From positions 26,288,001 through 26,352,000 of the forward strand of contig OZ360232.1 of NCBI GenBank assembly GCA_977017645.1: a DNA stretch of 64,000 nucleotides, written 5' to 3'. This DNA is from Torpedo marmorata (taxonomy: Eukaryota). This document shows, in pieces, positions 1 through 64,000 of the stretch; the stretch's first letter is position 1, and each line of letters begins with the position of its first letter. Under the pieces are notes generated by a model. The model was given only the letters and a program-made list of their open reading frames with translations. It was not told where the DNA came from and ran no database searches. The position numbers and the translations under genes are program-made.

Positions 1-274
1 TGGTAATGCAAAAAAAAAAAAAGAGCTGTACACATGTAAACAAATAAAGAAATGTGAACAAACTGACTGTGCAATACAGAGAGGAAAAAAAACAATAAAG
101 GGCAAAAGAAAGAGTCCTTAAATGAGTCCCTCATTGAGTTTGTTGTTGAGGAGTCTGATGGTGGAGGGATAGCAGCTGTTCCTGAACCTGGTGGTACGGG
201 TCTTGTGGCACCTGTACCTCTTTCCTGATGGTAGCAGTGAGAACAGAGCGTGTGCTGGGTGGTGTGGTGCCTTG
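1..274 (-). mobile_element. Rex1/Babar LINE 3' end fragment (runs off window start)
   Basis: Reverse complement matches the ORF end and 3'UTR of the Rex1 copy at 9467-10090 (HPAHALFSLLPSGKRYRC...FYPSTIRLLN-type sequence). Confidence 0.85.
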
Positions 275-679
275 CGGATGATACAACAGCAGTTGGCCTC
301 ATTGGCAACAATGGTGAGTTAGCTTACAGAGAGGAGATGAGCGGCTTGTAAAATGGTGCGAGAACAACAACCTGAATCTCAATGTGGACAAGACAAAAGA
401 AATTATTATGGACTTCAGGAGGACGATCGTCGACCATCCTCCATTACACATAAATTATTCTGTCATGGAGAGAGTAGAAAGCATGAAGTTCCTTGGTGTG
501 CATGTAAAGGACGACCTAAACTGGACCCACAACACCTCCTCATTATTCAGAAAGGTGCAGCAGCGTCTACACTTCCCAAGGAGGCTGAGGAGGGCAAAGC
601 TACCGGCCCCGATCTTGACAACCTTTTACAGGAGGAAAATTGAGAGTATCCGGTCTGGCTGCACCATTGTATGGTATGG
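275..679 (+). mobile_element. Rex1/Babar LINE, 5' part of an element interrupted by a nested Rex1
   Basis: Begins at ADDTT; ORF 384-725 gives KTKEIIMDFRR...FLGVH...CTIVWYG. The frame resumes at 2301. Confidence 0.85.
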
Positions 680-2300
680 TAGAAGAGAGTTCCATGTCCC
701 CATGATTAATGGGCCCCCTGCATAGCCCCGGCCGAGGTGAGGAGAACCCTATCCAAGTTGAACCCACACAAGATGGCGGGACCAGACAATAAAACTGGTT
801 GGGTACTGAAGGACTGCACAGACCAACTGACGGTAACGGAGGTCCTTACAGACATCTTAACACGTCATTCCAGCGTCCATCGTCCCCATGGGTTTCAAGA
901 CAGCCACCATCATCCCAGTACCAAAGAGGGGGACAGTAACAGGCCACAATCACTTCAGCCCCATGGCACTAAACTCCACCATTATGAAATGCTTTGAGCG
1001 TCTAGTGATGGAATGCATCAAAGCGCACCTCCCAGAGACACTGGACCCATTTCAATTCACCTACAGATGGAACAGTACCACTGATGATGCTATAGCCTTG
1101 TCCCTCCACTCTGTCCTGACCTACCTGGAGAACGACACCTGATACGCTAGTCTGCTGTTCATCGACTACAGCTTGGCGTTTAGTATGATCATTCCACACA
1201 GGATGGTGGAGAAGCTGTCCTCACTGGGACTCAACACCCCTCTCTGTAACTGGATTCTGGACTTCCTAACAGAAAGACCACCGTCTGTCCGGGTCGGTAG
1301 CAGAACGTTGAGCACCATCACGCTGAGCACTGGCGCACCTCAGGGCTGTGTGCTCAGCTCGCTCCAGTTCACACTACTGACCCACGACTGCAATGCCAGA
1401 AGCAGCTACAACAGAGTCATCAAGTTTGCAGATGACACGACAGTAGTTGGCCTCATCAGCAACAACGATGAGTCACACTACAGAGAAGAGGAGGAAAATC
1501 TCGTGTTATGGTGCAAGAATACCAACCTGAGTCTCAACATGGACAAGACAAAGGAGATGATTGTGGACTTCAGGAGGACTAGGCACGACCACCCCCACTA
1601 CACATCAATAACTCTGTAGTGGAGAGAGTAGAGAGCACCAGGTTCCTTGGAGTCCACTTAAGTAGTGACCTATCCTGGACACACCTCTCCTCATTTGTCA
1701 GGAAGGCGTAACAGCGACTGCACTTCCTGAGAAGACTGAGGAGGGCAAGGCTAATGGCCACCATCCTGCCAACTTGCTTCAGGAGCTCTATTGAGAGCAT
1801 CCTGGCTGGCTGCATCACAGAGTGGTATGGTTGCTGTAGAGCATTGGATCGGAGGTCAATTCACTGGACCATAAGAGCGGCAGAGAGGATCACTGGGGTT
1901 TCCCTCCCCCCCCCCCCCCCCCCATCGACGTGATCTACCGGGATTGTTGCCTGAAGAGGGCTTGCAAAATTGTTAAGGACCCCTCCCACCCCACACACAG
2001 CATCTTCCAATTACTCCCGTCAGGAAAGAGATCCAGAAGTATCAGAGCAAGAACCACCAGACTGAGAAATAGCTTCTTCCCACAGGCAGTGAGACTGCTG
2101 AATGACTGATGAATTGCTTATACAATCGCTCTGCGACTCTACTATTTATTTAACAATTGTTTTTATTTTTATATATGTACTTCATATAACTCGCTTGTAA
2201 ATATGTGTGCAATGTCTATGTATGTGTTTGCAAGACCGAAGAAAGCTGTTTTGCCTAGCTATACTTATACAATTGAATGATAATAATAATAAACTTGAAC
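680..2300 (+). mobile_element. Rex1/Babar LINE, 5'-truncated, degenerate RT, nested insertion
   Basis: ORF pieces [48 protein letters not shown]; ends in aataaacttgaac tail; several stops and frameshifts. Confidence 0.92.
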
Positions 2301-2730
2301 CAGCTGCAAAGCATTGGACAAGAAGTCAATACACAGGCTCATCAAAACGACTGAGAAGATCACTGGGATCTCCCTTTCCTCTATTGACGACATTTACCGG
2401 AGCGTTGCTTAAATAGTGCTCAAACTATTATAGAAGACCTTTCCCATCCAGCACACAGTATCTGACCCACTACCTTCAAGAAAGAGGTACATACAGGTGC
2501 ATCAAAATCAGGACTGCCACGCTGGAAAATAGCTTCTTCCTGCAGGATGTGCAATTGATGAACAGTGTCCTCTAACCAAGTAGCAAGCCATCCCAAAATA
2601 TTTATGTATATTTATTTTAAGTTATATCTTTATGTACATATGTGATTATTATGTACTGTGTGTAGCATGGTCCGAAGAAACACTGTTTCATTGGGTTCTA
2701 AATGTACAGCTAGATGTTAATAAACAAACT
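2301..2730 (+). mobile_element. Rex1/Babar LINE, 3' part of the element begun at 275
   Basis: cagctgcaaagcattggac continues WYG-SCKALDKKSIHRLIKTTEKITG, then HPAH and NSFF motifs and a 3'UTR. Confidence 0.8.
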
Positions 2731-2829
2731 TCCGCAGGTGTCAGTGATAAGAAGGCATTGAAAATAATACTACTGAGACAAGAGCAGAAGAATGCAAGCC
2801 CTTAATTTTCATCTGACATTCTCCTGTAA

Positions 2830-3210
2830 AGTTGTGTATGAACAAATAATGAGAAGCAGGAGGGACTGAGCAGGATAGGCAACATTCATGGAGAGAAATG
2901 ATCAGTCAACGTTTCAGGTCAGGATCCTTTTCTGAGACTCGGAAGGGAAGGGGAGATGTCAAGCATAAAAAAGAGGAAAAGGGAAGGGTGAAACTGGAAC
3001 AAACACTTAAAATTCTGAGGGGAAATAAAACAAGGAAAATCCATTGCTCTGATCTCCCTCTTGCTAACTGATAGTTTTGAGGGTGGGTTTCGAGAAAGAG
3101 TCCCACCCAGAAATATTGACTGAACATTTCTTTCTTTCTATGGATGCTGCCTGACCTTCTGAGTTCCTCCAGCTTCTATTTATCTGCTCAAGATTTCAGC
3201 ATCTGCATTT
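2830..3210. mobile_element. Old Penelope-like element end in inverted (fold-back) arrangement
   Basis: gatgctgcctgaccttctgagttcctccagc on + near 3143-3173, with a degenerate reverse complement near 2853-2933; same family as 14665, 34167 and 57552. Confidence 0.55.
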
Positions 3211-3469
3211 CTAGCCTTTCAATGGTTGTGAGGCTTCACTGTCAAAGTTGTTCCTCAGTAGTGAGCTGTTCATCAGTTCCCCATGTCTAAGGCTCTTTAT
3301 TTAAGATATTATGAAGACAGATGATTAGCTTATTTTCAGGGTCATTACAGTAGCAGAAAGTGTTTAACTTTAAAGGAAACACTTCATTAATTGACAAAAG
3401 CTGAACTTGAATGATGAAACTAAATGTACGTGCCACAGTGGAGATAAGGCCTTGGAGAGAGTAGCGGGT

Positions 3470-3900
3470 ATGAAGCACTTGACATGTTAGAAAACTAGTG
3501 AGACTGTGATTTTTCTCCTCACAACAGAGAAGGTTAAGGGGAGATTTAATGGAGTGATTAAAATTTGGTGATGTTTTAGTAGAATAAATAAAGAGAAATT
3601 ATTGGCACTGTGCAAGAGGAGCAGTCCTACAAAAGTTTATGTAACTTAAAACCTGGTGTCATAGGGTCAGGTGTATCCTGCAAGGATAGATGAGGAAAAG
3701 CTGTTGACGCAGTGTTGTTGTGATTTAGAGTATACTGCATGATACTGTGATGGCTGAGTTAATAGTAACCTTCCAAAGGGGATGTACATTGGCAAAATAG
3801 TTTTTGCAGCAAATAAACAAAGGAATGTAGTTAATTGGACAATTTATTCAAAGAGCTGACATGCAACTGATGGACCAAATGCCTCTTTTGTGCTACGCTG
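3470..3900 (+). mobile_element. Old CR1 LINE 3' fragment
   Basis: cagagaaggttaaggggagatttaat (RRLRGDL motif) and a CR1-type 3'UTR ending ggaccaaatgcctcttttgtgct. Confidence 0.55.
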
Positions 3901-4164
3901 TTGGTTGTCCTTGAGTTGTATTTTGAGGTGAATACACAACATACTTTATGTGTGGTGTTATTTGATAGCACTTTTCAAACTGTACTTTTAGCCAGTGTTA
4001 AATGTTGTTACATAAATTTGACACAAATGAACTCTGTTCTCTCATGTCAAGATTATGTTTTTTTAATCGTGTACATGGCCTTGATGAGCAATTTTATTCA
4101 AATTGGACATATTTCACAGGTATTGAATTAACCATGAATTTGACCATGCCCTTCATTCTCTCCA

Positions 4165-5044
4165 ACCTCCTAATCTCTACTCGTTATACACCCATGACTG
4201 TGTGGCCAGGCACAATTCCAATGCCTTCTACAAGTTTGCCGATGACACCTCAGTTGTCGGCAGAATCACAAACGGCAATGAGGAAGCATACTGAAGGGAG
4301 ATAGATCAGCTCATTGAATGGTGTAACGACAACAACCTTGCGTTCAATGTCAGCAAAACCAAGGAGTTGATTGTGGACTTCAGGAGGAAGTCAGGGGAAC
4401 ATGACCCAGTCCTCATCGAGGGCTCAGTAGTGGAGAGGGTCAACATCTCCGAGGATCTGTCCTGGAGCCTCCACATTGATGCAATCACAAAGAAGGCTCG
4501 CCAGCGGCTATACTTTGTGAGGTGTCTGAGGAGATTCAGTATGTCACCGAAGACTCTCGTAAACTTCTACAGGTGTACCGTGGAGAGCATTCTGGCTGGT
4601 TGCATCACTGCCTGGTATGGAGGCGCCAACTCTCAGGACAAGAATAAACACCAGAGAGTTGTTAACTCGGCCTGTGACATCACAGGCACCAGACTTTACG
4701 CCATCGAGAACATCTACATGAGGCGGTGTCTTAAAAAAGCAGCCTCTGTCCTCAAAGACCCCCACTACCCAGGCCATGCCCTCTTCACTCTGCTACCATC
4801 AGGAAAAAGGTACAGGAGCCTAAAGACGAGCACTCAACGGCACAAGGACAGCTTCTTCCCCGCTGCCATCAGATTCCTGAATAATCAATGAACCAAAGAC
4901 ACTGCCTTACTTTTCGTGCACTATTATTTATATTTTTTTATAGTAATGTAAGATGGTTATAATATGAATGTTTGCACTATGATGCTGCCGCAAAACACCG
5001 AATTTCATGACTTGTTCATGACAATAAATTCTGATTCTGATTCT
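4165..5044 (+). mobile_element. Rex1/Babar LINE, 5'-truncated (~0.9 kb)
   Basis: YTHDC and KFADD motifs; ORF 4367-4891 (MIVDFRR...LPSGKRYRS...DSFFPAAIRFLN); 3'UTR ends aataaa plus (ttctga)n. Confidence 0.93.
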
Positions 5045-6267
5045 AAAACAAACCCATCAATAATTTTATATTTTCCCAAACCTTTATAGTTCTTGGCAAA
5101 ATTCATGAGTTTTACTGAATTATACAGACTGCAAAAATATTGCACCGATTCTCTCAGTCTTGAAGAGCTCTAATTCAATAACTGAATGGATTCCATTTGC
5201 TGATTGTATTGTACATCAACATTTATGAATAAATGGCTGACTGGTCAAAGTATAAACCGTATTGTTAGATAAAACAAAAATAGGCCAGGAATAGGTCAAA
5301 ATAATTCATGTGCTATCATAAATTTAACCACACAACCCAGTAAAACAAGTATGGAAAGCATTTGCACGCTTGCCTGAAGTATTTGCCTGAAGTAAATGAA
5401 TGACTTGCCTGAAATGATTTCACTCAGTTTTACTTATCTGGAATAGAAGAATAATCTACTCCCTATTCTGCATCACTAAACAAGGGTGGCATTAAAAGAG
5501 CATGAAAAGCTGTAAAATCACGAACTTCCATTTGTCCTGGTAAATGACTTCATCCCAAAAACATAGCCAAGGATTTTATCCTGTTTATCTTATCTCTAGG
5601 GGGAGGTGAATAACACCTCATAAAAAGTTTTTAAAAAGCAATACAAGATAACGTTGTCACTGGCCTTTGAAGGTAAATCCACAAAAAATTCAGAATACCA
5701 CCTTAATTTTTAATTCATGTTTTCTAAGTATGACTAATTGCATCCTACAGGTAATAAATCTAGGGTCTAACCTCAATTAGAACGACAAAATGCTTTATCA
5801 TTTGCACTTAAATTTATCGCAACTACTTCTGTTCCTTCTATGGCAAAATATTCTTGATGTTCCTCTTTCAGAAAGTTAATTGACATAGCTCTTTTGATGG
5901 GAGTCTGTTCTATTAACCTGCTACCCTGTAGAAAAGTATACTTAATCATTCAAAGCTGTGCTTCAAATGTATAAGGATTTTCTTTCTGGCTTTCGCAATG
6001 CAATTTTGTTATTGACTACAGAAAAGAACATGGAAAAGACCCACAGAGAATTATCTACAAGTTGACCTTCCATTCCAAGGATGTATCTTTCATTTTCCTT
6101 CACTATGTGGCATTCTAGTAAATTAAAGACTTCCTGGTAACTTTTATATGTTGCTCAAAAATATTGATCCAGAAATCCTTCAGTTTCTGCTTTTTTTCTC
6201 CATCTCTTTTCTAAGGTAATGATCATCTCAGTTATAATCCTCTCATTGCTGACCAGCAAAAAAAGAA

Positions 6268-7124
6268 TCGTGGCAATGCCAGAGCTGCAGAAATGGCAGA
6301 GCTGCCGTTGGTGCGAACATGGGAGAGGGGGGAGTGGAGACACAGCCCTCCTTGCATGGTCATACTGCCCAGTCATGGTGCCAAACGGCTCAGTACAGGC
6401 TTTGAACAGCCTGTTAGAGGAGTCGACTGTATTTTTTAAACTTCCTGCAACCACGGACCAGCGAGGGGCTCAGCGGCTGAAGGACCCACACAGGCTGTGG
6501 GCGACTTGCAGTCAAAGGATTCACACCACACAGCTGGAGACCAGCTCATGGGAACCAGGTAATGGAACCGGGATTTTAGAGGATGCTGAGGACAAGAAGA
6601 ACTCTTGAAGGGCCTCAAGCGCTGAAAGCTTACTGATCATATAGGAGGTCTGGATCTGGAGCTCGGGCTGCCAATGGGTTGAACAGTCTGTGAGGCTACA
6701 AAGGCTGTAGGAGCACTGGAGGCAAATCCATGGACACAGTGTTTCTAGTGACTCTCTTTTGCTTGTCTTTCTCTTATTATTGAGGGTATCAGGCAATGCT
6801 CGTGGTGACTCTTTGTTTGCCTTTACGGCAGGCAAAAGTTTAAAAATATCGTGTATACAGTAAAACCCCTTGTATCCGGCACCGAGGGGATTGGTAGATA
6901 CCAGATAAGTGTATTTTCCGGTTGCTTGAGATTGCGTGCTGCGTGATTGGTGAACTAACCGCTGGTGGATGCCAATTTTAAACTTTCGTATTTTTTTACC
7001 TATTTATTTTCAGCGATTTATTTTATACTTGAGGCTGCCGGTTGCTTGAATTCCGGATAACGGGGATTTTACTGTATTACATTTTTTTGTATTATTACAT
7101 GACAATAAAAGGAACTTTGAACTT
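6268..7124 (+). mobile_element. Non-autonomous GC-rich retroelement with Rex1-type 3' tail (older copy), interrupted by a MITE
   Basis: Colinear with the reverse complement of 27714-28550 (shared ctgcccagtc, ctttgaacagcc, ggatctggagct, tggaggc..atcc, ctctcttttgctt blocks); ends gacaataaaaggaactttgaactt. Confidence 0.7.
6858..7074. mobile_element. Tc1/mariner (pogo/Tigger-type) MITE
   Basis: TIRs CAGTAAAACCCCTTGTATCCGG / CCGGATAACGGGGATTTTACTG, TA on both sides; two more copies at 16704 and 38476. Confidence 0.88.
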
Positions 7125-7279
7125 CAAAGTGTGAAAGCAACAGAGATGCATGTGATCCCATTCCCCCAGCTGTTTATTTATTGACTCTACATTTCCTGAG
7201 CCCAAGTGAAAGAGCTGAATTTATAAAGCCTAAGGAGACACCAAAGAATGTAGGTATTAAAATTGACAGTTGGTGATCT

Positions 7280-7380
7280 GGAAACTCTTTTCTTCCCTCC
7301 ACAGATACTGCATGGTCTGCTGAGAGTTTCTATCACGTTCTGTTTTAATTTCAGTTTTACAACATCTGCAGTTATTTTTG
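7280..7380 (+). mobile_element. Old Penelope-like end fragment
   Basis: cacagatactgcatggtctgctgagagtttct...caacatctgcagt resembles the 3' half of the copies at 34167 and 57552. Confidence 0.45.
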
Positions 7381-8223
7381 AGTTTCAGCTTCTGATGTGC
7401 CCAAATTCAGAAGTGATACCCATGAGTGAGAATATAACTTGCTCTGAAAAATCATGATGCAAGTATCCCTACTTTTAAAGCTCATTTTCCTACTTTTAAT
7501 AGGCTGCAGCTGTGCTGTACATTAAAAAAAAATCTGAGATAACTTAAAATACTCACTGTTTCCTGCTGGTGTTTTTTGAATTGAGCTGTTGAATTAATAA
7601 TGAAGAAGACAGTGGAGGAAAGACTTGCAAATTGGCTATTTTTATCTGTAATCTTAATCCAAACTGCGTTTTGACAACATTACTCTTTTTTATCAGGATT
7701 TAGCTGCATTATTGCTGAAGAGAGCAAAATCCAGCAAGCCTAATTAGTGATGCTTAAATATATCATTACTACAGCACAGCAGCTCCTACCCCTGTAATGT
7801 GTTAACCTCAGAGTGAAGTACCGACAGATTGGTTAAAAAAAAATGTTTGATGTACTGACTTTCTTTGTTTCTATGCTGCTTGAGCAGGTTTGCAAGTGTT
7901 CAATCACTTATTGCTGGGTTAATGTATTGCAAGAGGGAGTGGGGATTACAGAAACAATAAATGACTTGTCCCCAATCTGATACCACTTTATTTTTCACTA
8001 TTTTTTTAACCTCTGCATCAGAATGATTTTCCACCTGAAAGGATAAACAGGAGGGATTTTGAGCATCAGGACTTGCCAAAAATATTTTCCAACCCAGCAT
8101 CAGAACGTATGCCAAAACATAACAGGCTCGGCTTCCCCTGTGGTTTCTGCTCCCTTGCACTTGAGAACAGCATCAAAAAGATCCTGAGCCTCTGTGGAAA
8201 ATGTCAGAAAAGAATCACTAATG

Positions 8224-8467
8224 TGTTGCGCGATCAATGACCACTCACAGACACGAAGAAAGTGATCAAAGGCTTTATTGATCAGAAAGTTCGAGCATGC
8301 CTCTACATGCTACTGGCTCACTTCCAAGGCAGGTATAGGGGAGGAGACTAGGGCTCTCAGCCTTTATTAGGGGATGTAATGGAGAGGGGCTACAGGTTAG
8401 CCCGATGAGCCAGTGAGGACATGTCCAGACATGCCCGGACATACCCGCAGTACCGCGTTCCACCACA
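8224..8467 (-). mobile_element. Solo LTR of a Gypsy family related to the 45540 provirus
   Basis: Minus strand TGTGGTGG...AATAAAGCC...TTGATCGCGCAACA parallels TGTGGTAA...AATAAAAGCC...TTGATGGTGCATCA; 244 bp, TG..CA ends; flanks taatg/aaatc match only partly. Confidence 0.75.
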
Positions 8468-9466
8468 AAATCAATTTTGCAATTTAAATATCTTTCTCCC
8501 ACTTTGTTGACACACCTCCTTGCTTCTGTCTTCACTTTTAGTGAACAAGGCATTGACAGCCAGGACTATTTTTGGGTTATACCCAGACATTCGACTGGCT
8601 GCATAAACAACCTTTTCAATTAGATGGTAAGCCACTAATATGCTTTTCAGCCTGCTGTTAAGTGGAAAGGAGTGTTCACTCTCTTCTACTTTGAGGAATA
8701 AGTTAATCTAATAAATGCAAACTTATCTGTCACATTAATGCCAGTTAAGAAAAGATATTTCAGTTATTCTTCTTATAAATGTCAAACAGGGAGAGCTTTC
8801 AGTGATATGAGTGCTGCAATTGTTATGGAGCATTTCTACTCCAGCTGTTACATTTGACAAATCATTTTAGAGTTTTTATTTGACAGACTGCCACATTTAA
8901 CAGAAACCACATTAGACAACCCAGTTTCTCCCACAAAATTCCTTTTCTTTTCTGAACATCGATATTATCTTTTCTGTCACATATTCACCAAAGGCAGTTT
9001 GCATTCACAAGGTGTAATTTTGTTTCTTCTGAAACTCCCACCCATTTCAATAAAAGCTTTTTGAGGAAAAGTATCAAATTCTAAACCTTTATAAGTTTGT
9101 TTTAGTCTTTTGGCTGTGCACTTAACTAGATGCTGTTTAGGTTCACATCACAAATGCGAATGTAATAAGTAATGGAAGACTACCAGATATATTTCAAGAA
9201 GATAAACTATCCAATATATTATATGTAAATAGTGCTTGATAAAAGCATTTAACTGTGAAACAAGGGCAAGTCAGTATCTGAAATTCAATTATCTGCTTTC
9301 ATTACCAGATAGAATACAAGGTTAATCCAGGTTGATCCTATTGAATAAGTGTGTTCACAGTGGAGCGGCTAGTAGAGCTTTTACCTCATCGCACCAGAGA
9401 GATGATTTCACCCTAACCAAAGGATGACTGGAAATAGGCAGTTGAAGGTTAGTGCGGTGTCTATGG

Positions 9467-10090
9467 GCCAGAGCGCCTCTACTTCCTCAGGAGTTTGCGG
9501 AGGTTTGGTATGACTTCGGAAACCCTGGCAAATCTCTACAGATGTGTGGTGGAAAGTGTGCTGACCTGCTGTATCATGGTCTGGTATGGGGACACCAATA
9601 CACCTGAGCGTTAAGCCCTGCAAAAGGTAGGGAACACAGCCCAGTACATCACAGGTAAATCCCTCCCCACCATCGAGAACATCTACAGGGAACGCTGCCA
9701 TTGGAGAGCAGCAGCAATCATCAAGGATCTACATCACCCAGCACATGCTCTGTTCTTGCTGCTACCATCAGAAAAGAGGTATAGGTGCCACAGGTTTCAC
9801 ACCACCAGGCTCAGGAACAGCTTCTACCCCTCCACCATCAGACTCCTCAACAACAAATTCAATCAGGGACTTATTTAGGGGCTCTGACTTTGCACTTTAT
9901 TGATTTTTTTTTCTATCTCTGTATTGCAGTCAGTTTGTTTACATTTCTTTATTTGTTTACATGTGAACATTGAGTCAGTTTTTTTTTGCATTGCCAATAA
10001 GTGGTAATTCTGCCTTGCCCGCAGAAAAAAGAATCTTAGGGTAGTATGTGATGTCATGTATGTACTCAGACAATAAATCTGAAATTTGAA
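9467..10090 (+). mobile_element. Rex1/Babar LINE 3' fragment
   Basis: RLYFLRSLRRFG...YRCVVESVLT...NSFYPSTIRLLN; 3'UTR ends caataaatctgaaatttgaa. Confidence 0.9.
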
Positions 10091-10171
10091 AAAAGTGCTT
10101 GCTTCCTTGTGGTATCTTTCTAATAACATTACTTGATCCCTGACTTCCTCATTGAAAGATCATAGTCAGTA

Positions 10172-11118
10172 TGAATCAGAAACATTGTCTCCCCCTCACT
10201 GACAATCAACACAGGCGTACCTCAAGCATGCGTGCTTAACCCACTGCTCTACTCGTTCTACACTTATGACTGTGTAACTATGTACAATTCAAATGCCATC
10301 TACAAATTTGCCGATGACACCACAGCCATTGGCAGAATCACAGAAGGGAATGAGAAGCGTAGGAGGGAGATAGATCAGCTAATTGAGTGGTGTCATAACA
10401 ACAACCTTGCATTCAACGTAAGCAAATCTATGGAGCTGATTGTGGACTCAGGAGGGTGTAAAAATCAGGAGAACACGAACCAGTCCTCATCGAGGGGTCA
10501 GCAGTGGAAAGGGTCAAGAACTTCAAATTCCTGGGTGTCAACATCTCTGAAGATCTATATTGGGGCCTCCATGTCGATCACAAAGAAGGCTCACCAGCGG
10601 CTATACTTCGTGAGGAGTTTGAGGAGATTTGGTATGTCACCAAAGCCACTTGCAAATTTCTACATGGGTACCGTGGAGAGCATTCTGACAGGTTGCATCA
10701 TTGTCTGGTGTGGAGGTGCCAATGCACAGAACAGGAAAAGTCTACGGAGAGTTATGAACTCGGCCAGCGCCATCATGGGTATCAGTCTTCACTCAATCGA
10801 GGACATCTGCAAGAGGCAGTGTCTTAAGAGAGCAGCCACTATCCTCAAAGACCCTCACCGCCCAGGTCATGCCCTCTTTACACTGCTACCATCAGGAAGG
10901 AGGTACAGGAGCCTGAAGACAAACACCCAATGGTACAAAAGCAGTTTCTTCCCCTCTTGCCATCAGATTTCTGAATGGACACTGAACCACAGACACTACC
11001 TCACTTTCTCTTCTTTTGTATTAATTTATTTAATTTGAATATAATTTATAGCATGTGCAATACTGCTGCAAAACAACAAATTTCGTGACGTGTTCATGAC
11101 AATAAATTCTGATTCTGA
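10172..11118 (+). mobile_element. Rex1/Babar LINE, 5'-truncated
   Basis: ORF 10232-11038 has YKFADDTT...QRLYFVRSLRRFG...LPSGRRYRS; ends aataaattctgattctga. Confidence 0.93.
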
Positions 11119-11204
11119 CACACCTATCATTCTGGATTAGCTATATTGGACTCGATTGTTCTGTGTCAAACTTATCACTGAGCCTCACTGCCTACCCAAA
11201 CTTT

Positions 11205-11463
11205 ATATTTTTTCAATTTAGAGTGACAGCATGGTAACAGACCCTTTCGTCCTACAAGCCCACACCTCCCAATTACACCCACATGACCAATCAACCTACC
11301 AACTCCGTACATCCATGGAATGTGGGAGGAAACTGGAGCACCTGGAGGAAAGACACGTGGACATGGGAAGAACGTACAAACTCCTTACAGGCAGTGTTGC
11401 ATCCGAACCTGGCTCGCTGGCGCTGAAATAGATGCATTAATCACCACATGAACCGTGCTGCCC
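11205..11463 (-). mobile_element. tRNA-derived V-SINE (HE1-like)
   Basis: Minus strand starts gggcagcacggtt, has a B-box-like ggttcggatgc and the V-domain ggagtttgtacgttcttcccatgtccacgtgtctttcctccaggtgctccagtttcctccca. Confidence 0.8.
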
Positions 11464-11829
11464 AACATTTCTCCTTGATACAGAGGGGCAAATGTGCCTA
11501 TACCCTGCACCTGAACATTGAAGCACGGTGGACCAAGCATCAAGTGGGCCTCACCAGCTCTCCAATCCAAGATATGAATTGGAGTATCTATTTTCTCTAT
11601 AGCCACTTTGAATACTCAAGAATATGGAGTCCTCAGCAAATATCACCAACTTCTTCAGCACTTCTTTTAACTAATACCAATTTCCTCCAGTTCCTCATTC
11701 TTGCTTGGCATTTTGTGCCTCTGCCAGTTTTGTGTACCTTTTTCTGTTAAGCCAATCACAAATCCAATTTCCTTTTGACAATGTGCGTTCTCTCCAGTGG
11801 CCCATCACAATCAATTTCTCTGCTATTTC

Positions 11830-13375
11830 CTTATTCCCCAATCTGGGTCTGTAAGGAGCCAATATTCACCCTTACTAATCTTTTTCTTTATATATATCTT
11901 TATCTATTTAAATGCCCAATGTCAGTAGAAGGGGAAATGCTGGAATCTATCGTGAAAGGTGTGATAAATTAACACCTTGAAAGAATAAAATATTGAGTTG
12001 AATCAGTCTGGACTTATGAAAGGCAAATCGTGTTCAGCTGATCCCTGTAAGTTTTCTGAGGATGTGACAAGAAGAATTGATGTTGGAGAGCCGGAGGCTG
12101 TGGTGTATTTAGATTTACAACAGGTTTTCAATCAGGTCTGACATGGGAGGTTGATCAATGAGTTTGGAGCACATGGAACTGTGGGTAATATAACTCGCAT
12201 GGATGAGCCGTAATGTGAACAGAAAGTGTTGAGTAAAAATAAATGGGCCTTTTTCAGGTAATGACGAGTAGGGTACTGCAAGGATCGATGTTTGTGACCC
12301 AGTTATTCACAGTCTGCATCAGCAATTTGGGAGAAAAGGCTATCTCCATATTCCCAAGTTTACTGTTGACACAAACATAGCCTGTGATTGTGAATAATGT
12401 GGAGGATGTAAAGTGGATTCAACAGAAAATAAACATGTTAAAATGGTAATAAGATCAACACTGTACACATGCCATTTAGAAAATGTGAGGTCATTCCTTC
12501 TGGAACACAAAGAAGAAATGTAATGTATTTTTTAAATGCTAAGAAAATGGGACCAAAAGACTTGTTTATCCTTTTACATGTGTCACTGAGAGGTATTATA
12601 CAATTCCGGCAAGCAATTGGAAAGATAAACAGTTTGCTGGTTTTCATTATGAGAGGATCTCAGCACAGGAATAAAGAGGTCTTATTGCAATAATGTAGGT
12701 CCGTGGTGAAAACATACAAGGAGCATGATTTAGAGTTCTGTACCTTCTTACCTGAAAAAGGATGTACTTGCCAGAGGAAGTGCAACAAAGATTGACACAG
12801 AGGGTTGAATAAACATGGCGTTTAGAGCTTGAGTCAACCTGAATGCTCGGACAATATTTCCCCTGATAATGGAGTCGATGGTTGATGATGGAGGAAAGGT
12901 CACAGTTTTAGTAAAAGGGGTAGGTCAGCTTTAGGAAGGATGCCATTAACTGGGAAGGGTGCAGGAAAGATTGACAAGGATGTTACCAGGACCAGAGGAC
13001 CTTCAGAGGGTTATGTGTTAAATGTAGGAAAATGAGAACAGCTCAGGTGGACAACTTGGTCAGTGTGGATGAGTTGGGCCACAGAGCCTGTGCTTCCATC
13101 CTGTATGGGTCCGTGACTGAAATTAAGAGAAATTTCTTCATTCTGAAAGTGATGAATCTTCTGAATTCTATATGCTGGAGGACTGCTGAGATTTAATTAT
13201 TGAGTTAATTCAAAATAGAAATTGATGAATTTGTAGATATTGAGGAATTCAAATGATATGGGAATGGTGAAGGAAAACAGCACTGAGGTTAAAGATTAAA
13301 AAAGATCTCAATGATGGGTAGAATAAGCTGGAAGAATCAGACGGCCTAATTCCTGCTTCTAAATACCGATGTTCT
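11830..13375 (+). mobile_element. Degraded CR1 LINE fragments (RT and 3'UTR; more than one copy)
   Basis: Remnants of MLESI, KGKSC, VVYLD, GVLQGS, KCEVI and CR1 3'UTR ggcctaattcctgcttct; heavily interrupted; the first ~80 bp are opposite-strand CR1. Confidence 0.7.
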
Positions 13376-13549
13376 GCAGCCTTCTCCCTTATGCTTGTAA
13401 ATTTCTAATTTTTTCCCAATAATATCAGATATATAAAATGTATGGAACATTAATTGAACCATGCATGCATGGAATATGATGATCAGCCCCTGACTCAATA
13501 CTATAAAAACTAGTGTGACAATTGGAAAAATGGTAGATTGACTTTGAAG

Positions 13550-14451
13550 AGCCCACTGATCTACTCACTCTACACCCATGACTGTGTGGCTATGCAAAAT
13601 TCAAATGCTATCTACAAATTTGCCAATGACAACATAGTTGTCAGCAGAACCACAAACAGCAATGAGAAGCATACAGGAGGGAGAAAGATCAACTAGTTGA
13701 GTGGTGACACAACAACAACCTTGCACTCAACATTAGCAAAACTAAATAGATGATTGTGGACTTCAGGAGGAAATCAGGAGAACACGACCCAGTCCTCATT
13801 GAGGAGTCAGCAGTGGAGAGGGTCAAGCACTTCAAATTCCTGGGTGTCAACATCTCCAAGGATCTGTACTGGAGCCTCCATGTTGATACAGTCACGAAAA
13901 AGGCTCGCCAGCGGCTATACTGTGTGAGAAATTCGAGGAGATTCAGTATGTCAGCGAAGACTCTCGAAAACTTCTACAGGTGTACCGTGAAGAGCATTCT
14001 GGCTGGTTGCGTCACTGCCTGGTATGGAGGCGCCAACTCCCAGGACAAGACTAAACTCCAGAGGGTTGTTAACTCGGCCTGTGACATCACGGGCACCAAA
14101 CTTCACTCCATCGAGGACAGCTACATGAGGTGGTGTCTTAAAAAGCAGCCTCTATCCTCACAGACCCCCACCACCCAGGCCATGCCCTCTTCACTCTGCT
14201 TCCATCGGGAAAAAGGTACAGGAGCCTAAAGACGACCACTCAGTGGCACAAGGACAGCTTCTTCCCTGTTGCCATCAGATTCCTGAATGAATAATGAATC
14301 ACAGACACTGCCTTACTTTGACTTTTTCTTTTTCTTGCACTATTTTTATTTATTTTGTAAGGTGGTTTACATAAATGTTTGTTTGCACTGTGATGCTGCA
14401 GCAAAACAATGCATTTCGTGACATGTTCATGACAATAAATTCTGATTCTGA
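13550..14451 (+). mobile_element. Rex1/Babar LINE, 5'-truncated (~0.9 kb)
   Basis: YTHDC; ORF 13750-14229 MIVDFRRKSGEHDPV...; near-identical to 4165-5044; tail aataaattctgattctgaa. Confidence 0.93.
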
Positions 14452-14664
14452 ATCATATCAGAATTATAAGTTTACATCTATCAGGAAAGGCTGAACATGG
14501 TATGCTTGTTGTACCCAGAACATAACAGACTACAAAGCGATCTGATATTTGGAAGTTAAACTGGGTAGCTGAAGAGTTTTAGGTAGTCTCTTAAAATCTT
14601 GCAGGGAATTTAAAGGAACCTTCTCCCCCAAATAATGGCCTGAATCTGGAGACCCGAGTCATAA

Positions 14665-14883
14665 GTGCAATGCCTAAAAGTGCTGCAGAAACTCAGCAGT
14701 TCACGCAGTGTCTATAGGAAGCTGTCCCTGCCTGCTTCTTGCTCATACCGTGACGAAGAGCCCAGGCCCAAAATGTTGGTTATATCCCTTTGCTTCCTAT
14801 GGACACTGCATGTCTGCTGAGTTTCTCCAGCATTTTTGTGTATTGCACCACAATAACAACGTCTGCAGACTTTCCTGTTTGAC
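14665..14883 (+). mobile_element. Penelope-like end, fold-back form, with degenerate hammerhead-like motif
   Basis: Inverted arms 14665-14722 and 14792-14848 flank gtgacgaagagcccaggcccaaaatgttgg; 3' end tctgcagactttcctgttt as in sister copies. Confidence 0.7.
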
Positions 14884-14974
14884 CCTCGTTATTAGGATTG
14901 TTTGACAGAAACTGCATGGATAGATTAAGGTAGGATAAAGAAAGCTGATTGGGTGGATCTCATCTGACAAAATA

Positions 14975-15772
14975 CATTGGACAACAATTTCTTTCATTAG
15001 GTTTGCTTCCTGAATAAAAATGGGGATTATGTTAGACAACTTCAAGATTAACACAAAGAATATTTCAGATTTGCTGTATCACGTATGAAGTTGGAGAAAC
15101 ATTAAATTAACTTTTTATTGAATTTAGCATGTTTAATCGCATAATAATGCTGGCACATTGCGTTCATTCAACTGACATAAAAATGTTTTGTCGCTGATTT
15201 TCGTTTGTACTCTGTATCTGATGCCACTCATGCCAGTGTCCATCAATAGTCGGCCAGCATTGACGGATTTCAGTTGCCCTGATACCGCTTTTCCATGGTT
15301 GTAATATCATGGTGAAATCTTTCACCATGTTCATCACTGACTGCACCAAGATCAGCAGGGAAGTACAAATGCGAATGCAGAGAATGAATTTTTAATGACA
15401 TGTTTCAGTTCATGATTTTGTATGCTTGAAGCATGTTGCCAATCAGCTAGATGTAGTTTGGTGCTCTGTATTTGCCAAGAAAATTCACAACAACATCTTT
15501 AAATGCCTTCCATGCTATTTAGGCCTAAAACAACATTTGTATAGCACCTGCACTGAGTGCATGCCCAGGCCTGCTTGGATTGACCAAAGCAGCTTGCTTT
15601 GTGGGCAATATACTAGTAGGCTGAAAATATGACAGGAAATCACAAAATTATGTAAAATCTAAAAAAAATGGTATGTGATAGGAAAATTTTAAGGTGATTT
15701 TCGTGATCAGCAGCTCAAAATGCATACAATACACCCAAAAGTGTTCAGGAAGCAAATTCTTCGTTTCCAGTG
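14975..15772 (-). mobile_element. Internally deleted Chapaev3-like (CMC superfamily) DNA transposon
   Basis: Termini CATTGGA.../...TCCAGTG, 3-bp TSD ATA (14972-14974 and 15773-15775), shared subterminal TTTGCTTCCTGAA, transposase remnant inside. The family name comes from my recollection of motif and TSD, not a search. Confidence 0.78.
15180..15519 (-). pseudogene. DDE transposase C-terminal remnant (Chapaev3-like)
   Basis: Hand translation: IAWKAFKDVVVNFLGKYRAPNYI*LIGNMLQAYKIMN*NMSLKIHSLHSHLYFPADLGAVSDEHGERFHHDITTMEKRYQGN*NPSMLADY*WTLA*VASDTEYKRKSATKHF; several stops, so absent from the ORF track. Confidence 0.85.
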
Positions 15773-15914
15773 ATATCTGTCAAATCTGTGGGCTGCGGAA
15801 CAGCTACATTGGATCCAGAGCTACATTATGAACTACTGCTTCCCCAGGTTTACAGCAACTATTGACGAACGGGGAAGTGGACTACACCAAGCTGTGATGG
15901 CATCTTCATCAAAT

Positions 15915-16150
15915 GGGCGGCACGGACAGCGCCAGTGATCGGGACAGGGGTTCGAATCCCGTGCTGTCTGTCAGGAGTTTGTACGTTCTCCCCGAGTCTG
16001 CATGGGTTTTCCGTGGGGGCTCCGGATTCCTCCCACCGTTCAAAACGTACTGGGGGTGTAGGTTAATTGGGTGTAAATTGGGCAGCATGGACTCGTGGAC
16101 TGAAATAGCCTGTTACAGTGCTGTATGTCTAAATTTAAACATTTAAAAAA
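15915..16150 (+). mobile_element. tRNA-derived V-SINE (HE1-like)
   Basis: gggcggcacgg head, B box ggttcgaatccc, V-domain, AT-rich taaatttaa tail. Confidence 0.85.
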
Positions 16151-16703
16151 ATCAATCTGGTGGGATAGAAAAGCTCAGAAGCAAGAACTGTTTTTCCTTA
16201 AATGCTTCTTTCAAATTTATGGGCAATCCCATGGAAACCAGGCAAAAATTCCTGTTGAATGATCAATTCACATCAACAAGAACCAAAAAACAGCAAGAAT
16301 AAAATTCATCTTAGCCAGTTATCCAAAATACCCCAGCAGTTTCAAACTGAATGCTGAAAAAGAAAACTTCTCTGTCTTGCTATCTTTCGTCATGAATAAT
16401 TTCTCCCAATTTGTCTCTTTTTAGAGTGCAGATCACATTGGAAAAAGTCCAACAACAGGCAAAGAATACAAAGACTATAGGAAATAAGCCTCAAAAAAAA
16501 GGCAATTGGACCAGCAAAAGGCATCCACAAGAAGACTGAGAAACCAAATTTATAAAAGAGGCGATTGTATCAGGTTAACGAATAAAAAGTTCCATTAGAG
16601 GGGAAATTAAATTGAACATTGTTGAGAAATCATATACGTAAAGATCATGAACTTGAAAGGTAGGGAGGGGCCAGCTTGGAATTAACTTGGCTGAACAAAA
16701 ATA

Positions 16704-16950
16704 CAGTAAACCCCCAGTATCTGGTCACCAGCCAGTAAGTCCAACGAAACTAGCAACCCTTATGTTGGTAGATGCCGGATAACTGAATTTTCTGGTTGCT
16801 TGAGATTGCGTGTTGTGTGGATTGGCAAATTAACGGCGAGGTGCACCAATTTTAAACCTGTCTTTTTTACCTATTTAATTTTCCGCGATTTTATTGCCAG
16901 CTGCTTGAGGCTGCTGGTTGCTTGAATTCTGGATAACAGAGGATTTACTG
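16704..16950. mobile_element. Tc1/mariner (Tigger-type) MITE with an internal templated insertion
   Basis: TA-CAGTAAACCCCC...GAGGATTTACTG-TA; body matches 6858-7074 except 16725-16769. Confidence 0.88.
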
Positions 16951-17309
16951 TAATAGTTTTAAATTAAATGTAGTGCAACAGTGGCATACTAGTTTCATGC
17001 ATGTAATCTGCTTTCATTAAGAAGTAAGTAAGGCAAGGTGTATAGCCATATTGGAGTTTTTCCTGATGATTTTTGCATGGACAAATTTGTCAAGTTGAAC
17101 CCATTGAAGGACCAGCACATCAGTCTTACAGCAGGCATTGCTGTTCATGATTAGCTAGCATATTCTAGCATATTAGAATAAACATGTGAATGTTAATGAA
17201 CTTCACCCTGACTTTATTGACCTTAACTATCAATGAGCATGCATAAATTTGCAAATTCCTCAAATATCCAATCATTAATTACAAGGACTGGCAACAGAAG
17301 AGAACTGTG

Positions 17310-17580
17310 GACTTGCATTGCCAGAGACCCAGATTCAATCCTATCCTCTGCAACCAGCTGCGTGGAGTTTGCACATTGTCTCCCTGTGTTTGCATGGGGC
17401 TTATTCCAGGTGCTCTGGTTTCCTACCACATCCCAAAGACACACATGAGATGGTATTTAATTGGCCCCTGTATAATGCCCAAAATAGGAAGAAAAAAAAT
17501 GGGATTAATGCGGAAATAGTGTAAATGGGTGGTTGATGGTTGAAGTGGTCTTAGTGGACCTGGTTCCATGTTATATCTTT
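17310..17580 (+). mobile_element. Older V-SINE
   Basis: gccagagacccagattcaatcc followed by gtggagtttgcacattgtctccctgtgtttgcatggg...ttcctaccacatcccaaagac. Confidence 0.7.
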
Positions 17581-18914
17581 CAAAGGCTATTTCATCCTAT
17601 GTCCAACTCACACCGTTTGTTCCTTAGCATGAAAAAGGATGATCTCATGAACAATTCATGATTATCAGTGGGAAACACTGAAGAAATTGTCTGTGAAATC
17701 ATTCCTCTGGCATCCATAATGCCTTTGTTTTACGGGTATTGAATAATATCCAATTACAAGGCAAAGAATCTGACATAAATTATACAAAATAAATAACAAT
17801 TGCTCACATAATTCAGTAAATGGAATAATTCCTTTTCGGAGTTTTAGCAAAGACATCAACCATTTTGTGGACAGGAAACCAAGGCAATCAGTGAATTCTA
17901 TTTCATACAATTATTAAACAACATCAAATTCTACTTGATGAATATCCGCATATTATTCATTTACTGTCTGCCCCAACAATTTCCATTGTGCTGCTGATGA
18001 TTTTTGAGATTGTTAAAAGGCTTTTGAATTTTATCCTTTGACTTTCTGAGAATCTTGGGTGAAAAACTAAATGCATGATCCATAGGATAAGTCTCGCAGA
18101 AGAATAGTGGAGGAGCAATGACTCCACTGCAATGCGTACATGTAATGTGGCAGATTGTTACAAGGGTTGCCAGGAATTTAGAAAGCCTGCTTTTACGAAA
18201 GCCTTGAAAAAAAAAAATGCTTAAAAGCATCCAAATCATTGCTCTTTCCATTCCGTCTTATTCCTTTGTGAGAGAAATAGAAGTTGATTAACAGAAAGCA
18301 GCAGGGTGGCAAACTAATGACAAAAGAGGAAGGATAATCACAACTATATCTGTAATATAGATTTTACAACCCTCTAACACTACATCAACTCCTGCAATTA
18401 CACTTTTCTATTTCTGTATCACCAAGCAAAAGAGACGGTTTCTTTGTTCCTCCCTGATCCTCTCATGATTCTCAAATGTTGTTATTGCTCCATTCCAGTG
18501 TGAATCTTCTTCCTCGCTCTTTCCTCACCTTCTCTGCCCTCTGTTTCCTCTACCTCCATTCTTTCCCTCTTACACATTGACTCTGTCCTTTTCCATTTCT
18601 GACATTGTTTGTCTCTCCCCTTCATTGTTGTGTGCCTGAACAAGCATCAATACAAAGGATTTACTGAAATGAGTGTAATTTCAACAATTCTTTCCAGTTT
18701 TCCTTAGGAAACTGGGTAATATTTCTCCCTATCCTTCCATACTTCTGTTCCCTACTTCTCACCTGACCTGCATTAATTTGCAGCTCACCTCCTCCTGAAT
18801 ATTTTGGTCTCTTTACCTTTGGAAATCCAAGCTACAATGTCAGGTGGGCCCGACTTCTGCTCACCAGTCACTAAGTCCAACGAAACTAGCAACCCTTATG
18901 TTGGTTTCCAATTG

Positions 18915-19260
18915 AACATTAGAACATTAAAAGGTTAGAGTAGGATTTGGGCAACCTGACTTCTGAGTCTGCTCTACCATTTATTACAATGTTCTACCTC
19001 TGTGCCATTTTCAAATACTATTCTCATATCCCTTAATTCTCTTAAATATTCAGAAATCTATCAATCTCAGTTTTGAATGAGCACAGTGACTGAGGCTCCA
19101 CACCCCTCTTGGTTAGGGAAATCCAGATGATCTCCATCCTCTAGTGAAAGGAATTTCTCTTCATCTCATTCCTAAATACTCTGCCATGTTGAATTCTGAA
19201 ACCATGTCCTTTGGTCCTCAAATCATGAATTATGGCAAAAATCCTCCCTGTCTAGCCTCC
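18915..19260 (-). mobile_element. Old CR1 LINE 3' fragment
   Basis: agaacattagaacatt tail and CR1 3'UTR motifs (aatctatcaatctcagttttgaa, gaaggaatttctcttcatctc). Confidence 0.6.
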
Positions 19261-19899
19261 AAAGTCTTTTAACTTTTTTTTTGAGAGCTGGAATAAATGA
19301 ACTTCTAGACATAATCTTACTGCCCATTCGTAATGCTTGTAATTCCAAGACTGTGTATAGTATGACCTCCAAATGGACCACCAATATTTGAAATGTCCCC
19401 ATTCATTATGATTCCAGATTCCCTCACTTACTTTGATATTACACACTAGAATTAAATACTTACAGGTATGTTGAATTGTGTGGGTTAATATTGAATGCAT
19501 TAAGATAACTAAATGGCCTTCACCATCTTGAATTTCTAAATATTCCCCTTTAGTTATTTGGTTCAGTGTTTCTTTGTTATAAAAATGGTGGAAGCAAGGT
19601 ACAGAAGGCATATGGTTCAGTGGGATTTGTGTAGATAGGTACAGTGGTGGCATGGACCCATGGACCAAGGGCCTGTTGCTGTGCTCTATGTATCTATGAC
19701 TCAATGAGAAGTAATAATTAAAATAGGATCCAATAACAGAGTATTAGGCCTGATAAATAGACTGTGTGAGATGCTGTTCACTTCCTCACTTGGTGGAATC
19801 AATAAACAACATGGAATGTTCCTTTATAAAATTATTTTTTGTTCTCGGGCAGTATTTAATTATTATCAGCCTATACCACCTGGAGGGGCGTAAAACACG

Positions 19900-20358
19900 A
19901 CATCAATTTGATCTGTGATGAAACACATTTTAGGAAGTGTGAATTGACACTGGAAGATGCAATAAATGGAAGGATATCAAGTGGGTGGAAGAACTGAATG
20001 ACCTTATTGTTTATATTTTTAAAGGTATCAGTATAAGAGTGTTAAAATGCAAATGAAATGCTTTCCTTACTGAATGAGGTCTAAAATCTAAGCGCAGGGT
20101 AGGTTATGTTAAGAAGGAATACATCACTAGTTAACCTCAGTTTTGAATACTGCACATAATTCCCGTCACCAAATTACTGCAGGAGCTTGATTGCATTGCA
20201 GAAAATGCAGAGGAGATCCACAAAGATGTTGCTAAGACTGAAAAAAAAGTTATGAGAACAAGTTAGATAAGTTAGATTTGCTTTCTTTGAAATAGAGAAG
20301 GCAACGGGAAGACTTAACTGAGATGAATAATGTTATGAACAGCCTTGATAGAGGGATA
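19900..20358 (+). mobile_element. Old CR1 LINE fragment; continues at ~23400-23670
   Basis: EYC..., MQRRSTKMLL and gagaaggcaacgggaagacttaa (RRxRxDL) remnants; resumes after the younger CR1. Confidence 0.6.
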
Positions 20359-23300
20359 AGACAAGACATAGGAGAAGAAATAGACTATTCAGCCTATCGA
20401 ATCTGCCATTCAATCATGAGCTGATCCATTTTCCCACTCAGCCGCACTGCCCTGCTTTCTCCCCATAACCTTGGATGCCCTGGCTAATCAAGAACCTATC
20501 AATTTCTCTCTTAAACATACCCAATAACTTGGCCTCTACCACTGCCCGTGGCAACAAATTCCACAGATTTTCCACCCTCCGGCTGAAGAAATTTCTCCGC
20601 ACCTCTGTTCTAAGCAGACACTCTTCAATCTTAAAGTTGTGCCCTCTTGTCCTAGACTCTCCCACCATGGGAAACAACCTTTTGACATCTAATCTGTGCA
20701 CGCCTTTCAACATTGGAAATGTTTGTAATGAGAACCTCCCCCCCTCATTCTACTAATTCCAACAAGTACAGGCCAAGAGGTGTCAAACTCTCCTCATTTG
20801 ATAACCCTTTCATTCCCGAAATCATCCTTGTGATCCCCCCCAAACCATCTCCAGCTCATCCTTTCTTAAATAAGGAGCCCAAATCTGTTCATAATACTCC
20901 AAGTGAGGTCTCACCAGTGCCTTTCTAAAGCCTCAACATCACATCCCTGCTCTTATATTTTATTCCTTTTGAAATTAATGCCAGCATTGTATTTGCATTC
21001 TTCAACATTGACTCATCCTGCAAGTTTATTTTCAGGCTATCCTGCATGAGGACTCCCAGGTCCCTTTGCATCTGGATATTTTCAATTTTCTTCCCATTTA
21101 GAAAATAGCCTGTCTGTTTATTTTTTCTACCAAAGCACATGACCATACAATTTCTGACATTGTATGCATTTGCCACTTCTCTGCGCATTCTCCTAATCTG
21201 TCCAAGTCCTTCTGCAGCTTTCCTGTTTCCTCAACATTACCTGCTCCTCCACCTACCTTCGTATCATCTGAAAACTTGGCCACAAAGCCATTTATTCCAT
21301 AATCTAAATCATTAATATACAATATAAAAAGAAGTGGCCCCAACACCGACCCCTGTGGAACACCACTAGCAACTGGCAGCCAACCAAAATATGATCCCTG
21401 TATTCCGACTCTCTGCTTCCTGCCAATCAGCCAATGCTCTATCCATGATAGTATGCTTCCTGTTGTACCATGTGCTCTTATCTCGTTAAGTAGCCTCATA
21501 AGGCTTTCTGAGAATCCAAATACACAACATCCACTGCATCTCCTCTGTCTAGCCTGCTTGTCACTTCTTCAAAGAATTCCAATAGGTTTGTCAAGCAAGA
21601 TTTTCCCTCAAGGAAACAATGCTGGCATTGGTCTATCTTGTCATGTGCATCCAAGTATTCCATAACCTCATCCTTGACAATCGACTCCAACATCTTCCCA
21701 ACCAGTGAGGTCAGGCTAACCAGTTTCTGCTGTCTCTCTCCCTTCTTGAATAGTGGGGTGATATTTGTGATTTGCCAGTCCTCTGGGACCATACCAGAAT
21801 CTATTGATTCCTGAAAGATCATTACCTGTACCAGTGCCTCCACAATCTCTACCGCTACATCTTTCAGAACCCGAGGGTGCAATCCATCTGGTCCAGGAGA
21901 TTTATCCACCCTTAGACCATTCAGCTTTCTGAGCACCTTCTCCCTTGAAATAGTAACTGCACTCACTTGCCTTCCCTGATGCCATTGAACATCTGGCACA
22001 CTGGTAATGTCTTCCACAGTGAAGACTGATGCAAAATACTCATTTAGTTCCTCTGCCATCTCCTTGTCTCCCATCATTATTTCTCCAGCGTCATTTTCTA
22101 GTGGTCCTATATCACCTCTCTTTTTACTCTTTAGACACTTGTAGAAGCTTTTTTATCCTCTTTGATATTATTTGCTAGCCTACTTCATATTTCATCTTTT
22201 CCCACCTCATCAGTTTTTTAGTTGCCTTCTGCAAGTTTTTAAAAACTTCCCAATCCTCTATCTTCCCACTAATTTTTGCTTCCTAATATGTGCTCTCTTT
22301 TGCTCTGATGTTGGCTTTGACTTCCCTTGTCAGCCAGAGTTGTGACATTTTACCATTCAAATATTTCCTCTTTTATTAAATGCACCTTCCTAATTTCTTG
22401 CAGAAACTCCATCCTTTGCTGTTCTGCCATCTTCTCTACTAGTGCCCCCTTCCAATCTACTTTGACCAGTTCTTCTCTCATGCAACTTTAATTCCCTTTA
22501 CTCCACTGAAATACCGACACATCTGACTTTAGTTTCTCCTTGTTAAATCTCAAATTGAACTTTCAATCATATTGTGATCACTGCCCCCTAATGGTTCCTT
22601 TACTCTAAGCTCTCTAATCACCTCTGGTGCATTGCACAACACCCAATCCAGGACAGCCGATCCCCCAGCGGGCTCATCAACAAGCTGCTTTAAAAAGCCA
22701 TCATGTAGGCATTCTACAAATTCTCTCTCTTGAGATCCAGCTCCAACCATGTTTTCCCAATCTAATTGCATGTTAATGACTACCATAACATTGCCCCTCT
22801 GACACACGCCTTTTCAATTTGCTGTTGTAATTTGTTGTACACATCCCAGCTACTGTTTAGATATCTGTATATAGCTGCCAAGTGTCCTTTTACCCTTGCC
22901 ATTTCTTAACTAAACCCACAAGGATTCTATTTCTTCAGATCCTACGTCACCACCAATTTCTTAATGATTTAATGTTATTCCTTACCAACAGAGCCACATC
23001 ACCCTCTCTGCTTACCTGCCTATCCTTTCGATACACTGTCTATCCTTGGACATTCAGCTTCCAATGACATCCATCCTTTAGCCATGACTCCGTGATGGCC
23101 ACAACATCATACCTGCCAATCTTTAGCTGTACTACAGGGTCATCCACTTTATTTCTTTTTAAACATAAAACCTTTAGCCCTGTATTTGTTACTTTATTTG
23201 ACTCTGTGCTCCTGTTTCACTGCAACGCATCCCCATGGCTGCAACTTTGCCCTATCTACCTGCCCTTCCACACAAACACCCTACCAGCTGTCCCTCCTTG

Positions 23301-23403
23301 TGCGTCAACCGCCTCTTCTTCTGCCTCTTCACTTTGGCTCCCACCCCCCGTGAATTTAGTTTAACCCCACCCCTAACAGCATTAGCAAACCTCCCTGCCA
23401 GGA
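20359..23403 (-). mobile_element. CR1 (HER1-like) LINE, ~3 kb, degenerate ORF1 end + ORF2 + 3'UTR
   Basis: ORF1 tail ILAGRFANAVRGG; endonuclease LDWVLCN...GGSDHN; RT KSPGPDGLHPRVLK, GKSCLTNL, DVVYLD, SGVPQGSVLGP, KFSDDTK; C-terminal TRGHNFK and RRNFFS; 3' tail at the low-coordinate end. Confidence 0.95.
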
Positions 23404-23670
23404 TGTATTTTCTTGAGCTGAGATCAAAAAACAAAATATCGAAATAGAACAAAAATCAAAGTGTTTTGAAGAAAATATACCCAAAGAGTGCTAGGGGTCT
23501 GGAGCTAACTGTTCGAAAGAGTGGTAGAGATAGAAACCTTTGTATATAAAGGACGAGGGCTTGAAAAGCTGTGCCCTAGAAGGCTATGGGCTATGCTTTA
23601 ACCTGAGTATCTCTTCTTTGATTATCACTGACGGTTGGTTAAAGGCCTCCTGTGTTGTAAATCTTCCAGA
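23404..23670 (+). mobile_element. 3' part of the old CR1 split by the 20359-23403 insertion
   Basis: ggggtctggagctaactgttcgaaagagtggtagagatagaaacc, ggctatggg and ggcctcctgtgttgtaa are CR1 3'-region motifs. Confidence 0.55.
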
Positions 23671-26600
23671 ACTCCGTGATTGAAAATCAAAAAAATGGAA
23701 GTTGGTGATTTCTGTTCAGATCTCACCTGCTAACCTTCAATGATGTGGTGGGTTGGAACATGTACTTGTCGTACTGGTTTGCTTCAAGGCTATCCTCGTT
23801 AAAGTACAGTGAAGGGCACTTGCCTGCTTCCTGGATTGCTGTACTGGAAAAGCACTGTCAGTCACAAGGAATTATTTGAATAAAGAGTCATCTTTGCTGG
23901 AGCTCCCAAGTTCAAATGGATTGCACACAGAGGGCCAAATACTACCTCACCAATATCTACTTTCTCTTTCTTCTCTGGGCACTGTTGCAAATGATCAAGG
24001 ATCTGCTTAATAAAAAAATATTGAAGTTCCATTAAAAGAAGATATCATGGAAGGAATAACACCTCCTGTAATGGCAATCCCAAAACAGCCAATTCAGAGA
24101 AGAAATCAGCCAGAATGTTGAAAGCTCAACCATTTTCAGGTTACATTTGGAATCCACTTCCATTTAGTACATTGAAAACAATTATTCCTCAAAGGCCACA
24201 AATCCTCCTTGAATTCACAGTCAAACATCTCAATAGCTTTTTTAAATGTTTTATTTAGTTACTGAAGCTAATTAAATGCATTGAGTCAATGCAATTGCTT
24301 CAATTTGGTGCTGAAGTAGTCTGCTGCTTGATTTAAAGCTACACTGTCGTTGTAGGAAAAAAAACTTTTTTTGTTAAATGGGATCCAATGCCTATGCCTG
24401 TTATTTCACGACTTACTTTCACTCATTCCAACAAGACCTACGGTAAATAGAATCCAGTGGACAGACATATTGCGTGCATATGCATGGACAATTCTATCAC
24501 TATAGTTTAAATGGGGTATTGTTTCTTCTCCTGTTCCATGTCAAGGTAAAGGCATGTCAGCATATAGTCAATGAGCAGATTATATATTTGAAGGGAATGT
24601 TATATGCAACAAAAATGACCAAAATATAACACCTTATTGGGCTGACGAATTAATACAGTTTCTTCTGAGTAAAGATCCTTCCAGAAGAGAGACATGGGAC
24701 ATCTATCCTTTATCTAATGTAGATTTTGCTGTGCCTCTTTTATACTTCAACAAAATATAATCTAAATCTTAATGGAAATAGTTGGTAATAAATCATTTTG
24801 CAATAGTCAGTTTATTTATTTTCTGAAAAGCACTCTTTTTTCTGATCATTAACTGTCTTTAAAATTACATTAAGGTTCCCCACGGTCTTTGACAAATGTT
24901 ATTACATTACTTCAAATTAATTAGATGCTAATTGACATGAATTTCAGGTTGTTAATAGATGCTATAGTAGGCATTAATGAATAATGTTCTGAACAAGTTA
25001 ACGTGTATCAATTAATTAATTTTAAAAAAACACCCATGTGGCCACTTCTTTGATCTTGACCTGCATTATCCACACTGGTTTATCAACGCTTTCTAATGAG
25101 CATGATGTAGAACTATCAAACTTCAACAAAATATGGATTCAGAACTGGGAAGCAAGTGCACCTCAAGCTGAGCTATCTGTCGTCATCATCAAAGCCTTTG
25201 TTTGCTTCAGGTTAAGTTAAAACTTTGTGACATTTTAAATCAGTCGATGCTTCCAAAACATAGAGCTTAGAGAAACCAAGGCTTAGAAAGTGAATTGATG
25301 CATGTTGTTCACTTCAGAGAAGCATGGACACAGTGAACTGAATGATTTCTGATTGACTGTAACTCTCGATGAATCGATGAGTTACTTATACATCACAGAT
25401 TCTCATATTCATGTCACTCCACCCAGATGTCATTCATCTATAACAACAGACTAAGAAGCATGGAACTGCAGCTAGTGATCATGGAGTTCTCTATATACCC
25501 AATGATCAACATTCTGGATTTCTTTTCCATCTACTGCTCTCTAGCCACCTGTATAATAATATATTTCACTTGATTTATGAACTTTAACTGTGGAATACAA
25601 CATGACATACATTGCATTAACTGTATTAATAACATATTGAATCAAAATGGCTGATGAGGGCACTTTAGGGCAAAGAATGCTTTTGTTTTAAATTATAAAA
25701 TAGATGTCCTCTGGTTGGACATGAAACTCCAAAGCAAAATATTTCAAGTAGGATTTGCTCCACTAATTGGTTCGAGCCAACATGAACTGTGCATCATATT
25801 TGTCATGCTCTTTGTGCACAGGTGGCATAATATCATTTTAAATATGCAAAGGGTTTTCTTGATACAAGCGATGTTGTCATATTGCATCTGCACAAAACAT
25901 TGGAAAAAAAAACGTAGTCACTTGATCAGAATAACAATGAACTTGTAATTTATAATATTCTTTAAACCATGAAATGAAAGGAAATTGACAAGAGTCTCCA
26001 GAAAATTAAACAAACTAAATGAGATTGTAAACCTGGTTCACAGTCTTCTGTCTGAACTGTATTTTCATTATGCAGTTTATCTCTGGAGCTCACACCACAG
26101 TTAGGACAGAATTAGTAGCACAGGCAGGTTTCTAGGCTTTAAACTTTCAAACGTAAATGGTTATTATGGCTTCTGGCAAGAGCTGCCAGATGGTGTAACT
26201 ATGATTTTAAACAAGGAGTATTTAACAATGTGTGGCTTTTTCAACTGTAAAGCACAGATGTAGCATATTTCTCAGTGCCTTTGCTTAACTGTTGTGTCAG
26301 ATTCAAAGAATCAGTCAATTCAAAGCTTGAGTCCAAGCCAGTCCTTGTTGCTTACTAACAAAGAGCAGACATCTGCATGCAATCGCTTAATTTGAACACA
26401 TTAAAAAAAGAAGATAAACATAAAAGATCAGTTCCCTGTGGTGTGGACTGAATCCAAGATTCAGCTGTTACAATTATTAGGAATATATAAAACCTCATTA
26501 TATCAACAAAGTAACTGAAATGACTATTCTTTTGGAGTATGAGAATGAAAACACTTCACTTGTAATTTCTTATCACTCTCGCAGTCTGCTCTTTTATTTA

Positions 26601-27034
26601 CTAATTTCTTCCTTTCTTTTTCTGGCTTCCTCACAGTGGCCAAAGGGCAGAGAACCAGCTGTCTTCCAGACCGTTGTTTACCTGGCTGCTGAGACGAATG
26701 ACAATGCCGCAGGAATGAATGTCATTTTAATCCTTTATTGCCTCCGCAGCTTGGAACATCAGCAATTTGGAAAGGGAGTATGAAGGACGGATCAGGGGAA
26801 TTAGGTTCACTCCCACCTTGCTTGGAACATCAGTTTGCTATCCACCTAATAATGAAAAGGCTTTTCATTCCAACTTATTATTTTTTACTCCTGTTCCATT
26901 ATATAAGCATTGATCCTTGGCAGAGTGAATAGGCTCTGATAGTGCTGCACTTCACCTGCCTTGAACATATCATATTTGAAAGAGTGGACAGGATTTTCTG
27001 TGAGGATGCCAGAAGCCACCTTCGACAATTTAAT

Positions 27035-27480
27035 GAGTAATGAGAGTTTATTGTCATGCACATAAGTGCAATGTGCAGATGCATTGAAATTCTCACTTGC
27101 TACAGCCAAGATACACCAACTACAAGAGTATACATTAAATTACCAAATTACCATAAATTACCATTAGTATGCCAAGAGAGAAAAATAAATAATGTGTGTA
27201 AAAGGTGAGATAGATTAATATTCACAGTTGCAGTTAGTTAAAAATAAAAATGACCTTTAAATAGTGCAGACGGGTCTTTTGGTGGTCCCAGAGTAGTTTA
27301 TGGTTAGGGCAATAAGGGGAGGTTCAATGGCCTGGGAGCCATTGGATAAAATCTCTTCTTGAACATAGAAGTGCTGGATTTCAGGCTTCTGTACCTTCTG
27401 CCTGAAGGTAGCAGTGAGAAGAAGTTATGACCAAGGTGATGGGGGTCATTGATGATGTTGGCTGACTTCTTGAGGCAGTG
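27035..27480 (-). mobile_element. Rex1/Babar LINE 3' fragment (divergent subfamily)
   Basis: Minus strand encodes HNFFSLLPSGRRYRSLKSSTSMFKKRFYP, then a 3'UTR ending gacaataaactctcattactc. Confidence 0.8.
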
Positions 27481-27713
27481 TTTCAGTTAAGCACTGAATA
27501 TCAATTAAGATAAAATTTCCACGACTCAATTATTTTTTACATTAAAAACAGGCTTCAGTAATGTATATGGCAAAAATATTTTTCCACTTGTTTATTCAAA
27601 TTGCCCCATAATCATATCACCTTATCACTGAAACCTCCCTCATCTTATGCCCTCTGGTCATTTGTCTCCACTTTGGTGAATGATCTTCTTTCCATTATCA
27701 CAGCAAACATTAG

Positions 27714-28570
27714 ATTCAATTTATTGTCATAGTAATAAAACAGTGTTATATTCCAGAAAATTTATTTTTCCCTGCTGCAAGGCAGACAGATTCGCCACCG
27801 GCAGGAATTGCCTAAGCGCCTCTTACATTCCTTACAGTCAGAGAAAGAGAAGCAAAAGAGAGTCCCCCCAGAATCACCAAGTGTCCGTAGATTCGCCTCC
27901 AGCGCTTCCGCAGCTACACAGAGTCCAGTCCAAACCATCGGCAACCCAAGCTCCAGATCCGAACCTCCAACACGGTCAGGGCGCCCTCGTCACCCCCTTG
28001 CATCCCGGTTCCAATACCTGGTACTCCTCCAGCCAGTTCGAGCCAGCCTCCAGCAGTCTGCAGCCCGGCGTGAGTCCCCCGACAGCAATCTCCGACAGCA
28101 ATCTCCAGCAGCCCACAGCCTCCGCGGGTTCCTCGCCTCGAGTCGCCAGCAGCCCGCCGCATGCACTGGTCCTTCAGCCTCAGAGCCCCTCACTGGTCCA
28201 CCGCCGTGGTCACCGTCCCGTGGGTCGTCTCCTCCGCTTCTCCTTCTCAGACAGGGAGGGTGATCTTCCCATCCTTTGGTGCCCTGCTCCAGTCCTCCGC
28301 TTCGCCGGAGTCTGCAGCCCCTCGTGGCTGCTGCCGGTTAAAAGGCGCTGCCATCTTGGGCGCAGACCCCGTGGTCACGGGATCTTAAATAAAACCACCG
28401 TCGGCTCCCTCAACGGGCTGTTCAAAGCGGAACTGACAGCAGTCGACTGGGCAGCTGGACCCCGCGGGAGCGCTGTATCTCCGCTCTCACGCTCCCCGCG
28501 GGTCTGCACCAGCGGCAGCCGTTACAGCGGCTCCGGCAGCGCCGCCATGTGAGTTGAATCTTGAATCTTG
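27714..28570 (-). mobile_element. Non-autonomous GC/CpG-rich retroelement with Rex1-type 3' tail (younger copy)
   Basis: 9-bp TSD aaacattag (27705-27713 and 28571-28579); 5' end acatggcggcg; 3' end tctgccttgcagcagg...atgacaataaattgaat; no tRNA or 5S head; no recognisable ORF. Confidence 0.78.
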
Positions 28571-29559
28571 AAACATTAGCAACACTGCAATTCATTATGC
28601 ACTGCAACCCTCTTCAATGAATCCCTACACCTCACAATGTCTCTCTCCTCCTGTCATTGATGTGATATATATATTTTTCAAAACCTACCTCTTCAATCTT
28701 TAGCCAAATTACCCAACCCTCCTTACACGTTCCTTTCTCCTTCAGAAGTATTAAAAGAAATCTGAGACTTCTATTGTATCTTTCACAGACTACCCTAAAG
28801 CAGTGTGCACCCAATGATGAGCATGTTAAATTACTTCATTGCAGGAAATGTGGCAACTAATTTTCACACAACTCCCCTAAATTGCACTGATATAGTCATC
28901 AGTTCATATGCTTTAATAAGCAGTGTTTGTTTCTGCTATTGGATAGGGCACTCCCCGAATAACAGTTTATGTTTTTTGTAAATAGCTTAATATCCCCAGT
29001 AGCATGGCAACATCTTACAATTTATACATATCACTGTATTCTAGCTACGTGAGTTTATACAGTATCATATTTTGCAAACTGCACAGGATTTACTCAGAAA
29101 TGTAAACCATGAAGCTGATTCATTGGACCACATGACAATTCATGTTGCATATTCTTATACTAGTTATCAGAAAAGGTTCAAGACATGAATTAAACAATAT
29201 ATCAGACCAAAAAAATCTTCCTTTGGCCTTACAATTCTTCAAAACATATCTGCCACATAAATATGATCACTTTTGTTCAATTCATTTATTTAAAATTAGG
29301 TGAAAGAAAGTAAATTCTCTTCAACAAACACCAAATATTGAAGATTTAAGAAAGTAAAATCAAAAGATTTGGCAACATTGTCAGAGTCTCAGATATTAAT
29401 CTGTTCAAAAGCAAATGCAAAGATACATACTTCACTGTAACCTAAATTTAATTTCCTCTCAATAGTTAGTACTGTGTAAAATGTCTTCCCTGTCATTAAT
29501 TACTTCTCTACTTAACTCCCATCGTAACTGTCTATTATCTGCTTGGTCCTCACTGTGAC

Positions 29560-29880
29560 ACAATAGCTCAGCTCATTGAGCTACTGTATGGCTTCACAGC
29601 TCCATCTACCAGGGTTCAAGCCTAGGATTAGATGGTATCTGTGCGGAGTTTACACATTCTCTGTGTGACTGTGAGGGTTTCCTATGGGTGCTCGGACTTA
29701 CTTACTCCCACATCTCAAAGATGTGCAAGTTGATAGGTTCATTGGCCACTGTTAGTTGCCCCTAGTCTGTAACTGAGTGGTAGAATGTCGGGGACTTGAT
29801 GTGGGAAGAAAATAGAATGGGATTCATGTAGGATAAGTGGAGGGAAGTGGTTGGTGGTTGACAAGGATTGAATGACTCTA
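29560..29880 (+). mobile_element. Older V-SINE
   Basis: agggttcaagcc B-box-like, then tgtgcggagtttacacattctctgtgtgactgtgagggtttcctatgggtgctc V-domain. Confidence 0.7.
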
Positions 29881-29980
29881 CAGTAACATCTAACTCATTG
29901 TAATCTGTCTTCTCTACTAATTGCTGGTACCAGTTATTCTTTTACAAACAATGATTTTCTGTTTCCTTCAGTTAATAGAT

Positions 29981-30073
29981 TTAGAACCATGGAACCATAG
30001 AATATTACAGCACAGAAAAACAGGCCCTTCGGCCCATCAAGACTGTGCCGAACTATTATTCTGCCTCGTCACA
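29981..30073 (-). mobile_element. CR1 LINE 3' tail fragment
   Basis: tagaaccatggaaccatagaa tail repeats plus acaggcccttcggccca, the CR1 terminal stem motif. Confidence 0.7.
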
Positions 30074-30986
30074 CATTCTATTAACACTTTTGTGCAAGGT
30101 CAACAAACCGAGGAATATGGCTTAATACCCTAAAGGAGTAAGAAATAAGATGACCCAAAGTGACATAAGAGGAATATTGAATTTGCACTTCCTGCATGAA
30201 ACTTAACAAATATGGAAAAGATCTGGGGAAAGTATGATGCTGAAACATTATCAGTAAGGTCTCCAGATTAAGACCAATCAGAAATATGTACCCTCAGCTA
30301 CATTACATCGAAATGACGAGACACATTTGATGTCAATTCAAGCTTCAACCCATTGGGAGGATAAAATAAAAATAGTAATTTCTGGTCCATCAGTGTCTGG
30401 GTGGAAAGGTTTTATTTTTTTCTGTTATAGCTTTTCATTTATCTGTCCTATCCTTAACCCAGTCTTTCCTTTTTTGGATGATTCACAGACCTACATTTAC
30501 CAGATTTTTGAATCAAATTTCAATCATTTAAATTTAAAAGTGGAAGCATTCTTGTAAGTCTCAGTTGCATTGTCTCCAGAATCTTAATATCCTTCCTAAC
30601 ATGTGGCGGCCAATATTGGACACCATTCCAATGATTGCAGCCTAAAAAGCGTTTAATAATCTAATCAGTGTTTCATGATGCTCAGCTGGATGTGCTGTAC
30701 AGCATTGAGCTGATCCTACCTCTTGACTCCTTGTATTCAAATTTTTCCTCATAAACCAAATTGATCTGAAAATGTTTAATTGTGAGGAAAGGTCCAAGTT
30801 AAAAAGGAAACATTTGATATATTCTAAATAATAGCCCAAAGTTATTGTCATTCTGTGAGCCTCTGCAGATTCACAGCTGGGTGTTAAAACTACTTTAGCC
30901 TCTAGTTTTCAGCTCATTAAAATTATTTGGTTCATAAATCTGAATATTTTAAGATTCAAGATGGATTTTTTACTGGCAACACACAG

Positions 30987-31005
30987 TGCAGCGCCATCTG
31001 GTGAG
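30987..31005 (-). promoter_or_regulatory. Candidate CTCF binding site
   Basis: Minus strand TCACCAGATGGCGCTGC closely matches the CTCF core CCACCAG(A/G)(G/T)GGCGC; lies in non-repeat DNA. Motif match only. Confidence 0.35.
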
Positions 31006-32439
31006 TGCATAAGTGAGACACTGGGGGAGTGAGAGATTATACTATTCATGACAGAATTTTGGATTAAAAGATTTGGAATGGCATGTGGAAAAACTCACAT
31101 TCATAGGAATTATATAGAGGGTTAAGCACTTCAGAAATAAAGTGCAGCCTTCTAAGAGTTATGGACAAAATATTGTTGATAACGTTTGTATTTTTAGTGA
31201 TAAATATGAAAATGGGTGTGTTCTGAGAGAAAAGATGAAGGCCATTTCAGTTCACCTTAGAGAGGTTGGGTAATTTCACACTGGTATTTTTTAAAAACAA
31301 AATCAAGCAGGAATTTGAGTCTTCTGTTTAGGTTACTCTTCCATGTTAAGTAATGTGAGATACCAACATTTTGGTAAAAAACATCTTTCTTCTTATTATC
31401 CACCAAGTTCTGTCAAGTGGTTTGGATACCCTGCAGTCTCCGTGTACATGACACCAGGAGATTCACAAGCAGGCGTAGGATTGCAGTGTCTGATTCTTCT
31501 GGCTGCCCCGAAATAAAGGAGGTCATCTTCAATTTACTACTGGAGCTAAAAATTGTGATTGAAAGTTGAGAGCTTGTTATAGAAACTGGCTGAAATTGAA
31601 AGGAAATTTGAGTTCTCTCTGTAATGGGTGCCTGACCCAAACTTTCTGGAGCAGTCAAGTGAAAATTTCCCCAAGATATCATGCTTTCCACCCATTTTCA
31701 GAATGTGGTTGCAAACAATAATTATCATGGTAAAATAACTTTGAGTATCAATTTGTTACTAACTCAACAGGCTATTTGATACTTCTTTGATATTTGTGAT
31801 TGACAAAAATCCAGAGGAGTACAGTAATGGAACAGAGAATTTCTATAATTTGCTGAGAAAATAACTTTTCCATAACATTGAAACTAACCCATCCAAGTCC
31901 TGTAAATGCCACATGATAGCAATGTTCACAACATCTTTTTGAACTTTGTTCATGACTGAGAGATTGATTGGGCAATCATTAACCGCTTTTGATGTGTTCT
32001 GCTTTTTTATAAACAGGGCATACCTGGACAATTTTTCACAGGGTCGAGTAAATGTTAGTGTTGCAACCACACGAGAAAAACTTGCCAGAGGTGCTGGAGC
32101 ACCGGTCTTCAATACTACAACTTGTTATTGTCTGGTGACCATTTTGATTCAAACAAAATGCATCTTAGAATGGCTTCATGGGAATAATAAATTCAGTGTT
32201 TGGGTAGCAAACAAGTAAAACTCTTCCATTTATCAGATTATGCAAACATCAAGTTATTCTAAAAGTGCCAAATTATTCCCAGAGGTGGTTGAACCTCCTG
32301 AATTTTACTGAATCTCTGGAACTCATTTAAAGTTGCTGAAAAATTTATGAATTTTAAATTACTATTTTGTTTTCATTGCAAGTGCCAGAAAGTATTCAAT
32401 GCCTTGAATTTTCTGTGGTTAGCAGTTCATAGCCCAGAG

Positions 32440-32769
32440 CAGTGGTTTTCAAACTGCCCTGCTAAACTCACATTCCACCTTAAGCAATCCCTATGCCATA
32501 AGTGCTCTGTGATTAGTAAGGGATTGCTTAAGGTGGTATGTGAGTGGGAAGGGAAGGTTGAGAACCACTGCTCTAGACCCAATTGTTACTGAAATATTTT
32601 GCTTGAGAAAAATTATCATTGGCCCATTTCCTTTGGAGTTATGAAACCGTGCACATAACGAGTCAATTAGGTACGATTAAAACAGTGGTTTGCAACCTTT
32701 TTCTTTCCACTCATACCACTTTAAGCAATCCCTTACTAATCACAGAGCACTTATGGCATAGGGATTGCT
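32440..32769. mobile_element. Compound hAT (Charlie-type) MITE: one full unit, 112-bp spacer, one inverted truncated unit
   Basis: Unit 1 CAGTGGTTTTCAAAC...GGTTGAGAACCACTG (32440-32570); unit 2 from 32683 (CAGTGGTTTGCAACC) is its reverse complement; spacer begins ctctagac. Confidence 0.8.
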
Positions 32770-32994
32770 AGAGCATTTGTTTTAGATAGGATAACAACCA
32801 TGTAAAAAAAGTGTGTTGATTCAAACATGTTAACCAGTGCACTTCTGCAAGGAATTAAAGTACTTAGTCTTTTAAATCATTGCCAGGGGAATAAGATAGT
32901 CACAATAGCAATTATTTTCAATAGGCCAACCAGCAAAGATAGTTAACACTCTTCACTTCCATTTTGAGGGTGAAAGACTTCAGCTCATTCTATT

Positions 32995-33120
32995 TAAATA
33001 TATTTTAATTTTAATTTAGACATATAGCATGGTAACAGGCCCTTCCAGCACACAAGCCCATACCACCCAAATACACCCCTGTGACCAATTAACCCACTAA
33101 CCCTGTACATCTTTGGAACA
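32995..33120 (-). mobile_element. V-SINE 3' fragment
   Basis: atttagacatatagcatggtaacaggcccttcc...ccaattaacc is the reverse complement of the SINE tails at 15915 and 59117. Confidence 0.7.
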
Positions 33121-33299
33121 CATATGAACAAATCTACAGGCTAACTGTCTCTAACTAATGCAATGGAGTTATTTAATCTCAGATGAAACCTTCAAAGCAG
33201 TGATGCTCCCTCAGAATTACTCCTCCTTGTTTAGTAATCCCTTAACATAGAGGATGACTTGCTTCCATTCCAGTTTTGTGGTGGCTAATGAAATCAACA

Positions 33300-34110
33300 T
33301 ACAAAACCTGAGTTGCAGTATGCAGACAGTGATTGCTCAGAGGCTGATCTCCAAGACTTCATTGACTTGTTAACCAAAGGATACAAGAGGATGGGTCTGA
33401 TATGCAACATCTAGAAGACAAAAGTCCTCTACTAACCTATGTCTGCACCACTACACTGATCTCTGGCAATGAAGGTTCATGATGAAACCCTGGAAATGTT
33501 GAAAATTTCCTGTATTATGGGAACCACCTCTCGCCAAAGATAGACATCGATGACAAAACTCTCAATTGTCTTCAATGCACCAGCACAGCTTTTGTTCAAA
33601 AGGGAGTCTAAAAAATACAGACTTGGCACAAATTCATGATCTCCGACCAGCTTTATACTTCTGAAATCTGAACGACTTACAGCAGGCATCTCAAGACACT
33701 GAAACACACCATTTAAATCCGTTAAATTCACTGTAAGAATGTTAACCAACACTGTTGTCCTTTCCCAGGCCAACATAGAGGCCCCAGCTACCCTCTGATA
33801 ACTATGTTGAGTAGGCCATACAGTTTGCATACTTAGCAACAGACTCCCAACACAGTCATTCTATTCTGTCACAGAAGGAGACTGCAGGAAGACAGAAAAA
33901 ATGATTCAAGTATGTTCTCAAAGCCTCAGTGAAGAGGTAACATTCCTACTGATTCCTGGGAACATGTGGCCCACTTCTATTGAAACAGGAGAAAGAGCAT
34001 ATGCGACAAGGTATTGAGAACTTTGAAGCCATATATCTGAGTACTGAAGCCCTGTTTGAGGAGCAGAAGAAGCATACTGATTCAAAAATTAGCCGCCTCA
34101 GAATTATGCT
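33300..34110 (+). mobile_element. Old RTE-like LINE fragment
   Basis: LQYAD, aagacaaaagtcctc (KTKVL), then ENF.Y.G and DIDD..CLQCTSTAF remnants typical of the RTE RT C-terminal region; heavily decayed. Confidence 0.6.
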
Positions 34111-34166
34111 GTCATGCTGACGTTTACATAATGCTCGGGAAGCTGAAATGGGACTCAACATACAAC

Positions 34167-34307
34167 CTTGATGAAGGGCTCAGGCCCGAAACGTTGGTTA
34201 TGTATCTTTCTTTTTGCTATATAAAGTACGCTGTTTGACCTGCTGAGTTTCTCCAGCGTTGTGTTTTTACTTCAATCATGGCATCTGCAGACTTTCGTGT
34301 TTTACTC
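34167..34307 (+). mobile_element. Short Penelope-like end insertion with hammerhead-like motif
   Basis: 14-bp TSD actcaacatacaac (34153-34166 and 34308-34321); contains TTGATGA-A-GGGC-TCAG-GCCC-GAAA-CGTT. Confidence 0.8.
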
Positions 34308-36189
34308 ACTCAACATACAACATTCTGATGCAGAAACAAAACAGAATTTTATTTCAATTCTGAAGCCTGAAATACTAACATGTCTCATTTTGTCACATTT
34401 TTACTAACATGCTGTTAGTGCTTCACTGCCTTCAATTTTTTTCTTACAAATTCCCAGTCTCCACATTTAATTGAATATGAGGTTCAAAACATAATGTAAC
34501 TTAATTTCAGCTGCAAAGTCTGTAGAGTGGTAGACATCGTGTATAAATTTGTAGAAGGGCCTGTGTTCTGTTGATTTCCATTGAAAGACCAAAATTCAAT
34601 CAAGAGAAGGAATTACTAACTGGCAGTTGTTTCAACAAGATCCCCTCTTCACTTAACCTTCTGGACCTCTTTGATACTATGAGATCTTCCCCTCCTGTCT
34701 TCCTTTCATGCTGTGATATCGCCAAGATTTTCCCTGTTCCTGAAGATCCCTTTGGACTCTATTTTGCAGTCTTCATGATTCCCAACCCAGAATAACATAT
34801 TGAACCTAAATGATGTTCGGAAATTCCACCGCTCAACATTTCATCTCCAAAAAGGAAATCCTGCTACTATTCTAAAGGAATTAGAAACGGCATTATCACC
34901 TCATCATTTTCCCACAATACTGTTCTTAATTCTGGATTACTGGAATCCATTGGAGTTAGAACTGAGAACAGCAGTCATCAAGCATGTTTTCCAGGCACAT
35001 ATAAATTGGTAACATGTAACTGCACAGCCATTGGTTTATTCAAAAATACATTATTATTATTTATCTGGGAAGTCGAATTCCAGGGAGTGGTCAGAACATT
35101 ATGCTTATCAATACAATGAATGGTGACATTGATAACCAAAAAGTGTCTTGACATTTTCCAACATTCGTCAGGATTAGTGTTGCTAAACAAAGTCCAGAAT
35201 AAGTCAGACGAAGAATAAAAATCCACCAGTGATATCTAACTGACGCCAATCTCACTAACATGTCCCTGATATGATGTATACCATTCTACAGACTCAGTGG
35301 TTGAAATTAAGTTATATTTTGAACCTCATATTCAAAACAAAAGGATATTTGCTTCAAAATGTGTCATTGTATGTCAAGACAAAATGCATTTTAATGGATT
35401 AAGGTGCAGTCTATTGTGCATGGTTTACCATCCAACAGGATTAATAGTAATGCTCGAAAAAATGTTTTTTTCAGTTCATGCTATTGGAATAAACATCACT
35501 TTTCATCCCAAGCGTAATTTTCAGGCTTATCTAATGCTTCATTCCAAGAACGTAAAAAATAATCCTTCAAATGGTTAACAGTATTGCCTGTTTGATGGTG
35601 TGTAAATAGGAGGCTACTGACAGACCAAAATTAGGCAAGTGGCCTTTCAAATCAAAATTGTAAATCTTTCTGCAAGAGAGTTGAACAGAATTGACCCAAT
35701 TAGTGTGTTTTGGCATCAAGAAAAATGGCAGGACACTTTGAATTTCATCCATTGCATGTTAAAAATGACATTGATCTGCATAATACAAACACACGTTTGA
35801 ATTACCTGCAGTTATTACGGTTCTGAAGTAGGACCAGTCATTGTGAACAAGTAGAATGCACTTTATAATGCTGCGTAATTAATCCTCTGAGCATTAAGCA
35901 ACATCTGTGCATTGTGCTAACATGACAAGGGTGAATTTTCAATAATTAAACAAAATTTATAAATAAACAGAATAGACCAAGGAAACAGAAAGCAGAACAT
36001 TAAAAGAATGCAGAAATTATTGATGAAGAACTAAGAAATTTTGAGAAAATTTAGCTGAATAAAATACTGAAGCTCAATTTTGTACATTGTGTCAACACCC
36101 CAACTCTAAATTCAGATCAGCTGAAGGTTTCCAACAACATCATTTCAATCGAAGGACACAGGCCAATATAGAGAACTGAGAACAGGGAA

Positions 36190-37410
36190 AGTCCATCAGG
36201 AGAACAGGAAATGTAGAAGGATAATTGAAAAAGAAAAATTAGGAGTCCAAGGACAGGGCATGATTGATTGTCAAGATCAAGGAAAATTTCAAGGTCAAGG
36301 AAAATACCAAAGAACTTTATCCGTTTATTAAGGGCAAAGGGGTAATCGGAGATTGGATAAGGGCAATGTGCACAGAGGCAGACATGTGAGACCTCAAATG
36401 AATACTTTCCATTAATTACATATCTGAGAGCCCAATGCCAGTGGTAGGGAACTATTAGAAAAGGTTTTGAGGGGCAGAATTCATCCACACATGGAAAAAC
36501 TCACTGATGGTGAGCATCCTTCTTTGTCAGGGGAAATCCTGTCTGATAATTTGATTGAATTGGACACCTTTGACCAGTGCAGCACCACAGGGATCAGTGT
36601 TTGGACACTAACTGTTTATAATACATTAACAAATTGAATATGAATGCAGGTTTTGTAGATGTACAGGAAAATAATTGATGTTGCCAATAACGAGGACGAT
36701 AGTGAGGCTACAGTCGATCAATTGGTGATGTGGGGTGAGCAATGGCAGATGGAATTTTAATCCTCAGAAGAGTGGGGTATGTGCTTTGGTGAGGGGGGGG
36801 GAACTAATAAGCATAGGACACATACAATGAATGATGTGGCCTTAGTAAGTAGTAAGGAAAAGTAAGACCATGGTGTACAAGTCCAAGGACCCCTGAAGGT
36901 GGCAGTACAGGTAGATAAGATAGTGAAAAAGGCACATGGCACACTTGTCTTCATTAGCTGGGGTAGAGAATATAAGAGCATGGAGATTATAGTATAACTT
37001 CATCATAAATTTTGTTTAGGTCATAACTGTTTTTCCATGTGCACTTCTGGTCACCACATTAGATAAATGGCTTGATTACACTGGAGAGGTGATTCACCAG
37101 GAGGTTGCCTGGGATAGAGTATTTCAGTTATCAGGATATTCTGGAGAGGCTGGGTTTGTTTATCTTGAGTGGAGAAGGCAGTGGGGGAGGCGGGGGGGAG
37201 GTGGTGGTGGAATAGATGCATACAAAATTATGAGTGGCATGGGAGGTGGTAGGATGCTATTCCCCAAGGCAGAGGTGTCTAAAACCAGAAGGCAAGTTTA
37301 TAAAGGTTCAGATAATATCTCTGGAAGATTTTTTTTCACCAAGAGAGTTGTCACAATCTGAAACATGTAGTGAAACATGGAAGTCTGCAGACTCTGTGAT
37401 TGTAATAATC
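36190..37410 (+). mobile_element. Degraded, internally deleted CR1 LINE
   Basis: LNEYF, ccacagggatcagtgttggac (PQGSVLG), WQMEF*S, KKAHGTL, ttctggtcaccaca and FFTKRVV remnants. Confidence 0.7.
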
Positions 37411-37512
37411 GTGGAGGCAAGTAGCCAGAAAGGACACGTGGCTGTGGAAGCGAGTTTGGGTGAGTTGGCGGAGGCAAGTAGCCAGGAAGGACACGTGGCT
37501 GTGGAAGTAAGT
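37411..37512. repeat. Direct repeat, 57-bp period, ~1.8 copies
   Basis: ggaggcaagtagccag(a/g)aaggacacgtggctgtggaag occurs in units starting at 37411 and 37468. Confidence 0.85.
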
Positions 37513-38475
37513 CTCTGAAACATTCTGACTGAGTGAGTGGTGCAGGCAGGTTCTCAGAAATACTAATAGGAGCACTTTAAAAGAGTTTGGAGAACTGCAG
37601 CTGAGAGTAAGGGTAGAAAGTGGCAATACTGTAAAATTAGAGAGGCTTTCTACTATACTATCTGACACAAGAGCCCTGTGAAATGGACATATTTACCTCT
37701 TACTCAAGTTGAGTTTTTGCATGAATTTCTATCCATAAAATAATGCAGGAACAGTCAACAGAATCAAACAAAAATTGCAGGTTTTCAGTTTATTAGCCAA
37801 TGATCTATAATATAACACAACTTATTCAAGGTAATTGGCTGCATAATTCAAAGATAAATTTCCAACACAACACATCCACCATCATTCACTAATCATGCAC
37901 AATTCATCATTGTAGTTCATAATATTTCCTCAATAATTTATTTGTATTATTCACAAAGGTTGAAAGAAACAACCTACAGGATATCTCATTTGGAGTTTTG
38001 AAGCCCAATCGGTTATGTGCAAACTACGTTATTTATTAAGTGTTTTATATTGGTATGCTTGATCTAATTGCTGAGTGAATAATAGACTGCGAAATAAAGA
38101 CTTGCAAATTACTTTCTTTGCAATTTATTGAAAAATCTCACCCCAGAAAAAAAAACCAACTTAATCCAAGAATATATATTTTTTGGCAAGCTGTTTACAT
38201 AATTATCAGGATTCAACTTGATTAATTAAACTTCAGGCAACAACCAAATGTAAAGAAAAACTGATACACACTTGTTACACTAACTGATTGTAACTCCCAT
38301 CTGCTTTCCTATGGTTACAAACTCATCAAAATATGCAACAGAAAACCGGAAGCCCTCTCTGCAATCTGGAGGATTTCCTTTGCCATTGAAGACAATTAGT
38401 TTTTGTATGTTTTGTCTGACTGGTTGCCAAATTTATTCCACGTTAACTGAAAATTAGTTCCTGAATACTGATATA

Positions 38476-38657
38476 CAGTAAAACCCCATATCCGGCAGTT
38501 TTCCGGTTGCTGGAGAGTGCATGTTGCGTGATTGGTGAACAAACAGGGAGGCGCGCCAATTTTAAACTTCTGTATTATTTACCTATTTTCCGCTTTTTTT
38601 TGCCGGCTGCTTGAGGCTGCCGGTTGCATGAATTTCGGATAAACATGGGTTTTACTA
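38476..38657. mobile_element. Tc1/mariner (Tigger-type) MITE, internally deleted
   Basis: TA-CAGTAAAACCCC...GGGTTTTACTA-TA; body matches 6858-7074. Confidence 0.85.
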
Positions 38658-38719
38658 TAGATCTATATCAAGTTATGGAGTGGATGAAGATAGCTCATGT
38701 GAATTTAGCACAGTTAAAG

Positions 38720-39240
38720 TCACAGAAAATGTTAGAAACACTCAGCAGGTCAGGAAGCGTGTGCAGAGGAAGAAAGAGAATTTGCATTTCTGTTCAATGA
38801 TCTTCCATTTTAATGACCTGGGAAAAGTTCGAAATAAATAAGTTTAAGCTGTTGTGAAAGGAGAAGGGGAAAGGGCAGGGAGAACAAAGAGAAGGTCTGT
38901 GGAAGGGTGGATGCCAGGAGACCAGGAGAACATGAATGATACAACAGATGGTGGTGTTAGCAAAGGAAGGTAGCAAAGGTGCATCTGGCCATGATGCCCA
39001 TCAGGGGTAAAGGATAAAATAATGTATGATATACCAAAAAAGGACAGAGGAAGGAAAATTGAATGCAATGAGAGGTACAAGTCTGGAATGACTGATTATC
39101 TGAAATTGGAGAATTCAATGCTGAGACTAAAATGCTGAATATGAGAGATTGTTCCTCAAAATTACATTAGAACAGCTGAAGTGGCTAAATGTGGAGAGGT
39201 CAGAATGGGAGCAATATGGAGAATTAAAATGACATTCAAA
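38720..39240 (-). mobile_element. Old Penelope-like 3' fragment
   Basis: gaaaatgttagaaacactcagcaggtcagg is the reverse complement of the family end; purine-rich stretch and tgaaattggagaattcaatg follow. Confidence 0.5.
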
Positions 39241-39640
39241 TCAACAGTGCTGAGGTGGAAATGCTGGAGAGCTTCAAGTTCTCAGGAGTAAATGTCATCA
39301 ACAACTGCCCTGATCAAAACACATTGACACTACGGCCAAGAAAATGTACCTAGGACTGGTCTTCATTAGAACCTGAGGGAAATTCAGCATGTCCTCGGGA
39401 TCTCATACCCATTTTTAATTTTTATGGATGTTCCATGGAAAGTATCCTGTTCAGATACACTGTTTTATCTGCATTTTTCTCTATATCCTGCACTTTGTCT
39501 TTAAACACTATATCCTGCAACTTTTGACTTGCTGACATTACACCCTGCACTTTGGTTTTATTATTGCACTGTACTTAAGAATAAGTTGATTCATCTGGAT
39601 AGCGCACAAAACATCTCGGTATATGTGATAATAAACAATT
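39240..39640 (+). mobile_element. Old, internally deleted Rex1 fragment
   Basis: gagagcttcaagttctcaggagta (ESFKF.GV), gaaagtatcctg (ESIL) and a Rex1-like 3'UTR ending gataataaac. Confidence 0.55.
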
Positions 39641-39766
39641 AAAATCAGTGAATTAAAAGACTGTTGTAAACAACATTTACAAGAAAATGGTCATGTTAAT
39701 TAGGATGGAATATCATGAACCATACATCAACAAGGCTGGACTGCTGGACAACAAGTTAGCTATTTT

Positions 39767-40040
39767 GAAGTAAATCACGAAAATCTGTAGACACCGTAGT
39801 TTCAGAAGTAAATCACGAAAATCTGTAGACACCGTGGTGTCTCTTTTCTCCTTTCTCCACCTATCATCTCCTGCCTTTGCCACCCCCTCCCCCCCACCCA
39901 CTCTTTTGTTCGGACACCTGCCCGCATTTTCTCATACTTTGATGAAGGACTCAAACCCAAAACGTCGGTTATGTATTTCTACCTTTGCTACATAAAGGGC
40001 ACTATTTGACCTGCTGAGCTTCTCTAGCATTTGTGTTTTT
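39767..40040 (+). mobile_element. Rearranged Penelope-like end insertion
   Basis: 14-bp TSD aagttagctatttt (39753-39766 and 40041-40054); body matches 57552-57817; starts with two inverted copies of the family 3' terminus. Confidence 0.8.
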
Positions 40041-40364
40041 AAGTTAGCTATTTTAGTGCTTTTGTCCAAATAACTACGGTACTTATGCTCTCTTAGTTTT
40101 GCTCATTTTACAGCCAGCCATGTCTAAACTAATATTTCCTGGACAATATAACCAGGACACCTGCCAAAACCACCTTCGTCCTTGGACACAGATTGCACTT
40201 AATTGGTTGATCAGGTGGGGAGATCACATACAGGTTTTGCAACTAAACTCGCTGCAACCAGGAGGAGGGCTAGAGACTGACCTCGAGTTAAATCTAAAAC
40301 AATGGAAAACTGAAAAAAACTTCTGCGATTTGACAGTGCTCTGAGTTACGATGTATCGGAGAAT

Positions 40365-40535
40365 GCTTAAACAAGAAAATCTGCGGAGGCTGGGGTTCAG
40401 TGCAATAAACAAAAGTGCTGGAGAAGCTCAGCAGCTCACGCAGCAACCAGAGGAAGTAATAGGTAACCAACACTTTGTGCCTGAGCCCTTCGTCAGGAAT
40501 AAAGACAAACAGGTAGATAGATGCCTGACAAAAAT
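40365..40535 (-). mobile_element. Penelope-like end fragment with hammerhead-like motif
   Basis: Minus strand CTGACGA-A-GGGC-TCAG-GCAC-AAAG-TGTTGG, then ctgctgagcttctccagcacttttg. Confidence 0.7.
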
Positions 40536-41589
40536 CTAGTATAAGTTATATGGTATTGTGCTATTATAATCACCACAACAATTGCATTCCAGTAGGCCTT
40601 TAAAGAGCAGTGGATTACATTAACCCAGGTCGTGTGATATCTAGGTTGCAATATTTAGACATTTTGAGTGTTGAAAGACTGATTGTTGAAATTAACATAA
40701 AAAGTTGGCATTTGCAAACAGTGCAAAACAAATTTCTTCCATTCACAAGATAATTGCAGGAGCCTTTACAATAGAAAATGTTGATATATTCCAGGGCTCT
40801 GTGTTACACTTGCGCACCTGTGCCTTTTGAGACAGAATGGAATCACATGGAGCAGATATTCTGTAACAGTTAAGTGACCTAGGCCTTCATGATAATACAG
40901 TAGTCTTCAAGATACCATACTTCTGTCTAACATTTTCAGATAAACAAAATTTACTCAAATATCCAGTTTTTTTTTTAGCCAAAGTTCTCATGCTCCCCAT
41001 ACAGGGAATAAAAAAATCAATTGGCCCCACAAGCACATATTAATCCCAAATTCCATTTATCATTTATCCAATCTCTTTTTCCCCAGTTGTGCAATCCTCT
41101 GTATGAAGCAGAGATACAAAGAAAAATCCTAAAGCCAAATTTTGAAAAATAATTTTAATTCTTAAAAGCAATGAAGCAAGCTTTACATGGCAACAGTTTA
41201 TTAATCCCAGTTAATACAATTTCTTCCCATAATTTATAATTTATATATAGATTAGGTGATTTTCACTAATGGCATAAAAAGGTTGATTGAGATTCAGCAT
41301 TACACGGGCTGCTTCTCTAATACATCTTGAGGCAGAGAGAGGAGAGTGTGGTTTCAGTGCATTGCTTAGGTTTTTATTTCCCAAGAAAACTTTTACATCA
41401 TAGAGGTCCACTGTAGATTTCTCAATGTCCTCCACAAAATGCTACAATGGAAATATTTGTGAAGGAGGTCAGAAAGAGATAACAAAAGCACGGTCATTTG
41501 ATGAACAGTGGCAGGCCAGCAGAAATGGGGAGAATGGTCTGCAAAGCTAGTCAACAATGGAAATAGGCAGACAAGGCATACAAATGGAT

Positions 41590-42800
41590 GTGCGCGAAAT
41601 CCAAACAGAGATGGTGACGCCCTTTGAGCCTGCTCTGCCTTTAAATTAGGTCACAGCGGATTGACTGTTACCTCTTCCACATTCCTGCCTTCTCCCTCTC
41701 ACACCTTGCTTATCAAGAATCCAATACACAAACATGTCGGAGAAACTCAGCAGGTCATGCAGCGTCCATAGGAAGTAAAGGGTAACCAACATTTCAGGTA
41801 TCAGGAATCCATCTACCTCTGCCCGAAAATATTCAAACAATTCTTTGAGAGCTCCAAAGTTTCTCTCAGGAAAAAAAAAAAGTCTCATCTCTGACGCAAA
41901 TGGCTTTTTTTAAATTGTCACACTCAAGGTCAATCAGCACAAGATGAAACATTCTCTCCACATTGACCCTTTCAAGGTTCTTCAGGATCTAATGCATTTC
42001 TATCAAGCCAATCTTTCCTCTCAAGATAGCCTGCCCATTCCAAGGTATTAGTTGAGTCAACCTTCTGAACTACTTACAATGTATTAATACCTTTCCTTAA
42101 AGAAGGAAACTATTACCATGTGCGGTACTCAAGATGTGGTTTTACCAATTCTCAAAGATGAAGTACAGCCTGACTATTTAATTCCCCTTGGAAGAATTAA
42201 GAACATTCAGGTTTCTGAATTATTTGCTCCACATTAGCTTTTACAAATCATGCACGAGGGCACACAGGTCCTTAGCACCTCACAGATCTACAATCCCTTA
42301 ACAACAAGGTAATTTGATAATTTTCTATTTTTTTTTGGCAAAATGGTCAATTTCACATTTTTCCACATCATTTTCCAGACGTTTGTCCACTGACCAACAC
42401 CTTTTCCTTTCTGTTATCCTTCTGTCCTCTTTACAATTAAAAATTAAAAGCAACACATCAACCATCTAACTTGCAATTCATTTTAAATCCCTGGGATGAA
42501 GTCCATCTGGACACAGTAACTTGTCAGTCACTGCTTCATCAATCTGGTCAATGTCACTTCCTGGAAGATTGCAATTTTCCTGAGCTCTGTCTTCCCTTCT
42601 GATTCCCAATTTGGAGTTATTCTGGACGTTCCTTGTATCTTCTATAGTGAAGGTTGAATCCACTTAAATCATCTGGCATCTCTTTATTTTCTATTATTTA
42701 CTCCCCACACTCAATTTCTGGAGAAGCAACACTCACATAGTATCATTAAGTATCTATCAAAAGGCATTCATCTGTTTTTAAATTTTTGGCCAACTTTGTC
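41590..42800 (-). mobile_element. Degraded CR1 LINE with a Penelope-end fragment at ~41725-41800
   Basis: CR1 3'UTR remnants, CPDGLHPRDLK and FTIED (ORF 42478-42663); inserted ggagaaactcagcaggtcatgcagc. Confidence 0.6.
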
Positions 42801-43211
42801 GCATACATGGAAGCATTGTTAAAATTCACTTAATGATATAATACAATCACCTCTCCACACTCAACTCTCATCTCTGCCCTTCCTTTGGGTCCAGCATTTT
42901 GAGCCTTATCTTCCCCATAACAGAATTACAGAATAATAATTATGGGATAGACAGAGAACGTTCAGCCCAATGAGTCTGTATTAACTCCAAGATCAACCAT
43001 GCCAATCCCTTTCCTTTGTTCACTCCCTGTCACTCCTTTTCAAATGCTACTATTAAATCTTCAACTTCTGCAATGCTTGGCATGCCATACACTAATTTCA
43101 TGCTTTCCAAAAATAATCTTTCCCATTTCAATTTTGGGTCTTTTGACAATTACCTTCATTCTATCTCATTTGATTCTCAATCATTCTATTGATAGATCCT
43201 GTTGGTTTCAA

Positions 43212-43463
43212 TCAAACAGCACCAATAGCCTGAATACGACTGGGATTGTCTGATCTCGGAAGGTAAGCAGGCACAGGACTGGTCAGTACTTGGAGGGGAG
43301 ACCACCAAGGAACATCAGGTGCTGTAGGTTTCTGAGGGGCGCTGGACAAAATAGCGACCCTTTGTCTGCCTTACGGTAGACAAAAATTAAAGAATTTCAT
43401 GTATGTTACATTCTAAATGTAGTATTATGTGACAATAAGGAACATTTAACCTTTTTAACCTTT
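43212..43463 (+). mobile_element. 5S rRNA-derived SINE (SINE3) with Rex1-type 3' tail
   Basis: 43212-43331 aligns to full-length 5S rRNA (gtctgatctcggaag.taagcagg...ctggtcagtacttgga.gggagacc...ggtgctgtaggttt) with many substitutions; followed by tttgtctgccttacgg...gtgacaataaggaacatttaacc. Sits inside an old minus-strand CR1 tail. Confidence 0.85.
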
Positions 43464-43554
43464 AATTCTGTTGCAAACCCATAATAATTTTTAAATACCT
43501 CCATTGCATCACCTCACAACCTCCTCTGTTTCAAGAACAGCATCATCTTACTCA

Positions 43555-45320
43555 ATAAGTAAGAAAGAAATAGAAGCAAGAGAAGGCCATCCGGCCTGTT
43601 GAGGCTGTTCTGCCATTCAATACAATTATGGCTTATCTGAAATCTCCTTTCCAACTCCCAAAAGTCTTTACATCCTTCCTGGAGGATAGCACCCAGAAAG
43701 AGATACAATGCTCCAGCTGTAGCTAATCACTGTTTCATCACATCCTTCTGATCCTGTGTCTATGATTTATAAACAGTAGGATACTATATGCTTTTTTAAA
43801 CTACTTTCTCAACCTACCCAGCCATCTGCAGCAAATGATGCACATGGAGCAGCAGAGCTCTTGTATTTAACCCTTTTTAGGATTGTGCTCTCAAGTTTAG
43901 ATTGTCCGCTCTCATTCATCCAAACAAAATGTAACACTTTACAATTCTCTACATTAATTTTGCACCTGCTACCCAGCTGACCCATCACTAGCCTGATCGT
44001 ATTTCCCTGCGAAGGTAGTTTGAGGGATGCTCTTTTATTCTGCATCAATAGTCCTCCATCAATAGGGTCCTTTCCTGGTCATTGTTTGACCCTATCTTTC
44101 CTCTCACAATCATTCATATTCCTGTGGAATTATTTTGGATTCCCTTCTATGTTTGCTGCCCATCTTTACATATGCTCTCTCTTTCCCCACTTATTTTCTA
44201 TTTTTTAACTTCCTCATTGACTTTTCTCAATGAAGACTGGTTCTAATGTGTTAAAAACTGGGCATCTGCAGTCTGCCCCTTCCTTCTGCTCCATTGTACT
44301 CTCCAATATTTTAGTCATCCCTGAGTTCTGGTTCTACATTCTCTATATTCCCTGAAATGAATCTCCCTACACTGTGTTGGAAACACCTCCATGTCAGTTA
44401 TGCCTGTCAAGCTTCAAGTCAACCACATCCATGGCAGATCTGTTCTCTTCCCTTTCAAATTGGCTCTTCTCCAACTATCTTATACTTGGAATGGACTTCT
44501 CCAAAGCTATTCCAAACCTTATATTTGTGACAATTATCTAAATTGTAATATTTGATAATTGAAGCCCCATTATCAACTGCAATTTCTCTGCAAATGTGTT
44601 CCTCAATATAATTTCTGTCAGTTGCTAGCCGACAGATTAGCGCCAGTAGTGTTGTTGCACATAAATTGTTCCTTACTCTTAACAGATTGATTCTGTCCTT
44701 GATCATGCTCCAAATTCTCTCTTCAGCACTGCAACATTCTCCTTAATCTGCACTGTCACTACCCCACTCTTTTCTTCTCTTCCCCATCTTTCCTGAACAA
44801 ATTGTACTCATCAATATGCAGAACTGATTCCTGTCCTTTATGTAGGCAAGGCTCAGCCATAAACGCAATTTTGCAATTCCACATGGTTAATAATGTCTGC
44901 AGTCTTCCAATCTTGTTTAATACAAATTTTGTGTTCACGTACATGTGTCATAAACTGAGACCTTTGTATACTCACTTCCTGTTTACAAATTTTCTGTTTC
45001 TTGCTTTGGTGATTTTTGTCTCTCCCAATCATTTTTACATGTTTTCTCCTCTTCGTTCTTGCCCTCTTCTGCCCATTTCCCTTTCAAATCTGTTTAATCC
45101 TCCCCCAACATTATCAAACCTTCCCTAAAGAACATTAGTCCCAGCTTTGTTAAGGTGCCTATTGGGCCTACATGAATGGCACTTTCCCAAATACCCCAGT
45201 AATCTAAGGACCCCAACAGCTCTCCTGCACCCTCTTCTATGACATATTGATCTGGGCTATCCTCTTAAATGACTCTGCTCACTGGCAAAAAGCACTACAT
45301 GTAATCTTGAGATTATCCAT
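43555..45320 (-). mobile_element. Degraded CR1 LINE fragments
   Basis: CR1 tail aagaaagaaatagaagcaag..ggccatccggcc; INVENCKVLHF; endonuclease N-terminal MYVNT..VLNKIG.LQ...E...FRKD (ORF 44759-44944). Confidence 0.6.
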
Positions 45321-45539
45321 CTTTGAACATAGAATGGTGCAGCATAGTCCAAGCCCTTGGGCCTACGATGTTGTGCCGACCTATATAAACCTTCTCCACA
45401 TCAATCTACTGTGTCCCTCGCTCACAACCCATAACCCTCCATTTTTTCATACATCCATATGCCAATCTAAGAGTCTTTTAAATGCCCCTGTTGTATTAGC
45501 CTCTACCAACATGCCTGACAATGCATTCAAGGCACCCAC

Positions 45540-45772
45540 TGTGGTAAACCACTGTATATAACTGTATATATGTTTGTAGTCATCTGGACACGCCCCTTAC
45601 TGACTGTACCTGTGGCTCCTCCCACAGACCCTGAATAAAGGCCATTGTGCCACAGCTCCCTCCCCAGTCCAGGACAGATGACCACCAGGAATACGTATCC
45701 ATTCCGATGTAAATAAAAGCCTATCAGTTCCTACATAACTTCTAGTTTTTCGGAGTTATTGATGGTGCATCA
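45540..45772 (+). repeat. 5' LTR (233 bp)
   Basis: TGTGGTAAACC...GATGGTGCATCA; AATAAA at 45712; about 9 substitutions and 1 indel versus the 3' LTR by manual count. Confidence 0.95.
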
Positions 45773-45796
45773 ATGTTATTTACATTGCTTTCGATA

Positions 45797-46700
45797 ATGG
45801 ATCAGTACCTGAAACCAGAAAAGTTGGAACTAGACCCTCAATCACCCGAGGCATCTAACAGTTTTGAAAACTGGCTGCATTGTTTTGAGGCATTCTTGCG
45901 GGTCTCCGCTACTGTCGTCCAATCTGAGGAAGACAAACTGCAAGTACTACATTTCCGGGTCAGGCCCCGGGTATATTTGATGATCAGGGACACCGAATCT
46001 TATCAGGAGGCCATGGACATGCTGAGAGGCCAGTACCTGAAGAAGGAAAATGAGGTCTATGCTAGGCATCTCCTGGCTACCCGAAAACAGCGACCCGGGG
46101 AATCGAGCGCCGAGTACCTCGAACCCTCAGACGGGCCTATGGCTGCAAGGCCATAACGGCCGCGGCAAACACGGAGGACCTCATTAGAGACACCTATGTC
46201 GCCGGTATCCGATCCAATTACATACGGCAGAGACTGTTGGAGCAGGGTGAGCTTAATTTGCAGAAGGCAGTGGACCTAGCAGGCATGCTAGAAGTGGCCC
46301 TCCAAAATATGGACGCGTACTCAGCCGATAACGCGGCCGCATCGTGGTTACTGAGGGCGCTGCCATCTTGGGACGCGGGAGGGCCGCAAGCCTGTTCAAC
46401 ACCGCCACCGCCACGTCCCGTCAGCGACTCGACTACGGCCGCAATACTCCGTGATCAGCCGAAGTGCTACTTCTGCGGACTGGATAAGCATCCCAGAAAA
46501 CGCTGCCCGGCGAAAGACGCGGTCTGATCTAGCTGCGGAATGAAGGGGCACTACGCGAAAGTCTGCAAGTCCAAACCACCTTCAAGACACAGCACTGCCG
46601 CGTGCGAGCAAGGGGCCGCCAACTTGGATGGCGCCATCTTGGGATCGAACACCCGAACACCGCATCGCTTCTATGGAACCCGACAGTGACTCAGTACTGG
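45797..46700 (+). pseudogene. gag: Gypsy gag (frameshifted)
   Basis: MDQYLKPEKLELDP...RHLLATRKQRPGES; CYFCGLDKHPRKRCPAKDAV*SSCGMKGHYAKVC (two CCHC knuckles, stop at a Cys). Confidence 0.85.
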
Positions 46701-49560
46701 CCTCCATCACGCTGGATCAAGGGATCCCCCATCAACTGGCCAGATCGATGATGGACATTGAGATGGCGGCCACAAGAAGAGCTGCCTGTTCGATAGTGGG
46801 AGCACGGAGAGCTTTATACACCCCGACACGGTACAGCATTACCGCCTCACGGTAATGCCGGTAAGCCACAAAGTCTCCATGGCTTCCAAGTCCCACACGG
46901 CAGAGATTTGCGGTTACTGCGTAGTGACCCTGACTGTGCTGGGCACAGAGTACAAACATTTTAAACTACTTGTTATGTCACAGCTCTGCGCTGACGTGCT
47001 ACTGGGGCTAGACTTTCAATGTCACCTTAAAAGCGTTGGAGCACGATGGGCCCCATCCCACCCTCACCATCTGTAATCCGCAGTTTGTAAACAACCCACC
47101 GCAATTCACCCACAGAAACTCCCCGGCCTCCCCTCCCACCGCATCCAGCCAGCAACCCACAGATCACCCACCACGCGCGACCTGTGGCCTTTCTACCCTC
47201 CGGATCGGATCACCTCACCCTCACCCCCCCCCCCCCCTCACCGCTGTTCGCTAAACCCGTTGCCACCAAAAGTAGGCAATACAGTGCCGGGGACAGTGCC
47301 TTTATCAAGTTGGAGGTGCAGCAGCTATTGAAGGAGGGGATCATTGAAGCCAGCACCAGCTTTTGGAGAGCCCAAAAAAGAATGGGGAGAAAAACAGAAT
47401 GGTCATTGATTATACTCAGACCATCAACCGATATAAGCAGCTGGACGCATACCCTCTCCCCGGCATAGCCGACATAACCAAATCGCCCAATACCGGGTAT
47501 TCTCTACCATCGATTTAAAGTCAGCATACCACCAACTCCCCATCCGCCCGGAGGACCGCCAATACACTGCCTTCGAGGCAGATGGCCGCCTCTATCATTT
47601 TCTGAGGGTTCCCTTTGGCGTCACCAACGGGGTCTCGGTCTTCCAGCGGGAGATGGACCGAATGGTTGACCAGCCCGGGCTGCAAGCCAGATTCCCGTAC
47701 CTGGACAACATCACCATTTGTGGCCATGACCAACAGGATCATGAAGCCAACCTTCAAAAATTCCTCCAGACCGCCAAGCTCCTCAACCTTACTTATAAGG
47801 ATAAATGAGTTTTTGGCACAACCCGCCTTGCTATCCTTGGCTGCGTTGTACAGGTCGGAGTCATTGGCCCCGATCCAGTCCGCATGCGCCCCCTGTTGGA
47901 ACTCCCCCTGCCCCACAGCCTCAAAGCCCTGAAAAGGTGCCTGGGCTTTTTCTCCTATTATGCCCAGTGGCTCCCCAATTATGCGGACAAGGCCCGCCCC
48001 CTCATCAAATCCACCTCTTTTCCCCTGATGCCAGAGGCCCGGGCGGCCTCTAGCCGCATCAAGGCGGACATCGCCAAAGCCGCGATGCACACTGTGAATG
48101 AATCCACCCCATTCCAGGTGGAGAGTAATGCGTCCGACTTAGCCCTGGCCGCCACCCTCAACCAAGCGGGCAGACCCATAGCTTTCTTTTCCCGCACCCT
48201 CCAGGGCCCAGAAATCTGACACTCCTCTGTCGAGAAGGAGGCCCAAGCCATTGTCGAGGCGGTGCGGCACTGGAGGCACTACCTCGCCGGAAAACGATTC
48301 ACCTTGCTGACTGACCAATGTTCAGTTGCTTTTATGTTTGAAGGAGGGGATGGATCATTGAAGCCAGCAACAGCGAGGCAAAATCAAAAATGACAAGATA
48401 CTGAGGTGGAGAATCGAAATTTCCACCTCCAATTACAATATCTTGTACCAGCCCGGAAAATTCAATGAGCCCTCAGATGCCCTATCCCGCGGAACATGTG
48501 CCAGCGCATAAAAGCCTGCAACCACCTTACTCCATCAAGGAGGTCAGGACCATGACCAGGAACTGCCAGATATGTGCGGAGTGCAAACTGCACTTCTACT
48601 AACCAGACAGAGCGCACCTGATAAAAGCCACCCGTCCCTTTGAACACCTGAGCATCGATTTCAAGGGACCCCTCCCCTCCTCTGACCGCAACTTGTACTT
48701 CCTCAACATTATTGACGAGTACTCACGTTTCCCCTTCGCCATCCCCTGCCCGGACATGACCACGGCCACAGTCATCAAGGTTCTGCGCAACCTCTTCACC
48801 CTGTTCGGGAACACCTGCTATATTCATAGCGACCGGGGGTCCTCTTTTATTTGTGACGAGCTGTGTCAGTACCTGCTGGCCAGAGGCATCGCCACAAGCA
48901 GGACCACCAGTTACAACCCCCGAGGGAACGGGCAGGTGGAGAGGGAGAATGCTACCATCTGGAAGGCCACCCTCCTAGCCCTAAGGTCAAGAGGTCTTCC
49001 AGTCTCCAGCTGGCAAGAGGTCCTCCCCGATGCACTTCACTCAATCAGATTGCTCTTATGTACCGCCACTCCACATGAGAGAATGTTTTCCTTTCCTAGG
49101 AAGTCCGCTTCAGGGACCACGCTGCCGTCCTGACTGACGTCCCCAGAGCCGGTCCTACTCCGGAGGCATGCGAGGAGCCATAAGCATGACCCACTGGTCG
49201 AAAGGGTCCATCTCCTCCACGCCAACCCCCAATACGCCTATGTGACGTACCCGGATGGGCGGGAGGACACTGTCTCCATTCGGGACCTGGTGCCCTCAGG
49301 AGTCCCTGACACCATTGCCGACCGCCCTGCCCCCCCCCCCCCCCCCCACACCTACCGCCACCTACGATGCACCGTTGCCATGGCAAGTGACCCCAGCTCC
49401 TGGGGATGGCATGCCAGATTCGCCGCCACACATCCACCAAGCCAGAGCCGACAACAACACACAGGTGGTCCAATCAGGACTGGATGCAACAGCTGCACCG
49501 CAGCCGGTACTACGACGATCGCAGCGGCAGACCAGACCACCCGAAGGACTCAATCTGTGA
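46700..49560 (+). pseudogene. pol: Gypsy pol (protease, RT, RNase H, integrase; many stops and frameshifts)
   Basis: PR CLFDSGSTES; RT RMVIDY, LDAYPLP, YTAFEA, PFGVTNG, FPYLDNITICG; RH ESNASD, IAFFSRTL, EKEAQAI, LTDQ; IN SIDFKGP, IHSDRG, GNGQVER. The IN zinc finger appears partly deleted. Confidence 0.92.
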
Positions 49561-49597
49561 GAACTTTAATTCACTTAACCCCGCAGGACTCTTTTTT

Positions 49598-49611
49598 AAA
49601 AAAGGGGTGAA
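49598..49611 (+). other. Polypurine tract
   Basis: aaaaaaggggtgaa immediately before the 3' LTR. Confidence 0.8.
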
Positions 49612-49845
49612 TGTGGTAAACCTCTGTATATAACTGTATATATGTTTGTAGTCGTCTAGACACGCCCCTTACTGACTGTACCTGTGGCTCCTCCCACAGA
49701 CCCCTGAATAAAGGCCATTGTACCACAGCTCCCTCCCCAGTCCAGGACAGACGACCACCAGGAATGTGCATCCATTCCGATGTAAATAAAAGCCTATCAG
49801 TTCCTACATAACTTCTAGTCTTTCGGAGTTATTGATGGTGCATCA
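49612..49845 (+). repeat. 3' LTR (234 bp)
   Basis: Direct repeat of 45540-45772. Confidence 0.95.
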
Positions 49846-52242
49846 CCCACCACTCCCTGTGTAACAAATGTTTCTCTGACATCTCCCCTTAAACTTTCCA
49901 CCACTCATTTAAATGGACATCCTCTGGTACTGGTCATTGTCACCCGGGGAAAAAGATGCTGGCTCATAATCTTATACACCTCTATTAAGTTGCCTCTCAT
50001 CCTCTGTCATTCCAAAGAGAAAATTCTGAGCTTGCTAGACCATCTTCTCATGAGACATATTCCCCAATCCAGGCAGAATTATGGTAAATCTCCCCTGCAC
50101 CCTCTCAAAAGCTTTGTCATACTTCTTATAATGAGGTGACCAGAACTGAACCCAATACTCAATGTGTGGTTTAACACAAGTTAAATAGAGCTGCAACATT
50201 ATCTCGTGGCCCTTGAACTTAATCCACCAAATAGTGAAGTCCAGCACACCATATGCTTTCTTGACCACCCTATCAACTTGAACAGCAGCCTTGAAGGATC
50301 TATGAATTTAGATCCCTTTGTTCCTCCACAGTGCTCAGAATCCTGCCATTCATCATGTTGGAACATCAAGTTCGAACTTCCAAAGTGTATCACTGCACAC
50401 TTCTCTGGATTGAACTCCATCTGCCATTTTTCTGCCCAAATCTGCATCCTGTCTATATCCTACAACAACCCTCTGCACTATTCACAACACCTTAATTCTT
50501 TGTGTCAAACCTTTGAGGTTCTACTTTTTAATTTCAATCCTAATTCTTTAAAATCTGCTTTCATGAGCACATCCTTTCCACAACCAATGTAATTGGTATT
50601 CATGTCATCTTTGACCTAAGGCTGTTCACCCTGAACTCCAGAATGTTCAACAGCCACTCAGTGATATCCTTAATCCATGTGTTTAGGGCTTAACACATCA
50701 TCCTGGAATCACATCTTCAAATGTCTCTTCCGCTAACTGTAATCACTGTTAACTATTGCTCTCTTGACTTTTCTCCCTGTATATTTTAGACGCCAATGGG
50801 CTTGTGGCATTGGCTCTGATAGCAGTCTCCAAGGGAATCTCCTCTCTCAATCCTCGGAACTGAACACTGCTTTGACTGCAAGATGTTCTCAGTGGTCTCA
50901 CAAGTTACTTCTCTGCTCTTTATTTGTCCATCTGCCAGTCTCTTTCCTTCTTTCATAACACCACACCACTCCATAATCCTTTGCTCTCCAGCAATGCTTC
51001 ACTTCCACTGCTGCCCTCACTATTACTTCCCTCATTTCCTCACATTGTTCATATGCCTGTGGTAGGCAAAGAAAGAAGCAACTCTTCAGAAGATGAAGCA
51101 TTGTTCTGTGCAGACTGGAGGACCGCATGAGGAAATCCACTTGGCACCAACGTAGAGGAAGAAGGGACATTGAACACATCACTCAGAAGTAGTTCATGGG
51201 CAGTGTGAGTTTGGAAAGTGGAGTGAAATTCTCCTTTTGAGTAGACAGAAGAGGACACTGAAACCCATCCTGGAAAATGTCAATCCCTTTCTGACAATTT
51301 GTCTTGCTCGATATGTCAAAATCAAGCAATATCCAAAACAGCAATAAAAAAATTGTAAAGTTGCAAAAAGAACCAACTTAGAAATTTACCCAAGTAAACG
51401 TATTGATTCCAATTATTACTCGTCCCTTGCCCTTCTTTCCCTGATTTGTAGATTAGGTAGAAAAGCGTGTGCGTCTCCCCATAAAATGGCCTTGATTCAA
51501 GCTCTAAACCATTCTTCACACATTTTAATGATATCTGGCAGCCACTAGGAAGGCTGATAGTGCTCCAGTGAAAACGTGCACCTATCCACTCAAATTCGGA
51601 ATCGGTCCTGCAAGTGGTGTCATGCAACGATGCTTAATTGTAGGTCTTCTATGACAGGTTTGTCACTGCAGGAAGTCAGAGAGACTCGATAAAAAAGGCA
51701 CTTGTGTCTCATTAGCAGAGGGACTGTGCAGTGTGCTTAACATCCTTCTTGTATGGTTCACTGAAACCATGACTGGGGAGCTACAAACAAAATTATGATT
51801 GCACCTTGTATTTGATCACATCAACTCCTGATCAGATTCCAGTCCTGCACAGACCCACAGGTTCTCACTTTGAAAAACGATGTGTGCTTGTTAAATTTAT
51901 TGCTGGCTCACAACCACTTTGTCACCGATGCAACAAGAACACAAGACGAAGTGGTGTTCATTGATGGGTTGCTCATGAACTGCCTAAAAATGGAAATTTT
52001 GTCTTTGTTCATCATGGAACATTGGAAACATTAGGCTGCACATTTCAACAATTAAATGACATCAGAATCTGGTCAATACTTCCAGTTTCCACTTTTACTG
52101 ATAGGTGTTTTCATCTGATCAAGAAAACATCCTCTTCCAGCATCACATTTGAGAAATTAAACAAGATGTCAGTATTACCTATCTACTTACTGCGACAGCT
52201 CACCACAAGACACCACAACATCTCTGCTGTATTTCAATTATT

Positions 52243-54492
52243 TATTTAAATATTTTATTTAAAATTTTTAAATCACAAAATACATAAAATAAAATATAAA
52301 ATTATGAAATTATTTGTGATACATTTTCACCCCCCCTCCCTCCCCTCCCAACCCCACTAATCTAATAAAAAATATAAAATAAAAATAGAAAAAGAAGAAA
52401 AAAAAAGAAAAAGATAGAGTAAGGGGAATGCCAATCTATAAACTAATTCTATTATGGAGGTCAAGTATGCCAGTAGATCCGATACCCAGAGATCTTCAAA
52501 TTCTTAAGCCAACAACTCTCATATATGGGCTCCAAATTTTTAAGAAAAAATGATATTTGTTACGTAAATTATAAGTAATTTTTTCAAGTGGTATACACGA
52601 ACGAAGTTCTGCATGCCATCTTTCTAATCCTAAATCTAAATCAGGTTTCCAAGTAATAGCAATACATTTCTTTGAAACAGCTAAAGCAATTCGCAAAAAT
52701 TTTATTTGATACGTTTAATTTCATCTTAATACTAAATTTTCTAATATCTCCGAACAAAAATATCATAGGATCCATTGGAAATGTAATCTTAAATACTTTA
52801 TCTAAAAATTTTTTAACTTTCAACCAAAAATCATAAACTTTTGGACAAAACCATGTAGAATGTACAAAAGAACCTTCCTCTTTATTACATCTAAAACATA
52901 AACCTGATAATGTCGGATTAAATTTCTTTAGTTTTTTAGGTGTTAAATATAATTGATGAAAAAAATTGTATTGTACTAATCTATATCTAACATTAATAAT
53001 CTTCATCATACTTAATTTACATAATTCTTTCCAATGATTTTCATCTATTATTACATTCAAATCTAATTCCCATTTTAATCTTGATTTATGAATTCCTATT
53101 TTAGGAATTTTCCTCTGAAACAATTTATACATTTGAGAAATAAATTTATTGACATCTCCTTTAGTAACTAATAATTCTAATTCATTCTGTCTTGGTAAAA
53201 TCAAAGCATAACCTAATTTCTCAATCAGAAAAGCTCTAATTTGATAATAAGCAAAAAGTGTATTATCTAATATATTAAAGTTATCTTTCATTCTTTGAAA
53301 AGTAATAAATTTCCCAGCTTCAAGACAATCATTAATCTTCTTAATTCCTTTTTGAAACCAAATTTTAAATAATTGATTATTAATAGTAAATGGAATAAGT
53401 CCATTTTGATATAAAGGCATCCTTGAAGAAATCAATCCTTTTTCTCCTATTTCCTTATCCGTCATTCCATATTTCTAACAAATGTTTAAAAATAGGCGAA
53501 TATTTCTTTCTTGTTGATATTAATTTAGAATCCCATTTATAAATAATTTCTTCTTTGGAATCTTCTCCTATATTATTTAATTCTATTTTAATTCAAGCAG
53601 AAGATTTAGTTGAATCAAAAAATTCATTAACAAATTTTAGTTGAGCTGCTTTATAATAATTTTGGAAATTAGGAAGTTGTAAACCACCCATTTCATAATT
53701 CCAAGTTAATTTTTCCATACCTACTCTCGCTAACTTTCCTTTCCATAAAAATTTTCTAATAATTGAATTTAAATCTTTAAAATTTTTTTGAGGAATTCCA
53801 TAAGGGATTGATTGAAAAAGATATTGAATTCTTGGAAAAACATTCATTTTAATACAGTTTACTCTTCCCATTAAAGTTATAGGTAAATCTTTCCAATTTT
53901 CTAAATATTTCTTTATTTTTAGAAATAATGGTAGATAATTTAATTTGTATAAATTAGTCAATTTTGTATCAACCCTTATTCCCAAATATTTAATTCCTTC
54001 CTTTGCCCATTTAAATTGTGTGATTTCTTTACATCTACTATAATCCCCTTGTGATAATGCCATAATTTCACTTTTATCAGAATTAATTTTATATCCAGAT
54101 ATTTCCCCATATTCTCTCAATAACACAGACAATTGTACTAAGGATGTAATAAATTTTGTCATATATATTAATACATCATCTGCAAACAAACTAATTTTAT
54201 GTTCTTCCATTCCAACTTTAATACCAACTATTTTAGGATCTTTTCTAACTACCGGTAATTCTGCCAAGGGTTCTATCGCCAAAATAAATAATGCTGGTGA
54301 CAAAGGACATCCTTGTCTAGTAGATCGAGTCAAAGGAAATTTTGAAGAAATTTGTCCATTTGTAACTACTTTAGCTGATGGTTCTTTATATATAGTTTTA
54401 ATCCAATTAATAAATGTATTTCCAAAACCAAATTTCTCCAATACCTTAAATAAAAAATTCCACTCTAATCTATCAAAAGCCTTTTCAGCGTT
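52243..54492 (-). mobile_element. L1-clade LINE, 5'-truncated, very AT-rich
   Basis: 15-bp TSD tgtatttcaattatt (52228-52242 and 54493-54507); starts at AEKAFDRLEW; G-rich 3'UTR and A-rich end. Confidence 0.93.
52496..54489 (-). pseudogene. L1 ORF2 3' half (RT + CCHC), broken into three frames
   Basis: RSTRQGCPLSPALF, SLFADDVL, SGYKINSDKSE, KYLGI, GGLQLPNF, CFRCNKEEGSFVHSTWFC (ORFs 53593-54441, 52641-53465, 52496-52696). Confidence 0.92.
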
Positions 54493-54988
54493 TGTATTTC
54501 AATTATTGATGGTTCCATTTCATTAAAAAAATACATAAATCGTCCTACTTTGAACAGCACCATAATGTTTGAAATATATTTTTAATGTAAAATTTAAAAA
54601 AACAATCATTTCGTTTCAGGTGGAGATGGCGAGATTGAGCAAATGGAGAAGATGAACTGTTTGTGGGGTTGCTAGCGTTTATTCAGTTTGTTGTTAATTG
54701 GCTTTGAAACATTCACTCATTCTCCATTAAGAGAAAAACATTGGGTTGAACTGAGCTGGATTTTGCCAACCACCCACTTACCTCACTGGAAGAGCTGATC
54801 TGGGAGGCATTCAGTGGACCATAGCAATGACCAGATCTCAGGCATCACCCAGCTGAGTGTCTGACCTCAGAACACCCATACAGCCTCTGACAGGAGGTAA
54901 AGCTGGGAACTTGCTTTGACTCCTGCAGAAGTTGGTAATTTTCCTTGAGAAACAGTGCTGATATTCAGACATTTAAAAACTATTGAGA

Positions 54989-55012
54989 TTTTTTTTTTTT
55001 TTTTTTTTTTTT
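54989..55012. repeat. Poly(T) run, 24 nt
   Basis: Directly visible. Confidence 0.9.
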
Positions 55013-55135
55013 AAAGCATTAAAACATTAAAAAAGAAAAACATTTTTAAGTAATAATATAATTAAATGCATATTAAAAAATAAGAAATGTTAAAAAAATT
55101 AAAATAGTGAAATGCACACAAAAAAGTACCATATA

Positions 55136-55811
55136 CTGTATGACGGCATATAAGATGACTGGTGTATCAGACGACCCCCCAGAATTTCCACTTAAAATGT
55201 AGGTTTTTACTCGCTCAAAAAGCTACCGTAAGTCTGGCACTTACTGTTGAGAGCTTACTGCCCCAATAGTCCTTTACCAACCATCCCACTGACCAGTGGA
55301 GTGATGCAGTCACAATATTTTAAAAGCAAATTACCCAGTAAAGGTTAAAATTTTATAAGCATATTTTAAAATAAACCACCGTCGGCTCCTTTAACAGGCC
55401 GTTTAAAGGCTGTTCAGAGCCAACGGCAGTCGGACTGGGCGGATGGACCCTGCAGGGGAGCTCTGAGACTTCGCTGTTCGTCAGCAAATGGCGACTGGTG
55501 AATGCTGTCAGCTTCCTTTGCTGTACTGTTATTTTAAGGTGTGTTAGTCAGGTTTATAATACATTTTTATTGTTTTAATATAACATTACTATTAATCCAG
55601 CTTCCCAAACGTAAGTTTCAGTTGGAAAAATATTTAGTGGTAGGACTGTAGGAGTTATGCAAGTGTTTTATTCTGTTCTCCATCGCCATGGGAGACACTC
55701 TAAACCACAGGATATTAAGGTTCGGATTTTATACTTGCCGTATAAGTCGACCCCTGGTTTTGAGGTGACATTTTTAAGGTTCAAATTCCATCTTATACAC
55801 CGACTATACAG
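55136..55811. mobile_element. Non-autonomous Tc1/mariner (Tc2-like) element
   Basis: TA-CTGTATGACGGCATATAAGATG ... CATCTTATACACCGACTATACAG-TA imperfect TIRs; internal repeats of a gtataag(a/t)cgaccc motif. Confidence 0.72.
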
Positions 55812-56499
55812 TAACTGAAATTATCTTTCTTACCTTTTCCCAGAATTGAAAATTCCATTTTATAAGTTGAGATCAGAAAAGAAGTGGGACAATAGAATCT
55901 TTCTATTGGAATGCCTGGACTCATAGTGAGTTCATGTCAGTCAGAGACATCCTTAACCAGGAGCGACTGAGCACCAGTGGGTTTTCTTTGCACCAGCAGC
56001 CATAAGCAGATTGATGTAACTCAAAATCTACCGATCACTCCTGGTCCCTTTCCTGTTCTAAATTAGCAGAGGAAGCCGTGAGAAAATACTGCTCATAGGC
56101 CTTTTACTGAATGTCAGCCTCTTGCAGGAAAGACACTGTGCCATCTCATTATAAGATCAAGCATTGCATGTCAACTGTGTTGCCAAGGTAGAGGACAACC
56201 AGATTGCAGTCTTGTGAGAAACATGACTCAGAAAGAATACACAGAATATGACAAGGAGTACTTTATTTGAAGGAAGTATTGCTGTAGCAGATAGCATAAT
56301 TCCTCATTCCCGACCTCCCCTCACAGCAAATGATGGCAAGCCATGTTCATATTGTGTTGCTGCCAGGATAGCATTAATGACAAGCCTCTCAATCTCTGGT
56401 TTGAGTGGTAAACATCTTTCTCTCCCAATAATAACCCAAACAGCAACTCTTTAAGGATTCCCTCAAGTTTGATATTTCTGTAAAATATACAGGTATAAT

Positions 56500-58136
56500 T
56501 TTTGAGGCTTGTCTGTCCCCTCAGCTTTCTTCATCTGTCGTGTAGTTTATTTTATGTACCCCGACTATGCGAAACAGATTTTGGCTCTTTATCCTATGTA
56601 TGCCTCTCAGAATTATATAAATCTCTAACATGTCACATCTCAGGCTCATTTGCTCCAGGAAAAACAGATCTCGCCTGTCCTTTAGTTTCTTATAACTCAA
56701 GCCCCTTAATCCTGGCAACATCCTTGTGAATCTTTTCTGCATTCTTTCCATCTTAATCACATCTTTCCTGGAGTGTAGCAACCAGAACTGCACACAATAC
56801 ATCACGTGCAGTCGATCCGTTTTTGTACAACTGTAATATGATGTTTCACTTTTGTACAATGCCTCAGCTGATGAAGACAAGCATTCCAAGCATCTTCATC
56901 ACCACCTTGTTACCTGTACATATACTATGAACTATATATAAAGTATGTACATACACCCTGAGTTCCTTCTGTTCAGCAACACTCCCCAAAGCACCGCCAT
57001 TCACTGTGTATGTCCTGCCCTGGTTTACCTTCCCAAAATGCATCACCTTGCACTTGTCCGAGTAAATTTCATCTGCCATTCCTTGGCCCAATTTCCCTGT
57101 TGATCAATATCCTGTTGTAACCTTAGAGAACCTTCCTCAATGTCATTATACCACCAATATTGTTGACATTTGAACATTCACTAGTTATGCCATCGACATT
57201 TTATTCCAGATGTGTAATATATATGAAAGAAAAACAAAAGAGGGCAGCACCAATCCCTGCAGCACCCCACTGGTCACAGGCCTCCAATCTGACAAACATC
57301 CCTCCACTACAACCCTCTGCCTTCCACCACCATGCTAATTTTGTATACAGTTAGTTGGCTCACACAGGATTCCATGTGCTCTAACCTTCTGGACCAGCCT
57401 AACATGGAGGTCCTTGCCAGAGGCCTTGCTAAAATCCATGTGGACAACATTGGTCACCCTGTCTTCTCCAATACTCTTGATCACCTCTTCAAAAGACTCA
57501 ATCAAATATGTAAGCCGTTATTTCCCATGCACAAGGTCATGCTGACTGTCCCTCCTCCCCCTCTTTGCTGCTGTCCCCTCCCTCCTTTCTCCACCTATCA
57601 TCTCTTGCCTTTGCCACCCCCCCCCCTTCCCCCCTCACTCTTTTGTTCAGATGCCTGCCGGCATTTTCTCATACTTTGATGAAGGGCTCAAGCCCGAAAC
57701 GTCGATTATGTATTTCTACCTTTGCTACATAAAAGACACTGTTTGACCTGCTGAGTTTCTCCAGCATTTGTGTTTTTTACTTCAACCACGGTGTCTACAG
57801 ATTTTCGTGTTTTACTTCTGACTGTCCTGAATCAGTCTCTGACTTTCCAAATGCAAATAAATCTTGCCCCTCAGTATTCCTTCCAATAACTTCCCACACT
57901 CACTGTCCTGTCATTTGCTGGCCTGTCCTTGCTGCCCTTCTTAAAGAAAGGCACAGCATGAGCTACCTTTCAGTCTTCTGGTACATGGCTGACGAAGTTA
58001 CAAAACATTTTGCCAGCAATCTCCTCCTTTGTTTTCCAAAACAACCTAGGAATCGCAGGCCCAGAGATTTATCCAGTTTTATGCATTTCAAGATCTCCAG
58101 CACTTCCTTCTTCACAATGATCAAATGCTCCAGAAT
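56500..58136 (-). mobile_element. CR1 LINE fragment (RT region), interrupted by a Penelope end
   Basis: YCVQFW, ERMQKRFTRMLPGL, DKCKVMHFG, KKEVLEILKCIKLDKSLG. Confidence 0.85.
57552..57817 (+). mobile_element. Penelope-like end insertion with hammerhead-like motif
   Basis: 10-bp TSD ctgactgtcc (57542-57551 and 57818-57827); pyrimidine-rich 5' part; TTGATGA-A-GGGC-TCAA-GCCC-GAAA-CGTC at 57676-57703. Confidence 0.82.
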
Positions 58137-58137
58137 A

Positions 58138-58481
58138 TCAAGTTTATGTTCAAGTTTCATTATTGTCCGATTGCACAACTACAACCTGACAAAACAGTAT
58201 TCTCCGGTCCTCGGTGCAAAAACGTGCAGGCACACAACCAGACACAACACACATACAGATAAACAATACATACGCAGGACAAATATGCATATATATAAAA
58301 AACATAAATAAATAAATATTGTTTAGTAAATCTTAGAGTCTCGGATGGTTAGTGTGAGCAGTTCCTATAGTCGTTCAGCATTCTCACTGCCCGAGGGAAG
58401 AAGCTGTTTCTCAGCCTGGTGGTGCTGGCTCTGATACTCCTGTATCTCTTTCCCAACGGGAGCAGCTGAAAGATGCTGTGC
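58138..58481 (-). mobile_element. Rex1/Babar LINE 3' fragment
   Basis: HSIFQLLPLGKRYRSIRASTTRLRNSFFPRAVRMLN; (aacttg)-type tail as in 680-2300. Confidence 0.88.
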
Positions 58482-59116
58482 ACTAGATGAGATGTAAGGC
58501 TGGAGTGCAATTTACCTTGAGGCTGTCCCCACTTTATCATCTCCCCTTCATCCGAAAACAGCACCTAACGCCCTCCATTCCTCCAACCAACTACCACTGC
58601 AGCTTCACAGAAAGTTGAACCATTAAACACACTTACAAAATCAAACAGCAAAGGACTTACAAATTATTGTAATGTAAAGACACAAGTGTACACTGCTTTA
58701 GTTGTCATAGTTACTCCATGTGATAATACATCAGACAATATTAATTCTGTAATAAGATTATCACGCTCTTTGCACTGTCCAAAGTGTGTCAGCTAATTGA
58801 ATCAAGTTAAAGTGGATCCAGAGATGGATTCAGCACCTGAGCAGACAAAAATAATATGTGTGCTGTTTCACAAAATAAAGATGCTGAATGGGACGTGTGG
58901 GTTAAATGTGTCAAATATCTATATTTGCAAGAACTTCTGAGCTGTTTTAGACAAAACTGGATGATATGGAGCTGGATCTGCTGTAATTCCCCGTGTGCTA
59001 GTTGGTGAATATATTCTGAAATATGCTCAAGAACTCAAATGCTTCACAGATGATCCTTTGAGAATTTCAGCAGCACTTCACAGTTCTAGCCCCAATTAAA
59101 AACAAAACACGGTCTT

Positions 59117-59358
59117 GGGCGGCACGGTTAGCGCAACGCTGTTACGGCGCCAGCAACAGGGGTTCGAATCCGGCGCTGTCTGTAAGGAGTTTGTACGTTC
59201 TCCCTGTGTCTGCATGGGTTTCCTCTGGGGACTCCGGTTTCCTCTCACCGTTCATAACGTACCCAGGGTGTAGGTCAATTGGCTGTTAATTGGGCGGCAT
59301 GGGCTCGTGGGCCTGCTACCATGATGTATGTCTAAATTTAAATTTAAAAATTAAATTA
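59117..59358 (+). mobile_element. tRNA-derived V-SINE (HE1-like), near full length
   Basis: gggcggcacggttagcgc head, B box ggttcgaatcc (59161-59171), V-domain, (taaatt)n tail. Confidence 0.88.
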
Positions 59359-59476
59359 AGATGTTTTTTTGTTATTGTCTGACTGCTTTATCTCAATGAT
59401 TTTTTTTTATTTTGTGCATTTGACCAACTCTGTTTTCAAGCATCCATTGTTAGAAATAAATAAATGAAAGTACCTA

Positions 59477-60068
59477 CCGTTTTAACTCATGTAATAGTCA
59501 ATACCATGTAAACGTCGACCCTCCTCCCCCCTATTTTTGGCCCCAAAATGTGGTATTTTCCATATATCGCTTGTAAAAGTCGACCCCTCTATTTTTGGCC
59601 TGCCCATCAGAGCTCCCGATGCATTGATTGTGGACTCCTCTGCGTGGCTCCGGCCGCCCACACATCGGAGTCGCCGAAGCCTCGAGCGCAGACTCTCACC
59701 GAGGCCCCGGCCGTCCACCCACCAGAGCTCCTGACGCCTCGATCGTGGACTTACCACCCAGTCAGGCCGCCCGCCCGCCTACTCACCCGCTCATCGGAAC
59801 TCCCGACAACTCGAACGACGTAGGTACTTACTGCGGTCAAAACTAGTCCTGGCCGCCCGCTCATCGGAACTCCGACGCCTCGACCGACGTAGGCACTGAC
59901 AACGGTCAAAACCAGTCCTGACCGCCCACCCGCTCATCGGAACTCCGACGCCTCAACCGACGTAGGCACTTACCGTGGTCATAAGTATTATCCATGTAAT
60001 AGTCAACCCCATAAATTGAATGTTAAAAAATTGTCTAAACAACTCGACTTTTACACACGTATATGCAG
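59477..60068. mobile_element. Non-autonomous Tc1/mariner (Tc2-like) element with CpG-rich internal tandem repeats
   Basis: TA-CCGTTTTAACTCATGTAATAGTC ... GACTTTTACACACGTATATGCAG-TA; repeated tgtaa(a/t)agtc(g/a)acc motifs; three ~65-bp units at ~59785-59980. Confidence 0.72.
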
Positions 60069-60299
60069 TATTTTATTACCATTAGACATGAATGCTGAAT
60101 TTAAGACCAGGCTCCAGTTTCCACACACTGGAACTTTCTGAGCTCATTTGGAACCATCTTTCCTCGTCCAACTCACAGGTAAACATGCTCCCTCCAAACC
60201 ATCAGCTTTCTCCTGGTAGCATATGACCATGGAATGATGGAGCTGATCAGGAAGGACATTTCAAAAAACACTGGGACTGTCAAGTGCCATAATTATGTT

Positions 60300-60514
60300 G
60301 TTTTTTTAAATTAAAACATGCAAAGTAAACAGGCCCTTCCAGCCCATGAGCCTGTGCCGCCCAATTAACCTACAGCCCCTGTAAATTTTGAAGGGTGGGA
60401 GGAAACCGGATCACCTGAAGGAAACCCAGGCAGAAAAGGGGAGAATGTACAAACAGTGCCGGATTCGAACCCAGGTCGCCGGCGCTGTAATAGTGTTGCA
60501 CTAACCACTACGCC
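60300..60514 (-). mobile_element. V-SINE
   Basis: ccggattcgaaccc (B box on minus strand) and gggaggaaaccgga V-domain; reverse complement of the 59117 copy. Confidence 0.8.
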
Positions 60515-61475
60515 AAAGATTATTTCCTGATCCTTTTTACCTCTGGTCAAGCCAAAACTCAGTTTCCATTGCTCAACATGTATTTCTCACAAAAACTGAA
60601 ATTTGTGCACAATGCGTAAATCTTTTGTGTCTTTGTGTGAAAAGGGCATACCTGGGGTAAGCATGGGAAACAGTTGTAAGCCATTACTGTTTCTTCTAAT
60701 CTCTCTGATTGATAGAAAGCACCTTACTCATTGACCATTAGCTCAGACTGGAATTACCAGTTTGCATTCATTCAGAGCGGCAATGACAAGAGAGTCGATT
60801 AAATGAGATTACAGCACTTTATCTGGGTGCATATGATCTCATTCAAAGGTGTTTTTGCCCATTCTCTGCACAATTTTTGATGACACTGAGTACAAAAAAA
60901 TCTAACAGAAACCACATACAATCAGCTACTTAATTTGTTTACATAACAGTGAACATGAAAACAGCAGAAACATGGGACATCATCCTGCTCCCTTGCATAT
61001 CTCTTCCTTTTGCACTGACATAAGGCAAGAGTATCTCCTGAACAATTAACTGAACTTGTTTGACTTTGAATCACTTCTTTCTGTGACAGTTTAATGCTGA
61101 AAGGAATCTATAAAGTTCAACAAGTAACATCCAGTCAACTAATGTTTAGTTTAATTTAATTCAGACTAAGTTTATTCAACTGACTGATGATCAATACTTA
61201 TCATTTCAATGACCTGATTCTCTTAATTTTTGTTAAGCGCAGGGGCAAATCCAATCACTTTAAAATAATTACATACTTAACAGATACACCAAAAATTAAA
61301 TATAAAGATAATGAGCTGCCTCTCCCAGAACCCATGAGAGAAATTATTTTATCCTCATTGAAATATATTTATAGTGTGAATTCCCATAAAAATGTGAAAT
61401 AGAAATAAAATCTTGTTTTTACGTTTCAAAATCAGATTCATCTTTTGAAAGATGGGCAGGCATGGCAGCAATGAC

Positions 61476-61769
61476 CAGATTTCAGATTTCCAGATTCAGA
61501 TTTATTGTCAGAGTACATCCATGACATCACATACAACCCTGAGATTCCTTTTTCCTGCGGGCACGGCAGAATTACTACTAATTGGTAGTGCAAAAAATAA
61601 ACTGTACACAGCGCAAACATGTAAACAAATAAAGAACTGTATACAGGTAACGAATGTAAACAAACTGACTGTGCAATATAGAGAGAACAAAAGAAAATCA
61701 ATAAAGTGCACAAATAAGAGTCCTTAAATGAGTCTCTGATTGAGTTTGTCGTTGAGGAGTCTGATGGTT
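61476..61769 (-). mobile_element. Rex1/Babar LINE 3'UTR fragment
   Basis: (cagatt)n tail and reverse complement of the 3'UTR at 9835-10090. Confidence 0.88.
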
Positions 61770-61934
61770 GGACATTCTTAATTTCCTTGAAATATTATAC
61801 AAATATGTCTGAACAATAGAAAAGAACATTACCTCTGAAGTAAGCTAATTACACAATTACGCCCTACTTGCCTTCTGACTGTAGACAAACCCAAAACTCC
61901 AACTGCATCTAAATAGTATCACAAAATGGAGCAC

Positions 61935-62137
61935 AATCCGGTGTTGTGTGTAAGAAGTTTGTACGTTCTCCCGTGTCTGCATGGGTTCCTTCAAGGTGCT
62001 CCAGTTTCCTCCCATGTTCCAAAGATGTACAGGGTCAGTGGGTTAATTTGTCATGTGGGCGTATTTGGGCGGCGCGGGATCATGGGCCGGAAGGGCCAGT
62101 TACTGTGCTGTATCTCTAAATTAAATTAAATTTTAAA
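61935..62137 (+). mobile_element. V-SINE, 5'-truncated
   Basis: agtttgtacgttctcccgtgtctgcatgggtt V-domain and ctaaattaaattaaatt tail. Confidence 0.8.
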
Positions 62138-64000
62138 ATCTGTAAACACTCCCAATTGAAACAGATGTCAACATAGATGTTGCAGTAAACTGTTAAGTAC
62201 AAAAAAACACAAGATATTCAGAGATCTATACAACATGGATGCTTCGGACAATGATGGTGTTTCTTGACTGAAACAGCTCAGTCAATGCCTGCCTCAAGGT
62301 TGATGTCACAGCAGTAGCCATCCTGGTGACAATGAACCTCCTCAGTTACTGGTTTTCATAAGTGCCCAGGTAGTTAACCCACTGACAAACAATTCCAAGG
62401 ATTGAGAGCTATTGGTCCAATCTGTGCTCTGTGTCCATTCATGCAGAATTATCTACAACATCATCATCATGGCATGCAAAGTAATGGATTTGGCAGGAAA
62501 ATGTTACATTCCCTCATTAAACTCAGGTTGACTTTAGATTCAAACAATACCATAAGAGTTGTTGAATGTTGTAAATGTTCTTTTTCAATTACCTTCACTA
62601 AGACTTCTTTATGTGAGATAGCCATCACCACAGTCCCTGCCAAATTTGTCCTCATTTATGGAATTGAAAGAAAATGCCAAACACAGAAAATTACTCCGTT
62701 GATACCCTCCTCTCAATAGTTACCATTTTTATTCAGATCGGGAATATTGCAGAGCCACAGGAACTGACAAAGGTCAGCCACTCCTCTCATTTCTTTGTTG
62801 CCACAGACATAGTGGAATTATAGTAAACATGTTATCTGCATAACACTCACTTTTACAATGCTAGAATCTCACCTGATTTAGTATAATCACCAGTGAATAA
62901 GAAAATCTTTACACAGCAACACACATTCTTTCCACCTCAACCAAAATCTAAACTATTACTACAGTGTATGAATTGAAATGTCATATTCCATTCAGAATGC
63001 ACAGAAGAAATTATTTTTTGAAGAGAAAATTGTACTCTCCAAAAGAAAAGAGTATTGCTGCAATCTGGAGAGTGCATGTAGAAGAGATTGTCGACACTTG
63101 AAAGAACAATTATTTAGGGGAAGAAAATATTTTTCGAGAAATTGTTTTATTATTAAATAAATCCACATTATCAACCTGAAGACCTAATTGTGAAACAATT
63201 ATAATGAATAGATGGATTTGTGCTCATTTATCAGCATTTTCAGGTATACCAGCAACAATAAGTAACTACCATAACTAAATGTTCCAGAAATGAGGCACGA
63301 GAGTTGAGCTATTAGATGGTTCACCAGTTGAGTAGATGGTCCTTTGTTAACTTCAGTGAAATAGAATATCGGGCGGGGGGGGGGGGTGGGGGGGATTTAA
63401 AAGCAGTTGGTGCTGCAACTTTTCCTTTTTTGCTCTTCAGTTCAAGATTCATTTCATCCCCAGTTGGTACTGAGTAACCAATCCTCTTACTGACAGTCAT
63501 CATTAACAGTCCTAATGGATTACAGAGACAAGCAGTCTCATTACAGGGACAGACAGCATTGAGATCATAAGATCTAATGAAAAATACCAAGACATTAAAA
63601 CCTGTGATAAACAATTATTTGCAGAACCATCAGTTCTGTGCAGTTCTAGCTTGGATGGGCTGTGTGACTGTATTGTCCTCCGTGACCTGATGTGCCTAAT
63701 AGGTTTCCTTAGCAATGCACATCTTTGAGAACTACAGATGTGCCCTTGTCATTTCAGTGACTGTGTCAGATTGTTGGCAATACTTACTTCCCTTAATTAT
63801 GAAACACAACATGAAGAAGCACTGACTATCCTCAAAGGCACGTATTTTTTTTCACAGCCAAAGAAGGAAGACTTGGGTTGGGGGAAGAACACAGAAGCAT
63901 ATATTGTTGATGGAAACCAAGTTAAAGGGCATAAATCATAATGTTTCAGACACAAATCAACATGTATTTTTGCCAGTTTTATCTTGCAATCTTGTCAAAA

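Follow-up and report, generated by a model that had tools for sequence, protein, structure and literature searches.

Unequal spacing of shared end motifs, about one helical turn, in a dead Torpedo marmorata transposon and in most of the related Chapaev3 families examined

Does a difference of one DNA turn between the two ends of a transposon reflect a rule of end pairing, or is it an accident of one decayed copy? The question is raised by an element at positions 14975..15772 of the window, by which we mean the whole stretch of 64,000 nucleotides of Torpedo marmorata DNA that was analysed. The origin of the 12/23 rule of V(D)J recombination is debated, and an earlier note on this DNA had read the ends as a heptamer and an inner motif with spacers of 9 and 20 bp, an 11-bp difference suggestive of a 12/23-like rule. 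In this study, we show that the element is a dead copy of a 2.3-kb Chapaev3 cut-and-paste transposon, which lies on the minus strand and has undergone an internal deletion. It is laid out as follows:

14972..14974, no strand: TSD, ATA (family norm TWA)
14975..14985, plus strand: 11-bp tip of the long end (element 3' end), CAT where the consensus has CAC
14986..15001, plus strand: long spacer, A/T-rich, 16 bp (20 bp counting from the 7-mer)
15002..15014, plus strand: box 1 of the long end, the family-specific 13-mer TTTGCTTCCTGAA
15046..15054, plus strand: box 2 of the long end, decayed in this copy; cross-family type GCTGAW-C-AA
15077..15085, plus strand: box 3 of the long end, TATCACGTA
15177..15520, minus strand: C-terminal ~115 codons of the transposase, decayed, with the H(4)H motif, SDEHGE and internal stops
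15520..15521, no strand: junction of the 1,500-bp internal deletion relative to the full-length L141
15672..15680, minus strand: box 3 of the short end
15703..15711, minus strand: box 2 of the short end, GCTGATCAC
15744..15756, minus strand: box 1 of the short end, a perfect inverted copy of 15002-15014
15757..15762, minus strand: short spacer, 6 bp
15763..15772, minus strand: tip of the short end (element 5' end), 10 bp, base 8 of the 11-bp tip missing
15773..15775, no strand: TSD, ATA

The features on which the earlier note had built were all present as it described them, namely CATTGGA at 14975 followed by 20 bp and the 13-mer at 15002-15014; CACTGGA, 9 bp and the perfect inverted 13-mer at 15744-15756 at the right end; ATA on both flanks; and the transposase remnant KIHSLHSH...LGAVSDEHGE on the minus strand. 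The chance of a perfect inverted 13-mer match near both tips was computed as ~6e-5. Moreover, boxes 2 and 3 share the +10 register of box 1, lying 62 and 72 bases (box 2) and 93 and 103 bases (box 3) from the tips. Beside the element, window positions 14665-14848 hold nested inverted repeats with arms of 35 nt and 21 nt, a ~184-bp imperfect palindrome belonging to a different abundant repeat (6,765 candidates). The segment at ~15910-16130 resembles a tRNA-derived SINE, and ARAGORN found no tRNA gene in window 14000-17000.

Full-length parents of ~2.3 kb were found by protein search, one of which (L141) has an open frame of 567 aa. The window copy is the parent minus 1,500 internal bases, with the short end 5' of the gene and the long end 3', and the deletion takes out the start codon and about 450 codons relative to L141. 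The L141 frame encodes a DDE transposase carrying CFIC, LHIKLG, HFLHSH and SDEHGE, and so has the motifs C(2)C, LH and H(4)H, which, with the termini and the TWA TSD, define Chapaev3 in the available part of PMC4079192. The family consensus has CAC...GTG termini at both ends, with CAT at one tip of the window copy. By its termini, TWA TSD and motifs the element is, on sequence criteria, a Chapaev3 transposon in the sense of that source, as the earlier note had supposed. The 2.3-kb parent locus has one ORF of 150 aa or more and no RAG2-like gene. The L141 copy itself (1080-3361, G000:C1578) has no matching TSD in spite of its open frame, its long spacer is shortened to 17, and there are several substitutions at conserved sites; the frame may be open by chance or duplicated. 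Searches of Pfam returned no family for the C-terminal part of the transposase, and two scans of viral contigs returned no relatives. The Merrow, Garfield and Conan elements described in the accessible part of PMC4079192 are alike in their CAC...GTG termini, their TWA TSD after an A, their size (~2.3 kb), their ~560-aa transposase with C(2)C, LH and H(4)H, and their deletion-derived non-autonomous families. The Torpedo element differs in tip and box-1 sequence and is therefore another family, of which the window copy is an ordinary member.

In the 6.2-Gb genome there were 7,065 candidates for the element, 40 of which were scored; the short-end pattern has 4,240 exact matches genome-wide, and element copies number in the thousands. 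The short-side spacer, counted from the 7-mer, is 10 in 29 of the 30 best copies and 9 in the window copy alone, because the latter has lost tip base 8 by a private one-base deletion. The long-side spacer is 20 in 16 of the 29 scored copies and 21 in nine, five of which have common flanks and are duplicates. Of 90 non-redundant long ends, 52 have a spacer of 20 and 17 one of 21, and genome-wide pattern counts are 4,851 for a spacer of 20 vs 1,359 for 21 (reversed-pattern controls, 1 and 47). With family spacers of 10 and 20, the ends therefore differ by 10 bp, not 11. The spacer measurement across copies which the earlier note had proposed thus bears out its fixed asymmetric pair, but the pair is 10/20 and not 9/20. 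The tip common to both ends is 11 bp long, CACTGGACAAC, so that the true gaps are 6 and 16.

When elements were sampled by one end only, a partner was found within 1.5 kb for 19 of the 30 short and 20 of the 30 long anchors, and it was of the opposite type in 39 of 39 cases, 21 of the 60 anchors having no partner within 1.5 kb and one element being counted from both sides. The TSD is 3 bp long and reads TWA in 49 of the 60 anchored ends (ATWA in 42), ATA being a variant of the window copy; it is identical in 27 of the 39 paired copies. Deletion subfamilies of ~600 bp and ~800 bp carry the same ends as the full-length parent. Mean copy identity to the consensus is 95% (~5% divergence), and that of the window copy 91%. 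The long spacer has drifted after insertion, 38 of 90 differing from 20 in the Torpedo genome. Long-context ends with a short spacer, produced by an exact 10-bp deletion of the long spacer, occur four times genome-wide in elements of differing internal structure. Three of the four have a visible short partner; two T runs in the long spacer permit such a deletion, as seen in three of the four cases. These short/short accidents probably arose after the family died, and their failure to spread is for that reason weak evidence.

The asymmetry extends well beyond this family. Of 493 related loci from a scan of metagenome contigs, 80 were retained; grouped with the Torpedo family at 80% DNA identity, they fall into 32 clusters. 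Tips were located by a tip-only profile, which gave 25 automatic pairs; four were dropped as false tips (L079, L098, L127 and L133), five were added by eye and two came from the Torpedo genome, and the outcome was 16 families with both tips. Seven further loci from genome-assembly contigs contributed three new families with both tips, for a total of 19. Seventeen of these have unlike ends, short plus long with an offset of ~10 bp, two are long/long and none is short/short. Fourteen are short-5'/long-3', with transposases 41-69% identical among them and a box-1 offset of 10 in 14 of 14 representatives (one a tie). Three held-out families, whose polarity is reversed with the long end 5' of the gene, gave offsets of 9, 10 and 10 (p=0.002 each, vs 500 shuffles); L240 and L241 gave no such offsets when the scan was limited to the first 45 bases. 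Two multi-copy families scatter, with offsets of 8-12 over 7 paired loci of one and 8-10 in the other, in which three of four paired loci lacked a significant full-range offset; in both, a +10 copy was chosen as the representative. The polarity of the ends relative to the gene is flipped in at least three separate places of the tree (L240, L241, L242, L095), as might be expected if recombination between the long imperfect ends inverted the interior; L095, which resembles Conan, shows one end only. Seven loci (L239-L245) are Chapaev3 elements on short stand-alone contigs in seven bacterial genome assemblies. They are likely contamination from eukaryotic DNA, and claims of bacterial Chapaev therefore need care.

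The ends consist of up to three motif boxes over ~100 bp, the first of which differs by family. Between the two ends of one family, box 1 agrees at 9.9 of 13 bases, vs 5.0 of 13 when different families are compared, so a family-specific motif is followed by both ends at a fixed gap; the stretch between the boxes is barely alike (0.45 vs 0.37). Boxes 2 and 3 lie ~63-74 and ~94-101 from the short tip and 10 further in on the long end; leave-one-family-out comparisons, in which some scores were low, placed them at 0 in the short ends and at +10 in the long ends, in each case for 13 of 14. Both are conserved across families from different samples, with cores that are short and palindromic or read ACGT. 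The A/T content of the long spacers is 92% for the first 10 bases vs 68% further in. The one-turn asymmetry noticed in the window copy is thus fixed in the Torpedo family and present in 17 of 19 families. The earlier note had itself cautioned that one old copy might owe its spacers to a chance indel. This caution was justified for the 9-bp value, which is a private deletion. As the source of the 10-bp offset, however, a chance indel of no function in one copy or family is refuted by the cross-family result. The offset is fixed across thousands of copies and recurs in 17 of 19 families, whose box-1 sequences differ, and we give this reading next to no credence.

The two symmetric families bear directly on whether unlike ends are obligatory. 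The L068/L128 family has near-perfect terminal repeats of 230 bp and is long/long; in L068 (2339-4494) and in L128 the 3' long end, including the gene tail, appears to have been copied to the 5' side. The flanks of the two loci differ, and L068 has the TSD TAA/TAA. Since this family is sister to the short/long L063 (tree support 99), its symmetry is derived. The second, L085, has terminal repeats of 670 bp and the TSD TTA/TTA, and is classed as long/long because its inner motif lies 10 bp further in than at the short end of its relative L241. With two of 19 families long/long and flanked by matching TSDs, a strict form of the 12/23-like rule that the earlier note had entertained is not supported. 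A possible case of the opposite kind is the lamprey Merrow consensus, which reads as short/short in Fig. S6 of PMC4079192 (our reading of the figure); this may be real, or may be an effect of the removal of gap columns described in the methods of that paper, as far as these are accessible. The Merrow-type end pattern had no match in the Torpedo genome, and the ends of the Merrow-like contig L089 are identical but lack their tips.

These exceptions could point to an account in which phase alone matters, the ends being bound separately and the boxes needing only the right face of the helix, so that any whole number of extra turns works and the asymmetry is an inherited accident whose conversion needs a rare exact event. 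That long/long families exist and have moved, that a short/short Merrow consensus is printed, and that offsets cluster at 0 or 10 all agree with it, and polarity flips by inversion of the interior would preserve unlike ends without selection. Yet unlike ends have been kept in 17 of 19 families across 41-69% protein identity, both readable symmetric cases are long/long, and not one of the 19 families is short/short although two T runs make the exact 10-bp deletion possible. We consider this account somewhat unlikely.

With respect to the protein, the structure model used was that of a relative, P0006, which is 81% identical to L141 (mean pLDDT 87.6). All 13 Foldseek matches of this model at E<=0.001 are RAG1, and model residues 174-551 align on RAG1 460-1007 with Z 18.8 and rmsd 3.5 over 364 residues; Z scores were 17.6 for HzTransib, 16.6 for BbRAGL, 11.4 for the P element and 9.3 for Hermes. 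Sequence searches of solved structures found nothing significant, so the link to RAG1 rests on fold. The core of the Chapaev3 transposase is predicted to be of RAG1/Transib type, and the RAG1 likeness that the earlier note had seen in the remnant is borne out by this modelling. The C(2)C and H(3-4)H motifs common to Chapaev, Transib and RAG1 were already known (PMC12730594, available part), and Chapaev3 is placed beside Transib and RAG1 in the accessible portion of PMC4411706. No structural match to the RAG1 nonamer-binding domain was obtained in a comparison that barely extended to model residues 1-171, the best matches spanning RAG1 459-1008, and the GRPR/K nonamer-binding motif is absent before the core in P0006 and L141. 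At the position of the RAG1 nonamer-binding region there is instead a disordered acidic linker (147-164), with a Chapa zinc finger N-terminal to it; residues 11-140 form a confidently modelled N-terminal region, and by eye the Cys/His pattern of L141 and P0006 matches the N-terminus of Garfield_BM. The accessible text of a 2026 preprint links the Chapa zinc finger to the N-terminal zinc-finger domain of RAG1 and reports no functional data for Chapaev.

A rule of the strict 12/23 type, in which only short plus long ends are cleaved by way of a RAG1-like nonamer-binding dimer, would draw on the one-turn offset in 17 of 19 families and on RAG1 being the closest solved fold. We nevertheless judge it very improbable, as the long/long families have TSDs, the GRPR/K motif is lacking before the core, box 1, which varies by family, is no A-rich nonamer, and there is no RAG2-like gene, RAG1 alone reportedly having no preference for 12/23 over 12/12 (PMC8355894, available text). 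The heptamer and nonamer reading likewise gives way to an 11-bp tip, a family-specific inner box and two further boxes; the family tip CACTGG-CAAC does not correspond to a CACAATG/CACAGTG heptamer, nor is it followed by an A-rich nonamer.

We favor, with a probability of roughly 0.55, a transposase that would build a lopsided paired-end complex favoring short plus long ends and tolerating long/long, with the offset kept by selection. The core would read the 11-bp tip, and box 1 would be read by another module, for which the N-terminal Chapa zinc finger on its disordered acidic linker is the most plausible candidate; the extra turn would keep the boxes on the same face of the DNA, and the A/T run of the long spacer may help the long end to bend. 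Long/long ends would be tolerated, and short/short ends appear to be rare. Spacer length slips easily in dead copies but stays near +10 across families, which argues that it was selected while the elements were mobile. At both ends box 1 differs from family to family, and for this reason it is probably read by the transposase. The latter point also weighs against the idea that the inner boxes, boxes 2 and 3 in particular, are bound by host factors, and that the offset serves the geometry of host proteins. The conservation of boxes 2 and 3 across families and their short palindromic or ACGT cores would suit this idea, and we take them to resemble bZIP/bHLH sites, but a box 1 that is family-specific and common to both ends is what would be expected if the element's own diverging protein reads it; we rate the idea as hardly probable. 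The asymmetry could also persist through the rarity of end replacement rather than through selection.

The lopsided complex that we prefer would make unlike ends a preference and not a requirement, as in piggyBac. According to the available part of PMC7351741, native piggyBac needs left and right ends in cells, long/long excises and short/short is inactive. The likeness lies in common boxes at unequal distances, in the partial function of long/long, and in a separate cysteine-rich dimer which makes the complex lopsided; piggyBac is in this sense a functional analogue for a permissive rule. However, piggyBac belongs to an unrelated superfamily with a TTAA target, and its ends differ by a 17-bp insertion plus a duplication and not by one clean turn (same source).

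Among Chapaev3 elements themselves, our reading of Fig. S6 of PMC4079192 places TTTG at one end 10 bp beyond the 7-mer in Merrow, Garfield and Conan, and about 20 bp beyond it at the other end in Garfield and in the Merrow of tuna and of dragonfly. The Garfield ends read 20/10, and the two Merrow ends differ by 10 in tuna and by 9 in dragonfly. The accessible main text makes no mention of end asymmetry, with 0 matches to 'asymmetr', 'TIR' and 'RAG'. The closest parallel outside the group is Transib, in which Transib5, Transib2_AG and TransibN1-N3_AG have CAC-initiated bipartite ends, one about a turn longer, alongside long/long families (PMC1131882, available part). In Transib, however, five families are asymmetric and most are RSS23-like at both ends, whereas in Chapaev3 asymmetry is the norm (17 of 19); Transib has a CACAATG heptamer and an A-rich nonamer where Chapaev3 has a family-specific box 1 and three boxes (PMC1131882), and the canonical Transib TSD is 5 bp and not 3 bp (2026 Transib preprint, accessible text). 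The RAG-like transposons PflRAGL-A, with a 10-bp asymmetry (bioRxiv 2023.08.20.553239), and AanRAGL, with 4/13 spacers, a 9-bp asymmetry and a 13-bp tip plus inner element (PMC9435367), are comparable in the size of their asymmetry. Both have RAG2-like genes and 5-bp TSDs, and PflRAG1L-A a GRPR/K nonamer-binding domain, none of which is present in Chapaev3 (both sources in their available parts). V(D)J signals share the CAC start and the one-turn difference, and RAG1 shares the predicted catalytic core, but the spacers are 12/23 with a conserved nonamer, a strict rule and RAG2, in contrast to 6/16 from an 11-bp tip and symmetric exceptions in Chapaev3.

A 2021 review states, in the text available, that outside RAG such asymmetry was known only in some Transib families (PMC8355894), and it has also been published for AanRAGL and PflRAGL-A in the accessible parts of the papers cited above. 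In the accessible parts of papers that name Chapaev3, we found no description of end asymmetry or boxes in Chapaev3, and the accessible parts of PMC6004678 and of the 2026 Transib preprint hold nothing on an end offset in this group. The group-wide end design is therefore apparently undescribed. The available table of PMC3014272 gives Chapaev3 TIRs as 11-19 bp; in the families examined, such TIRs are tips of tripartite ends ~100 bp long, a point relevant to annotation and to any vector built on them. Moreover, since Chapaev3 offers natural short/long and long/long families together with intact ORFs, the question of pairing is directly testable. If this single-gene sister group has a one-turn offset by default, then the asymmetry either predates the split of Transib and Chapaev or evolved twice on the same fold. 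It is conceivable, although we hold it to be unlikely and offer it tentatively, that the one-turn asymmetry is a pairing preference ancestral to Chapaev3, Transib and RAG, which in Chapaev3 a single protein would impose by means of its Chapa zinc finger, a homologue of the N-terminal zinc-finger domain of RAG1, with neither RAG2 nor a nonamer-binding domain. If true, Chapaev3 would offer a natural and minimal model of how the 12/23 rule originated, and the ancestor of that N-terminal domain of RAG1 would be given a role in DNA binding.
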